NCBI GenBank assembly: GCA_000146045.2
Contig: BK006939.2
Location: 96,001 to 160,000, forward strand
DNA from: TPA_inf: Saccharomyces
Taxonomy: Eukaryota
Direction of reading: 5' to 3'
DNA: 64,000 nt
The notes below the pieces were generated by a model. The model ran no database searches. It saw only the letters and a list, made by a program, of their open reading frames with translations, and was not told the DNA's origin. The number at the start of each line of letters is the position of its first letter. The stretch's first letter is position 1. Positions 1 through 64,000 of the stretch are shown piece after piece. The position numbers and the translations under genes were made by a program.

Positions 1-578
1 AAACATCGGTGGAAGTTAAAGTTTTCCAAGGTGAGAGGGAGTTAGTCAAGGATAACAAATTAATAGGTAATTTTACTCTTGCGGGCATTCCTCCAGCTCC
101 AAAAGGTACCCCACAAATTGAAGTCACTTTTGATATCGATGCGAACGGCATCATCAACGTTTCAGCAAAAGATCTCGCCAGCCACAAAGACTCTTCCATC
201 ACTGTTGCCGGAGCGTCTGGGCTATCTGATACGGAGATTGATCGAATGGTTAATGAAGCGGAAAGATATAAAAATCAGGATAGAGCCAGAAGGAATGCCA
301 TCGAAACCGCTAACAAAGCTGACCAGCTAGCTAATGACACAGAAAATTCCATTAAGGAATTCGAAGGTAAGCTAGATAAAACTGATTCTCAAAGACTAAA
401 AGATCAAATTTCATCCTTAAGGGAATTGGTTTCTCGGAGTCAAGCTGGAGATGAGGTTAATGATGACGATGTTGGAACAAAAATTGACAATTTGCGAACT
501 TCATCGATGAAACTTTTTGAACAGTTATACAAGAACAGTGACAATCCTGAAACTAAGAACGGGAGAGAAAATAAATAA
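1..578 (+). CDS. ECM10: Mitochondrial Hsp70, C-terminal part; the CDS begins upstream of the window
   Basis: Open frame from the window edge to the stop at 576..578. The translation is an Hsp70 substrate-binding and lid region ([53 protein letters not shown]). It sits next to BUD16 and VMA3, which fits YEL030W rather than SSC1. Confidence 0.8.
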
Positions 579-857
579 CACAAGATAATAAAAAAGATAA
601 TATTTTCGTTTAAAATTTCAGAAATATTGCTTACATCAAACGAAATAGTAAGCGTAAACCATATATCCTTTCAACGATATGTATCATTTTTATAGTCTTT
701 TGGCGGTATAAAAAGAATAGCCAAAGGTGGAAGTCAGGTTAAACCAAAAGAAACTACCCGCAAGGGATGTATGCATTTGAACATAAAAAACTATTCACTA
801 TTTTACAAATGTCAACATTAATTTTCTTTGGTGAAAATATGACTCTATAAAGTTTCA

Positions 858-1796
858 TCACAACCTTGCGTAAATATAATCTGTTTGATGAATGTTGATT
901 GTTTCATATATATCTCTTGATTCAATAAGACGCAATTCCATTTCTTTCATTTCCAAGGCGGAACCCATTTTTGCTTTCATTTTTCCTGAAGCATAGCTCC
1001 TAGTAATTTTCAAAACCTTCTGAATAACATTAAGAACATTATTGACTTGGTCTTCAAATTTTAATGTTGTTGTAGGGTTCGATAAGATCTTATACACTCG
1101 ATCCAATAACAAAGCAGAAAACAAATCACCAACCCCAGTGAAATACGAATCAATAAACGGCACTCTGTAAACAATGGGGGTTTTACCCTCCATTGAAGCT
1201 ACGCAATAAATAAAATCTTTGTCATCAAACATCTTACAGTCACAGGATGTGACAATGATCACTGGGATAGTTTGGTGTAATTTCTTTAAGGCCTTCTTCA
1301 AATGTTCTTTAGTCTTGATTTCCCCCCCATAAAGTATCTCCAGCTCAAATTGATTCGGAGTTATTATATCGACTAGCTGTTTTGGAGACAAAGCCAGCTT
1401 TCTATATTCTGGTATGACATCCTCACTAACATATAATTGTCCTTCGTCACCCATAACAGGATCCATAAGCCATATCATTTCTGGATTCGCCTCTTTAAAT
1501 TTAGCGTAGTATGTTCCCATACATCGAACGGAATTCTTATTGGGCAAGTAGCCTGAAAGTAAGGCTTGGTAGTCTTGGGAAAAATTATCAAAAAGACCTG
1601 ATAAGAGTTCCTTCAAATCTGTTTCCCTCGTTATAGTCCCAAACACTTTATCTAAACCATATCCGGTATGGTTGGAAAACTGAACACTGTTACAACAATC
1701 CACATCCCAGCCTAGACACTGTAAGGGAAACGTTGCAGCCTTATTTCCCACATATCCATGTACAACATGAGACTGCGTGGCCAAGAGACGAGGCAT
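858..1796 (-). CDS. BUD16: Pyridoxal kinase family protein (312 aa)
   Basis: ATG confirmed at 1796..1794 on the minus strand. PdxK-like ribokinase fold, and the length matches YEL029C. Confidence 0.85.
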   Translation of the reverse strand: MPRLLATQSHVVHGYVGNKAATFPLQCLGWDVDCCNSVQFSNHTGYGLDKVFGTITRETDLKELLSGLFDNFSQDYQALLSGYLPNKNSVRCMGTYYAKFKEANPEMIWLMDPVMGDEGQLYVSEDVIPEYRKLALSPKQLVDIITPNQFELEILYGGEIKTKEHLKKALKKLHQTIPVIIVTSCDCKMFDDKDFIYCVASMEGKTPIVYRVPFIDSYFTGVGDLFSALLLDRVYKILSNPTTTLKFEDQVNNVLNVIQKVLKITRSYASGKMKAKMGSALEMKEMELRLIESRDIYETINIHQTDYIYARL

Positions 1797-2667
1797 TTTT
1801 TCGTAATTTTTCGATAGCTACTGCAGACCAAACTCAGGGAGATTTAGTAGTCAGTGAACTCAAATTCTTTTCAACTTTTAAATCTACGCAAACTAATAAA
1901 TTTTCGGTCGATAGTAAAGCAGTCATGATTACATCTCTTGCTTATTTTTGAAATATTTCAGTCATCGGACAATGGCGGAAATAGAATTCACATATTTCCG
2001 CCTTTGATGCAAGAAAAGGCTAAAAGGCTCATGAACTTAACTGTTACAATGTTAAATTAGCTAAAAGGCAGCCATCGCCATGTCGGAGGAAAAAAACCGT
2101 AACAATAAATTAGGTTTGGACTTTTGCAGTATTTAATGAGAGTTGGTGGCCAAGAATAATGGATGATAGCGCATCAAAAAAAGGAAGCTGATATGAACGA
2201 CTTCACATAGAACTTTGACTCTTCTACAACGTGAATGCCTTTGATAAGAATGAAATTCCAAAACAAGTAGTGTTGGGAGGTAAATTTCCTCCACTGCTAA
2301 TTCCAACTACGTGTGCATTTTTCAATAGTAATATTCCGTCACAAGAGGCTTATTTTCATTTTCTCTACCCTCATCTTTTTTTCACTTTTTTCCTTACAAT
2401 GAATACATGTGATATAGATACTTAATTGTCTGTTTTGCGAGCTTGCTTCTTCATATCTATGTAATATGGGCCAGGTCAACCCAACATCTACCAATTATCT
2501 ATATGATGAAAAATATGATTGGTAGTTACCGCCAATGCATAGATTTTAGACAACTTAATAAGGCCATGTTAAAGGGTGCATTCCCACTATCGCGCTTAGG
2601 ATTGGATGAAGCATAACTTTTCTTCACTGTCAAATTGCATCGTAGTTATATCAGATCCAAATAAAAA

Positions 2668-3129
2668 ATGAAAATAACAATAACAAGCCTTCTATTTTTT
2701 CTTGTCATGATCGTCGAGCTCGCAAGTGCGGGCACACTACTTCATAATGGTGCAAATTTGCCCTCATTACGTGATAACACCACTCTAACTGATGCTCGTA
2801 ATGTGTTAAAGTACTTACAAGTGCTTGGTTTTCCAAGCAACAAAATAGCGGCTACAGATACTGTTGGAACTTTTATCATATTTAGCAATCGTACGGAAGC
2901 TAACACTACCGCTATGACGAAGACAGTGTCATACTGTTATCGTAACTACGGGCATAGTTTCTACTTCACTCATTACAAATACGACTATTTTCCTAGCGGG
3001 ATTAGTTATATGGCAAAACTTGGCGATGCCACCGTCAACCATACGGACTTACCTCACTTTAGGAACAACAAACGGCTAACAACGCAAGAACTCAATGCCT
3101 TCCAACATCCAATTGTCGAGTTTCAGTAA
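2668..3129 (+). CDS. Hypothetical small secreted/membrane protein (153 aa); dubious ORF
   Basis: ATG at 2668. N-terminal hydrophobic signal-like segment MKITITSLLFFLVMIVELASA and several N-x-T/S sites. No recognisable domain. Same position and length as YEL028W. Confidence 0.35.
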   Translation: MKITITSLLFFLVMIVELASAGTLLHNGANLPSLRDNTTLTDARNVLKYLQVLGFPSNKIAATDTVGTFIIFSNRTEANTTAMTKTVSYCYRNYGHSFYFTHYKYDYFPSGISYMAKLGDATVNHTDLPHFRNNKRLTTQELNAFQHPIVEFQ

Positions 3130-3299
3130 GTACTCAGGTATTACGTTATGTACATGTATGATAATTCTGATTAACATCTTTTATACACAAAGATGTATGC
3201 ATGAATGGTGCAAATATCTCGACGATGCGCAGTAAAGAAAGCAATTTACTACTAACGTCTAGCGATATCATAGATGATGACAGGATAACGATATAGGTT

Positions 3300-3665
3300 A
3301 GATGGATATTGGAGTAATTGTCAAGTCCCATTTTGATTGAAGACAACATTATTAGGCCTACAGAGTTGCTAAAATTCTCCACTAGGTCACAGGAGTTCGC
3401 AAAAGAGAATCAACAATCTACATAACCATGCACACATTTCTTCGTCCTCTACGTTATAATTTACTGCTCTAAAAGCGTCACTTCTCCTTTCATTTTATGT
3501 TTTATTGTTCATTATCCTACTGCGTTATCAATCCTTACATTTCGGCTTCCACTAAATTTAATGACTGCTTCTCATCATTTCATGTCTTCTAACGCCGTAT
3601 ATAATAATATCCCAGCAAAATATAACTGTTAGTTAGTGAATCATAACCGACTGTTACTCCTGCAA
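3300..3665 (-). mobile_element. Degenerate Ty1/Ty2 delta solo-LTR remnant
   Basis: The segment tatcaatccttacatttcggcttccactaaatttaatgactgcttctcatcatttcatgtcttctaacgccgtatataataat aligns to the reverse complement of the delta consensus. It is also about 80% identical to the intact delta at 39608..39939. Termini are eroded, so the boundaries are approximate. Confidence 0.5.
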
Positions 3666-4132
3666 TATCCATGGGAGAAATCACCATCGGAAGGTAAACT
3701 AACACGTAGGTATTGATTCTACCGGAAATGAACAAATGTCGTACTGCCCAAATGAGCCAAATGCCATCATATACGCCTTCATAACTATATTTGAAAAATA
3801 CCTTTGCCTAAAAGACGAGTGGTATTGGAAACTTCAATTAGTGTTCAAAAATGTCCAGTGAGAGGATGAAGTTGTCGTGGTTGAAACAGCATAAACCACC
3901 TAAAATAGTATCAACTGACAACAACTGTGGAACACATGCGGTTACTTTTATAATTAACCGCAAAATACCTGAAATGAGCTAAGAAATAGTAATTATAAAC
4001 ATGCCACTACAAGTAACAGATTAAGTGATATGTTGGCGGACCTCAATATAAGCGACATGGAGAGATAGAGATAGAAGAATTTGTTATTGTGTTAATAAAT
4101 AAAGTTAACATCCAGTTCTTTCAAGTTGGCTA

Positions 4133-4204
4133 AGCGCCGTGGCGCAGTGGAAGCGCGCAGGGCTCATAACCCTGATGTCCTCGGATCGAAACCGAGCGGC
4201 GCTA
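4133..4204 (+). tRNA. Initiator tRNA-Met (CAU)
   Basis: AGCGCCGTGGCGCAGTGGAAGCGCGCAGGGCTCATAACCCTGATGTCCTCGGATCGAAACCGAGCGGCGCTA. It has the A-box TGGCGCAGTGG and B-box GGATCGAAACC, the anticodon CAT, and the initiator-specific A1:U72 acceptor base pair and GGG/CCC anticodon stem. It is followed by the T-run ATTTTTCATTTCTTTTT. Confidence 0.93.
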
Positions 4205-4768
4205 ATTTTTCATTTCTTTTTGCCCGCAACAATAACACAGATCGCAATCATTTAAGCTATAGACTATAAGCTTTAACTTCTGCGTTATTATTAATAATTG
4301 TTATTGTTTTAGTTAGGTATTTCTATCAACTTATTTTATATATTCTATATTACAGTTTTCTTTTTTTACAAATTCACCCAGCAATTATTTATTATTAATT
4401 GTACATCTTCTTTAATAATGAATTTATTATTGCACAATATTCAACTTAGGAAAGATAGAGGAACTGAATTCTTTATCAGCAATGAAATAGGCCGTCTACG
4501 GCCGTCTACGGCCTATTCCATTGCTAAAAATTTGAATCGTATAAAGGGATATTACCCGGAAAAGAAACGCATTAAAAAAAAAAAAAAAAAAAAAACAGAA
4601 AAAGTGGTTAAGTGATTGACTGACCCTTGATAGTTTTGTACAATTATACACTCGTTCTGATTAAAAACTTGTTTATAAAAATCTTTTTAAAAGAAAGAGA
4701 AGATCGTGTTTATTGCTTTTCTCAAAAAGACTAATCAATTAGAATAACAAAAGAAACATATACATATA

Positions 4769-5251
4769 ATGACTGAATTGTGTCCTGTCTACGCCCCTTT
4801 CTTTGGTGCCATTGGTTGTGCCTCTGCAATTATCTTCACCTCATTAGGTGCTGCTTACGGTACTGCTAAGTCTGGTGTTGGTATCTGTGCCACTTGTGTG
4901 TTGAGACCAGACCTATTATTCAAGAACATTGTTCCTGTTATTATGGCTGGTATCATTGCCATTTACGGTTTAGTTGTTTCCGTTTTGGTTTGTTATTCGT
5001 TGGGTCAAAAGCAAGCTTTGTACACCGGTTTCATCCAATTGGGTGCCGGTCTATCAGTCGGTTTGAGTGGTCTAGCTGCTGGTTTCGCTATTGGTATTGT
5101 CGGTGATGCAGGTGTTAGAGGTTCCTCTCAACAACCAAGATTATTCGTCGGTATGATTTTGATTTTGATTTTTGCTGAAGTTTTGGGTCTATACGGTTTG
5201 ATTGTTGCTTTGTTGTTGAACTCCAGGGCTACTCAAGATGTTGTCTGTTAA
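4769..5251 (+). CDS. VMA3: V-ATPase V0 proteolipid subunit c (160 aa)
   Basis: ATG at 4769. Four transmembrane helices and the conserved proton-binding Glu in FAEVLGLYG. Exact match to the CUP5/VMA3 protein from memory. Confidence 0.95.
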
Positions 5252-5942
5252 GGCAGCTTCTGAATCACTAAAGCAGGAATAGAGTATACAAAAGAATCTT
5301 TTTGTGAGAAACTATGAAAACTATCAAAATTTTTCATCTTAGAGATTGTTTATAGCCCCTATTCTTACTTCATATCCAAACTACCTCATTTCAAGCTTCC
5401 TTTTTATTAGTACCATTATTATTGTTTAAAAGAGTATTACACGCTAAATATGTATATCTTAATTTTTAATGTGTATAAAATAGAAAATTTGAATATCAAG
5501 GAGCAACAAAGAGCATTATGCGTTTTAAGCTACACAATGGGTACGATGAGATCACTATACCTGTACTCTTAAAAGAGGCCCAACCTTATCAACTTCTATT
5601 GTTAAAGTAGACAATTGTATCGTTTCTTTTTCTTATCGGTTTTATCCGGGTAATAAATTCAGCATATAGAAAAATTTTTCATTTCTATTTTCTTTTTCTT
5701 TTCATTTTTCCTTTTTCTCAGAAAATTTTTTTTTCTAATGCTGGAATGAGATGAGTTAGAAAATTTTTCACTTTAAAACTGATTATTCTGGTTAATAGTG
5801 CTTATTCCTCTTAGTGTTCAAGTCCTACTTTCAAATCTTAATTTAAATCATCATTCGAGCGAGCTTTCTATACCAGGACCATACTGATTATTGCAAGGAA
5901 CTTGAATAAACCAGATTTCATACTATAAAAACTATATTAAAA

Positions 5943-6323
5943 ATGTCTGCCCCAAACCCAAAGGCTTTCCCATTAGCCGATGCTGCATTAACCCAACAAA
6001 TCTTGGATGTCGTTCAACAGGCTGCTAACTTGAGACAATTGAAGAAAGGTGCCAACGAAGCTACCAAAACTTTGAACCGTGGTATCTCCGAATTCATCAT
6101 TATGGCTGCTGACTGTGAACCTATTGAAATCCTATTGCATTTACCATTACTATGTGAAGACAAGAATGTTCCATATGTCTTTGTTCCATCTAGAGTTGCT
6201 TTAGGTAGAGCTTGTGGTGTTTCTAGACCAGTTATTGCTGCTTCTATTACCACCAACGATGCTTCTGCTATCAAGACCCAAATCTACGCTGTCAAGGACA
6301 AGATTGAAACTTTATTAATTTAA
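5943..6323 (+). CDS. SNU13: U4/U6.U5 snRNP and box C/D snoRNP 15.5K protein, L7Ae family (126 aa)
   Basis: ATG at 5943. L7Ae fold sequence ([48 protein letters not shown]). Confidence 0.92.
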
Positions 6324-6580
6324 GTAGATTGGATTATATCTATCAACATAGTTTTTGTACCATCTATATACTATAAAAAAGTTTTTTGCTTTCCACTAGT
6401 GCAGACGCTAATAGTGCTGTTTTGTTAGTGGTATGATATATGTCATATCTTCATTGAATAACCTACTCGAGTGCATCTGTAAATGCACAAACATGTATTA
6501 TCAATTGAGCTGTAGTAATTTAGGCATAACAAAAAGGTGCAAGATCTCATGGCACCTATTCGTTCGTAGGAGATTTATTG

Positions 6581-9500
6581 TCACCTTTTTAGTTTTACAG
6601 GATCGAAAAAATCTATGGTCTTGTATGGTGAATGATCTATATGTCTTCTCTTTGAATTTCTAGCTAGCTCATCAAAGCCGCTTTCATTTATTCCAGTCTC
6701 TTTACTCACGGAATATTGTTTAGTAACATTTCGCATGCTTTTCTCAGACCTTCGAAAAGCTCTTTTACATTCGAGCTTGATCTTTTTGTAATCATGCAAC
6801 GTTCTCATCCACAGCTCACCAATGAATTCCGATATTATATAAATTTGGCCCTCAGTACCGCAAAGTAAAAATAGAGGTATGACGCCTTCCAACCTTTGAC
6901 TATTGAAATTTGGACATATTTGAAGGTTTTGAAATCCATCTGGGATGGCCGCCAGTGAGATTATCTTATTAGGTAACCGAATTTTGAGGTATGGCATAGC
7001 CAACCCGCCCTTATCAACTGATAATTTAGAATCTTCGTATATTGTCAAGGTATTATCAATACCAATGGTGGCAACATAAGATCTATTGGAATATTTCAAC
7101 GTTGCACAAGAAAGGTCTGATAATCGACCTAATAGATAGTTCTTATCACTCGCTAAACAATCGTTTTTAGGTTCTCTTAGCTTCTTAGGAATTATTTTAG
7201 TCGCCACTTGTGTAATGCTTCCCAACCGCTTAAAACCCAAGTAGGGACATTCAGGGTACTCTGATGGATATACTATGGACGTCCTAATTGGAAAGCGGGT
7301 TCTCAAAAAATCTCTCAAGATCTCAAATTGAACCAGATAATCACCACTCATATAAGCTGGAAGACCTATATGGTTAATCGATGAAAGTGCTGGGAAGGAA
7401 TAGGCCTCTAAAATTTCCGCGCCCTCTTTTAGCATGTTTATTTTATATGCTGCTATGCCACTATCACCAGAAAATAAAACCAAGTTGCACTCATAGTATA
7501 TGAACACCGAGAATATACAATCTTCGAGATAATTCGCGTACAATTGGGTAATGTTATTGTTTCTAATTTCAAACAGCCAGAATTTTGTACGTTTTTCACC
7601 AACTCCTAAGCATACAACAAACTTATTACCATAAAAGGGTCTCTGTGATAAGTAGATTGAGTTTTGTTCTGGCCACAGTGGCTTCACAACGGCATGTAAA
7701 TACTTTTCATCCGAGAAACTGAATGTGGAAACTGCCTTCATTGAAGCATAATTGAATAGCATCAACTTATACTGCCTACTATTGCTATCGACCAAACACA
7801 CCACGGCCTGATTGAGGTTATTTGGAACAGTATAGAGCTCTACGGGAATGCTAGGGAGGTAAAAGATATGATTTTCTAATTGAGGTTTTAATGAAGTCAT
7901 CTGCTTAGTGAAACCTTCACGGTAAAACGTGCTACCAAACTCAAAGATGCTTATTCGAGAATCATAATCTAAAACACAAAGAGAGAACAGTGCTTTACCG
8001 GGTCGAATTCTCATTCGTCTTGGAACTAAGCCTAACTGTATGCAACCATAAGACATGTTTTGAAGATTTAACAAAATTATTTCCTTATCGTTGTAAAGGA
8101 AAACCAAAGGTAAGGAAGGAATCGTATCCAACAGTTCTAATTTCTGATCGTATAACGAATGAATCTCTAAATCCACTCTCAAAAAATTTGATTCTGATTT
8201 GTAGACTCTTACGCAGCCAGTGTATGATGATGCGATGACATAAATCGAGTCGTGTTTATGCTTTTTGCTTAGCCAAGATATTTTTATCAATTGATCATAG
8301 GCTATGAAAGAATAGTCTGGATGTGATGTAGCCACTTTCTTTTGATTGGCATTCCATACCGAAAACACACCGTCCAAGTAAATGACAAAAAGGTATTTCT
8401 CGGCACCATCTGAGAAACAGCTCACAATACTCTCTTTAGAATTGAGCCCATGGATAAAAAATTCTTCTTTTTTACGTAGAAAACCAGATTTTGCCTCAAG
8501 TATCGAAATCCTGAGCTTGGAGTTCTGTACGGGATAACAAAACATGGTGGAAGAGTTGTGGTTCGACTGCAAGAAATCGACCTGCCTAAATTCTCCGGTA
8601 GAACCATCCATACCGGCTTTCAAAACTTTTCCCGTCCTAGAAACAAATAGACCGTAATCATAAGGCTCATCCATTAAAAATATTCCGTTCTTATAAATCA
8701 ACCCACCTGATTCATATGCAAATTCGTCACCACCATTAAGTGCTAAATCTGTAACCCAAAAATCAGTTACATTCTCTACTAGCGCTTTGGAGGAAGTCAC
8801 TAACTTGAACAGGGTTTTGTCATATACCAAAATTTTCTTTTCTAAAAATCCTCTTCTTGAGTTAAAACTTCCACCCAAAAGCAGTGAATCAATATCTGTC
8901 CCCTTGTTTCCAATAACTTGTGATGCCAGGTAAACTTTGTTTGTATAAGCGGGACCGCTTTTCACCTTTTCTAATTTTGAACCTCGATGATCTTTCGATA
9001 TAAAATTTACTCCATTTATTCTTGTCACCGCTATATACTTTTCACGTGGGAGCTGCAAAATAACATCGCATAGATCATGTTTAGGAGGCTTGAACACTCT
9101 TTCTTTTGTCCATTGTAGTTCTTTCAGGACGTGGTCTCTATGTAACGACCTAGTGTGTATCTTGGCAGTGTATTTGTTAGCATACACGTCAGAAATTGTC
9201 AAGAGAATGACTGATCTTTCATATATCACATCATAAGAATCTTTTAGAAATTGGTAGTTTTCTACATTTGGGAGACCTTTATTATTGAAAAAAGCCCCGT
9301 TTGTAAGCCCACTTGCTTTTATATTTATTATTTGAGTGTAGTTAGTAGTCAACACTACAATGGTATGGCCGCAAACTACCTTCATATAACAAAATTCATT
9401 ATCACATATCGGCAAAAGATTGTATTGGCGGTACTCGTTTAAATCAAATTTCCTACTTCCATGCTTTCCAGCAAGATTGTATTCCTTTAAAAACAGGTTT

Positions 9501-10147
9501 TCACTATAGCAACTCTTAAGTAGGCAAAGAAAATAAACGTGTGATTTACCTGTGCATGTGGCGTCGTCAAGCAAATCCTCCCTGCTAATAAAATCAAAGG
9601 AGATAATTTCTTCGCCATCGGTGGCATAAAATCTTTCGACTATTCCTTCTCTGAAGTCAAAGGAGTAAATTGTCGTACATAACGTATGCAAATCACTATC
9701 ATATGATATGTTTTTATTGCAAGTGTATAAAACACCCTCAAAGGAAGCATTTAACCAGCTGGAAGTTAATAAAGAAATAGTATCCAGTTTCGGAGCCACA
9801 TTAGAGTCGTAGATAATTTCAAATTTGTTATTTTCGCATTTGAATCCCTTAATGGAACCGTCGTTAAACATTAGCAGGTGACAGAAGGAAGCTGACATGA
9901 ACATCGGTACAGTTGCGTAGTTAACAACGAACGGTCCATCTAAAGCGAACTCAACCTTCGCTTTCAATTCGTTGGACGTTCCGGTATACAATCCATAGCT
10001 AAAACATAAAAAGTAACTTCCTTCGTGATGAAGACAACTTACCAGCTTCTCAGCCTCATCTTTTGATCTATAAGATGTTATGCATAAAGGTAAAAAGGCC
10101 GAATTGCTATCCAATTTTTTGCAGTCCGTTTCATCTTGTCTTGCCAT
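6581..10147 (-). CDS. Large uncharacterised protein (1188 aa from the ATG at 10147)
   Basis: Uninterrupted 3.57-kb ORF. The track starts 4 codons earlier, but the in-frame ATG at 10147 gives the 1188-aa length of YEL025C. I recognise no catalytic motif. It is transcribed divergently from RIP1. Confidence 0.8.
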   Translation of the reverse strand: MARQDETDCKKLDSNSAFLPLCITSYRSKDEAEKLVSCLHHEGSYFLCFSYGLYTGTSNELKAKVEFALDGPFVVNYATVPMFMSASFCHLLMFNDGSIKGFKCENNKFEIIYDSNVAPKLDTISLLTSSWLNASFEGVLYTCNKNISYDSDLHTLCTTIYSFDFREGIVERFYATDGEEIISFDFISREDLLDDATCTGKSHVYFLCLLKSCYSENLFLKEYNLAGKHGSRKFDLNEYRQYNLLPICDNEFCYMKVVCGHTIVVLTTNYTQIINIKASGLTNGAFFNNKGLPNVENYQFLKDSYDVIYERSVILLTISDVYANKYTAKIHTRSLHRDHVLKELQWTKERVFKPPKHDLCDVILQLPREKYIAVTRINGVNFISKDHRGSKLEKVKSGPAYTNKVYLASQVIGNKGTDIDSLLLGGSFNSRRGFLEKKILVYDKTLFKLVTSSKALVENVTDFWVTDLALNGGDEFAYESGGLIYKNGIFLMDEPYDYGLFVSRTGKVLKAGMDGSTGEFRQVDFLQSNHNSSTMFCYPVQNSKLRISILEAKSGFLRKKEEFFIHGLNSKESIVSCFSDGAEKYLFVIYLDGVFSVWNANQKKVATSHPDYSFIAYDQLIKISWLSKKHKHDSIYVIASSYTGCVRVYKSESNFLRVDLEIHSLYDQKLELLDTIPSLPLVFLYNDKEIILLNLQNMSYGCIQLGLVPRRMRIRPGKALFSLCVLDYDSRISIFEFGSTFYREGFTKQMTSLKPQLENHIFYLPSIPVELYTVPNNLNQAVVCLVDSNSRQYKLMLFNYASMKAVSTFSFSDEKYLHAVVKPLWPEQNSIYLSQRPFYGNKFVVCLGVGEKRTKFWLFEIRNNNITQLYANYLEDCIFSVFIYYECNLVLFSGDSGIAAYKINMLKEGAEILEAYSFPALSSINHIGLPAYMSGDYLVQFEILRDFLRTRFPIRTSIVYPSEYPECPYLGFKRLGSITQVATKIIPKKLREPKNDCLASDKNYLLGRLSDLSCATLKYSNRSYVATIGIDNTLTIYEDSKLSVDKGGLAMPYLKIRLPNKIISLAAIPDGFQNLQICPNFNSQRLEGVIPLFLLCGTEGQIYIISEFIGELWMRTLHDYKKIKLECKRAFRRSEKSMRNVTKQYSVSKETGINESGFDELARNSKRRHIDHSPYKTIDFFDPVKLKR

Positions 10148-11011
10148 TTTACGTGGCAATGGCTAGTGCAATATGCAATGCGCTAACGCTGACATTATAA
10201 CACAATATATTTTTCTACCCTCCCTTTCGCTGAGTTGCGACCAGAATGTCTGTTTTTCAGTCATGTATTTCTTTCCGCTTTAGGCGTTCAGGCAAGCGCG
10301 TTCAGTTGAAAGCAAATAGAACCTATAACGACGAATACGCTTAAAGGAAGTATACAGGAAATAGAAAAAGAAGCGTACTGCATGTACTAAAAACCAAAAA
10401 AAACACCACATCGGCTCTCTGGTTGTATCCATACTTTCCCTAAAATTTTGTAACTCAAGAAAATACCTACATAAAACGATAATCAGTGGATTGCACTGAT
10501 CAAGTCGAAAAACTCCGTACATGCCCGTCTATCCCTGTCTCATCCATATAAACTGAACTAGGTAGAAAAAAATACCTACCCTTTCTTTAACCGCCTGGTA
10601 TATTAAATACCATTGTCAATTGAGAAGCTAACAGCCATTGTAAGAGTTATGTCCAGTGTCCGACTAAGACAAGGTAACCATACGTTGATAGCTATGAATA
10701 CCCCAGAGGAAGATTATTCTTTCTCATAAATCCTTTTTATTGGTTTCAAAAATCCACCAATAAGTTCATATAGCTTGGGCGGCTATTCATGCGTAATATA
10801 ATGTGCATGAAGTACGACCCATCGACTCTTAGAGCAAATGCTTCCTAAATTGAAATAACTAGCCGCCTTTAATTCGAGCCTTCTTGTCATCTTGTGTATT
10901 TCATCCTTTCAACTTCTCCTGTTCCACCTTTCACTCTAAGCTTCCCTATCATTTGGCCTCTTTCAGGTTCGTCCATAGCGCATCTTTTTCCTTTTAGACA
11001 CTCCATAACGG

Positions 11012-11054
11012 ACCAATCAGCGTTTTGCGCCATTTATCGGTCTTGGGTCACGTG
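11012..11054 (+). promoter_or_regulatory. Candidate RIP1 upstream elements: CCAAT box (ACCAATCA, 11012..11019) and E-box CACGTG (11049..11054)
   Basis: Motifs are visible about 205 to 250 bp upstream of the RIP1 ATG. The CCAAT box is the HAP2/3/4/5 site type found at respiratory genes, and CACGTG is a Cbf1/Pho4-type E-box. Motif presence alone is not evidence of binding. Confidence 0.35.
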
Positions 11055-11259
11055 CGGCGACGCGGAGGCTCCCTTATAAGGACTGGAAAAAGACCTGCAA
11101 GAACTATAGTTGGTTCTTGAATATCAAGTAATATATTACTTCTCTGTCGTAACTTTTTGTTGCTTTCAAGTTCAACGTCTTTTAAAAACCAAGAAATTAT
11201 TGAACATAAATAATATCACTCTAACACTTATTAGGAAACCGAAAGGAGCAATAACAAAC

Positions 11260-11907
11260 ATGTTAGGAATAAGATCATCTGTCAAGACCTGCTTCAAGCC
11301 AATGTCTTTAACTTCCAAAAGACTGATTTCTCAATCTTTGCTGGCTAGCAAATCCACGTACAGGACCCCAAATTTTGATGACGTTTTAAAGGAAAATAAC
11401 GATGCTGATAAAGGCCGTTCTTATGCTTACTTTATGGTCGGTGCTATGGGTCTTTTGTCATCTGCAGGTGCCAAATCAACCGTAGAAACCTTTATTTCAT
11501 CTATGACCGCTACTGCCGATGTTTTGGCTATGGCTAAAGTTGAAGTTAATTTAGCGGCTATCCCATTGGGTAAAAACGTGGTTGTCAAATGGCAAGGTAA
11601 GCCTGTGTTCATTAGACACAGAACTCCTCATGAAATTCAGGAAGCCAACAGTGTGGATATGTCCGCTTTGAAGGACCCACAGACCGATGCTGACAGAGTC
11701 AAAGACCCTCAATGGTTAATTATGCTGGGTATTTGTACTCACTTAGGTTGTGTTCCAATTGGTGAAGCCGGTGATTTTGGTGGTTGGTTCTGTCCTTGCC
11801 ATGGTTCACATTATGATATTTCCGGTAGAATCAGAAAGGGACCTGCCCCCTTAAACTTAGAAATTCCTGCTTATGAATTCGATGGTGATAAGGTCATTGT
11901 TGGTTAG
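11260..11907 (+). CDS. RIP1: Rieske iron-sulfur protein of the cytochrome bc1 complex (215 aa)
   Basis: The true ATG is at 11260; the track's 265-aa ORF extends upstream. The 2Fe-2S boxes CTHLGC and CPCHGS are present, together with a mitochondrial presequence. Confidence 0.93.
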   Translation: MLGIRSSVKTCFKPMSLTSKRLISQSLLASKSTYRTPNFDDVLKENNDADKGRSYAYFMVGAMGLLSSAGAKSTVETFISSMTATADVLAMAKVEVNLAAIPLGKNVVVKWQGKPVFIRHRTPHEIQEANSVDMSALKDPQTDADRVKDPQWLIMLGICTHLGCVPIGEAGDFGGWFCPCHGSHYDISGRIRKGPAPLNLEIPAYEFDGDKVIVG

Positions 11908-12503
11908 GTTTGTTTTTCGTCCTCGAAAACTACATCTTTATTGTCTATTTGTTTCACCCTTATTTTGATTTTTCATTTACTATCCATTATGTTATGAACG
12001 GGAACTATACAACTAACCTAAGAATTTTGAAATCACAACAAAAATAATCAACATCACAGTCTCGAAGGGATTACGCTCAAAAAGGAACGAAAATCACTAT
12101 ACTGTATTCCCTGTTGATTTTCCTAAGAATATATTCTTATACAATATGGAGAAAACAAAAGGATAAGAAAAGAAAGGGGAAATAAAGAAGATTTGGACCT
12201 ATTTATTACTACTTTTTTGTCTCACCATCTTCTTTTTCTATTCATAATATTTGATATTCCTTTATTTATCTGCATGTATTTATAATTAACGAAACTATTT
12301 ATCTTCCCTCGTCCTGCCTTATCCTTCTTTTCTCCAAATGTTTTACCTAAGATTGGCCTGTATTTGAATATTGATGTCCAGAAGCAGAAGATTTCACATG
12401 TTGTATAAAGTATACAAGATTGTAAAAATGATTGAAGTATTTTTATATATGTATATTACCTATAAAATTTTTTATATTACGTACCGAAGGGGTTTTTTTA
12501 ATG

Positions 12504-14552
12504 CTAAAGCGATTCATCTTGCTGTAGGTATATTTTTAAATCATCTGGAATATCTGTCCAGGAATTACTATCCCAGTCCATGAATTTCTTTTTTAATTGG
12601 GAGTATTTACTGTCAAATAATCTTGAATTGTATGTCGTTGCAAAATAACTTGCTTTTTGACCCATGTGGAGTTCCTGCCCTTCCTCATTATCAAAAAAGC
12701 CCCCATTGATTTCACTCCCGTTGCTATTATCTTGCTTATCATATTTATTTGAAACTTTATTACTTTTTAAATCAATACCTTCCAAATCTTGGAACAATTG
12801 CCTTACATATTCCGGCATATTGTCCGGTCTATACCTACGATCAAACTTAATTCTCCAATAGACTGACCAATGTAAACTGACATATTCGGGTACATAACGA
12901 GATCTTCCGAGGTTAGGTGTATGAAAATTTTGCCACTTTCCTTCTTTATTTTCCATTCGTATTCCAATGGGGAGCAGTTCCAATACCCACCACACCAATC
13001 TCATAAATTTATTTGCATGTCCACATTTAAGAGTAAAAGCATCCTTCACTTTTTCTTTTTCATCTTTCAAGCTCAATCTAGTCTCTTTTATATTTTTTAG
13101 ACAATCTTCCATTCTCTCATTTCTGCCAGATTTATCCTCTCGGGCTCCATCCTCATTATCACTCACTCCTAGTAGGGAACATTTCTTTGGTGAGTTGAAA
13201 CTAAGGTAATCATGTGTGTCTGCGAATAAAGATCCAATCGAAGTGTGTTTGGTAGCGAAATCATGTATTGCACCAGGTTTGAATTTAACACCAAATTTGA
13301 TTGCCTCTGCTAAAATCCATCGCAGCGTTAAATTTGACAAGTTCTCTTCTGTCTCACAGTCAGGCGCCCAACCTCCACCAACGTCAGAATGATCACCTGG
13401 AAACCATTTTTCAATCAAGTCGGGTGTCATAGTCATTCTACTTGATGTACCGCTGCCTTGGATAGATTGAAGTTGGAAAATGGCTTCAATTCCTCTTGTT
13501 GAACATTCTGTATCTCTCGCGTATGAATTACCTTCTAAGAATGAGTTCAGGTCCAACAGCAACTCTGTAGTTTCCTCGCTTTTGCTCGATAACAACCTTC
13601 CAGGGTTATCAGGAATGAGTGGAGAAGGATTACTAATAGAATGTGCGCCACTTTTTAAAGTGTATTTTATCAAAGGATTTTCCGGGGTTAGATCACGCAT
13701 TAATGCATTAGAAGTTGGCACCGGCGAACACTGGTCAGTTATATGATTACAATATGTCAATGAAAATAGTTTCGGAATGTACGGCATCGGAGTGAAACAT
13801 AACTGCTTGAATTTTCCACGTCTTTCATCCAAGGATACGCAATGTCGAACATGCTCAACGATATTGCTTCTCTGGGTGCAAGGAAACAACCTGTCCCTTA
13901 ATATTCCAACTGAGTTCACAGAATCGAATAAGCCTTGAAAATGTATCTTTACCTCGTAATCCCTAGAGAATGTTTTCTTGAATTCTTCAGCCAAGGTACT
14001 TGTGTACTGTAATTCATTAGGCTGCGAATCGTATTCCCATTTTTCATAGATTTGCCATGCCATTTTAACCATTTCTTCCAAACCTTTACTCAAAAGTCCG
14101 ACTCTTTCAATCATTCCAGCAAGAACTCTTGCAATAAAAGCTCCTCTAGAAAAGCCAAACATATAAATTCTATCTCCTGGTTCAAAATACTTCATCAAAA
14201 AAAGATATGCAGAACATATGTGATTGTCTAAACTGAATGCGAACATAGAATCTAATAAATTTTGTAAGTGAGAAATAGTTAACCGTCTTCTGACATCAAC
14301 AACAGCGTCAAATCCAACTGAACCAATTCCAGGTTGGTAATAACAAATTTGTTCAGAACTATCACCGTTCTCAAGAAGGTTGTACAATTTTAAAATATTA
14401 GTGAATGGCTGAGGTCCAAAATTTTCTCTTGTTCCATCAAAACAAAGAATGATATTCTTGCCAGACGATGAATGTGAGGATGGATTTATACTTCTGTCGC
14501 CTCCCGTCCCATTTTTTTTATATTTTCCATGAATATAATTGAAGCTATCCAT
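12504..14552 (-). CDS. Uncharacterised protein with an N-terminal DUF2235/Tle1-like alpha/beta-hydrolase domain (682 aa)
   Basis: ATG at 14552 on the minus strand. The N-terminal ~250 aa (ILCFDGTRENF...YYQPGIGS...IYMFGFSRGAFIARVLAGMI) matches the DUF2235 signature, including the G-x-S-x-G nucleophile elbow GFSRG. Position and length match YEL023C. Confidence 0.85.
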   Translation of the reverse strand: MDSFNYIHGKYKKNGTGGDRSINPSSHSSSGKNIILCFDGTRENFGPQPFTNILKLYNLLENGDSSEQICYYQPGIGSVGFDAVVDVRRRLTISHLQNLLDSMFAFSLDNHICSAYLFLMKYFEPGDRIYMFGFSRGAFIARVLAGMIERVGLLSKGLEEMVKMAWQIYEKWEYDSQPNELQYTSTLAEEFKKTFSRDYEVKIHFQGLFDSVNSVGILRDRLFPCTQRSNIVEHVRHCVSLDERRGKFKQLCFTPMPYIPKLFSLTYCNHITDQCSPVPTSNALMRDLTPENPLIKYTLKSGAHSISNPSPLIPDNPGRLLSSKSEETTELLLDLNSFLEGNSYARDTECSTRGIEAIFQLQSIQGSGTSSRMTMTPDLIEKWFPGDHSDVGGGWAPDCETEENLSNLTLRWILAEAIKFGVKFKPGAIHDFATKHTSIGSLFADTHDYLSFNSPKKCSLLGVSDNEDGAREDKSGRNERMEDCLKNIKETRLSLKDEKEKVKDAFTLKCGHANKFMRLVWWVLELLPIGIRMENKEGKWQNFHTPNLGRSRYVPEYVSLHWSVYWRIKFDRRYRPDNMPEYVRQLFQDLEGIDLKSNKVSNKYDKQDNSNGSEINGGFFDNEEGQELHMGQKASYFATTYNSRLFDSKYSQLKKKFMDWDSNSWTDIPDDLKIYLQQDESL

Positions 14553-15420
14553 CTAATGGATATTATGTTAGTGTATTATTTTTTATAAGTTACATCACCT
14601 GTTTGCTGTTATTTTACTACATCTGTCTGAAGTACATTAATTTGTGGCGGTTTAACAGTATATTGAATGTGACAAACACACCCAGACACCTCAATAGACA
14701 ACAGGAGGGCCATTACCATAATTTCATAACATTAAATATTCCAAGTAACATTTTTCAGAAGACGAAGAAAGACTAATTAACAGGATAATAAATATTAACA
14801 TTATCTTTTAAGTACCATACTTGAAGCGTCAATTGATGTATGTTTGGTTTTCCACTATTTTCCTAAAAGCATGAATCTTTTCTAGGCAAAAAATTGGAAT
14901 GACGACTCCTGATCGTTAAAATGGAAGACAAACACTAGAAGTTGACTTCAAAAAAACTTCTTTCATTAAATAAGGGAAATATCCGGCCGGCTCATACTGA
15001 TAATATACCAGCAACATTTACAGGAAACTGCAGGTTTTAGGCAGTGTGGCGAACCGCAAATAAAGTAATAAACAACAATTTCAAACGGAAAGGACTCCTC
15101 TGCTAAAGATTTGATGTTTTTAAGTTCTTTTATAGTTTATATTGGCATAAGAGGTAAACCATATTTAGCACTTATTTTCATAAAGTATTAGAAGTGTTCT
15201 TATATATTTCATTACCCGACTTGAAAAATACTACGCGGTTCATTGCGAGAACCTTCAATAAGTGTCGAAAGAGCACCTACATTGGCGTTTAAATAATAAA
15301 CACACCAACCTACATATTACGTTGAATTTAAATTCTTTCACTGCTTGTAAACCATAGACAATAAACTGATTAATTTAGTATCTAAAAAATCTTTTAAAGG
15401 GAAAGAGAAGAGGCGGAAAG

Positions 15421-18400
15421 ATGAGTGATAGGGAATTCGTCACGGTAGATCCCGTCACTATCATAATCAAAGAATGCATTAATTTATCGACAGCGATGCG
15501 GAAATACTCTAAATTTACCTCTCAATCTGGAGTGGCCGCTTTGCTGGGGGGAGGAAGTGAAATATTTAGCAATCAAGATGACTACTTGGCTCACACATTC
15601 AACAATTTGAATACCAACAAGCACAATGATCCATTTTTATCTGGATTCATTCAGTTAAGACTTATGTTGAATAAACTGAAAAATCTAGATAATATAGATT
15701 CACTAACCATATTGCAGCCATTTTTATTAATTGTGAGTACAAGTTCCATTTCTGGTTACATCACTTCCCTGGCCCTGGACTCTTTGCAGAAATTCTTTAC
15801 CTTGAATATCATCAATGAATCATCGCAAAACTATATTGGTGCACACAGGGCGACGGTAAATGCTCTAACACATTGTAGGTTTGAAGGATCTCAACAACTT
15901 TCTGATGATTCAGTTCTTTTGAAAGTCGTGTTTTTACTGCGTTCAATCGTCGACTCACCTTACGGAGATTTATTATCAAACTCTATCATATATGACGTAT
16001 TGCAAACGATTCTTTCATTGGCTTGTAATAACAGAAGGAGCGAAGTCCTTAGGAATGCTGCACAATCAACAATGATAGCCGTTACCGTAAAGATTTTCTC
16101 AAAACTAAAGACTATTGAGCCTGTTAATGTGAATCAAATATACATCAATGATGAAAGTTACACAAATGATGTATTGAAGGCCGATACAATTGGCACAAAT
16201 GTAGAATCCAAAGAAGAAGGAAGTCAAGAAGATCCCATCGGCATGAAAGTGAATAATGAGGAAGCTATTAGCGAGGACGATGGCATTGAAGAAGAGCATA
16301 TTCATTCAGAGAAGAGCACAAATGGCGCCGAACAACTAGATATTGTGCAAAAAACAACAAGATCAAATTCCAGGATCCAAGCGTATGCTGATGATAACTA
16401 TGGATTGCCCGTGGTTAGGCAATATTTAAACTTATTACTATCATTGATTGCGCCAGAAAATGAATTAAAACATTCATACTCCACTAGAATATTTGGCCTA
16501 GAGTTAATTCAAACGGCATTAGAAATTTCAGGTGATCGATTGCAGCTATACCCACGGCTTTTTACACTGATATCAGATCCTATTTTCAAAAGCATTTTGT
16601 TTATCATACAGAACACTACAAAATTATCACTACTTCAAGCTACATTGCAGCTATTTACTACTCTAGTTGTTATATTGGGCAACAACTTACAATTACAGAT
16701 CGAGCTCACTCTAACAAGAATATTTTCTATTCTTTTAGATGATGGTACCGCAAATAACTCGAGTTCTGAAAATAAGAACAAGCCATCAATAATAAAGGAA
16801 CTTCTAATTGAGCAAATATCCATCTTATGGACTAGGTCGCCATCTTTTTTTACTTCTACTTTTATCAATTTCGATTGTAATCTCGATAGGGCAGACGTTT
16901 CCATAAACTTTTTGAAGGCTTTGACTAAATTGGCCTTACCAGAATCCGCCTTAACTACCACAGAAAGTGTACCACCCATTTGCCTTGAGGGATTGGTCTC
17001 CCTAGTCGATGATATGTTCGATCACATGAAGGACATTGACAGAGAAGAATTTGGCAGGCAAAAGAATGAAATGGAAATCTTAAAAAAGAGGGACCGTAAA
17101 ACAGAGTTTATTGAATGTACCAATGCATTCAATGAAAAGCCCAAAAAGGGTATTCCGATGTTAATAGAAAAAGGTTTCATTGCTTCCGACTCCGATAAAG
17201 ATATTGCGGAGTTTCTTTTCAATAATAACAACCGTATGAATAAAAAAACAATCGGTTTGCTACTTTGCCATCCGGACAAAGTAAGCTTGTTGAATGAATA
17301 TATTCGTTTGTTTGATTTTTCAGGGTTAAGGGTCGATGAAGCTATTAGAATTTTGTTGACGAAATTTAGGTTGCCTGGTGAATCGCAACAAATTGAAAGA
17401 ATCATCGAAGCCTTCTCGTCTGCGTATTGTGAAAATCAAGATTACGATCCATCCAAAATCAGTGACAACGCGGAGGATGACATTTCTACTGTTCAACCAG
17501 ACGCTGATTCTGTTTTCATTTTAAGTTATTCAATTATTATGTTGAACACTGACCTACATAACCCTCAAGTGAAGGAACACATGTCATTTGAAGATTACTC
17601 TGGTAACTTAAAGGGATGCTGTAATCACAAAGACTTCCCATTCTGGTATTTGGATAGAATTTACTGTTCAATCAGAGATAAAGAAATTGTTATGCCTGAA
17701 GAGCACCACGGCAACGAAAAGTGGTTTGAAGATGCTTGGAATAACTTGATATCTTCAACTACTGTTATAACTGAAATAAAAAAAGACACACAATCTGTCA
17801 TGGATAAATTAACACCCTTGGAGCTTTTGAACTTTGATAGAGCAATTTTTAAACAAGTTGGCCCAAGTATTGTCAGTACTTTATTCAACATTTACGTAGT
17901 TGCATCTGATGACCATATATCTACCAGAATGATAACAAGTTTGGACAAATGTTCCTATATTTCCGCATTTTTTGACTTCAAAGATCTCTTTAATGATATA
18001 CTAAACTCCATTGCTAAGGGCACTACTTTGATTAATTCAAGCCATGACGATGAACTTTCAACTTTAGCTTTTGAATATGGCCCAATGCCACTGGTGCAAA
18101 TTAAATTCGAAGACACTAACACTGAGATCCCGGTTAGTACAGATGCTGTTAGATTTGGTAGATCATTTAAGGGTCAACTAAATACAGTTGTTTTTTTCCG
18201 GATTATTCGCAGGAACAAAGATCCTAAAATTTTCTCCAAGGAATTATGGTTAAACATTGTTAATATTATACTAACATTGTACGAAGACTTGATTTTGTCT
18301 CCTGATATTTTCCCTGATTTACAAAAAAGACTGAAATTAAGCAACTTGCCTAAGCCATCTCCTGAAATTTCTATTAACAAGAGCAAAGAAAGCAAAGGTC

Positions 18401-19800
18401 TCTTATCAACATTTGCTTCTTATTTAAAAGGTGATGAAGAACCCACAGAAGAGGAAATCAAATCCTCAAAAAAAGCGATGGAGTGCATAAAGTCGAGTAA
18501 TATTGCCGCCTCTGTCTTTGGAAATGAATCAAATATAACAGCGGATTTAATAAAAACTTTACTAGACTCCGCCAAAACTGAGAAAAACGCAGATAATTCC
18601 AGGTATTTTGAAGCAGAACTTTTATTTATCATCGAATTGACTATTGCATTATTTCTATTTTGCAAAGAGGAGAAAGAATTAGGAAAGTTCATACTTCAAA
18701 AAGTTTTCCAACTTTCTCACACGAAAGGCCTCACGAAAAGGACTGTTCGTAGAATGCTAACATACAAAATTTTGTTAATTTCGTTATGTGCGGATCAGAC
18801 GGAGTACTTGTCCAAATTAATAAACGATGAGCTGTTAAAAAAGGGGGATATTTTTACCCAAAAATTTTTTGCAACTAATCAAGGTAAGGAATTTTTGAAG
18901 AGACTATTTTCATTGACCGAATCAGAGTTTTATAGAGGATTTTTACTAGGAAATGAGAATTTTTGGAAATTTTTAAGAAAAGTTACAGCAATGAAAGAGC
19001 AGAGCGAGAGCATTTTTGAATATTTAAATGAATCGATCAAGACAGACAGCAATATTTTGACAAATGAGAACTTCATGTGGGTCCTAGGACTATTAGATGA
19101 AATTTCATCAATGGGTGCCGTTGGAAATCACTGGGAAATAGAATACAAGAAATTGACAGAAAGTGGTCATAAAATTGATAAGGAGAATCCATACAAGAAA
19201 TCGATCGAATTATCATTGAAATCCATTCAACTAACATCACACTTGCTGGAAGATAATAACGATCTGCGTAAAAACGAGATATTCGCTATTATTCAAGCTT
19301 TGGCACATCAATGCATCAATCCGTGTAAGCAGATAAGTGAATTTGCAGTGGTAACGCTAGAGCAGACGCTCATCAATAAAATCGAAATTCCAACTAATGA
19401 GATGGAATCGGTAGAAGAATTAATTGAGGGCGGATTACTACCGTTGCTAAATTCGAGTGAAACACAGGAAGACCAGAAAATCCTCATTTCATCCATATTA
19501 ACAATAATTTCAAATGTTTATTTGCATTATTTGAAACTAGGGAAGACAAGCAACGAAACGTTTTTGAAAATTTTGAGTATTTTCAATAAATTTGTAGAGG
19601 ACTCAGATATTGAAAAAAAGCTACAGCAATTAATACTTGATAAGAAGAGTATTGAGAAGGGCAACGGTTCATCATCTCATGGATCTGCACATGAACAAAC
19701 ACCAGAGTCAAACGACGTTGAAATTGAGGCTACTGCGCCAATTGATGACAATACAGACGATGATAACAAACCGAAGTTATCTGATGTAGAAAAGGATTAA
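15421..19800 (+). CDS. GEA2: ARF guanine-nucleotide exchange factor, GBF1/Gea family, with a Sec7 domain (1459 aa)
   Basis: ATG at 15421. Sec7 domain in the middle of the protein (around FNEKPKKGIPMLIEKGF...MLNTDLHNPQV). Length and neighbours match YEL022W. Confidence 0.9.
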   Translation: MSDREFVTVDPVTIIIKECINLSTAMRKYSKFTSQSGVAALLGGGSEIFSNQDDYLAHTFNNLNTNKHNDPFLSGFIQLRLMLNKLKNLDNIDSLTILQPFLLIVSTSSISGYITSLALDSLQKFFTLNIINESSQNYIGAHRATVNALTHCRFEGSQQLSDDSVLLKVVFLLRSIVDSPYGDLLSNSIIYDVLQTILSLACNNRRSEVLRNAAQSTMIAVTVKIFSKLKTIEPVNVNQIYINDESYTNDVLKADTIGTNVESKEEGSQEDPIGMKVNNEEAISEDDGIEEEHIHSEKSTNGAEQLDIVQKTTRSNSRIQAYADDNYGLPVVRQYLNLLLSLIAPENELKHSYSTRIFGLELIQTALEISGDRLQLYPRLFTLISDPIFKSILFIIQNTTKLSLLQATLQLFTTLVVILGNNLQLQIELTLTRIFSILLDDGTANNSSSENKNKPSIIKELLIEQISILWTRSPSFFTSTFINFDCNLDRADVSINFLKALTKLALPESALTTTESVPPICLEGLVSLVDDMFDHMKDIDREEFGRQKNEMEILKKRDRKTEFIECTNAFNEKPKKGIPMLIEKGFIASDSDKDIAEFLFNNNNRMNKKTIGLLLCHPDKVSLLNEYIRLFDFSGLRVDEAIRILLTKFRLPGESQQIERIIEAFSSAYCENQDYDPSKISDNAEDDISTVQPDADSVFILSYSIIMLNTDLHNPQVKEHMSFEDYSGNLKGCCNHKDFPFWYLDRIYCSIRDKEIVMPEEHHGNEKWFEDAWNNLISSTTVITEIKKDTQSVMDKLTPLELLNFDRAIFKQVGPSIVSTLFNIYVVASDDHISTRMITSLDKCSYISAFFDFKDLFNDILNSIAKGTTLINSSHDDELSTLAFEYGPMPLVQIKFEDTNTEIPVSTDAVRFGRSFKGQLNTVVFFRIIRRNKDPKIFSKELWLNIVNIILTLYEDLILSPDIFPDLQKRLKLSNLPKPSPEISINKSKESKGLLSTFASYLKGDEEPTEEEIKSSKKAMECIKSSNIAASVFGNESNITADLIKTLLDSAKTEKNADNSRYFEAELLFIIELTIALFLFCKEEKELGKFILQKVFQLSHTKGLTKRTVRRMLTYKILLISLCADQTEYLSKLINDELLKKGDIFTQKFFATNQGKEFLKRLFSLTESEFYRGFLLGNENFWKFLRKVTAMKEQSESIFEYLNESIKTDSNILTNENFMWVLGLLDEISSMGAVGNHWEIEYKKLTESGHKIDKENPYKKSIELSLKSIQLTSHLLEDNNDLRKNEIFAIIQALAHQCINPCKQISEFAVVTLEQTLINKIEIPTNEMESVEELIEGGLLPLLNSSETQEDQKILISSILTIISNVYLHYLKLGKTSNETFLKILSIFNKFVEDSDIEKKLQQLILDKKSIEKGNGSSSHGSAHEQTPESNDVEIEATAPIDDNTDDDNKPKLSDVEKD

Positions 19801-20012
19801 AGATGCTAAGAGATAGTGATGATATTTCATAAATAATGTAATTCTATATATGTTAATTACCTTTTTTGCGAGGCATATTTATGGTGAAGGATAAGTTTTG
19901 ACCATCAAAGAAGGTTAATGTGGCTGTGGTTTCAGGGTCCATAAAGCTTTTCAATTCATCTTTTTTTTTTTTGTTCTTTTTTTTGATTCCGGTTTCTTTG
20001 AAATTTTTTTGA

Positions 20013-20028
20013 TTCGGTAATCTCCGAG
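20013..20028 (+). promoter_or_regulatory. Ppr1 UAS of URA3 (TTCGGTAATCTCCGAG, a CGG-N6-CCG element)
   Basis: The motif sits about 140 bp upstream of the URA3 ATG and is flanked by long dT tracts at 19955..20008. It has the form of the classical pyrimidine-pathway Zn2Cys6 binding site. Confidence 0.7.
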
Positions 20029-20166
20029 CAGAAGGAAGAACGAAGGAAGGAGCACAGACTTAGATTGGTATATATACGCATATGTGGTGTTGAAGAAACA
20101 TGAAATTGCCCAGTATTCTTAACCCAACTGCACAGAACAAAAACCTGCAGGAAACGAAGATAAATC

Positions 20167-20970
20167 ATGTCGAAAGCTACATATAAGGAACGTGCTGCTA
20201 CTCATCCTAGTCCTGTTGCTGCCAAGCTATTTAATATCATGCACGAAAAGCAAACAAACTTGTGTGCTTCATTGGATGTTCGTACCACCAAGGAATTACT
20301 GGAGTTAGTTGAAGCATTAGGTCCCAAAATTTGTTTACTAAAAACACATGTGGATATCTTGACTGATTTTTCCATGGAGGGCACAGTTAAGCCGCTAAAG
20401 GCATTATCCGCCAAGTACAATTTTTTACTCTTCGAAGACAGAAAATTTGCTGACATTGGTAATACAGTCAAATTGCAGTACTCTGCGGGTGTATACAGAA
20501 TAGCAGAATGGGCAGACATTACGAATGCACACGGTGTGGTGGGCCCAGGTATTGTTAGCGGTTTGAAGCAGGCGGCGGAAGAAGTAACAAAGGAACCTAG
20601 AGGCCTTTTGATGTTAGCAGAATTGTCATGCAAGGGCTCCCTAGCTACTGGAGAATATACTAAGGGTACTGTTGACATTGCGAAGAGCGACAAAGATTTT
20701 GTTATCGGCTTTATTGCTCAAAGAGACATGGGTGGAAGAGATGAAGGTTACGATTGGTTGATTATGACACCCGGTGTGGGTTTAGATGACAAGGGAGACG
20801 CATTGGGTCAACAGTATAGAACCGTGGATGATGTGGTCTCTACAGGATCTGACATTATTATTGTTGGAAGAGGACTATTTGCAAAGGGAAGGGATGCTAA
20901 GGTAGAGGGTGAACGTTACAGAAAAGCAGGCTGGGAAGCATATTTGAGAAGATGCGGCCAGCAAAACTAA
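20167..20970 (+). CDS. URA3: Orotidine-5'-phosphate decarboxylase (267 aa)
   Basis: ATG at 20167. The full protein matches URA3 ([38 protein letters not shown]...). Confidence 0.98.
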
Positions 20971-21210
20971 AAAACTGTATTATAAGTAAATGCATGTATA
21001 CTAAACTCACAAATTAGAGCTTCAATTTAATTATATCAGTTATTACCCGGGAATCTCGGTCGTAATGATTTCTATAATGACGAAAAAAAAAAAATTGGAA
21101 AGAAAAAGCTTCATGGCCTTTATAAAAAGGAACTATCCAATACCTCGCCAGAACCAAGTAACAGTATTTTACGGGGCACAAATCAAGAACAATAAGACAG
21201 GACTGTAAAG

Positions 21211-21474
21211 ATGGACGCATTGAACTCCAAAGAACAACAAGAGTTCCAAAAAGTAGTGGAACAAAAGCAAATGAAGGATTTCATGCGTTTGTACTCTAAT
21301 CTGGTAGAAAGATGTTTCACAGACTGTGTCAATGACTTCACAACATCAAAGCTAACCAATAAGGAACAAACATGCATCATGAAGTGCTCAGAAAAGTTCT
21401 TGAAGCATAGCGAACGTGTAGGGCAGCGTTTCCAAGAACAAAACGCTGCCTTGGGACAAGGCTTGGGCCGATAA
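21211..21474 (+). CDS. TIM9: Small TIM intermembrane-space chaperone (87 aa)
   Basis: ATG at 21211. Twin CX3C motifs (CFTDC ... CIMKC). Confidence 0.93.
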
Positions 21475-21649
21475 GGTGTACTGGCGTATATATATCTAAT
21501 TATGTATCTCTGGTGTAGCCCATTTTTAGCATGTAAATATAAAGAGAAACCATATCTAATCTAACCAAATCCAAACAAAATTCAATAGTTACTATCGCTT
21601 TTTTCTTTCTGTATCGCAAATAAGTGAAAATTAAAAAAGAAAGATTAAA

Positions 21650-22118
21650 TTGGAAGTTGGATATGGGCTGGAACAGCAGCAGTAATCGGTATCGGGTTCG
21701 CCACTAATGACGTCCTACGATTGCACTCAACAGACCTTGACGCTCACGCCGTAGCGGGCGACAAGTCAAACGGAACAACCGTTGCCGTTCCCATCGGAGT
21801 CCGACCTAGGCCGAACTCCGTGAATTTCTGATAACAACGGTCGGTAAAGACTGGTTCCCCAGTATATTTCTTCTCTCAGGAGCAGGGGCCAATGCCAAAA
21901 GCGACATTAACCCGGAGGACAAGGCTCCACTGTGTTCCACCGAATTTCCCACCTGATAATATCTGATAACCCGCCCATAGGTGGGGATCCTTCTGTAAAC
22001 AGGTTTCTTAATCGTAGGAATTACCACTGTTCCACTGCCAATCGCAGCTCCCAGAGTTTCGTTCCCAGCCGCGAGCACCACAGCGTACCATGTGCGCCAC
22101 GAGGCCTCAAACGTAAAA
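21650..22118 (-). ncRNA. RPR1: RNase P RNA, precursor span including the ~84-nt leader
   Basis: The minus-strand RNA carries the CR-I/P4-type sequence GGGAAAUUCGGUGGAACACAGUGGAGCC (plus strand 21915..21942). tRNA-like A-box (TGGCGCACATGG, 22089..22100) and B-box (GGGAACGAAACTC, 22055..22067) elements lie in the transcribed leader. I place the mature 5' end at about 22035 (GUGGAACAGUGGUAAUUCC) and the 3' end near 21667. The oligo-T terminator on the minus strand is at about 21631..21643. Ends are approximate. Confidence 0.78.
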
Positions 22119-22577
22119 CAATCGAAACGAAAAGAAACAGACTATAGGGGAGTATAGAGACAGCCGGCCAATAAGAAGAGGAAAAAGAAATACTAGCGTT
22201 TATCAATGTGGGTCGTTAACATATCCTGTTGACAATGATTACAGGTTAAAAGGTAGCGTAAGTGAATATTAACTATGGATATTCTTATACTTAGATAAGA
22301 GACATATAAAACACACGATGATTGATTGATTTTTATGACCAATATATGTAATTCGTAATTCAGATAGTTTTTATACTTTTAATGTGTGCCGAACCATATT
22401 ACTAGTATATGTAACTACCATGTTATGTTCAATTGGCAGATCTTTAACTCGGCTTTAGTTATCCAAGTTACTTGCAATATTTCCTTCTGCGAGAGTACAT
22501 TTGCCCTTAAACGTATACGAGGTATTCATTAATGTGTGTTGTAAGTATTTAGATTGACATCTATAAGAGAGATGAAC

Positions 22578-22604
22578 ATATATATATATATATATATATA
22601 TATA
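22578..22604. repeat. (TA)13 dinucleotide microsatellite
   Basis: Perfect alternating TA run immediately 3' of the PXP1 stop codon. Confidence 0.95.
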
Positions 22605-22616
22605 CATGCATATTTA

Positions 22617-24299
22617 CTATAAACGCGGTTTATTCTGCCAGGCAAAGGCAATTTGCTTTTGTTCGCCAGGCTCAATGATAACGTTGATGACACTTGTTTC
22701 TCTTTTAGTCCGAGAAAGCTGCACGGCTTGTTGGAAGCATCTGCTCAGTTCGCTTATTGTGTTGACAAAAAAATCATTGGCACCCAGTCCTTTGCCTACG
22801 AGATCGTAACGGCAGTTCTTGCTTAGTGCCGTTGGAGGTAAATCACCCTCTATATCCTTTTCTCCATGGTAAATACCGCTATTGTTCATCACAACGATGA
22901 CCAATGCCAGCTGACACCTTACTGCCGTTTCAATTTCCATGGCAGAGAATCCAAATGCGGAATCACCCTGAATCAGCACCACATCGAGTTCCGGATGAGA
23001 TGCCTTGCATGCAAGAGCATATCCGAGCCCAATCCCCATAGTCGCGTTGGTCCCTGCGTCTAAACGGCGCCTTGGAGCGTCTGTAGGGAATGAAATACGC
23101 GCAATATCCATAGTATTTGCTCCCTCCGTCACAAGTATTGTCCTGTAATCATCGATAAGAGGCCTCAATGTTCCATAAACCTGGTTGTAATTCAATTGTG
23201 CCCCTCTAGTCTTCTCTTTCCTCAATAGACGAGTTTGATTCAGTTGAATTTTCTCTCGTATTTCTTGCTTAACACCACTATACTTCCAGCAGGAATCTTG
23301 GCGAGTCAATTCCTCAACTAAAGCGGTTACGCTCAAGCCTATATCTCCCCATATGGAAAGGTCAGCACCAGGTGAGACATTGTTATCCCCCAAGGTTTCG
23401 GGATTGGAATCGAACTGGATGAATATGGATTCTGAGTTCCATTTGGGTGAAGTACCAAAATGCAATATCCAGTTTAATCTTGCCCCGAGAACAAGAACAA
23501 TATCCGCTATTTTCAATGCTTGAGATCTTGCAGATGAAACGTTCAGTGGAGAAGAGTCTGGGACAATTCCCTTAGCCATTGGGGTGGGTAAAAATGGTAG
23601 ATTGAACGTATTTACTAGTCTGCGGATTTCGTGTGAGTTTTTTACCGCACCCTTTCCAATAACAATCAGAATATTTTTATTTTTATGTTGCAAAATAAGC
23701 TGTACGACTTTTTTGATCTTCGACGGATCAGGGCCACATATGTTTGGAGTTAATATCATCGGTAATTCATTTCCTGTACGGTCGTTTCCTTCTAAGGGTT
23801 TTTCATACTCAATAAAATCTGCAGGGACGTCTATGTAAGAAACCCCTGCAGTGCCTTGTATACAGTAATTCAAAGCCTTCTGAGTAATCATGTCAATATT
23901 GTCAGGGGTTAACTTTCCGGTAAACTTCAAAAATGGGGACAAAAGACTAACTTGATCCAACTCTTGAAACCCGCCTTTATGTATATCACTTTGAGAAGAA
24001 CTCCCTGCAATTACTAGAAGAGGCCACCTATTACTCATTGAGTTGTATATACCAGCCAGTGCGTGGATTAAACCGGGGCCCCCGACAATAAGTAACACGC
24101 CGGGCTTATCACTAATATAACCATAAGCAGAGGCTGCATATGAGGCAGCCTGTTCGTTCCTGCATGGAATGAATTTGATACCGTTGGCAACCATCGTATC
24201 CGCTAGTTGGACAATAGGGATGCCCACAATTCCAAAGACTGTGTCGATGCCATATTTTTGTAAAAGTTGAGCGAAGTGTTGGGTAGCGGTCGTGGTCAT
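22617..24299 (-). CDS. PXP1: Thiamine-pyrophosphate enzyme, 2-hydroxyacyl-CoA lyase/oxalyl-CoA decarboxylase-like (560 aa)
   Basis: ATG confirmed at 24299 (MTTTATQHFAQLL). The track's 602-aa form has an N-terminal extension. TPP-binding fold (GDSAFGFSAMEIETAVR...VMNNSGIY). Position matches YEL020C. Confidence 0.85.
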   Translation of the reverse strand: MTTTATQHFAQLLQKYGIDTVFGIVGIPIVQLADTMVANGIKFIPCRNEQAASYAASAYGYISDKPGVLLIVGGPGLIHALAGIYNSMSNRWPLLVIAGSSSQSDIHKGGFQELDQVSLLSPFLKFTGKLTPDNIDMITQKALNYCIQGTAGVSYIDVPADFIEYEKPLEGNDRTGNELPMILTPNICGPDPSKIKKVVQLILQHKNKNILIVIGKGAVKNSHEIRRLVNTFNLPFLPTPMAKGIVPDSSPLNVSSARSQALKIADIVLVLGARLNWILHFGTSPKWNSESIFIQFDSNPETLGDNNVSPGADLSIWGDIGLSVTALVEELTRQDSCWKYSGVKQEIREKIQLNQTRLLRKEKTRGAQLNYNQVYGTLRPLIDDYRTILVTEGANTMDIARISFPTDAPRRRLDAGTNATMGIGLGYALACKASHPELDVVLIQGDSAFGFSAMEIETAVRCQLALVIVVMNNSGIYHGEKDIEGDLPPTALSKNCRYDLVGKGLGANDFFVNTISELSRCFQQAVQLSRTKRETSVINVIIEPGEQKQIAFAWQNKPRL

Positions 24300-24497
24300 A
24301 TTGATGGATGGTTGTGACGGTTTGAATGTAGAGAGTATATTCTTCTTATCACATAAAAGTAACCAATGCCTTTTTTTTCCTTTATATATAATGTGGTTAT
24401 ATACCAACCTTTTGTAAATTTCCAACTTTTTTCTTTAGTTAGCTTTGCTTGAACTTCGGGCCGAAGGGCTCGGATAAGAGAAACAATAATTTTGTTT

Positions 24498-25301
24498 TCA
24501 TAAAACATCGATGGCTTGACTACTTCTTTTATCCTGTTCCTGAGATTCTTTCATCTTGGCGATCTTACACCTTAGTTCCATAATAGGGTCTCTTACAAAA
24601 TCCCTCATTGAAACGACTTGAGAACACGCTGCTTGCGGGCAATCTCTTGTCGTGTATCCTTGTAAATAGTTTTGAATGCCGTCTCTATCGAAGACGTGAT
24701 TACATTTTCTTGATATCAATGGTGCTTCGTAAGGTTTGCAGGTGATAGGACAAGTCAATTCAATTTTACCACCTTCTATTTGTAGATCGTCTTCGTCTGC
24801 GGGGTTTTGCAGATCCGGTATTACACAAGTTGGATCATTCCATATGTACGGCAACACTTTTAGTATCTTGAGTGTATCTGTGTTATTAACCATGGTTGCA
24901 GGCTCTGGTGTGGGCATATTTAGATATAATTCAGATAATTTGGGAGCGGTGAGTTCTCCGGTACGATATTTATCCCAGGTAGAAAGGTCGATTTGCGGAC
25001 AGGCATCTGAGGATTGTTTGAAATTTTTTTTTAAATCTTTAATATGTTCGTCAAATGAGTTGGATTCCGATTCGTATGTCGAGAGGAGTTTGTAGGTGCT
25101 AGTAATATCTGCGACCTGCTCTTCAATGCCGATGGTGGAAGGAGATGTAGAATCCACTAATTGATTTATGGTCTCATCAATTTGTTTGTAGCATTGTTGA
25201 TATATATTTGATAAGTCTCGGGCATGTAAATTATGGAAGTACTTACCTGATTTTGGGTGTAGAGGAACTGACTTGGGTATAGGATTATCGTTCAAGGCCA
25301 T
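24498..25301 (-). CDS. MMS21: SUMO E3 ligase, SP-RING subunit of the Smc5/6 complex (267 aa)
   Basis: ATG confirmed at 25301 (MALNDNPIPKS). SP-RING motif (CPITCKPYEAPLISRKCNHVFDRDGIQNYL). Confidence 0.88.
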   Translation of the reverse strand: MALNDNPIPKSVPLHPKSGKYFHNLHARDLSNIYQQCYKQIDETINQLVDSTSPSTIGIEEQVADITSTYKLLSTYESESNSFDEHIKDLKKNFKQSSDACPQIDLSTWDKYRTGELTAPKLSELYLNMPTPEPATMVNNTDTLKILKVLPYIWNDPTCVIPDLQNPADEDDLQIEGGKIELTCPITCKPYEAPLISRKCNHVFDRDGIQNYLQGYTTRDCPQAACSQVVSMRDFVRDPIMELRCKIAKMKESQEQDKRSSQAIDVL

Positions 25302-25470
25302 TTTTAAAGTTATTCTTTTTTTATATAGTCTTGCCTTGGTTTCTTTAACTGACACGATTATTTTAGCAAGTTTTTTTCTACACAGGAAAAGAGGAAGAAA
25401 ATAACCAGAGAAGCACTGGTAAAAAGATACTTCTGCGTGCCGGAGTAACCAGAATCAAAGGAACGCATAG

Positions 25471-26310
25471 ATGGATAAAGAGGTAAGTGAATTGGTAGTG
25501 TTGCAGCTAATACACACTTTAATTTCCAACAAGAATGAAGAACTGGTTAGGAACGGGGGAGGAATCAACATGATTGGGAATAATCTTCGAATATCGCTAG
25601 TCAAGTTGACTAACGAAATACAAAACAATTTGCTAATCAACGAGCTGACAAATTTAAGAAGGCAAAGCAACGTGGCAAATGGAAACAGGAAACTGGGCAT
25701 CAACGATATCCTGACCATAGTTAAGAATTTATTCCCAGAGTACAGAACAACACTAAACGATGGACAACTTAGTCTACACGGTTTGGAAATGCATGATATC
25801 GAGAAGCTCCTTGACGAAAAGTACGATCGATTCAAGAAAACGCAGGTCGAACAAATAAGGATGATGGAGGATGAGATATTGAAGAACGGTATAAAGACCG
25901 GTGCATCGCAACTGCAACCACATGCAAATGCTGGCAAAAGTGGATCTGCTGGTACCAGTGCTACTATAACTACGACTACGCCACACATGGCGCATTCAAT
26001 GGACCCAAAAAGAGAAAAACTATTGAAATTATACAGAGATACCGTTCTGAATAAATTGGAAAGTAAAACTGGGAATTTTCAGAAGCTATTCAAGAGTCCC
26101 GATGGTAGCATTATCAAGAATGAGATAAATTACGAAGACATAAAGAACGAAACGCCCGGCAGCGTTCATGAACTGCAGCTGATTCTTCAAAAGAGCATAA
26201 CGGACGGTGTAATGCGAAAGGTCATTGGTACGGACGACTGGAAATTGGCTAGACAAGTGCAGTTTGAATTGGATGATACGGTGCAGTTCATGAGAAGAGC
26301 ACTAGAGTAA
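25471..26310 (+). CDS. EAF5: NuA4 histone acetyltransferase subunit (279 aa)
   Basis: ATG at 25471. Length and position match YEL018W. Assignment rests on gene order. Confidence 0.75.
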   Translation: MDKEVSELVVLQLIHTLISNKNEELVRNGGGINMIGNNLRISLVKLTNEIQNNLLINELTNLRRQSNVANGNRKLGINDILTIVKNLFPEYRTTLNDGQLSLHGLEMHDIEKLLDEKYDRFKKTQVEQIRMMEDEILKNGIKTGASQLQPHANAGKSGSAGTSATITTTTPHMAHSMDPKREKLLKLYRDTVLNKLESKTGNFQKLFKSPDGSIIKNEINYEDIKNETPGSVHELQLILQKSITDGVMRKVIGTDDWKLARQVQFELDDTVQFMRRALE

Positions 26311-26797
26311 GGAGATAGTAGGCGACACTTCGAAAATCTAAAGTCTTGTAACATTACTATTATATACTATTTTATTAAAAAAATACACACACAATTCTTT
26401 AACAGAACAATATATAACAAATGAAGCGACATGTTTCTCAAAAAAAAACATAGTAGGTAGGTAAAAATGGGAAAGAACGGGACAAACAAAACGAAGAGCA
26501 GGGTGTATTTGCCCACACACGGCAAACAACATCCATTCACGCCCGCATGCCCAAAACTTTTTTGCGATAAAACGCCCACGCAAATCACATCGTTCCAACA
26601 GAGGAATCGAACAGCACAGATACAAAGTAGGAATATAGCACACACACAGGAAAAATTAATTAATTATTAGAAATTAAAAGGGTTGGGGAGAAAAGAGGTC
26701 TAATTTATTCATTAATATTCAGTAATTGAAAAAAAAAAAAAAAAGAGGATAACTAAGAGAAAACAACATCAAGCTCGTTTGGCTTGCTAGTGATCGC

Positions 26798-26923
26798 TTA
26801 GAATCTTTGTAAACCTCTTTGTCTAGCTTGCCATTTTCTGTAGATAATGGTAGAAATGATGGCGATACAAGCCAAACCGACTAGAATAAAAACTAAGATA
26901 ACACCACCTGGTAACGTGCTCAT
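26798..26923 (-). CDS. PMP2: Plasma-membrane H+-ATPase-associated proteolipid (41 codons)
   Basis: Below the ORF-track size cutoff. The minus-strand translation is MSTLPGGVILVFILVGLACIAI.STIIYRKWQARQRGLQRF, a single transmembrane helix followed by a basic tail. Confidence 0.8.
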   Translation of the reverse strand: MSTLPGGVILVFILVGLACIAIISTIIYRKWQARQRGLQRF

Positions 26924-27656
26924 CAACATCTTTGTATAATTGTTATTGTACTATTTATTGTTTTGTATGTATACGATGGAGAAAAAGAGAAAGGAAGAAG
27001 GAAGGACGAAAGAGAAAAAACTGGAAGGGAAGAAGAATTGATTTTATATTAACCAAGAGGAAGGAAAGGAAATTGAGTTGTGATTACGGAATTTTAGTTT
27101 TTTTCACTGTTTATTTAAACCAAAAGGTGTGGAAGAGAAAGAGAGAAAAAAGTTCTGTAATTCGTTAAGGAAATTAAGTATCCGCGCCGGAAAAATAGCG
27201 AGAGGTTTTTTTTGATGCAAAAGCTAGGGAGGGCTGCGGACGGATTTCGAAAACAGCTCAACAGCGTGGTGACGAGTTGCGTCAGGGTGTTGGCCAGTGC
27301 TACCGCGGGCGGCGCTGCACAGGGAGTAAGCAGAGCGGGCTAGAGCGCGGTTTTGGAGAGGGCCCGGGCTGCTGTGGTCGTAGGATTGCGGTAATTTAGT
27401 GGCTCGCCCTCGTTTGTCGTGCTTTTTCCGAGTTCCGAAACTCTTTCCCGAGCTGTTAATGTGCTAAAAGTGGTAAATCGTATATGATGATATACGTATA
27501 TGATGATAATTTCCTGCGCGCTACTTGCGTGCATTCGTCACTCATAACAAAAAGAACTACACAATACGTAAACAACGTGCGAAAATATCTATATACAAGG
27601 GGAGAAAACAAAAGTGAAAGTGCATTACAGCCCATCACAGATCATTATAATACAAT

Positions 27657-28670
27657 ATGCCGACCAAGTCAACTTTTAGTCGCTGGAAGAAGGCGGACCT
27701 AATTGACCTGGCCAACAAGCTGGAAATTGACGGCTTCCCCAATTATGCCAAGAAGAGTGATATGATCGATTACCTCGAATCGCACTTGAATCATCTTGAG
27801 AAACCTGTGGATTTTAAAGACGACTACCCGGAACTAAGGTCCTTTTATGAGTCGATGACAGTGGACCAGTCAAAGGATGAACGGAACGAATACGGATCCG
27901 GATCTGGAAACGGGTCTGGGTCTGGATCCTGTGACACCGCCACAAATGATTCCGATCTGGAGAAAGCGTACATCAAGGAGGATGATGATGAGAAACCGCA
28001 ATCAGGCGATGAAACAAGCGCGACAAAGCCGCTTTCCAGCAGGAATGCAAATTCAAACGCCAAAACGAACTTCAATTTGTTGGATTTTAGCACAGATAAC
28101 GACTCGTCCACCTCTGCGTTTACTAAGTTCAAGTTTAACTTTCAGGAATACCTCTCCGATATTAGATACCAAACGCAGAAATTGAATGAAAATGTTCAGG
28201 ACTATCTTTCCACTATTTCCGCCGTCGATACGATTTTTTCCTTGTTGGAATTCTCTTTTCTGGTGAGAAACATATTAGCCGCCGGGCAGCCAACTTCTTC
28301 TTCTTCGCTCGCATCGTCGCTGGAAGCCGCCGTTGCCGCCCATAATAAATATCAATACACGCTCGATTTCTGTTTACCAATACTCACGTGGCTGCTCTTC
28401 TTTAGGGGTATTCCAACGTTAGTGTCATACTACATCAACTTCATCCGCTACGACCTGAACATCGAGTTGGACCCGATGACTTTCAATCTCACGAAATTCT
28501 TGATTTCTTTGGCAATCTTCAAAACTTGTAATAATAAAAACATAGATTTCCATTCTTTTCGATGTGTTAACCAACTATGGACACAACTCTGTACAGTGAA
28601 CCGTTCCCTTGGTATGGTACCTCTAGTATTCTCCATGGTTAGTTGTCTCCTCACTCTATACGTATTATAG
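27657..28670 (+). CDS. GTT3: Protein of unknown function with a C-terminal transmembrane region (337 aa)
   Basis: ATG at 27657. Low-complexity GSGSGNGSGSGS stretch and hydrophobic C-terminal segments. Position matches YEL017W. Confidence 0.75.
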   Translation: MPTKSTFSRWKKADLIDLANKLEIDGFPNYAKKSDMIDYLESHLNHLEKPVDFKDDYPELRSFYESMTVDQSKDERNEYGSGSGNGSGSGSCDTATNDSDLEKAYIKEDDDEKPQSGDETSATKPLSSRNANSNAKTNFNLLDFSTDNDSSTSAFTKFKFNFQEYLSDIRYQTQKLNENVQDYLSTISAVDTIFSLLEFSFLVRNILAAGQPTSSSSLASSLEAAVAAHNKYQYTLDFCLPILTWLLFFRGIPTLVSYYINFIRYDLNIELDPMTFNLTKFLISLAIFKTCNNKNIDFHSFRCVNQLWTQLCTVNRSLGMVPLVFSMVSCLLTLYVL

Positions 28671-28736
28671 TATATTTTCTTACATACGTATACACACGCG
28701 TACGTAAGCCGCGAAGTGTGTATTTACTACTCTGTA

Positions 28737-30218
28737 TTATTGTAATAAACTCTTCTCCTTCTTTGTCTTTTCTTCTCCCAAAAGCGCACTTGCCTTGATC
28801 AGCATATTGTATACTTCGATGTTTTCAAATGGAGGTACGACTTCATTGTTGAACATCGGACCCATTCCAATGAATATAGATGCCATATCACTACAGTTGT
28901 TAAAGTTGTATCCATGTGTGCCCATAATGCCGATAGGCACATCACCCATTTCTTTTACAATGGCGTAGTATTCATCTGCGAGAATCCAGATATCGCCGAC
29001 CCTATCGTCATATCTGTGCTTTCTGTTATCGTATTGGAAATATTTCCAGCTCGGGTCGAAATCTTCTTTCAGGATCACGTGAAACTTCCTCGATATTTCA
29101 TCTCCATATGCTTTCTCTAACTGAGCTTCAATCAAGTCACAAATCCATTGCTTGTCTCGAGGGTTTTTCAAACATACCATCATCATGGGGCCCTCGTTAT
29201 AAAGATGCGAAATAAATGCGCTCATTGCGTCGGCCGGGAACACCCTTTCCCACACAACAACATGCTCACCGTCATTCGCGTTGACATTGCTCATGCCATG
29301 GTCACTAACAATCATAACATTGCTAATTTTCAACAAGTTTCTTTTTTGCAGGCCTTCAATCAAATCGAGAAAGAATCCATCGACTTCACCGATCAGCTTT
29401 TGTAGCCGCTTATCTCGTAAATCGTATCCAAAACTGTGTCCGTACGAATCAACATTGGGTATATAACTTATGACCAATTCTGGCCTATCTTTAAGCTGAG
29501 GCATATCTATGTATCGGAAAATTTGAGCTAATTTATCTTGAAGTTTTTCCCATTGATTGAATTTCCCAAAATAAAATGGCATTCTTTCCCTAGGTACATC
29601 CCCGTGGTCCTCATACACAACCTCACTTCCAGGCCACATATGCGTGGCCACTTTATATTCGCCTTGCGATTCAGTTTGCAGTAGTTGCCAAATAGGGTCA
29701 GCCGTGTTGCTCCAAATTCTTGCGTCGAGGTTATTTGGTCTAAATTCGCTACTCGTGAAATTATCCCAGAATATATTGGAAACAATACCGTGCTCAATGG
29801 GATATTTTCCCGTTACCATGCTCCAGTGGTTGGGAAATGTCTGAGTGGGAAAACTTGGGATCATATACGGTGCAGTCGTGATATTCATATCGTACGGGGA
29901 CCGCAAATTGTGCAAGTTGTAAAGAAATGGCGTGTATTTTGCATCTATCAATCTCGGATGGAACCCATCGATAGATATCAATATCGTTAACGTCTTGAAA
30001 TCATGTGTGCCGTTGAAGTAAGTATTTGATCTATTCGCAATTGTCCGGGGCCCATTATCAATAGGTTTTGGGCACTTCGAATATAAAAGCAACTCAATGA
30101 GTATTATACCGCAAAGCAAAAGTTTCAATAAAAAATGTCGTGATATTGCGAAAGGTTTTATGTTCGTATCATCTTCATTATTTTTTTCAAGGTCAACAGG
30201 TTGCTCGAAAAGAAGCAT
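28737..30218 (-). CDS. NPP2: Ecto-nucleotide pyrophosphatase/phosphodiesterase, type II membrane protein (493 aa)
   Basis: ATG confirmed at 30218. ENPP/alkaline-phosphatase-superfamily core (ISIDGFHP ... VSDHGM). N-terminal signal anchor. Confidence 0.88.
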   Translation of the reverse strand: MLLFEQPVDLEKNNEDDTNIKPFAISRHFLLKLLLCGIILIELLLYSKCPKPIDNGPRTIANRSNTYFNGTHDFKTLTILISIDGFHPRLIDAKYTPFLYNLHNLRSPYDMNITTAPYMIPSFPTQTFPNHWSMVTGKYPIEHGIVSNIFWDNFTSSEFRPNNLDARIWSNTADPIWQLLQTESQGEYKVATHMWPGSEVVYEDHGDVPRERMPFYFGKFNQWEKLQDKLAQIFRYIDMPQLKDRPELVISYIPNVDSYGHSFGYDLRDKRLQKLIGEVDGFFLDLIEGLQKRNLLKISNVMIVSDHGMSNVNANDGEHVVVWERVFPADAMSAFISHLYNEGPMMMVCLKNPRDKQWICDLIEAQLEKAYGDEISRKFHVILKEDFDPSWKYFQYDNRKHRYDDRVGDIWILADEYYAIVKEMGDVPIGIMGTHGYNFNNCSDMASIFIGMGPMFNNEVVPPFENIEVYNMLIKASALLGEEKTKKEKSLLQ

Positions 30219-30628
30219 ATCGTAAGCACACTTCGAAATGGCCTTCTTTGTTATTTCGAAACTGTTTTGTGGCCTGCGTGTTTAATGAACCCTGGTATCA
30301 AGCGTCACAGTCATATAAAGCCTTAAATTATCTTCCATCAACGCACAGTAAACCGTCTAATTGATAGAAAAACTCTCAACCCAGTTATCGAGTGTCGCTA
30401 CACTCTATTGTAATTAGCTGCAATCATCTTGTTTATTAATTATGTCATTTTATTACCCTGGATTTGAAGCCCGTCTCTTTTTCCGCTTGTTTTTTTTTTT
30501 TCAATCGCTGAGAAATAGAAAGAAAACATAGTTAGCTCGAATAGTTTAGTCAAAAGGCCTACTATTGACTGCTTTTTCTGCAAATCCATGCTCTCAAGAC
30601 AATACAGTAATTCGTAAAAGAAACCATA

Positions 30629-32284
30629 ATGTCACAATTTGTTGGTTTCGGAGTACAAGTGGAGCTAAAAGATGGGAAGCTCATTCAGGGGAAAATTGCC
30701 AAAGCAACCTCAAAAGGATTGACTTTAAATGACGTTCAATTCGGCGATGGTGGTAAATCTCAAGCTTTCAAAGTGAGGGCGTCAAGGCTAAAGGACTTAA
30801 AGGTTCTAACTGTTGCCTCTCAATCCGGGAAAAGGAAGCAGCAAAGACAACAGCAGCAACAAAACGATTATAATCAAAATCGCGGTGAACATATTGATTG
30901 GCAAGATGATGATGTTAGTAAGATAAAACAACAGGAAGATTTCGATTTCCAAAGAAATTTGGGCATGTTTAACAAAAAAGACGTCTTCGCACAATTAAAG
31001 CAAAATGACGATATATTACCGGAGAATAGATTACAGGGACATAACAGAAAGCAAACCCAATTGCAGCAAAATAATTATCAAAATGATGAATTGGTTATTC
31101 CAGATGCAAAGAAAGATTCATGGAACAAGATTTCTTCAAGAAATGAGCAAAGCACACACCAATCTCAGCCGCAACAAGATGCTCAAGATGATCTGGTTTT
31201 GGAAGATGATGAACATGAATACGATGTCGATGATATCGATGATCCCAAATACCTACCAATAACTCAGTCTTTGAATATTACACATTTAATTCACTCTGCA
31301 ACTAACTCTCCATCCATAAATGATAAAACGAAAGGTACAGTTATAAATGATAAGGATCAGGTACTAGCTAAATTAGGCCAGATGATCATCAGCCAGTCAA
31401 GATCCAACTCAACATCCTTGCCAGCTGCAAATAAACAAACAACCATCAGATCAAAGAACACTAAGCAGAACATTCCTATGGCTACACCAGTACAACTACT
31501 AGAAATGGAGAGCATCACGTCCGAATTTTTCAGTATTAACTCGGCAGGGCTACTAGAAAATTTTGCTGTAAACGCATCGTTCTTCTTAAAGCAGAAACTA
31601 GGTGGCCGTGCACGTTTACGTTTACAAAATTCTAATCCGGAACCTTTAGTAGTAATACTAGCCTCAGATTCCAACAGATCTGGTGCGAAAGCTCTGGCGT
31701 TGGGTAGACATCTTTGCCAAACGGGGCATATCCGTGTCATAACATTATTTACATGTTCTCAAAATGAACTACAGGATTCCATGGTCAAAAAGCAAACAGA
31801 TATTTACAAGAAGTGTGGCGGAAAAATTGTTAATAGTGTATCGTCGCTGGAATCTGCTATGGAAACATTAAATAGCCCTGTAGAAATAGTCATCGATGCC
31901 ATGCAGGGATATGACTGTACATTGAGCGATCTGGCGGGGACGTCGGAAGTTATTGAAAGCAGAATTAAAAGCATGATATCATGGTGTAACAAACAGCGAG
32001 GATCTACTAAAGTGTGGTCTTTGGATATTCCAAATGGGTTTGATGCGGGATCCGGCATGCCAGATATTTTCTTTTCAGACAGGATTGAAGCAACAGGAAT
32101 TATTTGTTCTGGCTGGCCTTTGATTGCCATCAACAACTTAATTGCAAATTTGCCAAGTCTAGAAGATGCTGTTTTGATTGATATAGGTATACCACAGGGC
32201 GCCTATTCACAGAGAACTTCTTTGCGTAAGTTCCAAAACTGTGATCTTTTCGTCACTGACGGGTCCCTGCTATTAGATTTGTAA
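30629..32284 (+). CDS. EDC3: Enhancer of mRNA decapping with Lsm, FDF and YjeF-N domains (551 aa)
   Basis: ATG at 30629. N-terminal Lsm-like fold (FVGFGVQVELKDGKLIQGKI), a Gln-rich linker and a C-terminal YjeF-N domain. Confidence 0.9.
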   Translation: MSQFVGFGVQVELKDGKLIQGKIAKATSKGLTLNDVQFGDGGKSQAFKVRASRLKDLKVLTVASQSGKRKQQRQQQQQNDYNQNRGEHIDWQDDDVSKIKQQEDFDFQRNLGMFNKKDVFAQLKQNDDILPENRLQGHNRKQTQLQQNNYQNDELVIPDAKKDSWNKISSRNEQSTHQSQPQQDAQDDLVLEDDEHEYDVDDIDDPKYLPITQSLNITHLIHSATNSPSINDKTKGTVINDKDQVLAKLGQMIISQSRSNSTSLPAANKQTTIRSKNTKQNIPMATPVQLLEMESITSEFFSINSAGLLENFAVNASFFLKQKLGGRARLRLQNSNPEPLVVILASDSNRSGAKALALGRHLCQTGHIRVITLFTCSQNELQDSMVKKQTDIYKKCGGKIVNSVSSLESAMETLNSPVEIVIDAMQGYDCTLSDLAGTSEVIESRIKSMISWCNKQRGSTKVWSLDIPNGFDAGSGMPDIFFSDRIEATGIICSGWPLIAINNLIANLPSLEDAVLIDIGIPQGAYSQRTSLRKFQNCDLFVTDGSLLLDL

Positions 32285-32824
32285 ACCAAGAATTACTTTA
32301 GCCTAAACTGGATACATACGTATAAGCATACGGTAAGGAAGTGGGATCTGTAGCGGTAATGCAATAATGTGTTGGCTCTCACAAATATGAAAACTGCGAA
32401 CATCTATATAATAAGGTAACGGTATAACAGAAAAATCTGAATAATTTCTCTTTCCCGGGTAATGAGCCCTTAAGGAGGACTCAAAACGAAAAGGAAAAAA
32501 ATACGAGTGGAAAGAAAAAATGAACCCTTTCCAGTAATTGATAATAATACAATCATTCATTATTAGAAATATATTAGTTCTCAATTCAAGGCAGAATAGT
32601 GCTGTCATTGTGATCAAATTTTTGTGTGAGTCTGCTTTGCTTTCTGTTTTTTTTTGTTGACTCGCTGTTCAATCTCCTACTTTTCCTTTTGTTGTTAAAA
32701 TAAGGTATTATATATTTATACAACCCTATAAAAAGCAATTAGCCAATTTCCAATCCTACGAAGACAGGAACTGAGCAAACTATAAGGGTGTTCTTTCTTC
32801 TGTACTATATATACATTTGCAACT

Positions 32825-34561
32825 ATGGGTTCATGTTGTAGTTGCTTGAAAGATTCTTCAGACGAGGCCAGTGTCTCACCAATTGCCGATAATGAAAGAG
32901 AAGCGGTGACTTTATTACTAGGGTATTTGGAGGATAAAGACCAATTAGACTTTTACTCTGGTGGTCCACTAAAGGCCCTAACTACTTTGGTGTATTCAGA
33001 TAATCTAAATTTGCAAAGGAGCGCCGCTCTGGCATTCGCAGAAATTACTGAAAAATACGTCCGTCAGGTCTCTAGAGAGGTACTGGAACCCATCTTAATA
33101 TTATTACAAAGCCAAGATCCACAGATTCAAGTGGCCGCTTGTGCAGCCTTGGGTAATTTGGCCGTTAATAATGAAAATAAATTATTAATTGTGGAAATGG
33201 GAGGCTTAGAGCCATTAATAAACCAAATGATGGGTGACAATGTAGAAGTTCAATGTAATGCTGTTGGATGCATTACCAATTTAGCCACAAGGGATGACAA
33301 TAAACATAAGATTGCTACTTCTGGTGCTTTAATTCCATTGACTAAGCTAGCTAAATCCAAACATATAAGAGTTCAGAGAAATGCTACAGGTGCATTATTA
33401 AATATGACACATTCTGAGGAAAATAGAAAAGAATTGGTTAATGCAGGTGCTGTGCCTGTATTGGTATCTTTACTGTCGTCCACCGATCCTGATGTTCAGT
33501 ACTATTGTACTACTGCTTTATCAAATATAGCAGTGGATGAAGCCAATCGCAAGAAGTTGGCTCAAACTGAGCCAAGATTGGTTTCCAAATTGGTTAGTCT
33601 GATGGATTCTCCATCTTCAAGGGTAAAATGTCAAGCTACTTTGGCTTTACGAAACCTAGCGTCCGATACAAGCTACCAATTAGAAATTGTAAGGGCTGGT
33701 GGGTTGCCTCATTTGGTAAAGTTGATTCAAAGTGATTCTATACCACTGGTTTTGGCTAGTGTGGCATGCATTAGAAACATTTCTATTCACCCTCTAAATG
33801 AAGGTTTAATTGTTGATGCAGGTTTCTTAAAACCATTAGTAAGATTGTTGGACTATAAGGATTCAGAAGAAATTCAATGTCACGCCGTATCTACTTTGAG
33901 AAATTTGGCTGCATCATCTGAAAAAAACAGAAAAGAGTTCTTCGAAAGTGGTGCTGTCGAAAAATGTAAGGAACTGGCTCTAGATTCACCTGTTAGTGTT
34001 CAAAGTGAAATTTCCGCATGTTTTGCTATTTTAGCCCTAGCAGATGTCTCCAAATTGGATCTACTGGAAGCAAATATCTTAGATGCTTTAATCCCTATGA
34101 CTTTTTCCCAGAACCAAGAAGTTTCTGGTAATGCTGCTGCTGCTTTGGCAAATCTATGTTCAAGAGTGAATAATTATACAAAAATTATTGAAGCATGGGA
34201 TCGTCCGAATGAAGGCATTCGTGGATTTCTGATTAGATTTTTGAAAAGTGACTATGCTACCTTTGAACACATTGCGCTATGGACAATTTTACAATTGCTA
34301 GAAAGTCATAATGATAAAGTGGAAGATTTGGTTAAAAATGATGACGACATCATTAACGGAGTGAGAAAAATGGCAGATGTGACCTTTGAGCGTTTACAAA
34401 GATCAGGAATTGATGTTAAAAATCCGGGGAGCAACAACAATCCAAGCTCGAATGATAACAACAGTAATAACAATGACACAGGATCTGAACATCAACCTGT
34501 AGAGGATGCAAGTTTGGAATTGTATAATATTACTCAACAGATTTTACAATTTTTACATTGA
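32825..34561 (+). CDS. VAC8: Vacuolar armadillo-repeat protein (578 aa)
   Basis: ATG at 32825. The N-terminus MGSCCSC carries the myristoylation Gly2 and the palmitoylation cysteines, followed by multiple ARM repeats. Confidence 0.95.
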
Positions 34562-35082
34562 TTTTCTTCAAAAGCGGGACTAGGCATTATAATTTTTATC
34601 AAAATTTTCTTCTCAGAAGTTTTATTTTCTTTCTCTCCATTTCTTCCATCTTTTTAATCTTTGTTTCCTTTTTTTACATCATATTACTTCTACCTACTCT
34701 ACTCTATTCTAATTTCAATTGATTTTTTTTATTTTATTTTTTTTTTTGTTAATAAAAGAAGAAAAAACTTAAAAACGAATAAGAGGCTGTCTTTGTTCCG
34801 TAGTATATGCCTATTTCCTTCTAGAAGTTTGAAGTGTCGTAAATTTTACCTACGGATAATGTTCGTTACATTGTTGAATGGCAACTGTAGTGAGGTAATG
34901 TTCAAAAAGTGAGAAAGCGGGAGAGAAGGGCTACATACAAAAACCAATTCTAGATAACATCTATATCTTCGTTTTTAGAATATATTGTAATAAAACACAA
35001 TTGATAATACAGTTCTCTCTTCGTCCTCTGATGGTGGGAGATCTATTAAAAATACAAGTTAGCTGAGCGGGGGAAAAAAATA

Positions 35083-35153
35083 GGTCTTACCCGGATTCGA
35101 ACCGGGGTTGTTCGGATCAAAACCGAAAGTGATAACCACTACACTATAAAACC
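35083..35153 (-). tRNA. tRNA-Gln (UUG)
   Basis: Reverse complement: GGTTTTATAGTGTAGTGGTTATCACTTTCGGTTTTGATCCGAACAACCCCGGTTCGAATCCGGGTAAGACC. The anticodon loop TTTTGAT gives anticodon TTG, and the B-box is GGTTCGAATCC. A minus-strand T-run terminator appears as A7 at 35074..35080. Confidence 0.92.
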
Positions 35154-35770
35154 TCTTAATTATTGATTTCCACAATAATTTTATCATATATCAACACTAT
35201 TCTTCACATAGTTTTTTTAATCCCGGTGTCTCTCATCTGCTAATGAAAATACGTTCACTCATATTTCATGCACCTTCCAGTAGACTGACCCTTCATAAGG
35301 TTAAGAATATCATGGGGAAATTATCGCAATGCATGTCTCTTAAAGAATACAAGAATATATAAAGGCGAATCAACGATTCTTCACGATAATTTGTTTTCCT
35401 CTTAATCACACAGCAGTCTGAATTCTATCAGTGGCACATTAATCCTTGTTTCAATGCTCGTGTGCACATCTGCGTAAATATACATTCTTACGTTTTCTTA
35501 TTTAATAATAGTAGGTTGAGCTTCGTCCACCGGGTAATGCTCCCGGAGCAGTGGAATTAAAAAAAAAAAGGGTGAGCACCGGAAACAGCTATCTGCGCTT
35601 AAGTATCACTAACGTAAAGCATAGGTAGGATTTCCAGTTCTGCCACATTTGATAAATAGTGTAATCCGTAATTATCAAGCGAGATAGTTTTCGAATATAA
35701 TTTAGAAGTAAGAGCAAAATATTAATAGTATTTCATAAGGAATATTGGAAGAAAGGAGCGTAATACGAAA

Positions 35771-36551
35771 GATGAGGTATGTTTGATAAGATATATACGT
35801 ATATTTATATATCACTCTTCTGAGAAAGTATGCCATAGAATGAGGATCACTAACAAAGAAAATGTCAATGAACTTCAAAGATATCGTTTAATGAAACAGT
35901 AGCTCTAAAAGAAGGATCGAGACAGATGTTATGAAACTGTTGATGAGTGATCATCAAGTGGATTTAATCAATGATAGCATGCAAGAGTTTCATGTAAAGT
36001 TCTTGGGACCAAAGGATACACCCTACGAAAATGGGGTTTGGAGGTTACATGTAGAGTTGCCGGATAATTACCCATACAAGTCGCCAAGCATAGGGTTCGT
36101 TAACAAGATATTCCATCCTAACATTGATATCGCATCGGGGTCCATATGTTTGGACGTAATTAACTCTACATGGTCGCCTTTATATGATCTGATAAATATA
36201 GTGGAGTGGATGATACCAGGTTTATTAAAGGAGCCTAATGGTAGCGATCCCTTGAATAACGAAGCTGCCACATTGCAATTACGAGATAAAAAACTGTATG
36301 AGGAAAAAATCAAAGAGTATATAGACAAGTATGCTACAAAGGAAAAGTACCAACAAATGTTTGGCGGAGATAATGATAGCGATGACAGTGATAGCGGCGG
36401 TGATTTACAAGAAGAGGACAGTGATTCTGATGAAGATATGGATGGCACTGGTGTTTCCAGTGGCGATGATAGCGTAGATGAGTTAAGCGAGGATCTAAGT
36501 GACATAGATGTCAGTGATGACGATGACTACGACGAAGTCGCAAATCAATAA
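35771..36551 (+). CDS. UBC8: Ubiquitin-conjugating enzyme E2, spliced; exon 1 is 35771..35775 (ATGAG), the intron is 35776..35899, exon 2 is 35900..36551 (218 aa)
   Basis: GTATGT 5' splice site at 35776, branch-point CACTAAC near 35848, and 3' splice site AAACAG|T at 35899. The spliced frame yields [20 protein letters not shown]..., then the UBC fold ([15 protein letters not shown]) and an acidic C-terminal tail. Confidence 0.9.
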
Positions 36552-36560
36552 TTTCGAGCA

Positions 36561-36565
36561 CACAC

Positions 36566-36599
<34 letters not shown>

Positions 36600-36610
36600 A
36601 AGTATATATG
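36561..36610. repeat. Compound microsatellite (CA)3(TA)11(TGTA)3
   Basis: cacacatatatatatatatatatatatgtatgtatgtata lies immediately 3' of the UBC8 stop codon. Confidence 0.9.
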
Positions 36611-37119
36611 ATGGCATACTATACCACACGTACGACTATAATTACAAACAACTATCAAGCAACTACAAGGATCTCTGTGGGCTAGTGGCCTGCGGGCTCA
36701 ATTTTGCTCTTGTTCCTGAACGGTGAATTCTGTAGTCTGTCATCCAGGGGAAGGGCAGGGCACTCATCAACAATGTGATAGTCAGAAAGCAATAATGTTT
36801 TGTATTCTGATGAGCTTTCACTATCTCTTCCGCAATACCCCTTTTTGCCTATATTACGGCATCATCTTTCCCCGCGTTCTCGTGGGGGCCAAATAAGCTT
36901 TGTCCAAGGGGCTGTTGCAACGGTAAAGGTAGTCGAGCCAAGTGACACCAGCAAACAAGGAAACAAGGAAGCAAGGAAGGCTTTCCATTTTCCAATAACG
37001 ACATGAGTCTATCTATGGTGTATAAAAGTGGCAGGCTTTTCCTACATTTTTTTTCCCTGATAACTTCCTGTTACTATTTAAGAACACCAAACCAAGTATA
37101 AAGAACCGTCAAGAATAAA

Positions 37120-39234
37120 ATGTACAACATTCCAGATAATGTCAAAGGGGCTGTAGAATTTGATCCATGGTTGAAACCGTTTGCCGATGTACTTTCTGAA
37201 AGAAGATACCTAGCTGACAAGTGGTTGTACGACATAACTCATGCTACGCCTGATGGTTCGTATCAGTCACTCAGTAAGTTTGCTAGAGATTCATACAAGT
37301 CATATGGGTTGCATGCCAATCCGGAAACCAAAGAAATCACTTACAAAGAGTGGGCACCCAATGCGGAACGTGCATTTCTAGTGGGAGATTTCAATAACTG
37401 GGATACCACATCTCATGAGCTCAAGAACAAGGACGAATTTGGAAATTTTACAATCACACTTCATCCTTTACCTAACGGCGATTTCGCCATCCCTCATGAT
37501 TCGAAGATTAAAGTCATGTTTATTTTGCCAGATGGTTCCAAGATCTTTCGTTTACCTGCGTGGATCACAAGGGCTACACAGCCTTCTAAGGAAACTTCTA
37601 AACAGTTCGGGCCCGCATATGAAGGTAGGTTTTGGAATCCAGAGAACCCCTACAAATTTGTACATCCAAGGCCAAAGTTTAGTGAATCTGTAGATTCCTT
37701 AAGGATTTATGAAGCCCACGTCGGTATTTCGAGTCCAGAACCAAAGATAACCACATATAAAGAATTTACTGAGAAGGTCTTACCCAGAATCAAATATCTT
37801 GGCTACGATGCAATTCAATTAATGGCTATTATGGAACATGCTTATTATGCATCATTTGGCTACCAAGTGACCAATTTTTTTGCGGCGAGCTCCCGTTTCG
37901 GCACCCCTGAGGAATTAAAGGAGCTGATTGATACTGCACATTCTATGGGCATCCTAGTTTTATTGGATGTAGTTCATAGCCATGCTTCTAAAAACGTCGA
38001 GGATGGGTTGAACATGTTTGACGGTTCTGATCATCAGTATTTCCATTCTATAAGCTCCGGTAGGGGTGAGCATCCGCTGTGGGATTCCCGTCTTTTTAAT
38101 TACGGAAAATTTGAAGTGCAGCGATTCTTATTAGCAAACCTGGCATTTTATGTTGACGTTTATCAGTTTGATGGGTTTAGATTCGATGGTGTCACATCAA
38201 TGTTATACGTTCATCATGGTGTTGGTGCCGGTGGGTCTTTTAGCGGTGACTATAACGAATATCTTTCTCGTGACAGGTCCTTCGTCGATCATGAAGCCTT
38301 AGCTTATTTAATGTTAGCCAATGATTTGGTTCACGAAATGTTGCCAAATCTGGCTGTAACTGTTGCAGAAGATGTCTCTGGTTATCCAACTTTATGTTTA
38401 CCCCGCTCCATAGGTGGTACTGGTTTCGACTACAGATTAGCAATGGCTTTGCCTGATATGTGGATCAAACTAATCAAGGAGAAGAAAGATGATGAATGGG
38501 AGATGGGAAGTATTGTATACACTTTAACTAATAGACGATATGGTGAAAAAGTGGTTGCTTATTGTGAGTCGCACGACCAAGCTTTAGTTGGTGATAAGAC
38601 ATTAGCGTTTTGGTTGATGGATGCCGCTATGTACACCGATATGACTGTATTGAAGGAACCATCCATCGTTATTGACCGTGGTATTGCTCTACACAAGATG
38701 ATTAGGCTGATCACTCACTCGCTGGGAGGCGAGGCTTATTTGAACTTCGAAGGTAATGAGTTCGGTCATCCAGAATGGTTGGATTTCCCTAATGTTAACA
38801 ATGGCGATAGCTACAAGTATGCTCGTAGGCAGTTTAATTTGGCTGATGATCCCTTACTGCGTTACCAGAATTTAAATGAGTTTGATAGATCAATGCAATT
38901 ATGTGAGAAAAGGCATAAGTGGCTGAACACGAAACAGGCTTATGTTTCATTAAAACATGAAGGTGACAAAATGATTGTGTTTGAAAGAAATAATCTGTTG
39001 TTTATTTTCAACTTCCATCCTACAAACAGCTACAGCGATTATAGAGTTGGTGTCGAAAAAGCTGGTACTTATCACATCGTGTTGAACTCAGATCGTGCTG
39101 AATTTGGTGGACATAACAGAATCAACGAAAGTTCCGAATTCTTTACCACCGATTTGGAATGGAACAACAGGAAGAACTTCCTCCAAGTTTATATTCCTAG
39201 TAGAGTCGCTTTGGTGCTTGCCTTAAAAGAATGA
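37120..39234 (+). CDS. GLC3: Glycogen branching enzyme, GH13 1,4-alpha-glucan branching enzyme (704 aa)
   Basis: ATG at 37120. GH13 catalytic regions ([36 protein letters not shown]). Confidence 0.95.
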
Positions 39235-39424
39235 ACTCTATACTATATTGCTTACTGAAAATCAAGACTCAATAATTTTTTTCTCTTCATGTATTGGTAG
39301 ATATCTAAACGTACATAACAAAAAAAGAAAAAAGTAACTTGGGGTTAAAGAATAATTGACTTTGGGCGAATAGCAGAGCTGTCATTACTGCTGATGCTTT
39401 TTTCTTATTTTCGGAGAAAAAGAA

Positions 39425-39497
39425 AGCCCTGTAGGGGGCTCGAACCCCTAACCTTATGATTAAGAGTCATACGCGCTACCGATTGCGCCAACAAGGC
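39425..39497 (-). tRNA. tRNA-Lys (CUU)
   Basis: Reverse complement: GCCTTGTTGGCGCAATCGGTAGCGCGTATGACTCTTAATCATAAGGTTAGGGGTTCGAGCCCCCTACAGGGCT. Anticodon CTT, B-box GGTTCGAGCCC. Confidence 0.92.
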
Positions 39498-39607
39498 TTT
39501 TTTCTTGGGAAAATCTCTTCCAAGGTTTAACCTATACTGTCTGTGTATGTCTAAAACGAAGCATTGGTTGTTCATTGATTGCAACAGTAATGAATAATTA
39601 GGGTTAT

Positions 39608-39939
39608 TGAAGAGAATGTGGATTTTGATGTAATTGTTGGGATTCCATTGTGATTAAGGCTATAATATTAGGTATGTAGATATACTAGAAGTTCTCCTCG
39701 AGGATTTAGGAATCCATAAAAGGGAATCTGCAATTCTACACAATTCTATAAATATTATTATCATCGTTTTATATGTTAATATTCATTGATCCTATTACAT
39801 TATCAATCCTTGCGTTTCAGCTTCCACTAATTTAGATGACTATTTCTCATCATTTGCGTCATCTTCTAACACCGTATATGATAATATACTAGTAACGTAA
39901 ATACTAGTTAGTAGATGATAGTTGATTTTTATTCCAACA
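39608..39939 (-). mobile_element. Ty1 delta solo LTR (332 bp) with a perfect 5-bp target-site duplication GTTAT
   Basis: The element spans TGAAGAGAATGTGGATTTTGATG...TTATTCCAACA, which is the delta consensus in reverse orientation with TG..CA termini. GTTAT at 39603..39607 is repeated at 39940..39944. It lies about 110 bp from the tRNA-Lys 5' end. Confidence 0.9.
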
Positions 39940-40062
39940 GTTATTAGAGGCGGTAATCTATGAGTTCACATAAAGTATTGATAGATGACGTAAATTATCG
40001 GCCGGTAGGATAAGATCCAACAGTTACTAAGTTAGTGACCCTGAAGCACAGTGATCATAATG

Positions 40063-40390
40063 TGTTGGAATAAGAATGAAACGCCATCACCTATCGACTA
40101 GTATTTATATTACTGGTGTATATCAAGGAGAACGTAAGAAGATGAGACGTAAATTCGAGAAACAATTATCAAATATAATGGAATGAGAGAAGAGTGAAAC
40201 GTATATAATGAAAGAGGAAATATCTCAACGTTCATCTGTCTCTCGTAATGTGACAGAAAAAGAAAATCGATCAAAAATATGGGGAAATATTCATCATGTA
40301 GAATTTCAAATATTTTCATTGTAATTTCTAAAATTAATGAGGAAAATTCGATATATCTGGTATCACTTTATTATTCCTTCAGCACGAAAT
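40063..40390 (+). mobile_element. Old, diverged delta-like LTR fragment
   Basis: Starts TGTTGGAATAAGAATGAAAC and shows patchy similarity to the delta consensus (ctagtatttatattactggtgtatat, agaagatgagacgtaaattcgagaaa). The 3' boundary is uncertain. Confidence 0.45.
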
Positions 40391-41296
40391 GTCGAGCGAT
40401 CTCGATGCAGGAACCAGGTATAAGTAGCGATAGTAAATTTTTTTCTCTCTTTTTAATAATCCGGAAAGTCTCAGTTGCGAGTGATTGCAGACAGTTGTAT
40501 GAATGTAAAAAAAGTAATGAAAACATTTGGGAGTATTTCAAACGGAGGTTAGAGACGAGGCTTTCGAGCTTTTCTATTATTTTAAGTGCTGTGTTTCCGG
40601 ACGTGCTCTTCACTTTCTTATTTTCTTGATAATATTTCCTGTAAATGTTACAGCAGAATGGTTGCAAACTCAATAAAATTCTGAGGGCAACTGGCAGAGA
40701 ACCTTCAATTTTGGAAAACAGAAGGAACCGAAGCCAGGCATAACGTTGTTTTCTATATTTTTTAAGTAAGGTGTTCATCCAGTAGAGATCAGGTTACATC
40801 ATAGCAATTCATTCATGAATAAAGAGTATCAGTTTTTTAAATGTACAGTATTAGCCGCTGAAATGCACCAATTTGAGGTTATTTTTGAAACATAACTTGA
40901 AGAGAAAAGACAGCATTAGGGCGTTTCTTAACTAGCGATGACGTGCTTCGATTGAGCGGTAAGTGGAAAGTATCAGTCTGTGTCTACTCGTTTTTTTAAG
41001 ACATTGTATATAATATGTTTTGCTGGTTAGATAAATGCGTGGTGCACATATAATGGATACATCCGTAGCTATGGAATCCGCTTTCACCAATTGTAAAAAA
41101 GTCTACAACGACACATGCTATCGGATAGGAACAAGCAACAAATTGGAAACGTATGAGAACGAATGAAGGATATCCATCAGGAAGAAGCGATCAGTTAAGG
41201 CATCAGAAATTTCTTTCAATGAGGAATTGACAACGTGTTTGTATAAGATCTGATTACCTATGTAGTTCGGCTGCATAGATTTCAGTTACATTCACA

Positions 41297-41665
41297 TTAA
41301 AGAAGCACGAGCGCATATTGTATTGTGAAAGTAGGAATCAATTACCATTTACCAAATACTGTTCTAATCACTTTAATACTATGTTATATTGTGTAAGAAA
41401 ATAACACAAATTACGAGAAGTAGTCATTGAATGTAGAAAAAGCTGAAATGCAAGGATTGATAGCATAATATGATGAATGAATAAAGACGTATAAAATGGA
41501 AAAGAAATAATATGTTGAAATATTAGTTTATTATTTTTTTATCTAATCCCAAGGAGAATTTCTAGCGTATTTTACTTGATAACTGAACCTTTCATTAAGA
41601 ACGCAAACTCAATGTTTCCAAATATTAATTCATTTCCCATGTATACCTGATATCGTTCAATTCCA
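41297..41665 (+). mobile_element. Diverged Ty4 tau-like LTR fragment
   Basis: About 70% similarity to the tau consensus and to the intact tau at 42221..42553 (gaagtagtcattgaatgtagaaaaagctgaaatgcaaggattgatagcataata...ttcatttc). Confidence 0.5.
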
Positions 41666-42220
41666 GAATTCTTACAAAGCAGATACTATAAAAAGTGAAG
41701 GGGAGCGAAATGAATACAACTTTCTATTATTTTCAGACGGTTAAGAGAGTACAAATGACTATCCTTTTTGAATTCTCTAGCTTAAAATGAATAGTTGATT
41801 CTTTTGCCAAAGACGAAAATAGTTGCCAGTAAGCATCTCTTATGAAATAAGTGTTGTTGTGAATAGCTCAATAGAGATGTATTATTAATAAGCCTCGTAT
41901 TTTCAGGGATCATGCGTAGCATAATGGCAGTTGGTAAGGGGAATAAGAATGATGATTCCATTATTGCGAATAAAGGTATTTCTGAAAGTACATCTAATGG
42001 GCTATTTGAAAATTTGTTTAGGATTATGGTAATAAAAGAGGCATTAACGCCAGAACCTTTATTTTATCACTTTTTCGATATTTGTTAATAATCTAAATCT
42101 AACTTATATCTAAACCTTAGCGTTTGCATTCTTGATTTCTATATTTTTATTCACAATATGGAAAGGAAAAACAATCTCTTAGGTTGTCCAAGAAAACTTC
42201 TCTCCCTGTCATACTCAAAG

Positions 42221-42553
42221 TGTTGGAACAAAAATCAACTATCGTCTATCAACTAGTAGCTATACTACTAATATATTATCATATACGGTGTTAGATGATG
42301 ACATAAGTTATGAGAAGCTGTCATCGAAGTTAGAAGAAGCTGAAATGCAAGGATTGATAATGTAATAGAATTTAATGAAACATATAAAACGGAATGAGGA
42401 ATAATCGTAATATTAGTATGTAAAAATATGGATTCCATTTTGAGGATTCCTATATCCATGAGGAGAACTTCTAGTATATGCTGTATACATAATACTATAG
42501 CCTTGATCAACAATGGAACCCCAACAATTATCTCACAATTCACCCATTTCTCA
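42221..42553 (+). mobile_element. Ty4 tau solo LTR (333 bp)
   Basis: Runs TGTTGGAACAAAAATCAACTATCGTCTATCAACTAGTAGC ... CACAATTCACCCATTTCTCA, a near-full-length tau with TG..CA ends. It lies 113 bp upstream of the tRNA-Arg. I see no clean target-site duplication. Confidence 0.85.
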
Positions 42554-42665
42554 ACTAGTAACATGAGTACTCCTAAATAGGGCGATATTTTAAAGTTTCA
42601 TTCCAGCATTAGCTATAACACGTTAATATGGTGGAGTCAGCTGAGAAGTTTTTTCAATAAATAAT

Positions 42666-42737
42666 GCTCGCGTGGCGTAATGGCAACGCGTCTGACTTCT
42701 AATCAGAAGATTATGGGTTCGACCCCCATCGTGAGTG
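42666..42737 (+). tRNA. tRNA-Arg (UCU)
   Basis: GCTCGCGTGGCGTAATGGCAACGCGTCTGACTTCTAATCAGAAGATTATGGGTTCGACCCCCATCGTGAGTG. Anticodon TCT, followed by the T8 terminator. Confidence 0.92.
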
Positions 42738-42917
42738 TTTTTTTTATCTATTCCTAACCAGTAAATACCAGAACATACGGCAGATTATAAATGCGTGGTG
42801 TAAAATTCTACTTAAGAAAATTGGCATAAAAAAGATTAAATTCTTATCTAAGTGAATGTATCTATTTCGTTATACACGAGAATGAAATAAAAAATATAAA
42901 ATAAAAGGTAAATGAAA

Positions 42918-43832
<915 letters not shown>

Positions 43833-43902
43833 TTAATTAATGATAGTATAGGGAAATTTTTATTGGCGAGTAAACCTGGATAATTTGACAGAAAGGTAAC
43901 CG

Positions 43903-44124
43903 TTACGGAAACATCTTGAATAAAATTCTACGGGTACATGATAGCAATTGGTAACAAAACAAATAACTCTTCAAAAAACTGACAGTTTTCAAAAAAAGTA
44001 AAGGACTTTAATTAATAAGGGAAAATAAATTTTCTCTTTCAATAAATTTAACACATAATTCTCTTAATAATTTTCTAATAATAATCTACTTTAAAAACAA
44101 AATATAATCGGTTTAGCAAGCCAT
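43903..44124 (-). promoter_or_regulatory. GCN4 5'-leader with four uORFs: uORF1 44113..44124 (ATGGCTTGCTAA), uORF2 44048..44056 (ATGTGTTAA), uORF3 43928..43939 (ATGTACCCGTAG), uORF4 43903..43914 (ATGTTTCCGTAA)
   Basis: All four short uORFs are readable on the minus strand upstream of the GCN4 ATG, at the classical spacing. Confidence 0.95.
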
Positions 44125-45297
44125 TTTTCAATGATCTTTAATTTTTTAATACGATACTGATAATAACTTAATAAACTGAACTAAAATAAAATATTTTGTT
44201 TTGATTGCGAAGTAGATGAGTGAGCTGTGTGGCTGGTGAGTTGTATAATTCGCTAGTGAAACTGATGGGCAAAAAAAATTTGAATTTAGGGGGGAGAGTA
44301 ACCTGTGTTGTGAGTTTTTGTTTTGTTTTGTTTTGTATATCTATTATATAAGAAGATAAGTACTGTCAAGAAGTAGAAGATTTTAAAAGGTAAGACAGCG
44401 AGCCGAAACTTCTTTAAAGAAGACTAAAATTTCGGAATTGGAAAAAAAGGTTGGAGTATTTATCTTCCGTATTTAAAGTCGGAAATTTTTCATCTTTTTT
44501 TTTCAAGATGTATGCTCATGCACTTTATTCCCCGAAGATCTTCGAAAGCAGTTCAATTTAATTGGCTGGAGATTGGCGTTTGGAGAGGCGGTGTGTATGT
44601 CAAGAAAGGCATTGTCAACGCCCGGACAAATAATTCTAATTTTTACAAGATGCCGGTGGTGTTCGGCATTGTAAAAGGTATGGGTGCTTTGTGCGTCCAC
44701 GCATGGGGTATGGGGTATGGGGGCATCATCGATTGTTCTCCGGTAACGGAACACGGCAATATTTCTGTTCTACAGCTTGAATACATGCCGTGGATCTGTT
44801 TATCAAAGATAATGTCATGTAGCGTGGCAAGTCGACACAGCAACGTGTGGATAATGGATGAGACGATAGCGCCACTGGTTGGTTGTTTGTAAGCTTCGAT
44901 TGGTAACAGTGGGCTAAAATAGATTGTAGTTATACCCCCACGTTTGCTGGGTCTCACGATCCATATCAGACTGCCCGCGTGGGGTTAATTCTGAGGTGTT
45001 GAGCCAGCCAACTCAGACGTTTTGATGACGAAGAACAGAAGATGCAAGTCTTCTACGTATGCAATGATCTGTCCAACTCACCGAAACAAGAAAAAATTTT
45101 GCGTTTTTTTTTTCCTACAAATCCCCCATTTATTCGGAAGGTGTGGGTGGAGGCGTAGTTTTTTGTTTATTTTTTCCCAATTTACGTAGTCCCGCAGGTC
45201 GGTTTTCCTCTCAGTCTCCGTACATTTCTTATTTTTTACGTTTAAAGTTCGTTAACGAGGCAAAAAATGGCCTGTCTTCCTCCTTTTCCGCCGGCAA

Positions 45298-45350
45298 CTG
45301 TAACTGTAAACTGTAAAATTGTAAGTGTAATTGTAATTGTAACTGTAATT
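45298..45350. repeat. Degenerate hexamer array (TGTAAY)n, about 9 units
   Basis: ctgtaactgtaaactgtaaaattgtaagtgtaattgtaattgtaactgtaatttt lies about 540 bp upstream of the MIT1 ATG. Confidence 0.85.
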
Positions 45351-45891
45351 TTAACGCTGAATTCTTGCGCGCTCTCGTTGGTTACTATCTTTTCTTCTTA
45401 ATCGAAGTGTGTACAGTTATGTGCCGTTTGTTTCAATTTGGCTGAATCTTCCTCATCTTGCCCCTTCTTTGGTGTTTTTTTTGCGCAACTCAAAACCTCG
45501 TTACTGCATCAAATTTAAATTTAAGCTAGAGAGAAGGTAGTGAGAAAGCTATTTTGTTTATTTGTATTTTTTCGTTTCCCGATCGTTTCCCTTCCATTTC
45601 TGTTTTCGAACCCTTTTATTTTCTATCTGTGAATTAGACAGCCTGTTCACCGGTAGCCTTTTGATTGTTTGTTTGTCTTTTTTAAGATTATCAATATTAT
45701 TTAATATCTCGCCTCAACTATCGACAATATAGCCTATTTTCTTCTCTTTTTTGGTCCGCCTCTGTTGTACGCCATTTCTATACTGTGTTACTAGGATAAA
45801 ATAAATACCTGTACTGCATCATCTTTCCTATCACCATCTTTTTCCACAAAACAACATTTCAACTAGACACAAGGACAACGTAAATTTCTAA

Positions 45892-46941
45892 ATGGATATC
45901 GAGCCTACTTTCAAAGGGTACATTGAAGATGAAGATGACGCTTTGCTTATTCTTCAAGCAACTTTGGATGGCAAGTTAAAGCATATACCAAGAAGGCCTT
46001 ATGAAATAGAAAGACCTTATTTGATCGTATCAGGTAGTATATTCGTTTTTATTGAAGAGATATCGGGCATCAAGAGATGGACTGATGGCGTTTCTTGGTC
46101 TCCATCAAGAATATCAGGCAAGTTTCTAATATACAAGGAACTAGACAAGGAAAACGCCGGGTCTAATGCTAATGCTACTTCGAGTGGCAGTACTGATTCC
46201 GCCGTCATTACGGATGGAACTTCTGGCGCGAGAAATAACCCTTCTTCGTCGAAAATCAAGCTACCTCCTTTGAAGAATCACCAGTTTGATTTGCCACCTA
46301 CTATGGGCCATTCAAGTTTTGAGTCAGAGCAAGACACCTCCATTTCTCCATCAAACCGTTCGAACTTACCTTTAAAGTATACTGGCCTGGTGAAGAAGAC
46401 AATATCTGTGAAGCTGAAGAGACCTCCATTCAACTCGATTGAAAATTTACATATTGTCTCTTATTATTCTGTAAAAGATATAAAACAAAATTGTCTAGTG
46501 ACTCCTAAAGCTTCTCCTTTTTTGAAAGATGTTAGACCTTCACAGGAACTAATTGTCGCGATGGGAAATACAACCTTAGGCAACGTGAAAAACAATTCCA
46601 CTACCACCGGTAATGGTCCTAATAATATAAACAATAAAAGCAACTCTTCCACTCCCCTGAATACTGTTATTTCCACGAATAACAATAGTGCTAATATAAA
46701 TGCTGCTGGCAGTAATCAATTTACTAGTGCAAACAAAAATTATTATTATAAAAATGATGAAAGCTCTGGATACCCAATCACTCAATTTGCTCCCGCATTA
46801 CCATCAACAACTTTGATGTATACGGCGAATCCACCTTATATCACTCAATCTCCTGATAACACTAACGCTACTGGTATGAATACACATGTTAATAATAACA
46901 ATAATAATAGTAATAACAGTAGTAATAGTAATAATAGTAAC

Positions 46942-46979
<38 letters not shown>

Positions 46980-47892
46980 TAATAATAATATTAATAATAT
47001 TAATAATGTCAATACTAATGCAGGGAACGGTAACAATCCAAATAGATTCCATAACGCCTCTTTTGCTTATAACACCACCGGTGACTTTATTAATCCGCAA
47101 CAACAAGGACAAATTTCTTATCCATTTTATTATACAACAATTCCGATAAACAATCCTAACTATTATACCACACAACCTCCAAACCCTGTAACAAACGCTT
47201 CAACGAACGAGAATCAAGGCTATTCCACCTCCTCAACTCAACACCCTTATTATGGGCATCCTACTGAAAGTCAATCAGCATCAGCAGCCGCAGGCGCTAC
47301 TGGCACTCCTGGTACAGCCGAGAATGTCCTTCCCGTATCCAGTATGCAGCCACTACTCCATCAAGCCAATAATAATAGTGCAAGCTCTGCTACCTCTACA
47401 GCTCCTTATCCGGTGTATTCTATGAATGTGAATGTTCCTTATTACAATTCTTCTGCTTCTGCATACAAGAGGGCACAAGAAAATACTACTTCAAATACGA
47501 ATGCAGAACCTTCTGGTGCTACAAGCACTAACTCAGGCACCATGCTATCAAATCCTGCATACGCTAATTCTCAGTACACTCCATCGCAAGTGTATTACCA
47601 GGGATTCCCCCAATATGCCATGGCAAGTGCTCAAAATCCGTCTATGTATCAACACCAGCACCAACATCCTTTGCCCACTGTATATCCAATAGCGACGCCT
47701 CAACAAAATATAATGAGCTCTGGTCACACTTTGAGCACTATTGGATCTGATCCTCAACATCATCACTATCAACAAGAGCCCAACGACCACAAAAACTTCG
47801 CTATGGGTCACGCGAACAATAATATCTTAAACATCACCAATAATGATACGATGAACAACCTCAATACAAACACTTCAACTACTACACAATAA
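45892..47892 (+). CDS. MIT1: WOPR-family (Wor1/Pac2/Ryp1-like) transcriptional regulator with a long Asn/Ser/Thr-rich C-terminal region (666 aa)
   Basis: ATG at 45892. N-terminal WOPR box (GYIEDEDDALLILQATLDGKLKHIPRRPYEIERPYLIVSGSIFVFIEE...KRWTDGVSWSPSRI). Poly-Asn tract of about 25 residues. Position matches YEL007W. Confidence 0.88.
46897..47010 (+). repeat. AAT/AGT/AAC trinucleotide repeat encoding the poly-Asn tract of MIT1; pure (AAT)12 at 46942..46976
   Basis: Direct read of the sequence. It produces spurious poly-Ile and poly-Leu ORFs in other frames and on the opposite strand. Confidence 0.95.
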
Positions 47893-48326
47893 GTAAATAT
47901 ATTTTAAAAAAGTACTCCGATTTTCTTTTCTTCTCCTTGCCTTTTTGAGTATCGGGTTTACTCATGAAAATTATATCATTTTTCATTTTACAGTTTTATA
48001 TACTTCGCTTCTTTACGTAATCATGCCTTTAATTTCATCTTCATTTGCCTATGGAAAAAAGCTATTCCTTTTGACATCATAAAATATCTTTATTAAAGAA
48101 TCCCCTCTGTCAACATTTTCTACGAAAGATAGCTTAGTGTATTTTTTGAAGATGCTGTCGAAAATGATTCTCGACATACTCGCGCTGGTGGAAAAATGAA
48201 GTGGAAAAGATAAGCAAATTGATATATAAGCAAATAAACATATAATTTGGACGTACATCGAAATTAGTTGTTCTCAACTTATTTTCATTGTTTGATGAAA
48301 AGCGGAATATACATCACGGCTATATA

Positions 48327-49334
48327 ATGAATAATGGAGACAATAAAACGACATTAGAAAACTCAAAAAATGCGTCACTAGCTAATGGAAATTATGCGAT
48401 TCCCACAAAACTAAATAGGCTGAAAAAGAATGCTGACCCTAGAGTTGCTGCAATTTCAGGTGCTTTATCTGGTGCACTATCCGCAATGCTGGTCTGTCCT
48501 TTTGACGTTGCGAAAACAAGATTACAAGCACAAGGTCTCCAAAACATGACACACCAAAGTCAACATTATAAGGGGTTTTTTGGTACATTTGCTACTATTT
48601 TCAAGGATGAAGGTGCTGCTGGGCTTTATAAAGGTCTACAGCCGACGGTTTTAGGTTATATTCCTACTTTGATGATTTACTTTTCCGTCTATGATTTCTG
48701 TAGAAAATATTCGGTCGATATTTTCCCACATAGTCCGTTTCTCTCAAACGCTTCTTCTGCAATTACTGCAGGTGCCATCTCTACAGTTGCGACAAATCCG
48801 ATTTGGGTAGTAAAAACAAGACTTATGCTGCAAACAGGTATCGGTAAATATTCCACCCATTATAAGGGTACCATAGACACATTTAGAAAGATCATTCAAC
48901 AAGAGGGTGCTAAGGCTCTTTATGCCGGCTTAGTACCAGCCCTGCTGGGGATGCTGAACGTTGCTATACAGTTTCCTTTATATGAAAATTTAAAAATAAG
49001 GTTCGGATATTCAGAATCGACTGACGTATCGACAGATGTGACGAGCTCAAACTTTCAAAAATTAATATTGGCCTCTATGCTATCTAAAATGGTAGCATCT
49101 ACCGTGACTTATCCTCACGAAATACTTCGAACTCGAATGCAACTGAAATCCGATCTTCCAAATACTGTTCAACGCCATCTCCTTCCATTGATTAAAATTA
49201 CGTATAGGCAAGAGGGCTTCGCCGGCTTTTACTCTGGGTTTGCAACTAATTTGGTAAGGACAGTACCTGCTGCTGTGGTAACACTAGTATCGTTTGAATA
49301 TTCTAAAAAGTATTTAACTACTTTTTTTCAATAA
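48327..49334 (+). CDS. YEA6: Mitochondrial carrier family protein, NAD+ transporter-like (335 aa)
   Basis: The true ATG is at 48327 (MNNGDNKTT); the track ORF starts at a TTG 13 codons upstream. Three mitochondrial-carrier repeats with [20 protein letters not shown] and [10 protein letters not shown] signatures. Confidence 0.9.
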
Positions 49335-49906
49335 AGTGAAACAGAAAAATGTACATGACACAAGCTGAGGGTCGTAAAAAGCATCTTTCGCAATTGTTTC
49401 AACCTCATGACCCCTGTCTTGACTATGTATTCCTCTTTACGTCGGGCTACTCGCAAAATCAAGTAGTTTTAAACCTTTAGTATGTTGCAAATAAAGAGCA
49501 AAAAAAGAATTTATTCATCCCAGGAATCTCACTACATTTCGTAGGGGAAGAAATGTAGATTTGAGGTTCATTTGGCTCGTGAGAACGACTTGAACCTTAT
49601 TCATACTTTATATAATATTTTAGGAGTATTGTAGCATTATGTATATTTTTCTTGCGGGTGTGCACTGCCGAAATAGCTGCTGAATATCCAGATTAAAAAA
49701 CTAAACAAAAAACTGTTTCTTGTTCGAATAGTAAAAGAAGGTTTTCCCAAATGCTATTGTTATTTAGAAACGCTGGAAATACAGTATTTTTTGAAGAACT
49801 ATCCGTTTTACCCGAACCTATTTTAATTCAATTCTTAAGTACTAATTAAAGTCTGCTTAATACATATAGAGTATATCTTACATACCATTAACATGTAAGT
49901 TAAATT

Positions 49907-50755
49907 TTAAGTCAAAGATATTGAGTTTTTTAAAGAACATTTGGTGTATGTGAGGCCATCTGCGCTAATATTTTCAAAATTAGTTTCAATTGAAGGGCCA
50001 CTTGTTGTGTTGAATTTTGGGGGTAGTATTTTTTTGCAACTAGATATGTTATCGTCATGAGTTTGAAGTGGAGCTAAAGAATCACTCTGTAGCTCGTTCT
50101 CCCCGTAAAAACTATTTATGCTCTCTGCTGGTAATTCATCGTGTTCTAAAAGAGGAGAGGGCGAGGCATTTTCGTGAATGCTAGCTTCACTAGTAGCGAT
50201 AATACTCTTCGGGCAAGATTTATGCAGGAAATCAAAAAGAAGTGGATAATGTGCCACATTTATTGAGTCATCTTTCAATAATTGTGCCTTCTTCGGGAGG
50301 TTTGCATTCAATGCGGTCAAATTGTTAACAATATCTGAAACAATATCATTGACACATGCGAGTTCTTCATTTAACGAGCCAATTTTTTTTTCCGCATTGG
50401 CCAATAGACGATCATTTCCATTGATACAATTAGTAGAAGCCCTTTGCTTTAAGACGTTTTTGTAACTATGTTCTACCTTTTTTAACGACTTTTTAAGTTG
50501 AAGTTCAATTTGCTGCATCTGATTGCGTTCCTCGTCAATGTCCCTACTTACAACTTCATAGATGGACAGAATGTCTTTTTTTACTTGTAATAACTCATAC
50601 TTCGTGCTATTGAAGATAGCAGCCTGTGTTAATTTTTTATGGGATGCAAGGGGAGGTAAGCCCTTTAACTCTTCGTAATAGGAACTGCTTCCAACGGCAT
50701 CAAATTCTATTCTTGATTTCCATTTCAGTATACCTTTAGTTAAGTCTGCTACCAT
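49907..50755 (-). CDS. VAB2: BLOC-1 complex subunit / Vac8-binding protein (282 aa)
   Basis: ATG confirmed at 50755 (MVADLTKGILKW). Coiled-coil-rich. Position matches YEL005C. Confidence 0.78.
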   Translation of the reverse strand: MVADLTKGILKWKSRIEFDAVGSSSYYEELKGLPPLASHKKLTQAAIFNSTKYELLQVKKDILSIYEVVSRDIDEERNQMQQIELQLKKSLKKVEHSYKNVLKQRASTNCINGNDRLLANAEKKIGSLNEELACVNDIVSDIVNNLTALNANLPKKAQLLKDDSINVAHYPLLFDFLHKSCPKSIIATSEASIHENASPSPLLEHDELPAESINSFYGENELQSDSLAPLQTHDDNISSCKKILPPKFNTTSGPSIETNFENISADGLTYTKCSLKNSISLT

Positions 50756-50950
50756 GCTAGGCACTCTCTGCCTTTCTTATGGTTTGGTTACGCATACTCT
50801 TCCTTTATATATTCATTGTCATATTTTAAGGAAGCAATCGCTCCCGACGCAAAGTAAAAATATTCAGTGCTTTGCACTCCAGTTAGAAAAAATGAAGAGA
50901 ATTCAATTGAGAATAAGCAGGGAAGTAATTGGATTGGGAGAATCTAAAAA

Positions 50951-51979
50951 ATGTGGAACTCACTAAAAGCATTCGCTCTAGTGTTCGGAGGTTGTTGCTC
51001 CAATGTTATTACATTTGAAACCTTAATGAGCAACGAAACAGGCAGCATTAATAATCTCATTACTTTTTGTCAATTTTTATTTGTTACATGTCAGGGACTC
51101 CCCGAATTTCTGGATGTTCATCAACCTTTCCCTTACTTCAAGCCTCTGAAAACTCCACTTCACGTTTATGTCATTACTGTCGTTTTATTTTATATTTCAT
51201 CTACGACGAATAATAACGTATTTAAATACAACATATCCATTCCGATTCATATCGTTTTCAGATGCTTCGGAACCGTAATAACCATGTTTACATGCTGGTT
51301 ATTAAATGGTAGGAAATATACAAAGATTCAGATTTTATCAACACTATTTTTAACCATTGGAGCTATAATTGCCTCATTATTCAAAGATGCTGATTTTCGG
51401 TACCAAGATTTGAAACTGCAAGCGTGGAAAATTGGAAGTGACCAATCTGTAGATCTCACTTTTATTTTTGGCATTTGTATACTAGTACTTTCATCATTCA
51501 CATCATCTTTACTTTCAGCATACAATGAACGTACGTATCAAAAATATGGAAAGCATTGGAAGGAGAATATCTTTTACAGTCATTTTTTATCATTACCTCT
51601 CTTTCTATTTAGTCGAAAGCAGTTAATTCACGAATATCGAGTGATGAGAAAGTCTGAAAGAATATTGTGTTCAAATTTTGGAGGGAAGATTCTAGTCCCG
51701 CGAGAAGAAACTCTCCTTCTTTTCAATGTGTTAACACAATATTTTTGCGTCAAGGGTGTTAATATCCTCGCCAGTAAAACAAACGCTCTGACACTTTCCA
51801 TAACATTACTTGTAAGAAAATTTATAAGTCTTTTACTGAGCGTCCGACTTTTCGATAATAACTTGTCATATACTGGCTACATCGGGGTCTACCTAGTCTT
51901 TTTTGGTGCCTTTATATACTCGCTGGGATCAATTCACCCCAGGCAAAATGACAAGGGGGCGATAAAGAAAAGTAAATGA
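50951..51979 (+). CDS. YEA4: ER UDP-GlcNAc transporter, nucleotide-sugar transporter family (342 aa)
   Basis: ATG at 50951. Multiple transmembrane segments. Position matches YEL004W. Confidence 0.85.
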   Translation: MWNSLKAFALVFGGCCSNVITFETLMSNETGSINNLITFCQFLFVTCQGLPEFLDVHQPFPYFKPLKTPLHVYVITVVLFYISSTTNNNVFKYNISIPIHIVFRCFGTVITMFTCWLLNGRKYTKIQILSTLFLTIGAIIASLFKDADFRYQDLKLQAWKIGSDQSVDLTFIFGICILVLSSFTSSLLSAYNERTYQKYGKHWKENIFYSHFLSLPLFLFSRKQLIHEYRVMRKSERILCSNFGGKILVPREETLLLFNVLTQYFCVKGVNILASKTNALTLSITLLVRKFISLLLSVRLFDNNLSYTGYIGVYLVFFGAFIYSLGSIHPRQNDKGAIKKSK

Positions 51980-52175
51980 ACACACATTATAAACTAACCT
52001 TAAATCCTACTTGTATGTTCCTTAACTCTATATTAGTGGTGTTGACGTAAGTTTAGATAAAATCGCGAACGCTGCCGCCTGGAAGTAAATGAAAAAAAAA
52101 AAAAAAAGAATTCATCACCTAAACTCACTAATCTTTAAAACTCATTCATGAGAAGTGGAGAACTATATTACAGCT

Positions 52176-52599
52176 ATGGAACAAAGGAACAACGGTATGC
52201 AAAATTTCGATCTCTGGGTTTTAATAAATGCATGTAGCCAATTTTATCTTACTAACAATCTTTGTGTTTTCTCTGTGTATAGTCTTTCAAGCAAAATATA
52301 ATGAATACAAACAAATTTTGGAAGAATTGCAAACAAAAATCATAGAATTAGGTCATGACAAAGATGAACACACTATAGTCATAAAAACACTGAAAGACGC
52401 TGAGCCGACGAGAAAATGTTACAGGATGATAGGTGGCGCACTTGTTGAAAGTGATGTTCAAACGAGTTTGCCTATTCTTGAAACTAAGAAGGAAAACATA
52501 GAAGGTACAATAAGTAAAATGAAAGAAACCTTAATACAAACTGCAAAAGAGTTTGAAAAATGGAAAAAAGACAATAAGATTCAAGTCGTTAAAAACTAA
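52176..52599 (+). CDS. GIM4: Prefoldin subunit 2, spliced; exon 1 is 52176..52194, the intron is 52195..52282, exon 2 is 52283..52599 (111 aa)
   Basis: GTATGC 5' splice site at 52195, TACTAAC branch point at 52250..52256, and 3' splice site TATAG| at 52281..52282. The spliced protein is MEQRNNVFQAKYNEYKQILEELQ..., a prefoldin beta coiled coil. Confidence 0.88.
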
Positions 52600-52721
52600 A
52601 CCATATATAAAATCTATTGCAGTACTTAGTTTGGCAAAAAATATAAATAAACACAATCAGGTACTCTTATGTATTTATGTGAGCCATTTATAAAGAATTA
52701 TAAAGGATATGAAAACATATA

Positions 52722-54014
52722 TTAGTTTGTTTTTTTGAATGTTTCAAGTTTCTTGCCAACAGAGGAAGTCGTAACGAAAGAAACAACAAAAAATATCCAC
52801 GCAACAATGACGCCACAAATGGCGCTAATATAAACCCAAGAATTGCTGATTTCCCAACTTCTTGGGTATTCATCATTAGCAAGGTGACGGATAGCTTTAA
52901 CGTCTTTGTCAGTAGTGAACGACAGGCCAATCTTACGATAGTCAGTGAGGAATGTAAACACTCCATGGCGGTCTGGAAGGATGAATTCACCGGTGGTGTA
53001 ATACTGAGTTTCAGAATCGTTTCCGCTTGGCGACAATGTTAGACGGTAGTACGGATCCACTTGTCTTAGTTCAAATTGGATATCATCAGCGATATGTGGT
53101 AGCCATTCTTCTCCATTCCATTCCGAAAAGCCTACAGAATAAATAACTTTGTCCTTGATTTTGTAGGGCTCTTCGTCATAACTAGTACCATCCGCATGTG
53201 AATGAACCGCATGCACACTTTTGATTACAGATTTTTCATTAAATGTCCATTTTAGTAATTCTTTTGCAAACTCCTGATTAGAGTCCTGATTTTTGTTCTT
53301 TAAGAAATCACTACTGCCGATCCATACTAAACGAGCATTGTTTAAGTTCTGGAAACCAACTACAAGAAAGCCTTGAGATCCGCTGGTCCAAGAGTTGCAT
53401 TTGCCTTTGGACTCAGTAAAGGATGTTCTTGGAGCGTTTAAAATTGGGACGATTTGTTCACGATTTTCTAATAAAGCAGCTGAACTTTCCCCAAAAACAA
53501 AATCCTCGCTTTTTCTGGCGTTGTACACATATTTGTTCAGAAGATGGTTAGAAGAAACCACTAGCTCTTCTGAGGAGGGCGAAAAATAGTCACGAATAAC
53601 GTGTCCTTTTGGACTTGGATAGATACCTAATTCATTCAAAAATAAACGAATGGTATTCGGAACAGCACCTGGAGAACTCATGCATAAAATGTTACCTTCA
53701 TTTTCAAAAAATTTAATCAACTGCTTAACTGGGATTTGTCTCGCTAAATTCTTGCCTCCTTTGGTAGGAAAAACGATGATGTTATCAAACAATCTTTGCT
53801 CTTTGTCATACAAATCCACAGTAGTGGAAGTACTGTTAATATCTAAATATTCAAGTTTGTAATTCCTTTGTTCTAGATCTTTTAAATAGACTGAGTACTC
53901 CTCTAAAGGTTCCGTAGATTGGTCGTAAAGAACAAGCGTTCTTGAAGTTTGTGTGCCCACAACGAAAATGGCCTGCAGAAGGATACAAAAGAAAAAATTC
54001 CAATCGGTCCGCAT
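52722..54014 (-). CDS. WBP1: Oligosaccharyltransferase beta subunit (430 aa)
   Basis: ATG confirmed at 54014. Signal peptide, a C-terminal transmembrane segment and the KKxx ER-retrieval tail (KKTN). Confidence 0.93.
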   Translation of the reverse strand: MRTDWNFFFCILLQAIFVVGTQTSRTLVLYDQSTEPLEEYSVYLKDLEQRNYKLEYLDINSTSTTVDLYDKEQRLFDNIIVFPTKGGKNLARQIPVKQLIKFFENEGNILCMSSPGAVPNTIRLFLNELGIYPSPKGHVIRDYFSPSSEELVVSSNHLLNKYVYNARKSEDFVFGESSAALLENREQIVPILNAPRTSFTESKGKCNSWTSGSQGFLVVGFQNLNNARLVWIGSSDFLKNKNQDSNQEFAKELLKWTFNEKSVIKSVHAVHSHADGTSYDEEPYKIKDKVIYSVGFSEWNGEEWLPHIADDIQFELRQVDPYYRLTLSPSGNDSETQYYTTGEFILPDRHGVFTFLTDYRKIGLSFTTDKDVKAIRHLANDEYPRSWEISNSWVYISAICGVIVAWIFFVVSFVTTSSVGKKLETFKKTN

Positions 54015-54300
54015 CCTAAATAATCAAAAAAGGATAATTCAAAATTTGCACCGTCAATTGTGTTAAAGTATTCAACTTTATAACCAATTCAGTTGACTAT
54101 ACACCTCTTTAAAGGTTTCTCTTTTCAAGAAGCGTGTTTGATATTTTTCAGGCGTAGCTTAGGGTAATGCATTATTCAATAACCCGCCCTGAAAATATCG
54201 AAAGTAGATATTGGGATATCTTTAATTGTAGTATACTAATATGTATCTATAAAACAATGAGAGCCCCCTATCATCATCCAGAGATCTTACTCCGCCATTT

Positions 54301-54978
54301 TTATTTTTTATAGGTTTCTGGCAACCATGATTCATCAACTTTTTTGACAGTGGCACTCTTCTTGGAAGGTCTTTGATTTGTTTTAGACTTCATGTAGTAA
54401 TAACTTACACCTCCGATGATGGCTAGAAAGATGACCTGAACTGATAAAAATTGTGGGTTGAAAAAGGAAATAGGTGGGCTAACAATTTCGAATAGGGTTG
54501 GTGGTGCCGCAATTCTCACGATTTCATCGAACCTAGAAGCTAATAAAAATGGGATTAAAAAGTATTGTCCTTCCGGTAAATTTAACGTAACGTCTTGCCC
54601 GAATTTTGAAGTTCCGTTGACCTCCATTTCGTAAGGCCCAATACTCGCACCTGTAATGTCCGCCACAGGATAACCATGTGGATATGTAACAATTGTTCCG
54701 TTGACACCAAAAATTGTGATATTAGTATCTTCCCAATTAGTAACATTATAGGCTAAGGTAGCGGTATCCTCCGCGTAAAACTCAAGGAAAGAATCATGAT
54801 TTTCTGATTCCTTCCCAACGACATCATATTTCACCTCTATATTAATAGAAGGTGGCGCTACCGCCTCCGCAACTTCCTGTTCATGTTCGACATTGTCGCT
54901 ATTATTAGCTGATATGGCAGCACAGAAGCTGCTCAAGGCAGTTAATAAATTAAACCCGATTAACATAGAAAACCTCAT
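54301..54978 (-). CDS. IRC22: ER membrane protein (225 aa)
   Basis: ATG confirmed at 54978. Signal peptide, a C-terminal transmembrane segment and a di-lysine-like tail (TYKK). Position matches YEL001C. Confidence 0.8.
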   Translation of the reverse strand: MRFSMLIGFNLLTALSSFCAAISANNSDNVEHEQEVAEAVAPPSINIEVKYDVVGKESENHDSFLEFYAEDTATLAYNVTNWEDTNITIFGVNGTIVTYPHGYPVADITGASIGPYEMEVNGTSKFGQDVTLNLPEGQYFLIPFLLASRFDEIVRIAAPPTLFEIVSPPISFFNPQFLSVQVIFLAIIGGVSYYYMKSKTNQRPSKKSATVKKVDESWLPETYKK

Positions 54979-55986
54979 AATTGCCAGCTATAAAGAAGTG
55001 ACAGTGAACTTTTACTTGTTTCTTTTGTTTAACCACTAGTATGTAATTGTTTTTGCAGAATTTGAAACTTCACCAAAATCTTCTTAACGTTCAATGACAA
55101 AATTACTTACCCGAACTACCGAACTACGAAACATGAATAAATAAACTGGAGGCATAAACTCATTTCCAAATTCCCGGAATACATCGTGTAGTCAAGCAGC
55201 ATACATCACTATCAAAAATCATGCGCTTGTGATTATCGTATAGTGTATTTATATAATATATATAGATAGCGATAAATGGCAAGATCCTCTATGATAAAAG
55301 TCATCATAATGAAAACAGATGGCGCTTGTCTACTGTTTGCAAGGCTTGAAATCACAGGTTTTTATTATATCGTGGATTTTTGCCATTGCCTAAATCAAAA
55401 ATAATGATCGATTTTTTGTGAATTAGGGAACGGAAGGAAAAAATCAGCAAACAGTCAGCCCTAGCACCATAGGCCGACAGCAACAAAAACTGTTTTTTTA
55501 TTCTCAAATATTCATGATATTGATTACACCGTACTTCTTTTCAATGCGTAAACAACTAGAGTTGACAAATATTATAAACTAAAAACTATCATATTAATAA
55601 TATACCTCCTAGCACTTCGTAATGTTTCTGTCATTGAATGGCGAGAACATAATTTTAAAGAATCAACACCTTAAATTGTTAACCTTAACAAATGAAGTAA
55701 ATTCAAATATTTACTCTTGAATTCTTTTTGCTTTAACTAACACATTGAAATATCAAATTAGTCCACTTTTCTTCCTTGTTGAATGGGTTTCTTCATTAAC
55801 AGGGGAACGCTTGCCTACCATCAAGCCCATTCAATGCAGATGTGATTAATTGGTAAACAAAGGGCCAAGCAAAAATACATCTCTCCTACATGCTACATAA
55901 GTCCGAGATATGTTTTATTTAAGAACTATGAATCTGTAAATGACTGATTCAATATTAAACTAAAATTTCTATGAAACATCAAATTA

Positions 55987-56104
55987 ATCACGTGCTTTTT
56001 AAAAAATATAAATTTAATTTCATTTTCTATTTCAATATTTATTAAATAAAAAATTTGAAAAATATATAAAAATTGTAGCAGTATTAGATTTCCGAAAAGA
56101 AAAA
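55987..56104 (+). other. CEN5: Point centromere CEN5: CDEI ATCACGTG (55987..55994), an ~80-bp CDEII with over 90% A+T, and CDEIII TGTAGCAGTATTAGATTTCCGAAAAGAAAAA (~56074..56104)
   Basis: All three conserved centromere DNA elements are readable in the correct order and spacing. CDEIII has the invariant CCG in TTCCGAA. Confidence 0.93.
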
Positions 56105-57519
56105 AAGGTTTCAAGAAAAGGAAAAGAAAAACTAAACGTAGTATAAAGTCTTGTTTAGTGCAAGCCACTGTTGGCGTTTCAACTAAACTATTCCTTAAAA
56201 ATAAAGTACAATGTTACTGCTAAACAATGTTGAAGGTGAGCTTAAGACAGTAAATCAAGGAAATGCGGTATAATTCCTGCTGACAAAGCCGCACATAAAT
56301 AGCAGTTGTTAGCTATAAGGAGATTTTTAGCTACGAACATGGTTGTAATTCTCTTTATCCTGATTACCTTCAAGATTAAGAAAAAAACAACCATGGTAAC
56401 TACTTTGGCTCAAAGTCAAACAAAACTTTTACCATTTCACGGTACACGTTTCCGATAAAATATCACTAGCTATTCAATGTCTGTATTCATCGATAAGCCA
56501 GAGTACGACGTACAAAAAATAACGTAAATGCATATCCTGCATCAAGAAAGAACCCTTATGGACGAACAACGAAAGAGATCTAAATTTAGAAGACAGCAAG
56601 ACTAACCATTTGATAGCGTAGTAAGGCTTATCTAGAAATGTTGGACAGATAGGAAGAGAAAGTATAATAATGGTGTATGGTAGATGACTCTATAATCGTG
56701 GTCGGAACGTGCAATATATGAGAACGATGAATGCATATACATATGTCGCGACTCCTTTTTTTCCATTATAGCGGCATCGCTTTATTTCGCGTTTTAATTC
56801 ATTTTCTTTTTTCTTCATTTCTTTCTGCATATGCAAACGCGGCAAGAAGTGCCCACGGATCCGAAGAAAACCTAATACATTGAAGTTTCTCTCCCTGAGA
56901 TAGGAACTCTCTCTTCTGCGTCAGAAAAAAAAAAAAGTACTCTTTCTGCATATATTGCTCACTACTGACTCACTGATCCTTTTACGAATAGTTGGGCAAC
57001 ACCTATTAAGTTGTAAAACAATCGCGAAAAAAAAAAGAAAACAACCAAGGCATCCCACTTTTCGAACCCTGGCGCTCGGAAGACTTAATCATTGCGAGGT
57101 CTCAATTGGCCGGACCGCCACCATGCAGAAAAATGGTGGAAAGTGCGTGCGCGTTTCTCGTGCCACGTGCTTTTAACCTAAATAGGATACAAACTATCGG
57201 CTTATCTTTAGACACGCTCTCGCAGAACGATGAGCTACTGACATTTTGAGTTGATATTCAACCTTTTAAGGTATCTCAGAATGAGGCTCCGGCGCCACCG
57301 CAAAGTCTACCTTTTCTTCTTTAAGCCTTGAGTTTCTTCTTTTGCGAAAACGTTGCAATGTATTAGGCAAGATTATATTAAGGAGGTATTATAAAAAGGA
57401 CTCATAAGTGAAATAAATAATATTCGTAATGCTAAATGTCCTGGTCTTGCTTCGTACTCTCGAAAAACGTAATCTTGCGGTATTTAACGCTAGTTTAAGA
57501 AAGTGTTACTGTGTATTAA

Positions 57520-59808
57520 ATGTTGGCACTCCGGAGATTTATATTAAACCAAAGGTCTTTGAGATCGTGTACCATACCGATTCTAGTCGGAGCCTTGATC
57601 ATTATTCTCGTGCTATTCCAACTAGTTACCCACCGAAATGATGCGCTTATACGATCAAGCAATGTAAACAGTACAAACAAGAAAACATTGAAAGATGCAG
57701 ATCCTAAGGTTCTTATTGAAGCCTTCGGCTCTCCTGAGGTCGACCCAGTGGATACAATTCCAGTATCGCCACTAGAATTAGTTCCATTTTATGACCAGTC
57801 TATAGATACTAAAAGGAGTTCTAGTTGGCTAATCAATAAGAAGGGCTATTATAAGCATTTCAACGAATTAAGCTTAACTGATAGATGTAAATTTTATTTC
57901 CGGACACTGTATACGCTAGACGATGAATGGACTAATAGTGTGAAGAAACTGGAGTACAGCATAAATGATAATGAAGGAGTTGACGAAGGTAAAGATGCGA
58001 ATGGAAATCCAATGGATGAGAAATCCGAGAGATTGTATCGCCGGAAATATGATATGTTCCAGGCATTTGAGAGAATAAGAGCCTATGATAGATGTTTTAT
58101 GCAGGCCAATCCAGTTAATATTCAAGAAATTTTTCCGAAAAGTGATAAGATGTCGAAAGAGAGGGTTCAATCAAAATTAATCAAAACCTTAAATGCTACT
58201 TTCCCTAATTATGATCCAGACAATTTTAAGAAATACGATCAATTCGAATTCGAGCACAAAATGTTTCCGTTTATAAATAACTTTACCACAGAGACTTTTC
58301 ATGAGATGGTTCCAAAAATCACATCACCTTTTGGAAAAGTATTAGAGCAAGGCTTCTTACCCAAGTTCGATCATAAAACTGGTAAAGTGCAGGAGTATTT
58401 CAAATATGAATACGATCCATCAAAAACCTTCTGGGCCAATTGGAGGGATATGAGCGCCAAAGTAGCCGGTCGTGGTATTGTATTGAGTTTAGGTTCCAAC
58501 CAATTTCCATTAGCTGTCAAATTTATTGCTTCTTTGAGATTTGAAGGGAATACTTTACCGATCCAAGTGGTCTATAGAGGCGATGAGCTGTCGCAAGAAC
58601 TAGTGGACAAACTTATATATGCTGCTAGAAGTCCTGATTTCAAACCAGTAGAAAATAATTACGATAATTCTACCAATGTTCCACAAGAAATTTGGTTCCT
58701 AGATGTTTCTAATACCATCCACCCTAAGTGGCGAGGTGACTTCGGTAGTTATAAAAGTAAATGGCTAGTGGTTCTACTCAATCTTTTGCAAGAATTTGTC
58801 TTTTTAGATATTGATGCTATTAGTTATGAAAAAATTGATAACTACTTCAAGACCACTGAATACCAGAAGACAGGAACTGTATTTTACAGGGAAAGGGCGC
58901 TAAGAGAAAACGTGAATGAAAGATGTATTGCTAGATATGAAACTCTATTGCCTAGAAACCTTGAATCTAAAAATTTCCAAAACTCACTTCTTATCGATCC
59001 TGATCATGCTCTCAACGAATGTGACAATACTTTAACTACAGAAGAGTACATATTCAAAGCTTTTTTTCATCATAGAAGGCAGCACCAGTTAGAAGCTGGT
59101 TTATTTGCTGTCGACAAATCAAAACACACGATCCCCCTAGTGCTTGCTGCTATGATTCATTTGGCCAAAAATACAGCCCACTGCACACATGGTGATAAAG
59201 AGAATTTCTGGTTAGGGTTCTTGGCCGCAGGTCACACTTATGCACTGCAGGGAGTGTATTCCGGAGCTATTGGTGATTATGTAAAGAAAACCGACTTGAA
59301 CGGAAAGAGGCAAGAAGCTGCAGTCGAAATATGTTCCGGGCAAATAGCACATATGTCTACTGATAAGAAAACTTTACTTTGGGTTAACGGTGGAGGTACC
59401 TTTTGTAAACACGATAATGCTGCTAAAGATGATTGGAAAAAAGATGGCGACTTTAAGAAATTCAAAGATCAATTCAAGACTTTTGAAGAAATGGAAAAAT
59501 ATTATTACATAACTCCAATCAGCAGCAAATATGTCATCTTACCTGATCCAAAATCTGATGATTGGCATAGGGCCTCTGCAGGTGCTTGTGGTGGTTATAT
59601 ATGGTGTGCCACACATAAAACCCTCCTAAAGCCATATAGTTATAACCACAGAACCACTCACGGCGAATTAATAACTCTAGATGAGGAGCAGCGCCTACAT
59701 ATTGATGCTGTCAACACTGTTTGGTCACATGCTAATAAAGATAACACCAGATCATTCACTGAAGAAGAGATCAAGGAATTAGAAAATTCTAGACACGAAC
59801 AAAGCTAG
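57520..59808 (+). CDS. MNN1: Golgi alpha-1,3-mannosyltransferase, type II membrane protein (762 aa)
   Basis: ATG at 57520 (MLALRRFILNQRSLRS), followed by an N-terminal signal anchor. Length and sequence match MNN1. Confidence 0.93.
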   Translation: MLALRRFILNQRSLRSCTIPILVGALIIILVLFQLVTHRNDALIRSSNVNSTNKKTLKDADPKVLIEAFGSPEVDPVDTIPVSPLELVPFYDQSIDTKRSSSWLINKKGYYKHFNELSLTDRCKFYFRTLYTLDDEWTNSVKKLEYSINDNEGVDEGKDANGNPMDEKSERLYRRKYDMFQAFERIRAYDRCFMQANPVNIQEIFPKSDKMSKERVQSKLIKTLNATFPNYDPDNFKKYDQFEFEHKMFPFINNFTTETFHEMVPKITSPFGKVLEQGFLPKFDHKTGKVQEYFKYEYDPSKTFWANWRDMSAKVAGRGIVLSLGSNQFPLAVKFIASLRFEGNTLPIQVVYRGDELSQELVDKLIYAARSPDFKPVENNYDNSTNVPQEIWFLDVSNTIHPKWRGDFGSYKSKWLVVLLNLLQEFVFLDIDAISYEKIDNYFKTTEYQKTGTVFYRERALRENVNERCIARYETLLPRNLESKNFQNSLLIDPDHALNECDNTLTTEEYIFKAFFHHRRQHQLEAGLFAVDKSKHTIPLVLAAMIHLAKNTAHCTHGDKENFWLGFLAAGHTYALQGVYSGAIGDYVKKTDLNGKRQEAAVEICSGQIAHMSTDKKTLLWVNGGGTFCKHDNAAKDDWKKDGDFKKFKDQFKTFEEMEKYYYITPISSKYVILPDPKSDDWHRASAGACGGYIWCATHKTLLKPYSYNHRTTHGELITLDEEQRLHIDAVNTVWSHANKDNTRSFTEEEIKELENSRHEQS

Positions 59809-60802
59809 AATGCATTAACCAGTGTTTTTTCTAACTGTTTATGGTACTAGCCTTTGTGAACATGTATAGTAAAGCATATCGGACGTAGTTTTTTAAGAAC
59901 CTTGTTTATTACACTTTGACGGTTAGGAGTTTTATTGGAATTACCTCACTTTGCACATAAACCTCTAGAAAAGAAGGTAATACACAATGCTTTCGATCGA
60001 TTTGATAAATAATAGTAATTCATATTGGCATAATGCTACATATACGTATATATATTTTTTTTACTCTTTTAATAATCAAATTAACTTAATAATTGTTGAG
60101 AATCTGGTGAAGGTTTTCTTTTTCTTTTATTTTTTATTCTTTTTTTTCAGGCAAGTTTTATATTTCTCTTATTCAGAAAGTCTACGTCAAAGAGTCATTG
60201 AAAGCTTTTATCTTAGATAAAACTATTGGGCTTCCAACAGCATAAAAAGGCCGCTTAAGTACCTGTGATAATAGGTACTAATTATAATCGTAATGTTTAC
60301 CTGATATTACTTTCTAGTGTAAATAACTGTGCAGTAATCTTTTGGGTAATTTCTTTTCATATTTAACTAGTGCACATACTCGCATTATGACCATTGTATG
60401 CGTTCAATACTAAGGGACAATAAAACAAGCATTATACTATATGTTGTATTGCTTCCAATGATTGAAAAAGCAACAGTTACCGCTACAAAGGGTACTATTT
60501 ACTCAAATCTATAAAAGAAACCAAGCCATATATTTGAGATAAGCGGCTTGATTAGCTCTACTTTATATTCAATAGCGTGCTGGGTAAAATTCTATTTGTT
60601 ATTTTATTGGTTTAAACGTTACCCGAACAGAACACTTTTATGTAAATTTTTTTTTATCGACACTTTTTTTCAGAATGGAATAAAAAGAAAAATAGGCGAT
60701 GAGATAAATTTATAACAGTCGTCAATTCTCAAAAAAGCAGAGTTCAAGATATTGAGTTTAATATCAAACTGCAAATACACTAAGTAAAAAAAGTTGCATA
60801 CA

Positions 60803-61498
60803 ATGACATCCGTTAGAAAAAGAAAGATGAACAGATCTTCTGTTGGGAAAGCAACCAGGAGAAACAAAGACAAACAAAGAAAGATTAACATCCAGTCTAA
60901 TCCGATTATTGCAGCAAATTGGGACTATTCACTGACAATGGCACAAAACTATAAGAAATTAGGGCTAAGGGCTAAATTACAAACACCAGCAGGAGGCAAA
61001 GAGGCCGATTTAAGTAAAGTAGTTAAAAGAATTCCATTAACGAAGCCTGTGTTGGATGAAGATGAAGATGAAGATGAAGGTGAGGACGAGCAAAATGATT
61101 ATAATGCGGCTACCGTGGAGCTCGATGAAAATGAGATACCAGAAGGTGGGGCAAGGATACAGCGTGATAAGAATGGTGATGTTGTAAGAGTTGTTTACGG
61201 TAAGAAAAAGAACTTTGATGCTGATGAGGATGTTAACGAAATAAAAGCTAGGGATACTACCGAGGAGACCGAAGTGGTTAAGAAATTAGAAGAACTTGCG
61301 TCTAGACCAGTTATCAGAAAGGAACGTAGCCAAAGTGAAAGGGAAGAAGAATGGTTGGAAAAATTATATAAGAAACACGGTGATGATTATAAAAAAATGT
61401 TTTTCGATAAGAAGCTGAACATCTACCAGCAATCTGAGGGTGACTTGAAAAGAAGGTTATTAAGGTGGAAAAAAAGAAACGGTATTGCATCAAAATAA
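60803..61498 (+). CDS. NOP16: Nucleolar 60S ribosome-biogenesis protein (231 aa)
   Basis: ATG confirmed at 60803 ([13 protein letters not shown]). Highly basic N-terminus and an acidic stretch. Position matches YER002W. Confidence 0.8.
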
Positions 61499-61735
61499 AC
61501 CAATGGCAACTACCAATTGATTACCACGTAATATTTATATATGTATCTATATATGTTTTTATGCATCAATATCAAGTGTTTTAGAGAACAGCAAATTATG
61601 TTTGATATTTCCATTCCACTATATTATAGAACGTGAGAAGCAAATAGAAAACTGTGAAATAAAGTAGACTTCAAATAAATAAGTATAATATTTTCTCTAT
61701 TATAGATATAAGAAAATTAAGAAATAGAAAGAAAG

Positions 61736-63118
61736 CTAATTTGGTTCCACAAAGGCTCTATAGGTAGTAAACGCCTCATCTTCAGCTTCCAAATCAACAG
61801 GCAAATGTGGAGCGATGAAAAAGACAAAACCGGGTTCAGCTTTCAATTTTTGGCCATCTGCTTTAATGTAACCATTACCTTTTGTAGTGATTAAGATACT
61901 TGGACCATCAACACCTTCAAAATGCCTTTGACCAAGTTTCTCATCAAAAGTAGTCTCCAATACAGCAAATTCTTCGATTGGAGGGTTATATAAAACTGAC
62001 TTACCGTTACCAGAGGACCTGTCGAACTTTAAAGGCTGCATTTTTTGCTTTTCCACAGGATCATATGTATAGGTTAACATGGAGACCAAGTTTTTAACAT
62101 CCTTGAATTTTGGAGTGAAGCCTGCTCTAACTACGTTGTCAGAAGCAGCCATACATTCCATAATATCACCGCTTATATAGGCGTGAGGATCCTTAGCTCT
62201 TAAAAAGATGGCTTCACCAGCATTCAATCTGCAGTGATTCAACAATAAACATCCACAAAACAAACCCACGTCATCAGGGAACTGTTTATTCAGTCTTTGA
62301 ATTAATTCTGGTAAATCAGGTTTGTTAAAGTCTGATGGAGAATTCTTTGATCTTTCGACCAAGGAGCGAGCTTGAATCTTGATTTTGTCATCCGAAGCGT
62401 TCATGACCCTGCTGAAAACAGCTTGCAATAGCTTTTTGTTTTGCTCATCTTCTGGGGAACCTTTCTGAGCAGAAGGTTGAATGTTCTCAATAAAATTCCT
62501 GGAAGTTTCTTCACCAACAATGTTGCGTAATTCAGGAATACGTTTCAATTCATCTGCAATCTCTTGCAAAGGTTTGAACCCGCAGAAACCTTCAAAGTCA
62601 GTCACAGCGATGGCCATTTCAGGTTTGTGATTATCATCAGGATAGTTCTTAGGATCTTGAGCGTGCAATATTTTACCCAAGGCTTTGTCGGGATGTGCTT
62701 GAATAGACAAGACTTTTTCAATGGACAAAACTTTGAAAAGGAAGGGCAATTCATTTGTGGCGTGGAACTTATCAATAATGTCCTTACCTAACATGGCAGA
62801 GGGGTTCTTGGAGATGATATCTCTCAGGGATTCCTTAGACTCATGGTTGTAGGAAGGCATCTTGCTGTGGGTACCCATCCATAACTCTGCATATGGTTTA
62901 TCTTGTTCAATTTGAACAGAGGGGTCAGAATGGGCAGCAAATTGAGCGACAGCTGAAGAAGAGCCGATTTTACCCCAGTCGTATTGTTGGTAGCCTACAT
63001 AGAGTCGTACGCGTTAGTTAGTGTACCAAAAAAAAAAAAAAAAAATACTCAAAGTATTCAAAATATTTGACGAAAAATGGCACATACCTGCATCTAACCT
63101 GAACAGCTTGTTGGACAT
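61736..63118 (-). CDS. PMI40: Mannose-6-phosphate isomerase, spliced; exon 1 is 63088..63118, the intron is 62995..63087, exon 2 is 61736..62994 (429 aa)
   Basis: The minus strand reads ATGTCCAACAAGCTGTTCAGGTTAGATGCAG|GTATGT. A branch-point-like CACTAACTAAC follows, then the 3' splice site TATGTAG|GCTACCAACAATAC. The spliced protein is MSNKLFRLDAGYQQYDWGKIGSSSAVAQFAAHS... joined to the long exon-2 ORF. Confidence 0.9.
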
Positions 63119-63579
63119 GTTTTAAAATTTTCTGGTCTGATGTTCTTTACGTGTTTAGTGTTGAATGATTACAAGAAACAAACATTTTATACAGAAATAT
63201 ACTAAGATTGCGACGTGTATATTTAAATACGTAAATCGCGGCGAAAAAGGACACGGACGCGACAAAAAATTGCTACAATAACCAAGCAGCACGAAATGGA
63301 TAGTGCACCACGAGACTTGGCATGATCAAAGTGCAAAAGAAAGCAGAATAACAAATTACTCCCGCAAAGTACTAGCTATATCAGGGAACGACTTTATTGG
63401 CATCTTGTTGTAGCAAGGTTTTCATGATTCTCATCCTTGCGCTTGTCGCGCGGCACGATGCCAGTGCGGAGTTTCCGCGATATGATGTAACTGCAGCTGT
63501 TGGTGGCGAACTTTGCATAAGATCGACCTCCTACTGATGAGAAAGATAGGATGGATTATATAGAAGAGCACAAGCAACG

Positions 63580-64000
63580 ATGAATGGGTTGGTATTAGGC
63601 GCTACAGGTTTATGCGGAGGCGGGTTTCTGAGGCACGCACAGGAGGCACCCCAGTTCTCTAAGGTATACGCGATCTTGAGAAGGGAATTGCCCTTTCCGG
63701 CCACTGATAAAGTTGTGGCCATAGTAGAAAGGGATAATTCAAAGTGGTCACAATTGATCACCAATGAAATGAATCCGCAGGTGCTATTCACCGCACTGGC
63801 AACGACAAGGGCAGCTGCAGGCGGTTTGGACAAGCAATACAAGATCGATCATGATTTAAACTTACAATTGGCCCAGGCTGCCAAGGAAAAAGGATGTGAA
63901 ACGATCGTTCTCGTTTCTTCCGCTGGTGCTCATCCGGACTCCAGGTTCGGCTACATGAAGATGAAGGGCGAGATTGAACGCGATGTTATCGCTCTTGATT
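63580..64000 (+). CDS. FMP52: Mitochondrial NAD(P)-binding Rossmann-fold protein, N-terminal part; the CDS continues past the window end
   Basis: ATG at 63580 (MNGLVLGATGLCGGGFL), a GxxGxxG dinucleotide-binding motif, and an open frame to position 64000. Position matches YER004W. Confidence 0.8.
   Translation, partial: MNGLVLGATGLCGGGFLRHAQEAPQFSKVYAILRRELPFPATDKVVAIVERDNSKWSQLITNEMNPQVLFTALATTRAAAGGLDKQYKIDHDLNLQLAQAAKEKGCETIVLVSSAGAHPDSRFGYMKMKGEIERDVIALD

Follow-up and report, generated by a model that had tools for sequence, protein, structure and literature searches.

On balance, the sharpest G+C peak of the window, by which we mean the whole 64-kb stretch of Saccharomyces cerevisiae chromosome V analysed here, is better read as the central part of a Pol II promoter shared by the divergent genes PMP2 and GTT3 than as a gene. 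The main outcome of our analysis is that this peak is cleared of the suspicion of being a missed RNA or protein gene. An earlier note on this DNA had described a GC-rich island of about 60% G+C at 27181-27440, and such a sequence is present there, with a slightly lower value of 57.7% compared with a mean of 37% for the window. The highest-scoring 147-bp stretch of the 64 kb (27226-27372) reaches 65.3% G+C, which corresponds to z = 4.8 against all 147-bp windows (mean 37%, sd 5.9%), and the maximal-scoring GC segment (27227-27412) has 63.4%. At every scale between 100 and 300 bp the island ranks first among the GC peaks of the window; apart from it, just one 260-bp peak exceeds 52%, namely that of RPR1, the gene for RNase P RNA (21673-22030). 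The flanks range from 31 to 40% G+C. Besides, the plus strand of 27181-27440 shows an excess of G (95 G versus 55 C), and the observed/expected ratio of CpG is 1.24 in the island versus 0.85 in the whole window. The features of the locus, in window coordinates, are:

26798-26929, minus strand: PMP2 coding sequence, left gene of the pair, 43 amino acids, Pfam PMP1_2, 100% identical to a protein named Pmp2p
27078-27224, no strand: nucleosome-free gap, 147 bp or longer, at position '-1' of PMP2, AT- and homopolymer-rich, adjoining the left edge of the island (Jiang and Pugh, 2009)
27110-27119, minus strand: TATA-like element of PMP2, TTTAAATAAA, in a block invariant across six species; putative role, suggested by sequence only
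27117-27628, no strand: meiotic double-strand-break hotspot of 512 bp, covering the whole shared promoter including the island (Spo11-oligo map)
27181-27195, plus strand: TCCGCGCCGGAAAAA, left edge of the island, identical in six of six aligned species, with an internal CGCG word
27226-27372, no strand: proposed nucleosome-favouring core, 65.3% G+C, only two A4/T4 words
27250-27262, plus strand: AAAACAGCTCAAC, conserved block, at most one mismatch in the six-species alignment
27264-27383, no strand: weakly conserved core of the island, composition kept and sequence not, 12 of 122 alignment columns invariant
27285-27368, plus strand: G4 DNA motif in which six GGG tracts are separated by loops of 3-20 nt, found in our scan and catalogued at a loop limit of 25 nt
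27386-27397, minus strand: AAATTACCGCAA, ancient PMP upstream element in PMP sense, exact or one-mismatch copies upstream of PMP genes
27405-27456, no strand: conserved block of the right edge, CGCCCTCGTTTG..CGTG..TTTTTCCGAG..CCG.A..TCCCGAGC(G/T)GT, six-species alignment
27479-27507, plus strand: CGTATATGATGAT, two tandem copies that match the pattern CGT-N5-RTGAY, one copy kept in six of six species
27566-27604, plus strand: GTT3-proximal conserved elements, ACGTAAACAACGTG followed by TATATACA and AGGGG, six-species alignment
27657-28670, plus strand: GTT3 coding sequence, right gene of the pair, 337 amino acids, Pfam GTT3_N, homologues named Gtt3p

The start codons of PMP2 (minus strand) and GTT3 (plus strand) bracket the island, which is upstream of both, at a distance of 252-511 bp from the ATG of PMP2 and of 217-476 bp from that of GTT3. 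It is thus situated between the 5' ends of two divergent genes, and it holds short footprints conserved well above the neutral rate. A published list of chromosome V coordinates agrees with the window positions at an offset of exactly 96,000. The shared promoter as a whole makes up one 512-bp Spo11 hotspot. PMC8276760 gives it as '5 123117 123628' (Table 1, sheet 'hotspots'), and this sheet is stated to contain the 3,600 hotspots from Pan et al. (2011). The hotspot counts against a nucleosome-covered core, as it could mean that the region, core included, is accessible in meiosis. A repeat search returned the duplicated CGTATATGATGATA, which lies outside the island, and low-complexity purine tracts, and nothing else. 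A blastn search against plasmids gave no match and hence no indication of vector or other foreign DNA. Our literature search found no paper naming PMP2 together with GTT3, and looking for YEL017C-A or for the promoter of GTT3 yielded nothing on the PMP2-GTT3 intergenic region.

For the comparison between species we used six Saccharomyces species; the orthologous locus of S. mikatae was not recovered. All five species other than S. cerevisiae carry an island at the matching position, with 57-65% G+C and 100-bp peaks of 65-79%. Invariant alignment columns are distributed unevenly, with 44 of 108 in the left block and 52 of 86 in the right block (27384-27460) versus 12 of 122 in the core. Between S. 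cerevisiae and S. uvarum, the core has an identity of 0.67 and the edge blocks have identities of 0.71-0.76, compared with 0.50 at four-fold degenerate sites of the neighbouring genes. When S. eubayanus is considered along with S. uvarum, the blocks range from 0.70 to 0.79, versus 0.49-0.50 at such sites. The earlier note had named a lack of conservation beyond neutral expectation as an argument against its reading, and this does not apply to the edges of the island, which are strongly conserved. The core is interrupted by gaps of 46 bp in S. kudriavzevii and 37 bp in S. arboricola, and a 12-bp gap is also seen. The G-over-C strand skew, at 0.16-0.23, is consistent in all six species. In the island core, base composition rather than sequence is conserved.

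At the left edge, TCCGCGCCGGAAAAA is followed on its 3' side by a T8 tract (27206-27213). The window contains one exact copy of TCCGCGCCGGAAAAA and, with up to three mismatches, three matches against 0.92 expected; GTATCCGCGC is also present upstream of PMP1. Words of the Rsc3/30 type containing CGCG are depleted of nucleosomes in S. cerevisiae in vivo (PMC2897762), and the CGCG word of TCCGCGCCGGAAAAA may be a candidate for assignment to RSC. At the right edge, AAATTACCGCAA recurs, exactly or with one mismatch, in the upstream region of PMP2 in the six species. Such copies also precede PMP1 in both S. cerevisiae and S. eubayanus, as well as the PMP gene of Torulaspora globosa and that of locus L010. 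The 11-mer AAATTACCGCA occurs upstream of PMP exactly in T. globosa and with one mismatch in L010, and both of these loci show a related arrangement, 'GGAAAAA..CCGCAAACGA', upstream of it. Judged by these matches, AAATTACCGCA is conserved upstream of PMP genes on both sides of the whole-genome duplication, and this PMP upstream element could be of use to studies of promoter architecture.

Further towards GTT3, the two copies of CGTATATGATGAT are regarded as putative Abf1-type sites, as we take CGT-N5-RTGAY to be the Abf1 consensus. We take both this assignment and that to RSC/Rsc3 as consensus matches. The promoters of PMP1, T. globosa, L010 and L. fermentati have the Reb1-type word TTACCCG in place of the Abf1-type pattern, and lineage turnover of general regulatory factors is a described phenomenon (PMC2897762). 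The GTT3-proximal ACGTAAACAACGTG contains the forkhead-like GTAAACAA. In consensus scans, we found no site for Reb1, Rap1, Cbf1, PDRE, MCB or the B-box in the island; S. cerevisiae does have a URS1-like GGCGGC and one word each resembling the Adr1 and UPRE sites, none of which is conserved.

How these elements may work together is suggested by the nucleosome data. The reference map of Jiang and Pugh (2009) contains a hypothetical nucleosome, P5:123151, at chr05 123078-123224, with the label '-1:YEL017C-A', and the next gap of at least 147 bp is found only at 124890. Because no further gap of this size precedes chr05 124890, measured nucleosomes would be expected over the core, a deduction from the absent gap. 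With 17 AAAA/TTTT words, counted over 27076-27222, the 147-bp stretch of the listed gap shows the maximum of the intergenic region. Directly adjacent, 27226-27372 combines high G+C with few poly(dA:dT) words across about 147 bp; G+C content is the dominant determinant of intrinsic nucleosome occupancy and by itself accounts for roughly half of its variation in vitro (PMC2808325). Judging from composition, the core (27226-27412, about 150-190 bp) would intrinsically favour nucleosomes more than any other part of the window and would most likely hold one positioned nucleosome between two nucleosome-depleted regions. The left edge of the island would be formed by the invariant TCCGCGCCGGAAAAA and the T8 tract, bordering the wide nucleosome-free region of PMP2, and its right edge by the old PMP upstream element, i.e. 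AAATTACCGCA together with CAAACGAGGGCG and GGAAAAA, with the putative Abf1-type site and then the GTT3 core promoter following. Such a nucleosome would set how far the PMP upstream element lies from the core promoter of PMP2, and we infer that the island may also insulate PMP2 and GTT3 from each other. Of the three explanations proposed in the earlier note, a nucleosome-positioning or insulator element fits best, on the indirect evidence of composition, the adjoining gap and the composition kept between species. A TFIIIC-bound ETC or B-box insulator is not supported: for the B-box GGTTCGANNCC, the intergenic regions of all six species gave no match, even when one mismatch was allowed.

The paralogous PMP1 promoter has a GC block of its own in S. 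cerevisiae and S. eubayanus, with 54-68% G+C and a skew towards C when read in PMP sense. This block and that of PMP2 cannot be aligned, and only AAATTACCGCA(A) and GTATCCGCGC are common to both. As both share composition and skew and not sequence, they offer a compact test of composition as a selected property of promoters. A tblastn search with GTT3 proteins detected no relic in the PMP1 GC block, and one weak match (E = 0.009) in S. eubayanus lies farther upstream than this block. GTT3 and PMP are neighbours in T. globosa (281 bp apart) and L. fermentati (793 bp), with no gene between them. Since the same gene arrangement occurs with no comparable island at the post-duplication locus L009 as well as at the pre-duplication loci of T. 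globosa and L010, the spacer is not required for a PMP-GTT3 promoter.

The conservation data also bear on the question of whether the island is an RNA gene. An unannotated, possibly structured, non-coding RNA, as considered in the earlier note, would be in line with the finding that RPR1, the sole other GC peak of such size in the window, is itself a genuine gene for a structured RNA, and with invariant inverted pairs that bracket the island (CGGAAAAA/TTTTTCCG and GAGGGC/GCCCTC), including one matching double change of these pairs in S. arboricola. However, the bracket helices are 93.7% paired yet almost invariant, and their covariation score is reached by 74 of 500 shuffles. In the folding test suggested in the earlier note, neither strand is more stable than dinucleotide shuffles (MFE z = +0.24 for the plus and -0.71 for the minus strand), with 122 and 48 of 200 shuffles, respectively, folding equally well or better. 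The self-complementary GC segments mentioned there are in consequence not above chance, and the repeat search listed no inverted repeat of GC-rich sequence within the island. The covariation test that had likewise been proposed gave no significant covariation in the six species, as the RNAalifold covariation terms of +2.74 and +0.85 kcal/mol for the two strands are penalties. At the gathering threshold of Rfam, the window contains RPR1 and four tRNAs, all outside the island, and a search of 26900-27700 at E <= 10 returned chance matches only, none of them over the island. Besides, the core tolerates indels of 37-46 bp between species, a polymerase III B-box is absent, and the nucleosome position adjoining the island is labelled YEL017C-A only, in a map that labels CUTs and SUTs (Jiang and Pugh, 2009). 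An RNA gene at this position is therefore extremely unlikely. Even less can be said for a decayed protein-coding gene, the other genic origin put forward in the earlier note. Stop-free frames of 66-92 codons span the island in each species, but GC-rich DNA has few stop codons by composition alone. From one species to another the longest frame is found on different strands and in different phases, indel lengths are not divisible by three, and Pfam at E <= 1 is empty except for a chance match of 12.6 bits. Moreover, at the pre-duplication locus no gene lies between the adjacent GTT3 and PMP genes of T. globosa and L. fermentati, and the PMP1 block is devoid of a GTT3-like relic. This origin is already close to refuted, and we give it practically no credence.

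Two further explanations take the base composition itself as their starting point. The G-rich plus strand could form a G-quadruplex or favour an R-loop and act as a regulatory or a replication/recombination signal. The six GGG tracts at 27285-27368 satisfy the G4 definition of Capra et al. (2010) at 27285-27339, extended to 27368, in S. cerevisiae, and the stretch is already among the G4 DNA motifs of their Dataset S1 ('scer_chr05 g4_dna_motif 123284 123368 W'), though absent from their Dataset S2. G4 motifs are enriched at yeast promoters and double-strand-break sites (Capra et al., 2010), and the G-over-C skew is kept in six species. Nevertheless, a motif with all loops of at most 12 nt exists in none of the six species, in S. 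arboricola, with just two GGG tracts, not even a loop limit of 25 nt yields a motif, and the positions of the G-tracts are not conserved, which makes a quadruplex signal very unlikely. Alternatively, the G+C richness may be a by-product of GC-biased heteroduplex repair at a strong and evolutionarily stable break hotspot, in which case the block would be functionless and only its edge motifs functional. This is consistent with the position of the island within the hotspot chr05 123117-123628, with the PMP1 GC block, which by coordinate conversion also falls in a wide hotspot (chr03 163376-163945), with a composition that is kept while the sequence is not, and with the G+C richness of both unalignable paralogous blocks. 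Yeast promoters are mostly hotspots, however, and the overlap therefore carries little information. Polarised substitutions on four terminal branches comprise 27 S>W and 7 W>S changes, so that a 1:1 ratio, as expected for any maintained equilibrium, is rejected (binomial p = 0.0008), bearing in mind that the counts are small and that polarisation by parsimony is uncertain at such divergence. The implied equilibrium G+C of the island (0.27-0.32) is not above that of four-fold sites (0.30, from the pair of S. cerevisiae and an S. paradoxus-like genome), and there is no excess of A/T-to-G/C fixation. In addition, biased conversion does not predict a consistent G-over-C skew of 0.16-0.23. We consider such a by-product unlikely.

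The equilibrium G+C of about 0.3 equals that of four-fold sites and gives no sign of a force maintaining the composition as such, which counts against the promoter explanation. There is also a bolder version of this explanation. Each of the two PMP paralogues would have kept or acquired a nucleosome-sized, GC-rich, strand-skewed and unalignable block as a chromatin element encoded by composition. Selection would act on it to keep a single nucleosome between the PMP upstream element and adjacent promoter DNA, thereby insulating a very strongly expressed small gene from its neighbour and shaping an unusually wide break hotspot. We regard this as speculative and quite improbable; if true, a yeast promoter would here clearly exemplify selection that acts on base composition and not on sequence.

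In comparison with known systems, the island resembles structured RNA genes such as RPR1 in being a GC peak of similar size, and differs from them by lacking a covariance-model match, an excess of stability and covariation, and by its large core indels. Like the G4 motifs of Capra et al. (2010), it contains a listed stretch that lies in a promoter as well as in a break hotspot, both of which are associations described in that paper; its loops, however, are long (12-20 nt), and the quadruplex is a predicted one. The promoter is a listed hotspot of the Spo11-oligo map (chr05 123117-123628; Pan et al., 2011), but such a call shows sites of breakage and not the cause of GC richness, and GC-biased fixation is not seen here. 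A closer likeness exists to the nucleosome-favouring GC-rich DNA of Tillo and Hughes (2009), as 147 bp with 65% G+C and two A4/T4 words show the features weighted most by their model; in our case the prediction comes from composition alone, whereas remodellers also set promoter nucleosomes in vivo. The preferred reading as a shared promoter places the island with those divergent yeast Pol II promoters that have a positioned nucleosome between two nucleosome-depleted regions (Jiang and Pugh, 2009; Tsankov et al., 2010); the supplements of Tsankov et al. list neither PMP2 nor GTT3. The common traits are the position between divergent start codons, a nucleosome-free gap rich in AT and T-tracts on the PMP2 side, a putative Abf1-type site on the GTT3 side in six species, an invariant CGCG motif, and the exchange of Abf1-type for Reb1-type sites in paralogous and orthologous promoters. 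It differs from these promoters, whose likeness here extends to a nucleosome and factors that we infer, in a spacer unusually GC-rich for yeast (z = 4.8), and in that composition, not sequence, is what the six species and the PMP1 promoter have in common.

The GC-rich block between the divergent genes PMP2 and GTT3 (the island, 27181-27440) is real, conserved promoter DNA, and we consider its best explanation as one whole, a GC-rich, nucleosome-sized spacer between PMP2-side and GTT3-side elements, moderately likely. The window belongs to S. cerevisiae chromosome V, where the coordinates of a published chrV list equal window coordinates plus exactly 96,000. The genes referred to here are:

24498-25355, minus strand: MMS21 ORF
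25471-26310, plus strand: EAF5 ORF
26798-26929, minus strand: PMP2 ORF, 100% identical to the protein named Pmp2p
27657-28670, plus strand: GTT3 ORF
28737-30218, minus strand: NPP2 ORF
21673-22030, minus strand: RPR1, nuclear RNase P RNA gene (Rfam RF00009, 84.7 bits, full-length)
4133-4204 (plus), 35082-35153 (minus), 39425-39497 (minus), 42666-42737 (plus): four tRNA genes (Rfam gathering threshold)

The sequence quoted in the earlier note does lie in this intergenic region, and its claim of GC richness holds, with 57.7% G+C over 27181-27440 against a window mean of 37%. Whatever the scale tested, the island is the top GC peak of all 64 kb (maximal segment 27227-27412, 63.4% G+C; best 147-bp window 27226-27372, 65.3%); the sole comparable peak, and the only other one above 52% at the 260-bp scale, lies at 21673-22030 because the RPR1 gene is there. 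The plus strand of the island carries 95 G against 55 C, and CpG is slightly over-represented.

Orthologous PMP2-GTT3 intergenic regions were taken from five other Saccharomyces genomes (a S. paradoxus-like Logan assembly with 91% GTT3 identity, S. kudriavzevii, S. arboricola, S. uvarum and S. eubayanus). A GC island occupies this position in each of the six species and peaks at 65-79% G+C over 100 bp; the following parts were distinguished, with invariant columns counted in the six-species alignment:

27110-27119, PMP2 side: TATA-like TTTAAATAAA, conserved between species
27181-27263: left block, 44 of 108 columns invariant
27264-27383: core, 12 of 122 columns invariant
27384-27460: right block, 52 of 86 columns invariant

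The left block contains AAAACAGCTCAAC and also TCCGCGCCGGAAAAA, which is unchanged across the six species; the right block contains TTGCGGTAATTT, CGCCCTCGTTTG, TTTTTCCGAG and CCCGAGCGGT. Between S. cerevisiae and either S. uvarum or S. eubayanus, the edge blocks are 0.70-0.79 and the core 0.67 identical, compared with 0.49-0.50 at four-fold degenerate sites of neighbouring genes, so that sensu stricto conservation of the edges exceeds the neutral expectation. GTT3-ward of the right block lie a conserved CGT-N5-RTGAY pattern, which is the Abf1 consensus, the separate element ACGTAAACAACGTG, and TATATACA with AGGGG after it. The Abf1-type pattern CGTATATGATGATA is tandem-duplicated at 27479-27508 in S. 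cerevisiae and the S. paradoxus-like strain and single-copy in the other four species; weak C/D-box snoRNA Rfam matches (E = 5-7) at these coordinates reflect ATGATGA words only. Footprints in such a pattern mark a promoter, not a gene. Purine-rich (GA/AG) tracts lie between the PMP2 ATG and the TATA-like element (26955-27160, and the same region of loci L002-L007), leaving the PMP2 sense strand strongly pyrimidine-rich there; their length differs from species to species and reaches about 40 bp in S. arboricola and S. eubayanus.

That the island might be a structured ncRNA or a coding remnant, as the earlier note had proposed, was not borne out. An unannotated ncRNA is very improbable: Rfam gave no match even at E <= 10, folding was no better than dinucleotide shuffles on either strand (z = +0.24 and -0.71), the RNAalifold covariation terms from the six-species alignment are positive, that is, penalties, on both strands, and the core is gapped in two species (46 and 37 bp). 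In a nucleosome map whose labels also refer to CUTs and SUTs, the adjoining position is labelled for PMP2 only. Such an RNA would be favoured by two invariant inverted pairs bracketing the island, CGGAAAAA (27188-27195) with TTTTTCCG (27423-27430) and GAGGGC (27229-27234) with GCCCTC (27406-27411), the latter with a matching double change in S. arboricola (GAGGAC/GTCCTC). These pairs barely vary, however, and their covariation score was equalled in 74 of 500 shuffles and is not statistically significant; a single sequence should hold inverted 7-8-mers this far apart by chance, and each pair may be one motif present in both orientations. A coding relic was rejected as extremely improbable. Open frames of 66-92 codons do cross the island, as expected for GC-rich DNA, but their strand and phase differ between species and none has a Pfam match. 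Nor has a gene been lost at this position: GTT3 and PMP sit next to each other and diverge in two pre-duplication yeasts, at a distance of 281 bp in Torulaspora globosa and 793 bp in Lachancea fermentati. In Naumovozyma castellii, EAF5 and GTT3 lie only 244 bp apart (L008 3756-4000) with no PMP gene between them, and the PMP homologue (P0028) is on a different contig.

Published maps and substitution patterns bear on the remaining rivals. A G4 DNA motif with a loop limit of 25 nt is listed on the W strand at chr05 123284-123368 (Capra et al., 2010), and our own scan agrees; another lies in their Dataset S1 at window 20885-20935 (chrV 116885-116935, plus), about 740 bp from RPR1. A functional G4 in the G-rich core is nevertheless quite improbable, since none of the six species has a motif with loops <=12 nt and S. 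arboricola has none at all. The main rival, in which the G+C richness is left over passively from recombination at a stable hotspot, seems rather unlikely to us. In its favour, Pan et al. (2011) mapped 3,600 Spo11-oligo hotspots (list taken from PMC8276760), among them chr05 123117-123628, the whole shared PMP2-GTT3 promoter, and chr03 163376-163945. YCR026C nucleosome labels are consistent with a GC block upstream of the paralogue PMP1 lying in the latter. Conversion of its L011 coordinates with S288C positions would likewise put it there. Against it stand the substitutions polarised by parsimony on four terminal branches (S. cerevisiae, the S. paradoxus-like strain, S. uvarum and S. eubayanus): 27 G/C-to-A/T versus 7 in reverse, although GC-rich, highly diverged outgroups may skew polarisation in that direction (S>W). 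Any maintained equilibrium should give a 1:1 ratio, which these counts reject (p = 0.0008). For the S. cerevisiae/S. paradoxus-like pair both island rates are slightly under half of the four-fold rates (0.103 vs 0.241, 0.048 vs 0.101) with equal implied equilibrium G+C (0.32 vs 0.30), and therefore point to general constraint only. Within these small counts, neither GC-biased conversion nor selection on G+C itself shows in the recent branches, yet G+C is still 57-65% in all six lineages, which is hard to reconcile with free decay.

The spacer reading draws on nucleosome positions. Jiang & Pugh (2009) place a hypothetical nucleosome wherever two measured ones are at least 147 bp apart, and list one at chr05 123078-123224 (window 27078-27224, '-1:YEL017C-A') and the next on the chromosome at 124890; by implication, measured nucleosomes would cover the GC core. 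A4/T4 words are most frequent in this gap (17), which stops one base short of the top-GC 147-bp window (2 such words); intrinsic nucleosome occupancy is predicted above all by G+C content (PMC2808325). Facing PMP2, a CGCG-plus-T-tract element would border that gene's nucleosome-free region; towards GTT3 would come a PMP upstream element and then the Abf1-type site, and the spacer between them probably holds one nucleosome and keeps the two promoters apart.

This upstream element is the 11-mer AAATTACCGCA (minus strand, within 27386-27397), which recurs upstream of PMP exactly in T. globosa (-196) and with one mismatch in the pre-duplication-type locus L010 (-354), in both behind a related GGAAAAA..CCGCAAACGA arrangement. 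An exact match in about 1 kb has a chance of roughly 5 in 10,000, and the 11-mer is therefore an old element upstream of PMP. It fits none of the Reb1, Rap1, Cbf1, PDRE, MCB or B-box patterns nor, by eye, the Mcm1 consensus. Reb1-type TTACCCG sites occur in the PMP1, T. globosa, L010 and L. fermentati promoters, with an Abf1-type site in their place in the Saccharomyces PMP2-GTT3 promoter; such turnover between lineages is known (PMC2897762). The L. fermentati intergenic region (L014 1707-2500) has five Reb1-type sites (TTACCCG/CGGGTAA) within about 140 bp and an 82% G+C 100-bp peak upstream of PMP, in a locus of 56% G+C overall. A comparable island is absent from the post-duplication locus L009, which has the same gene order, from T. 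globosa and from L010, and therefore the GC core is a property of the Saccharomyces lineage and not a promoter requirement.

Upstream of PMP1, whose neighbouring GTT3 copy is lost, a block of 54-68% G+C lies between about -500 and -740 in S. cerevisiae (L011 2851-3050) and S. eubayanus (L013, about 1770-1975); like the PMP2 island, it is C-skewed on the strand that is sense for PMP. It carries AAATTACCGCA, a CACGTG and a Rap1-like CACCCATACCAT. The two blocks cannot be aligned, and what they have in common is limited to AAATTACCGCA(A), oriented alike with respect to PMP, and GTATCCGCGC, which is reversed. The sole points for follow-up are the 11-mer, which fits none of the patterns compared, and the paralogous blocks, alike in composition and unlike in sequence; the feature is of a well-known kind, with both its G-rich core and the hotspot present in published catalogues.
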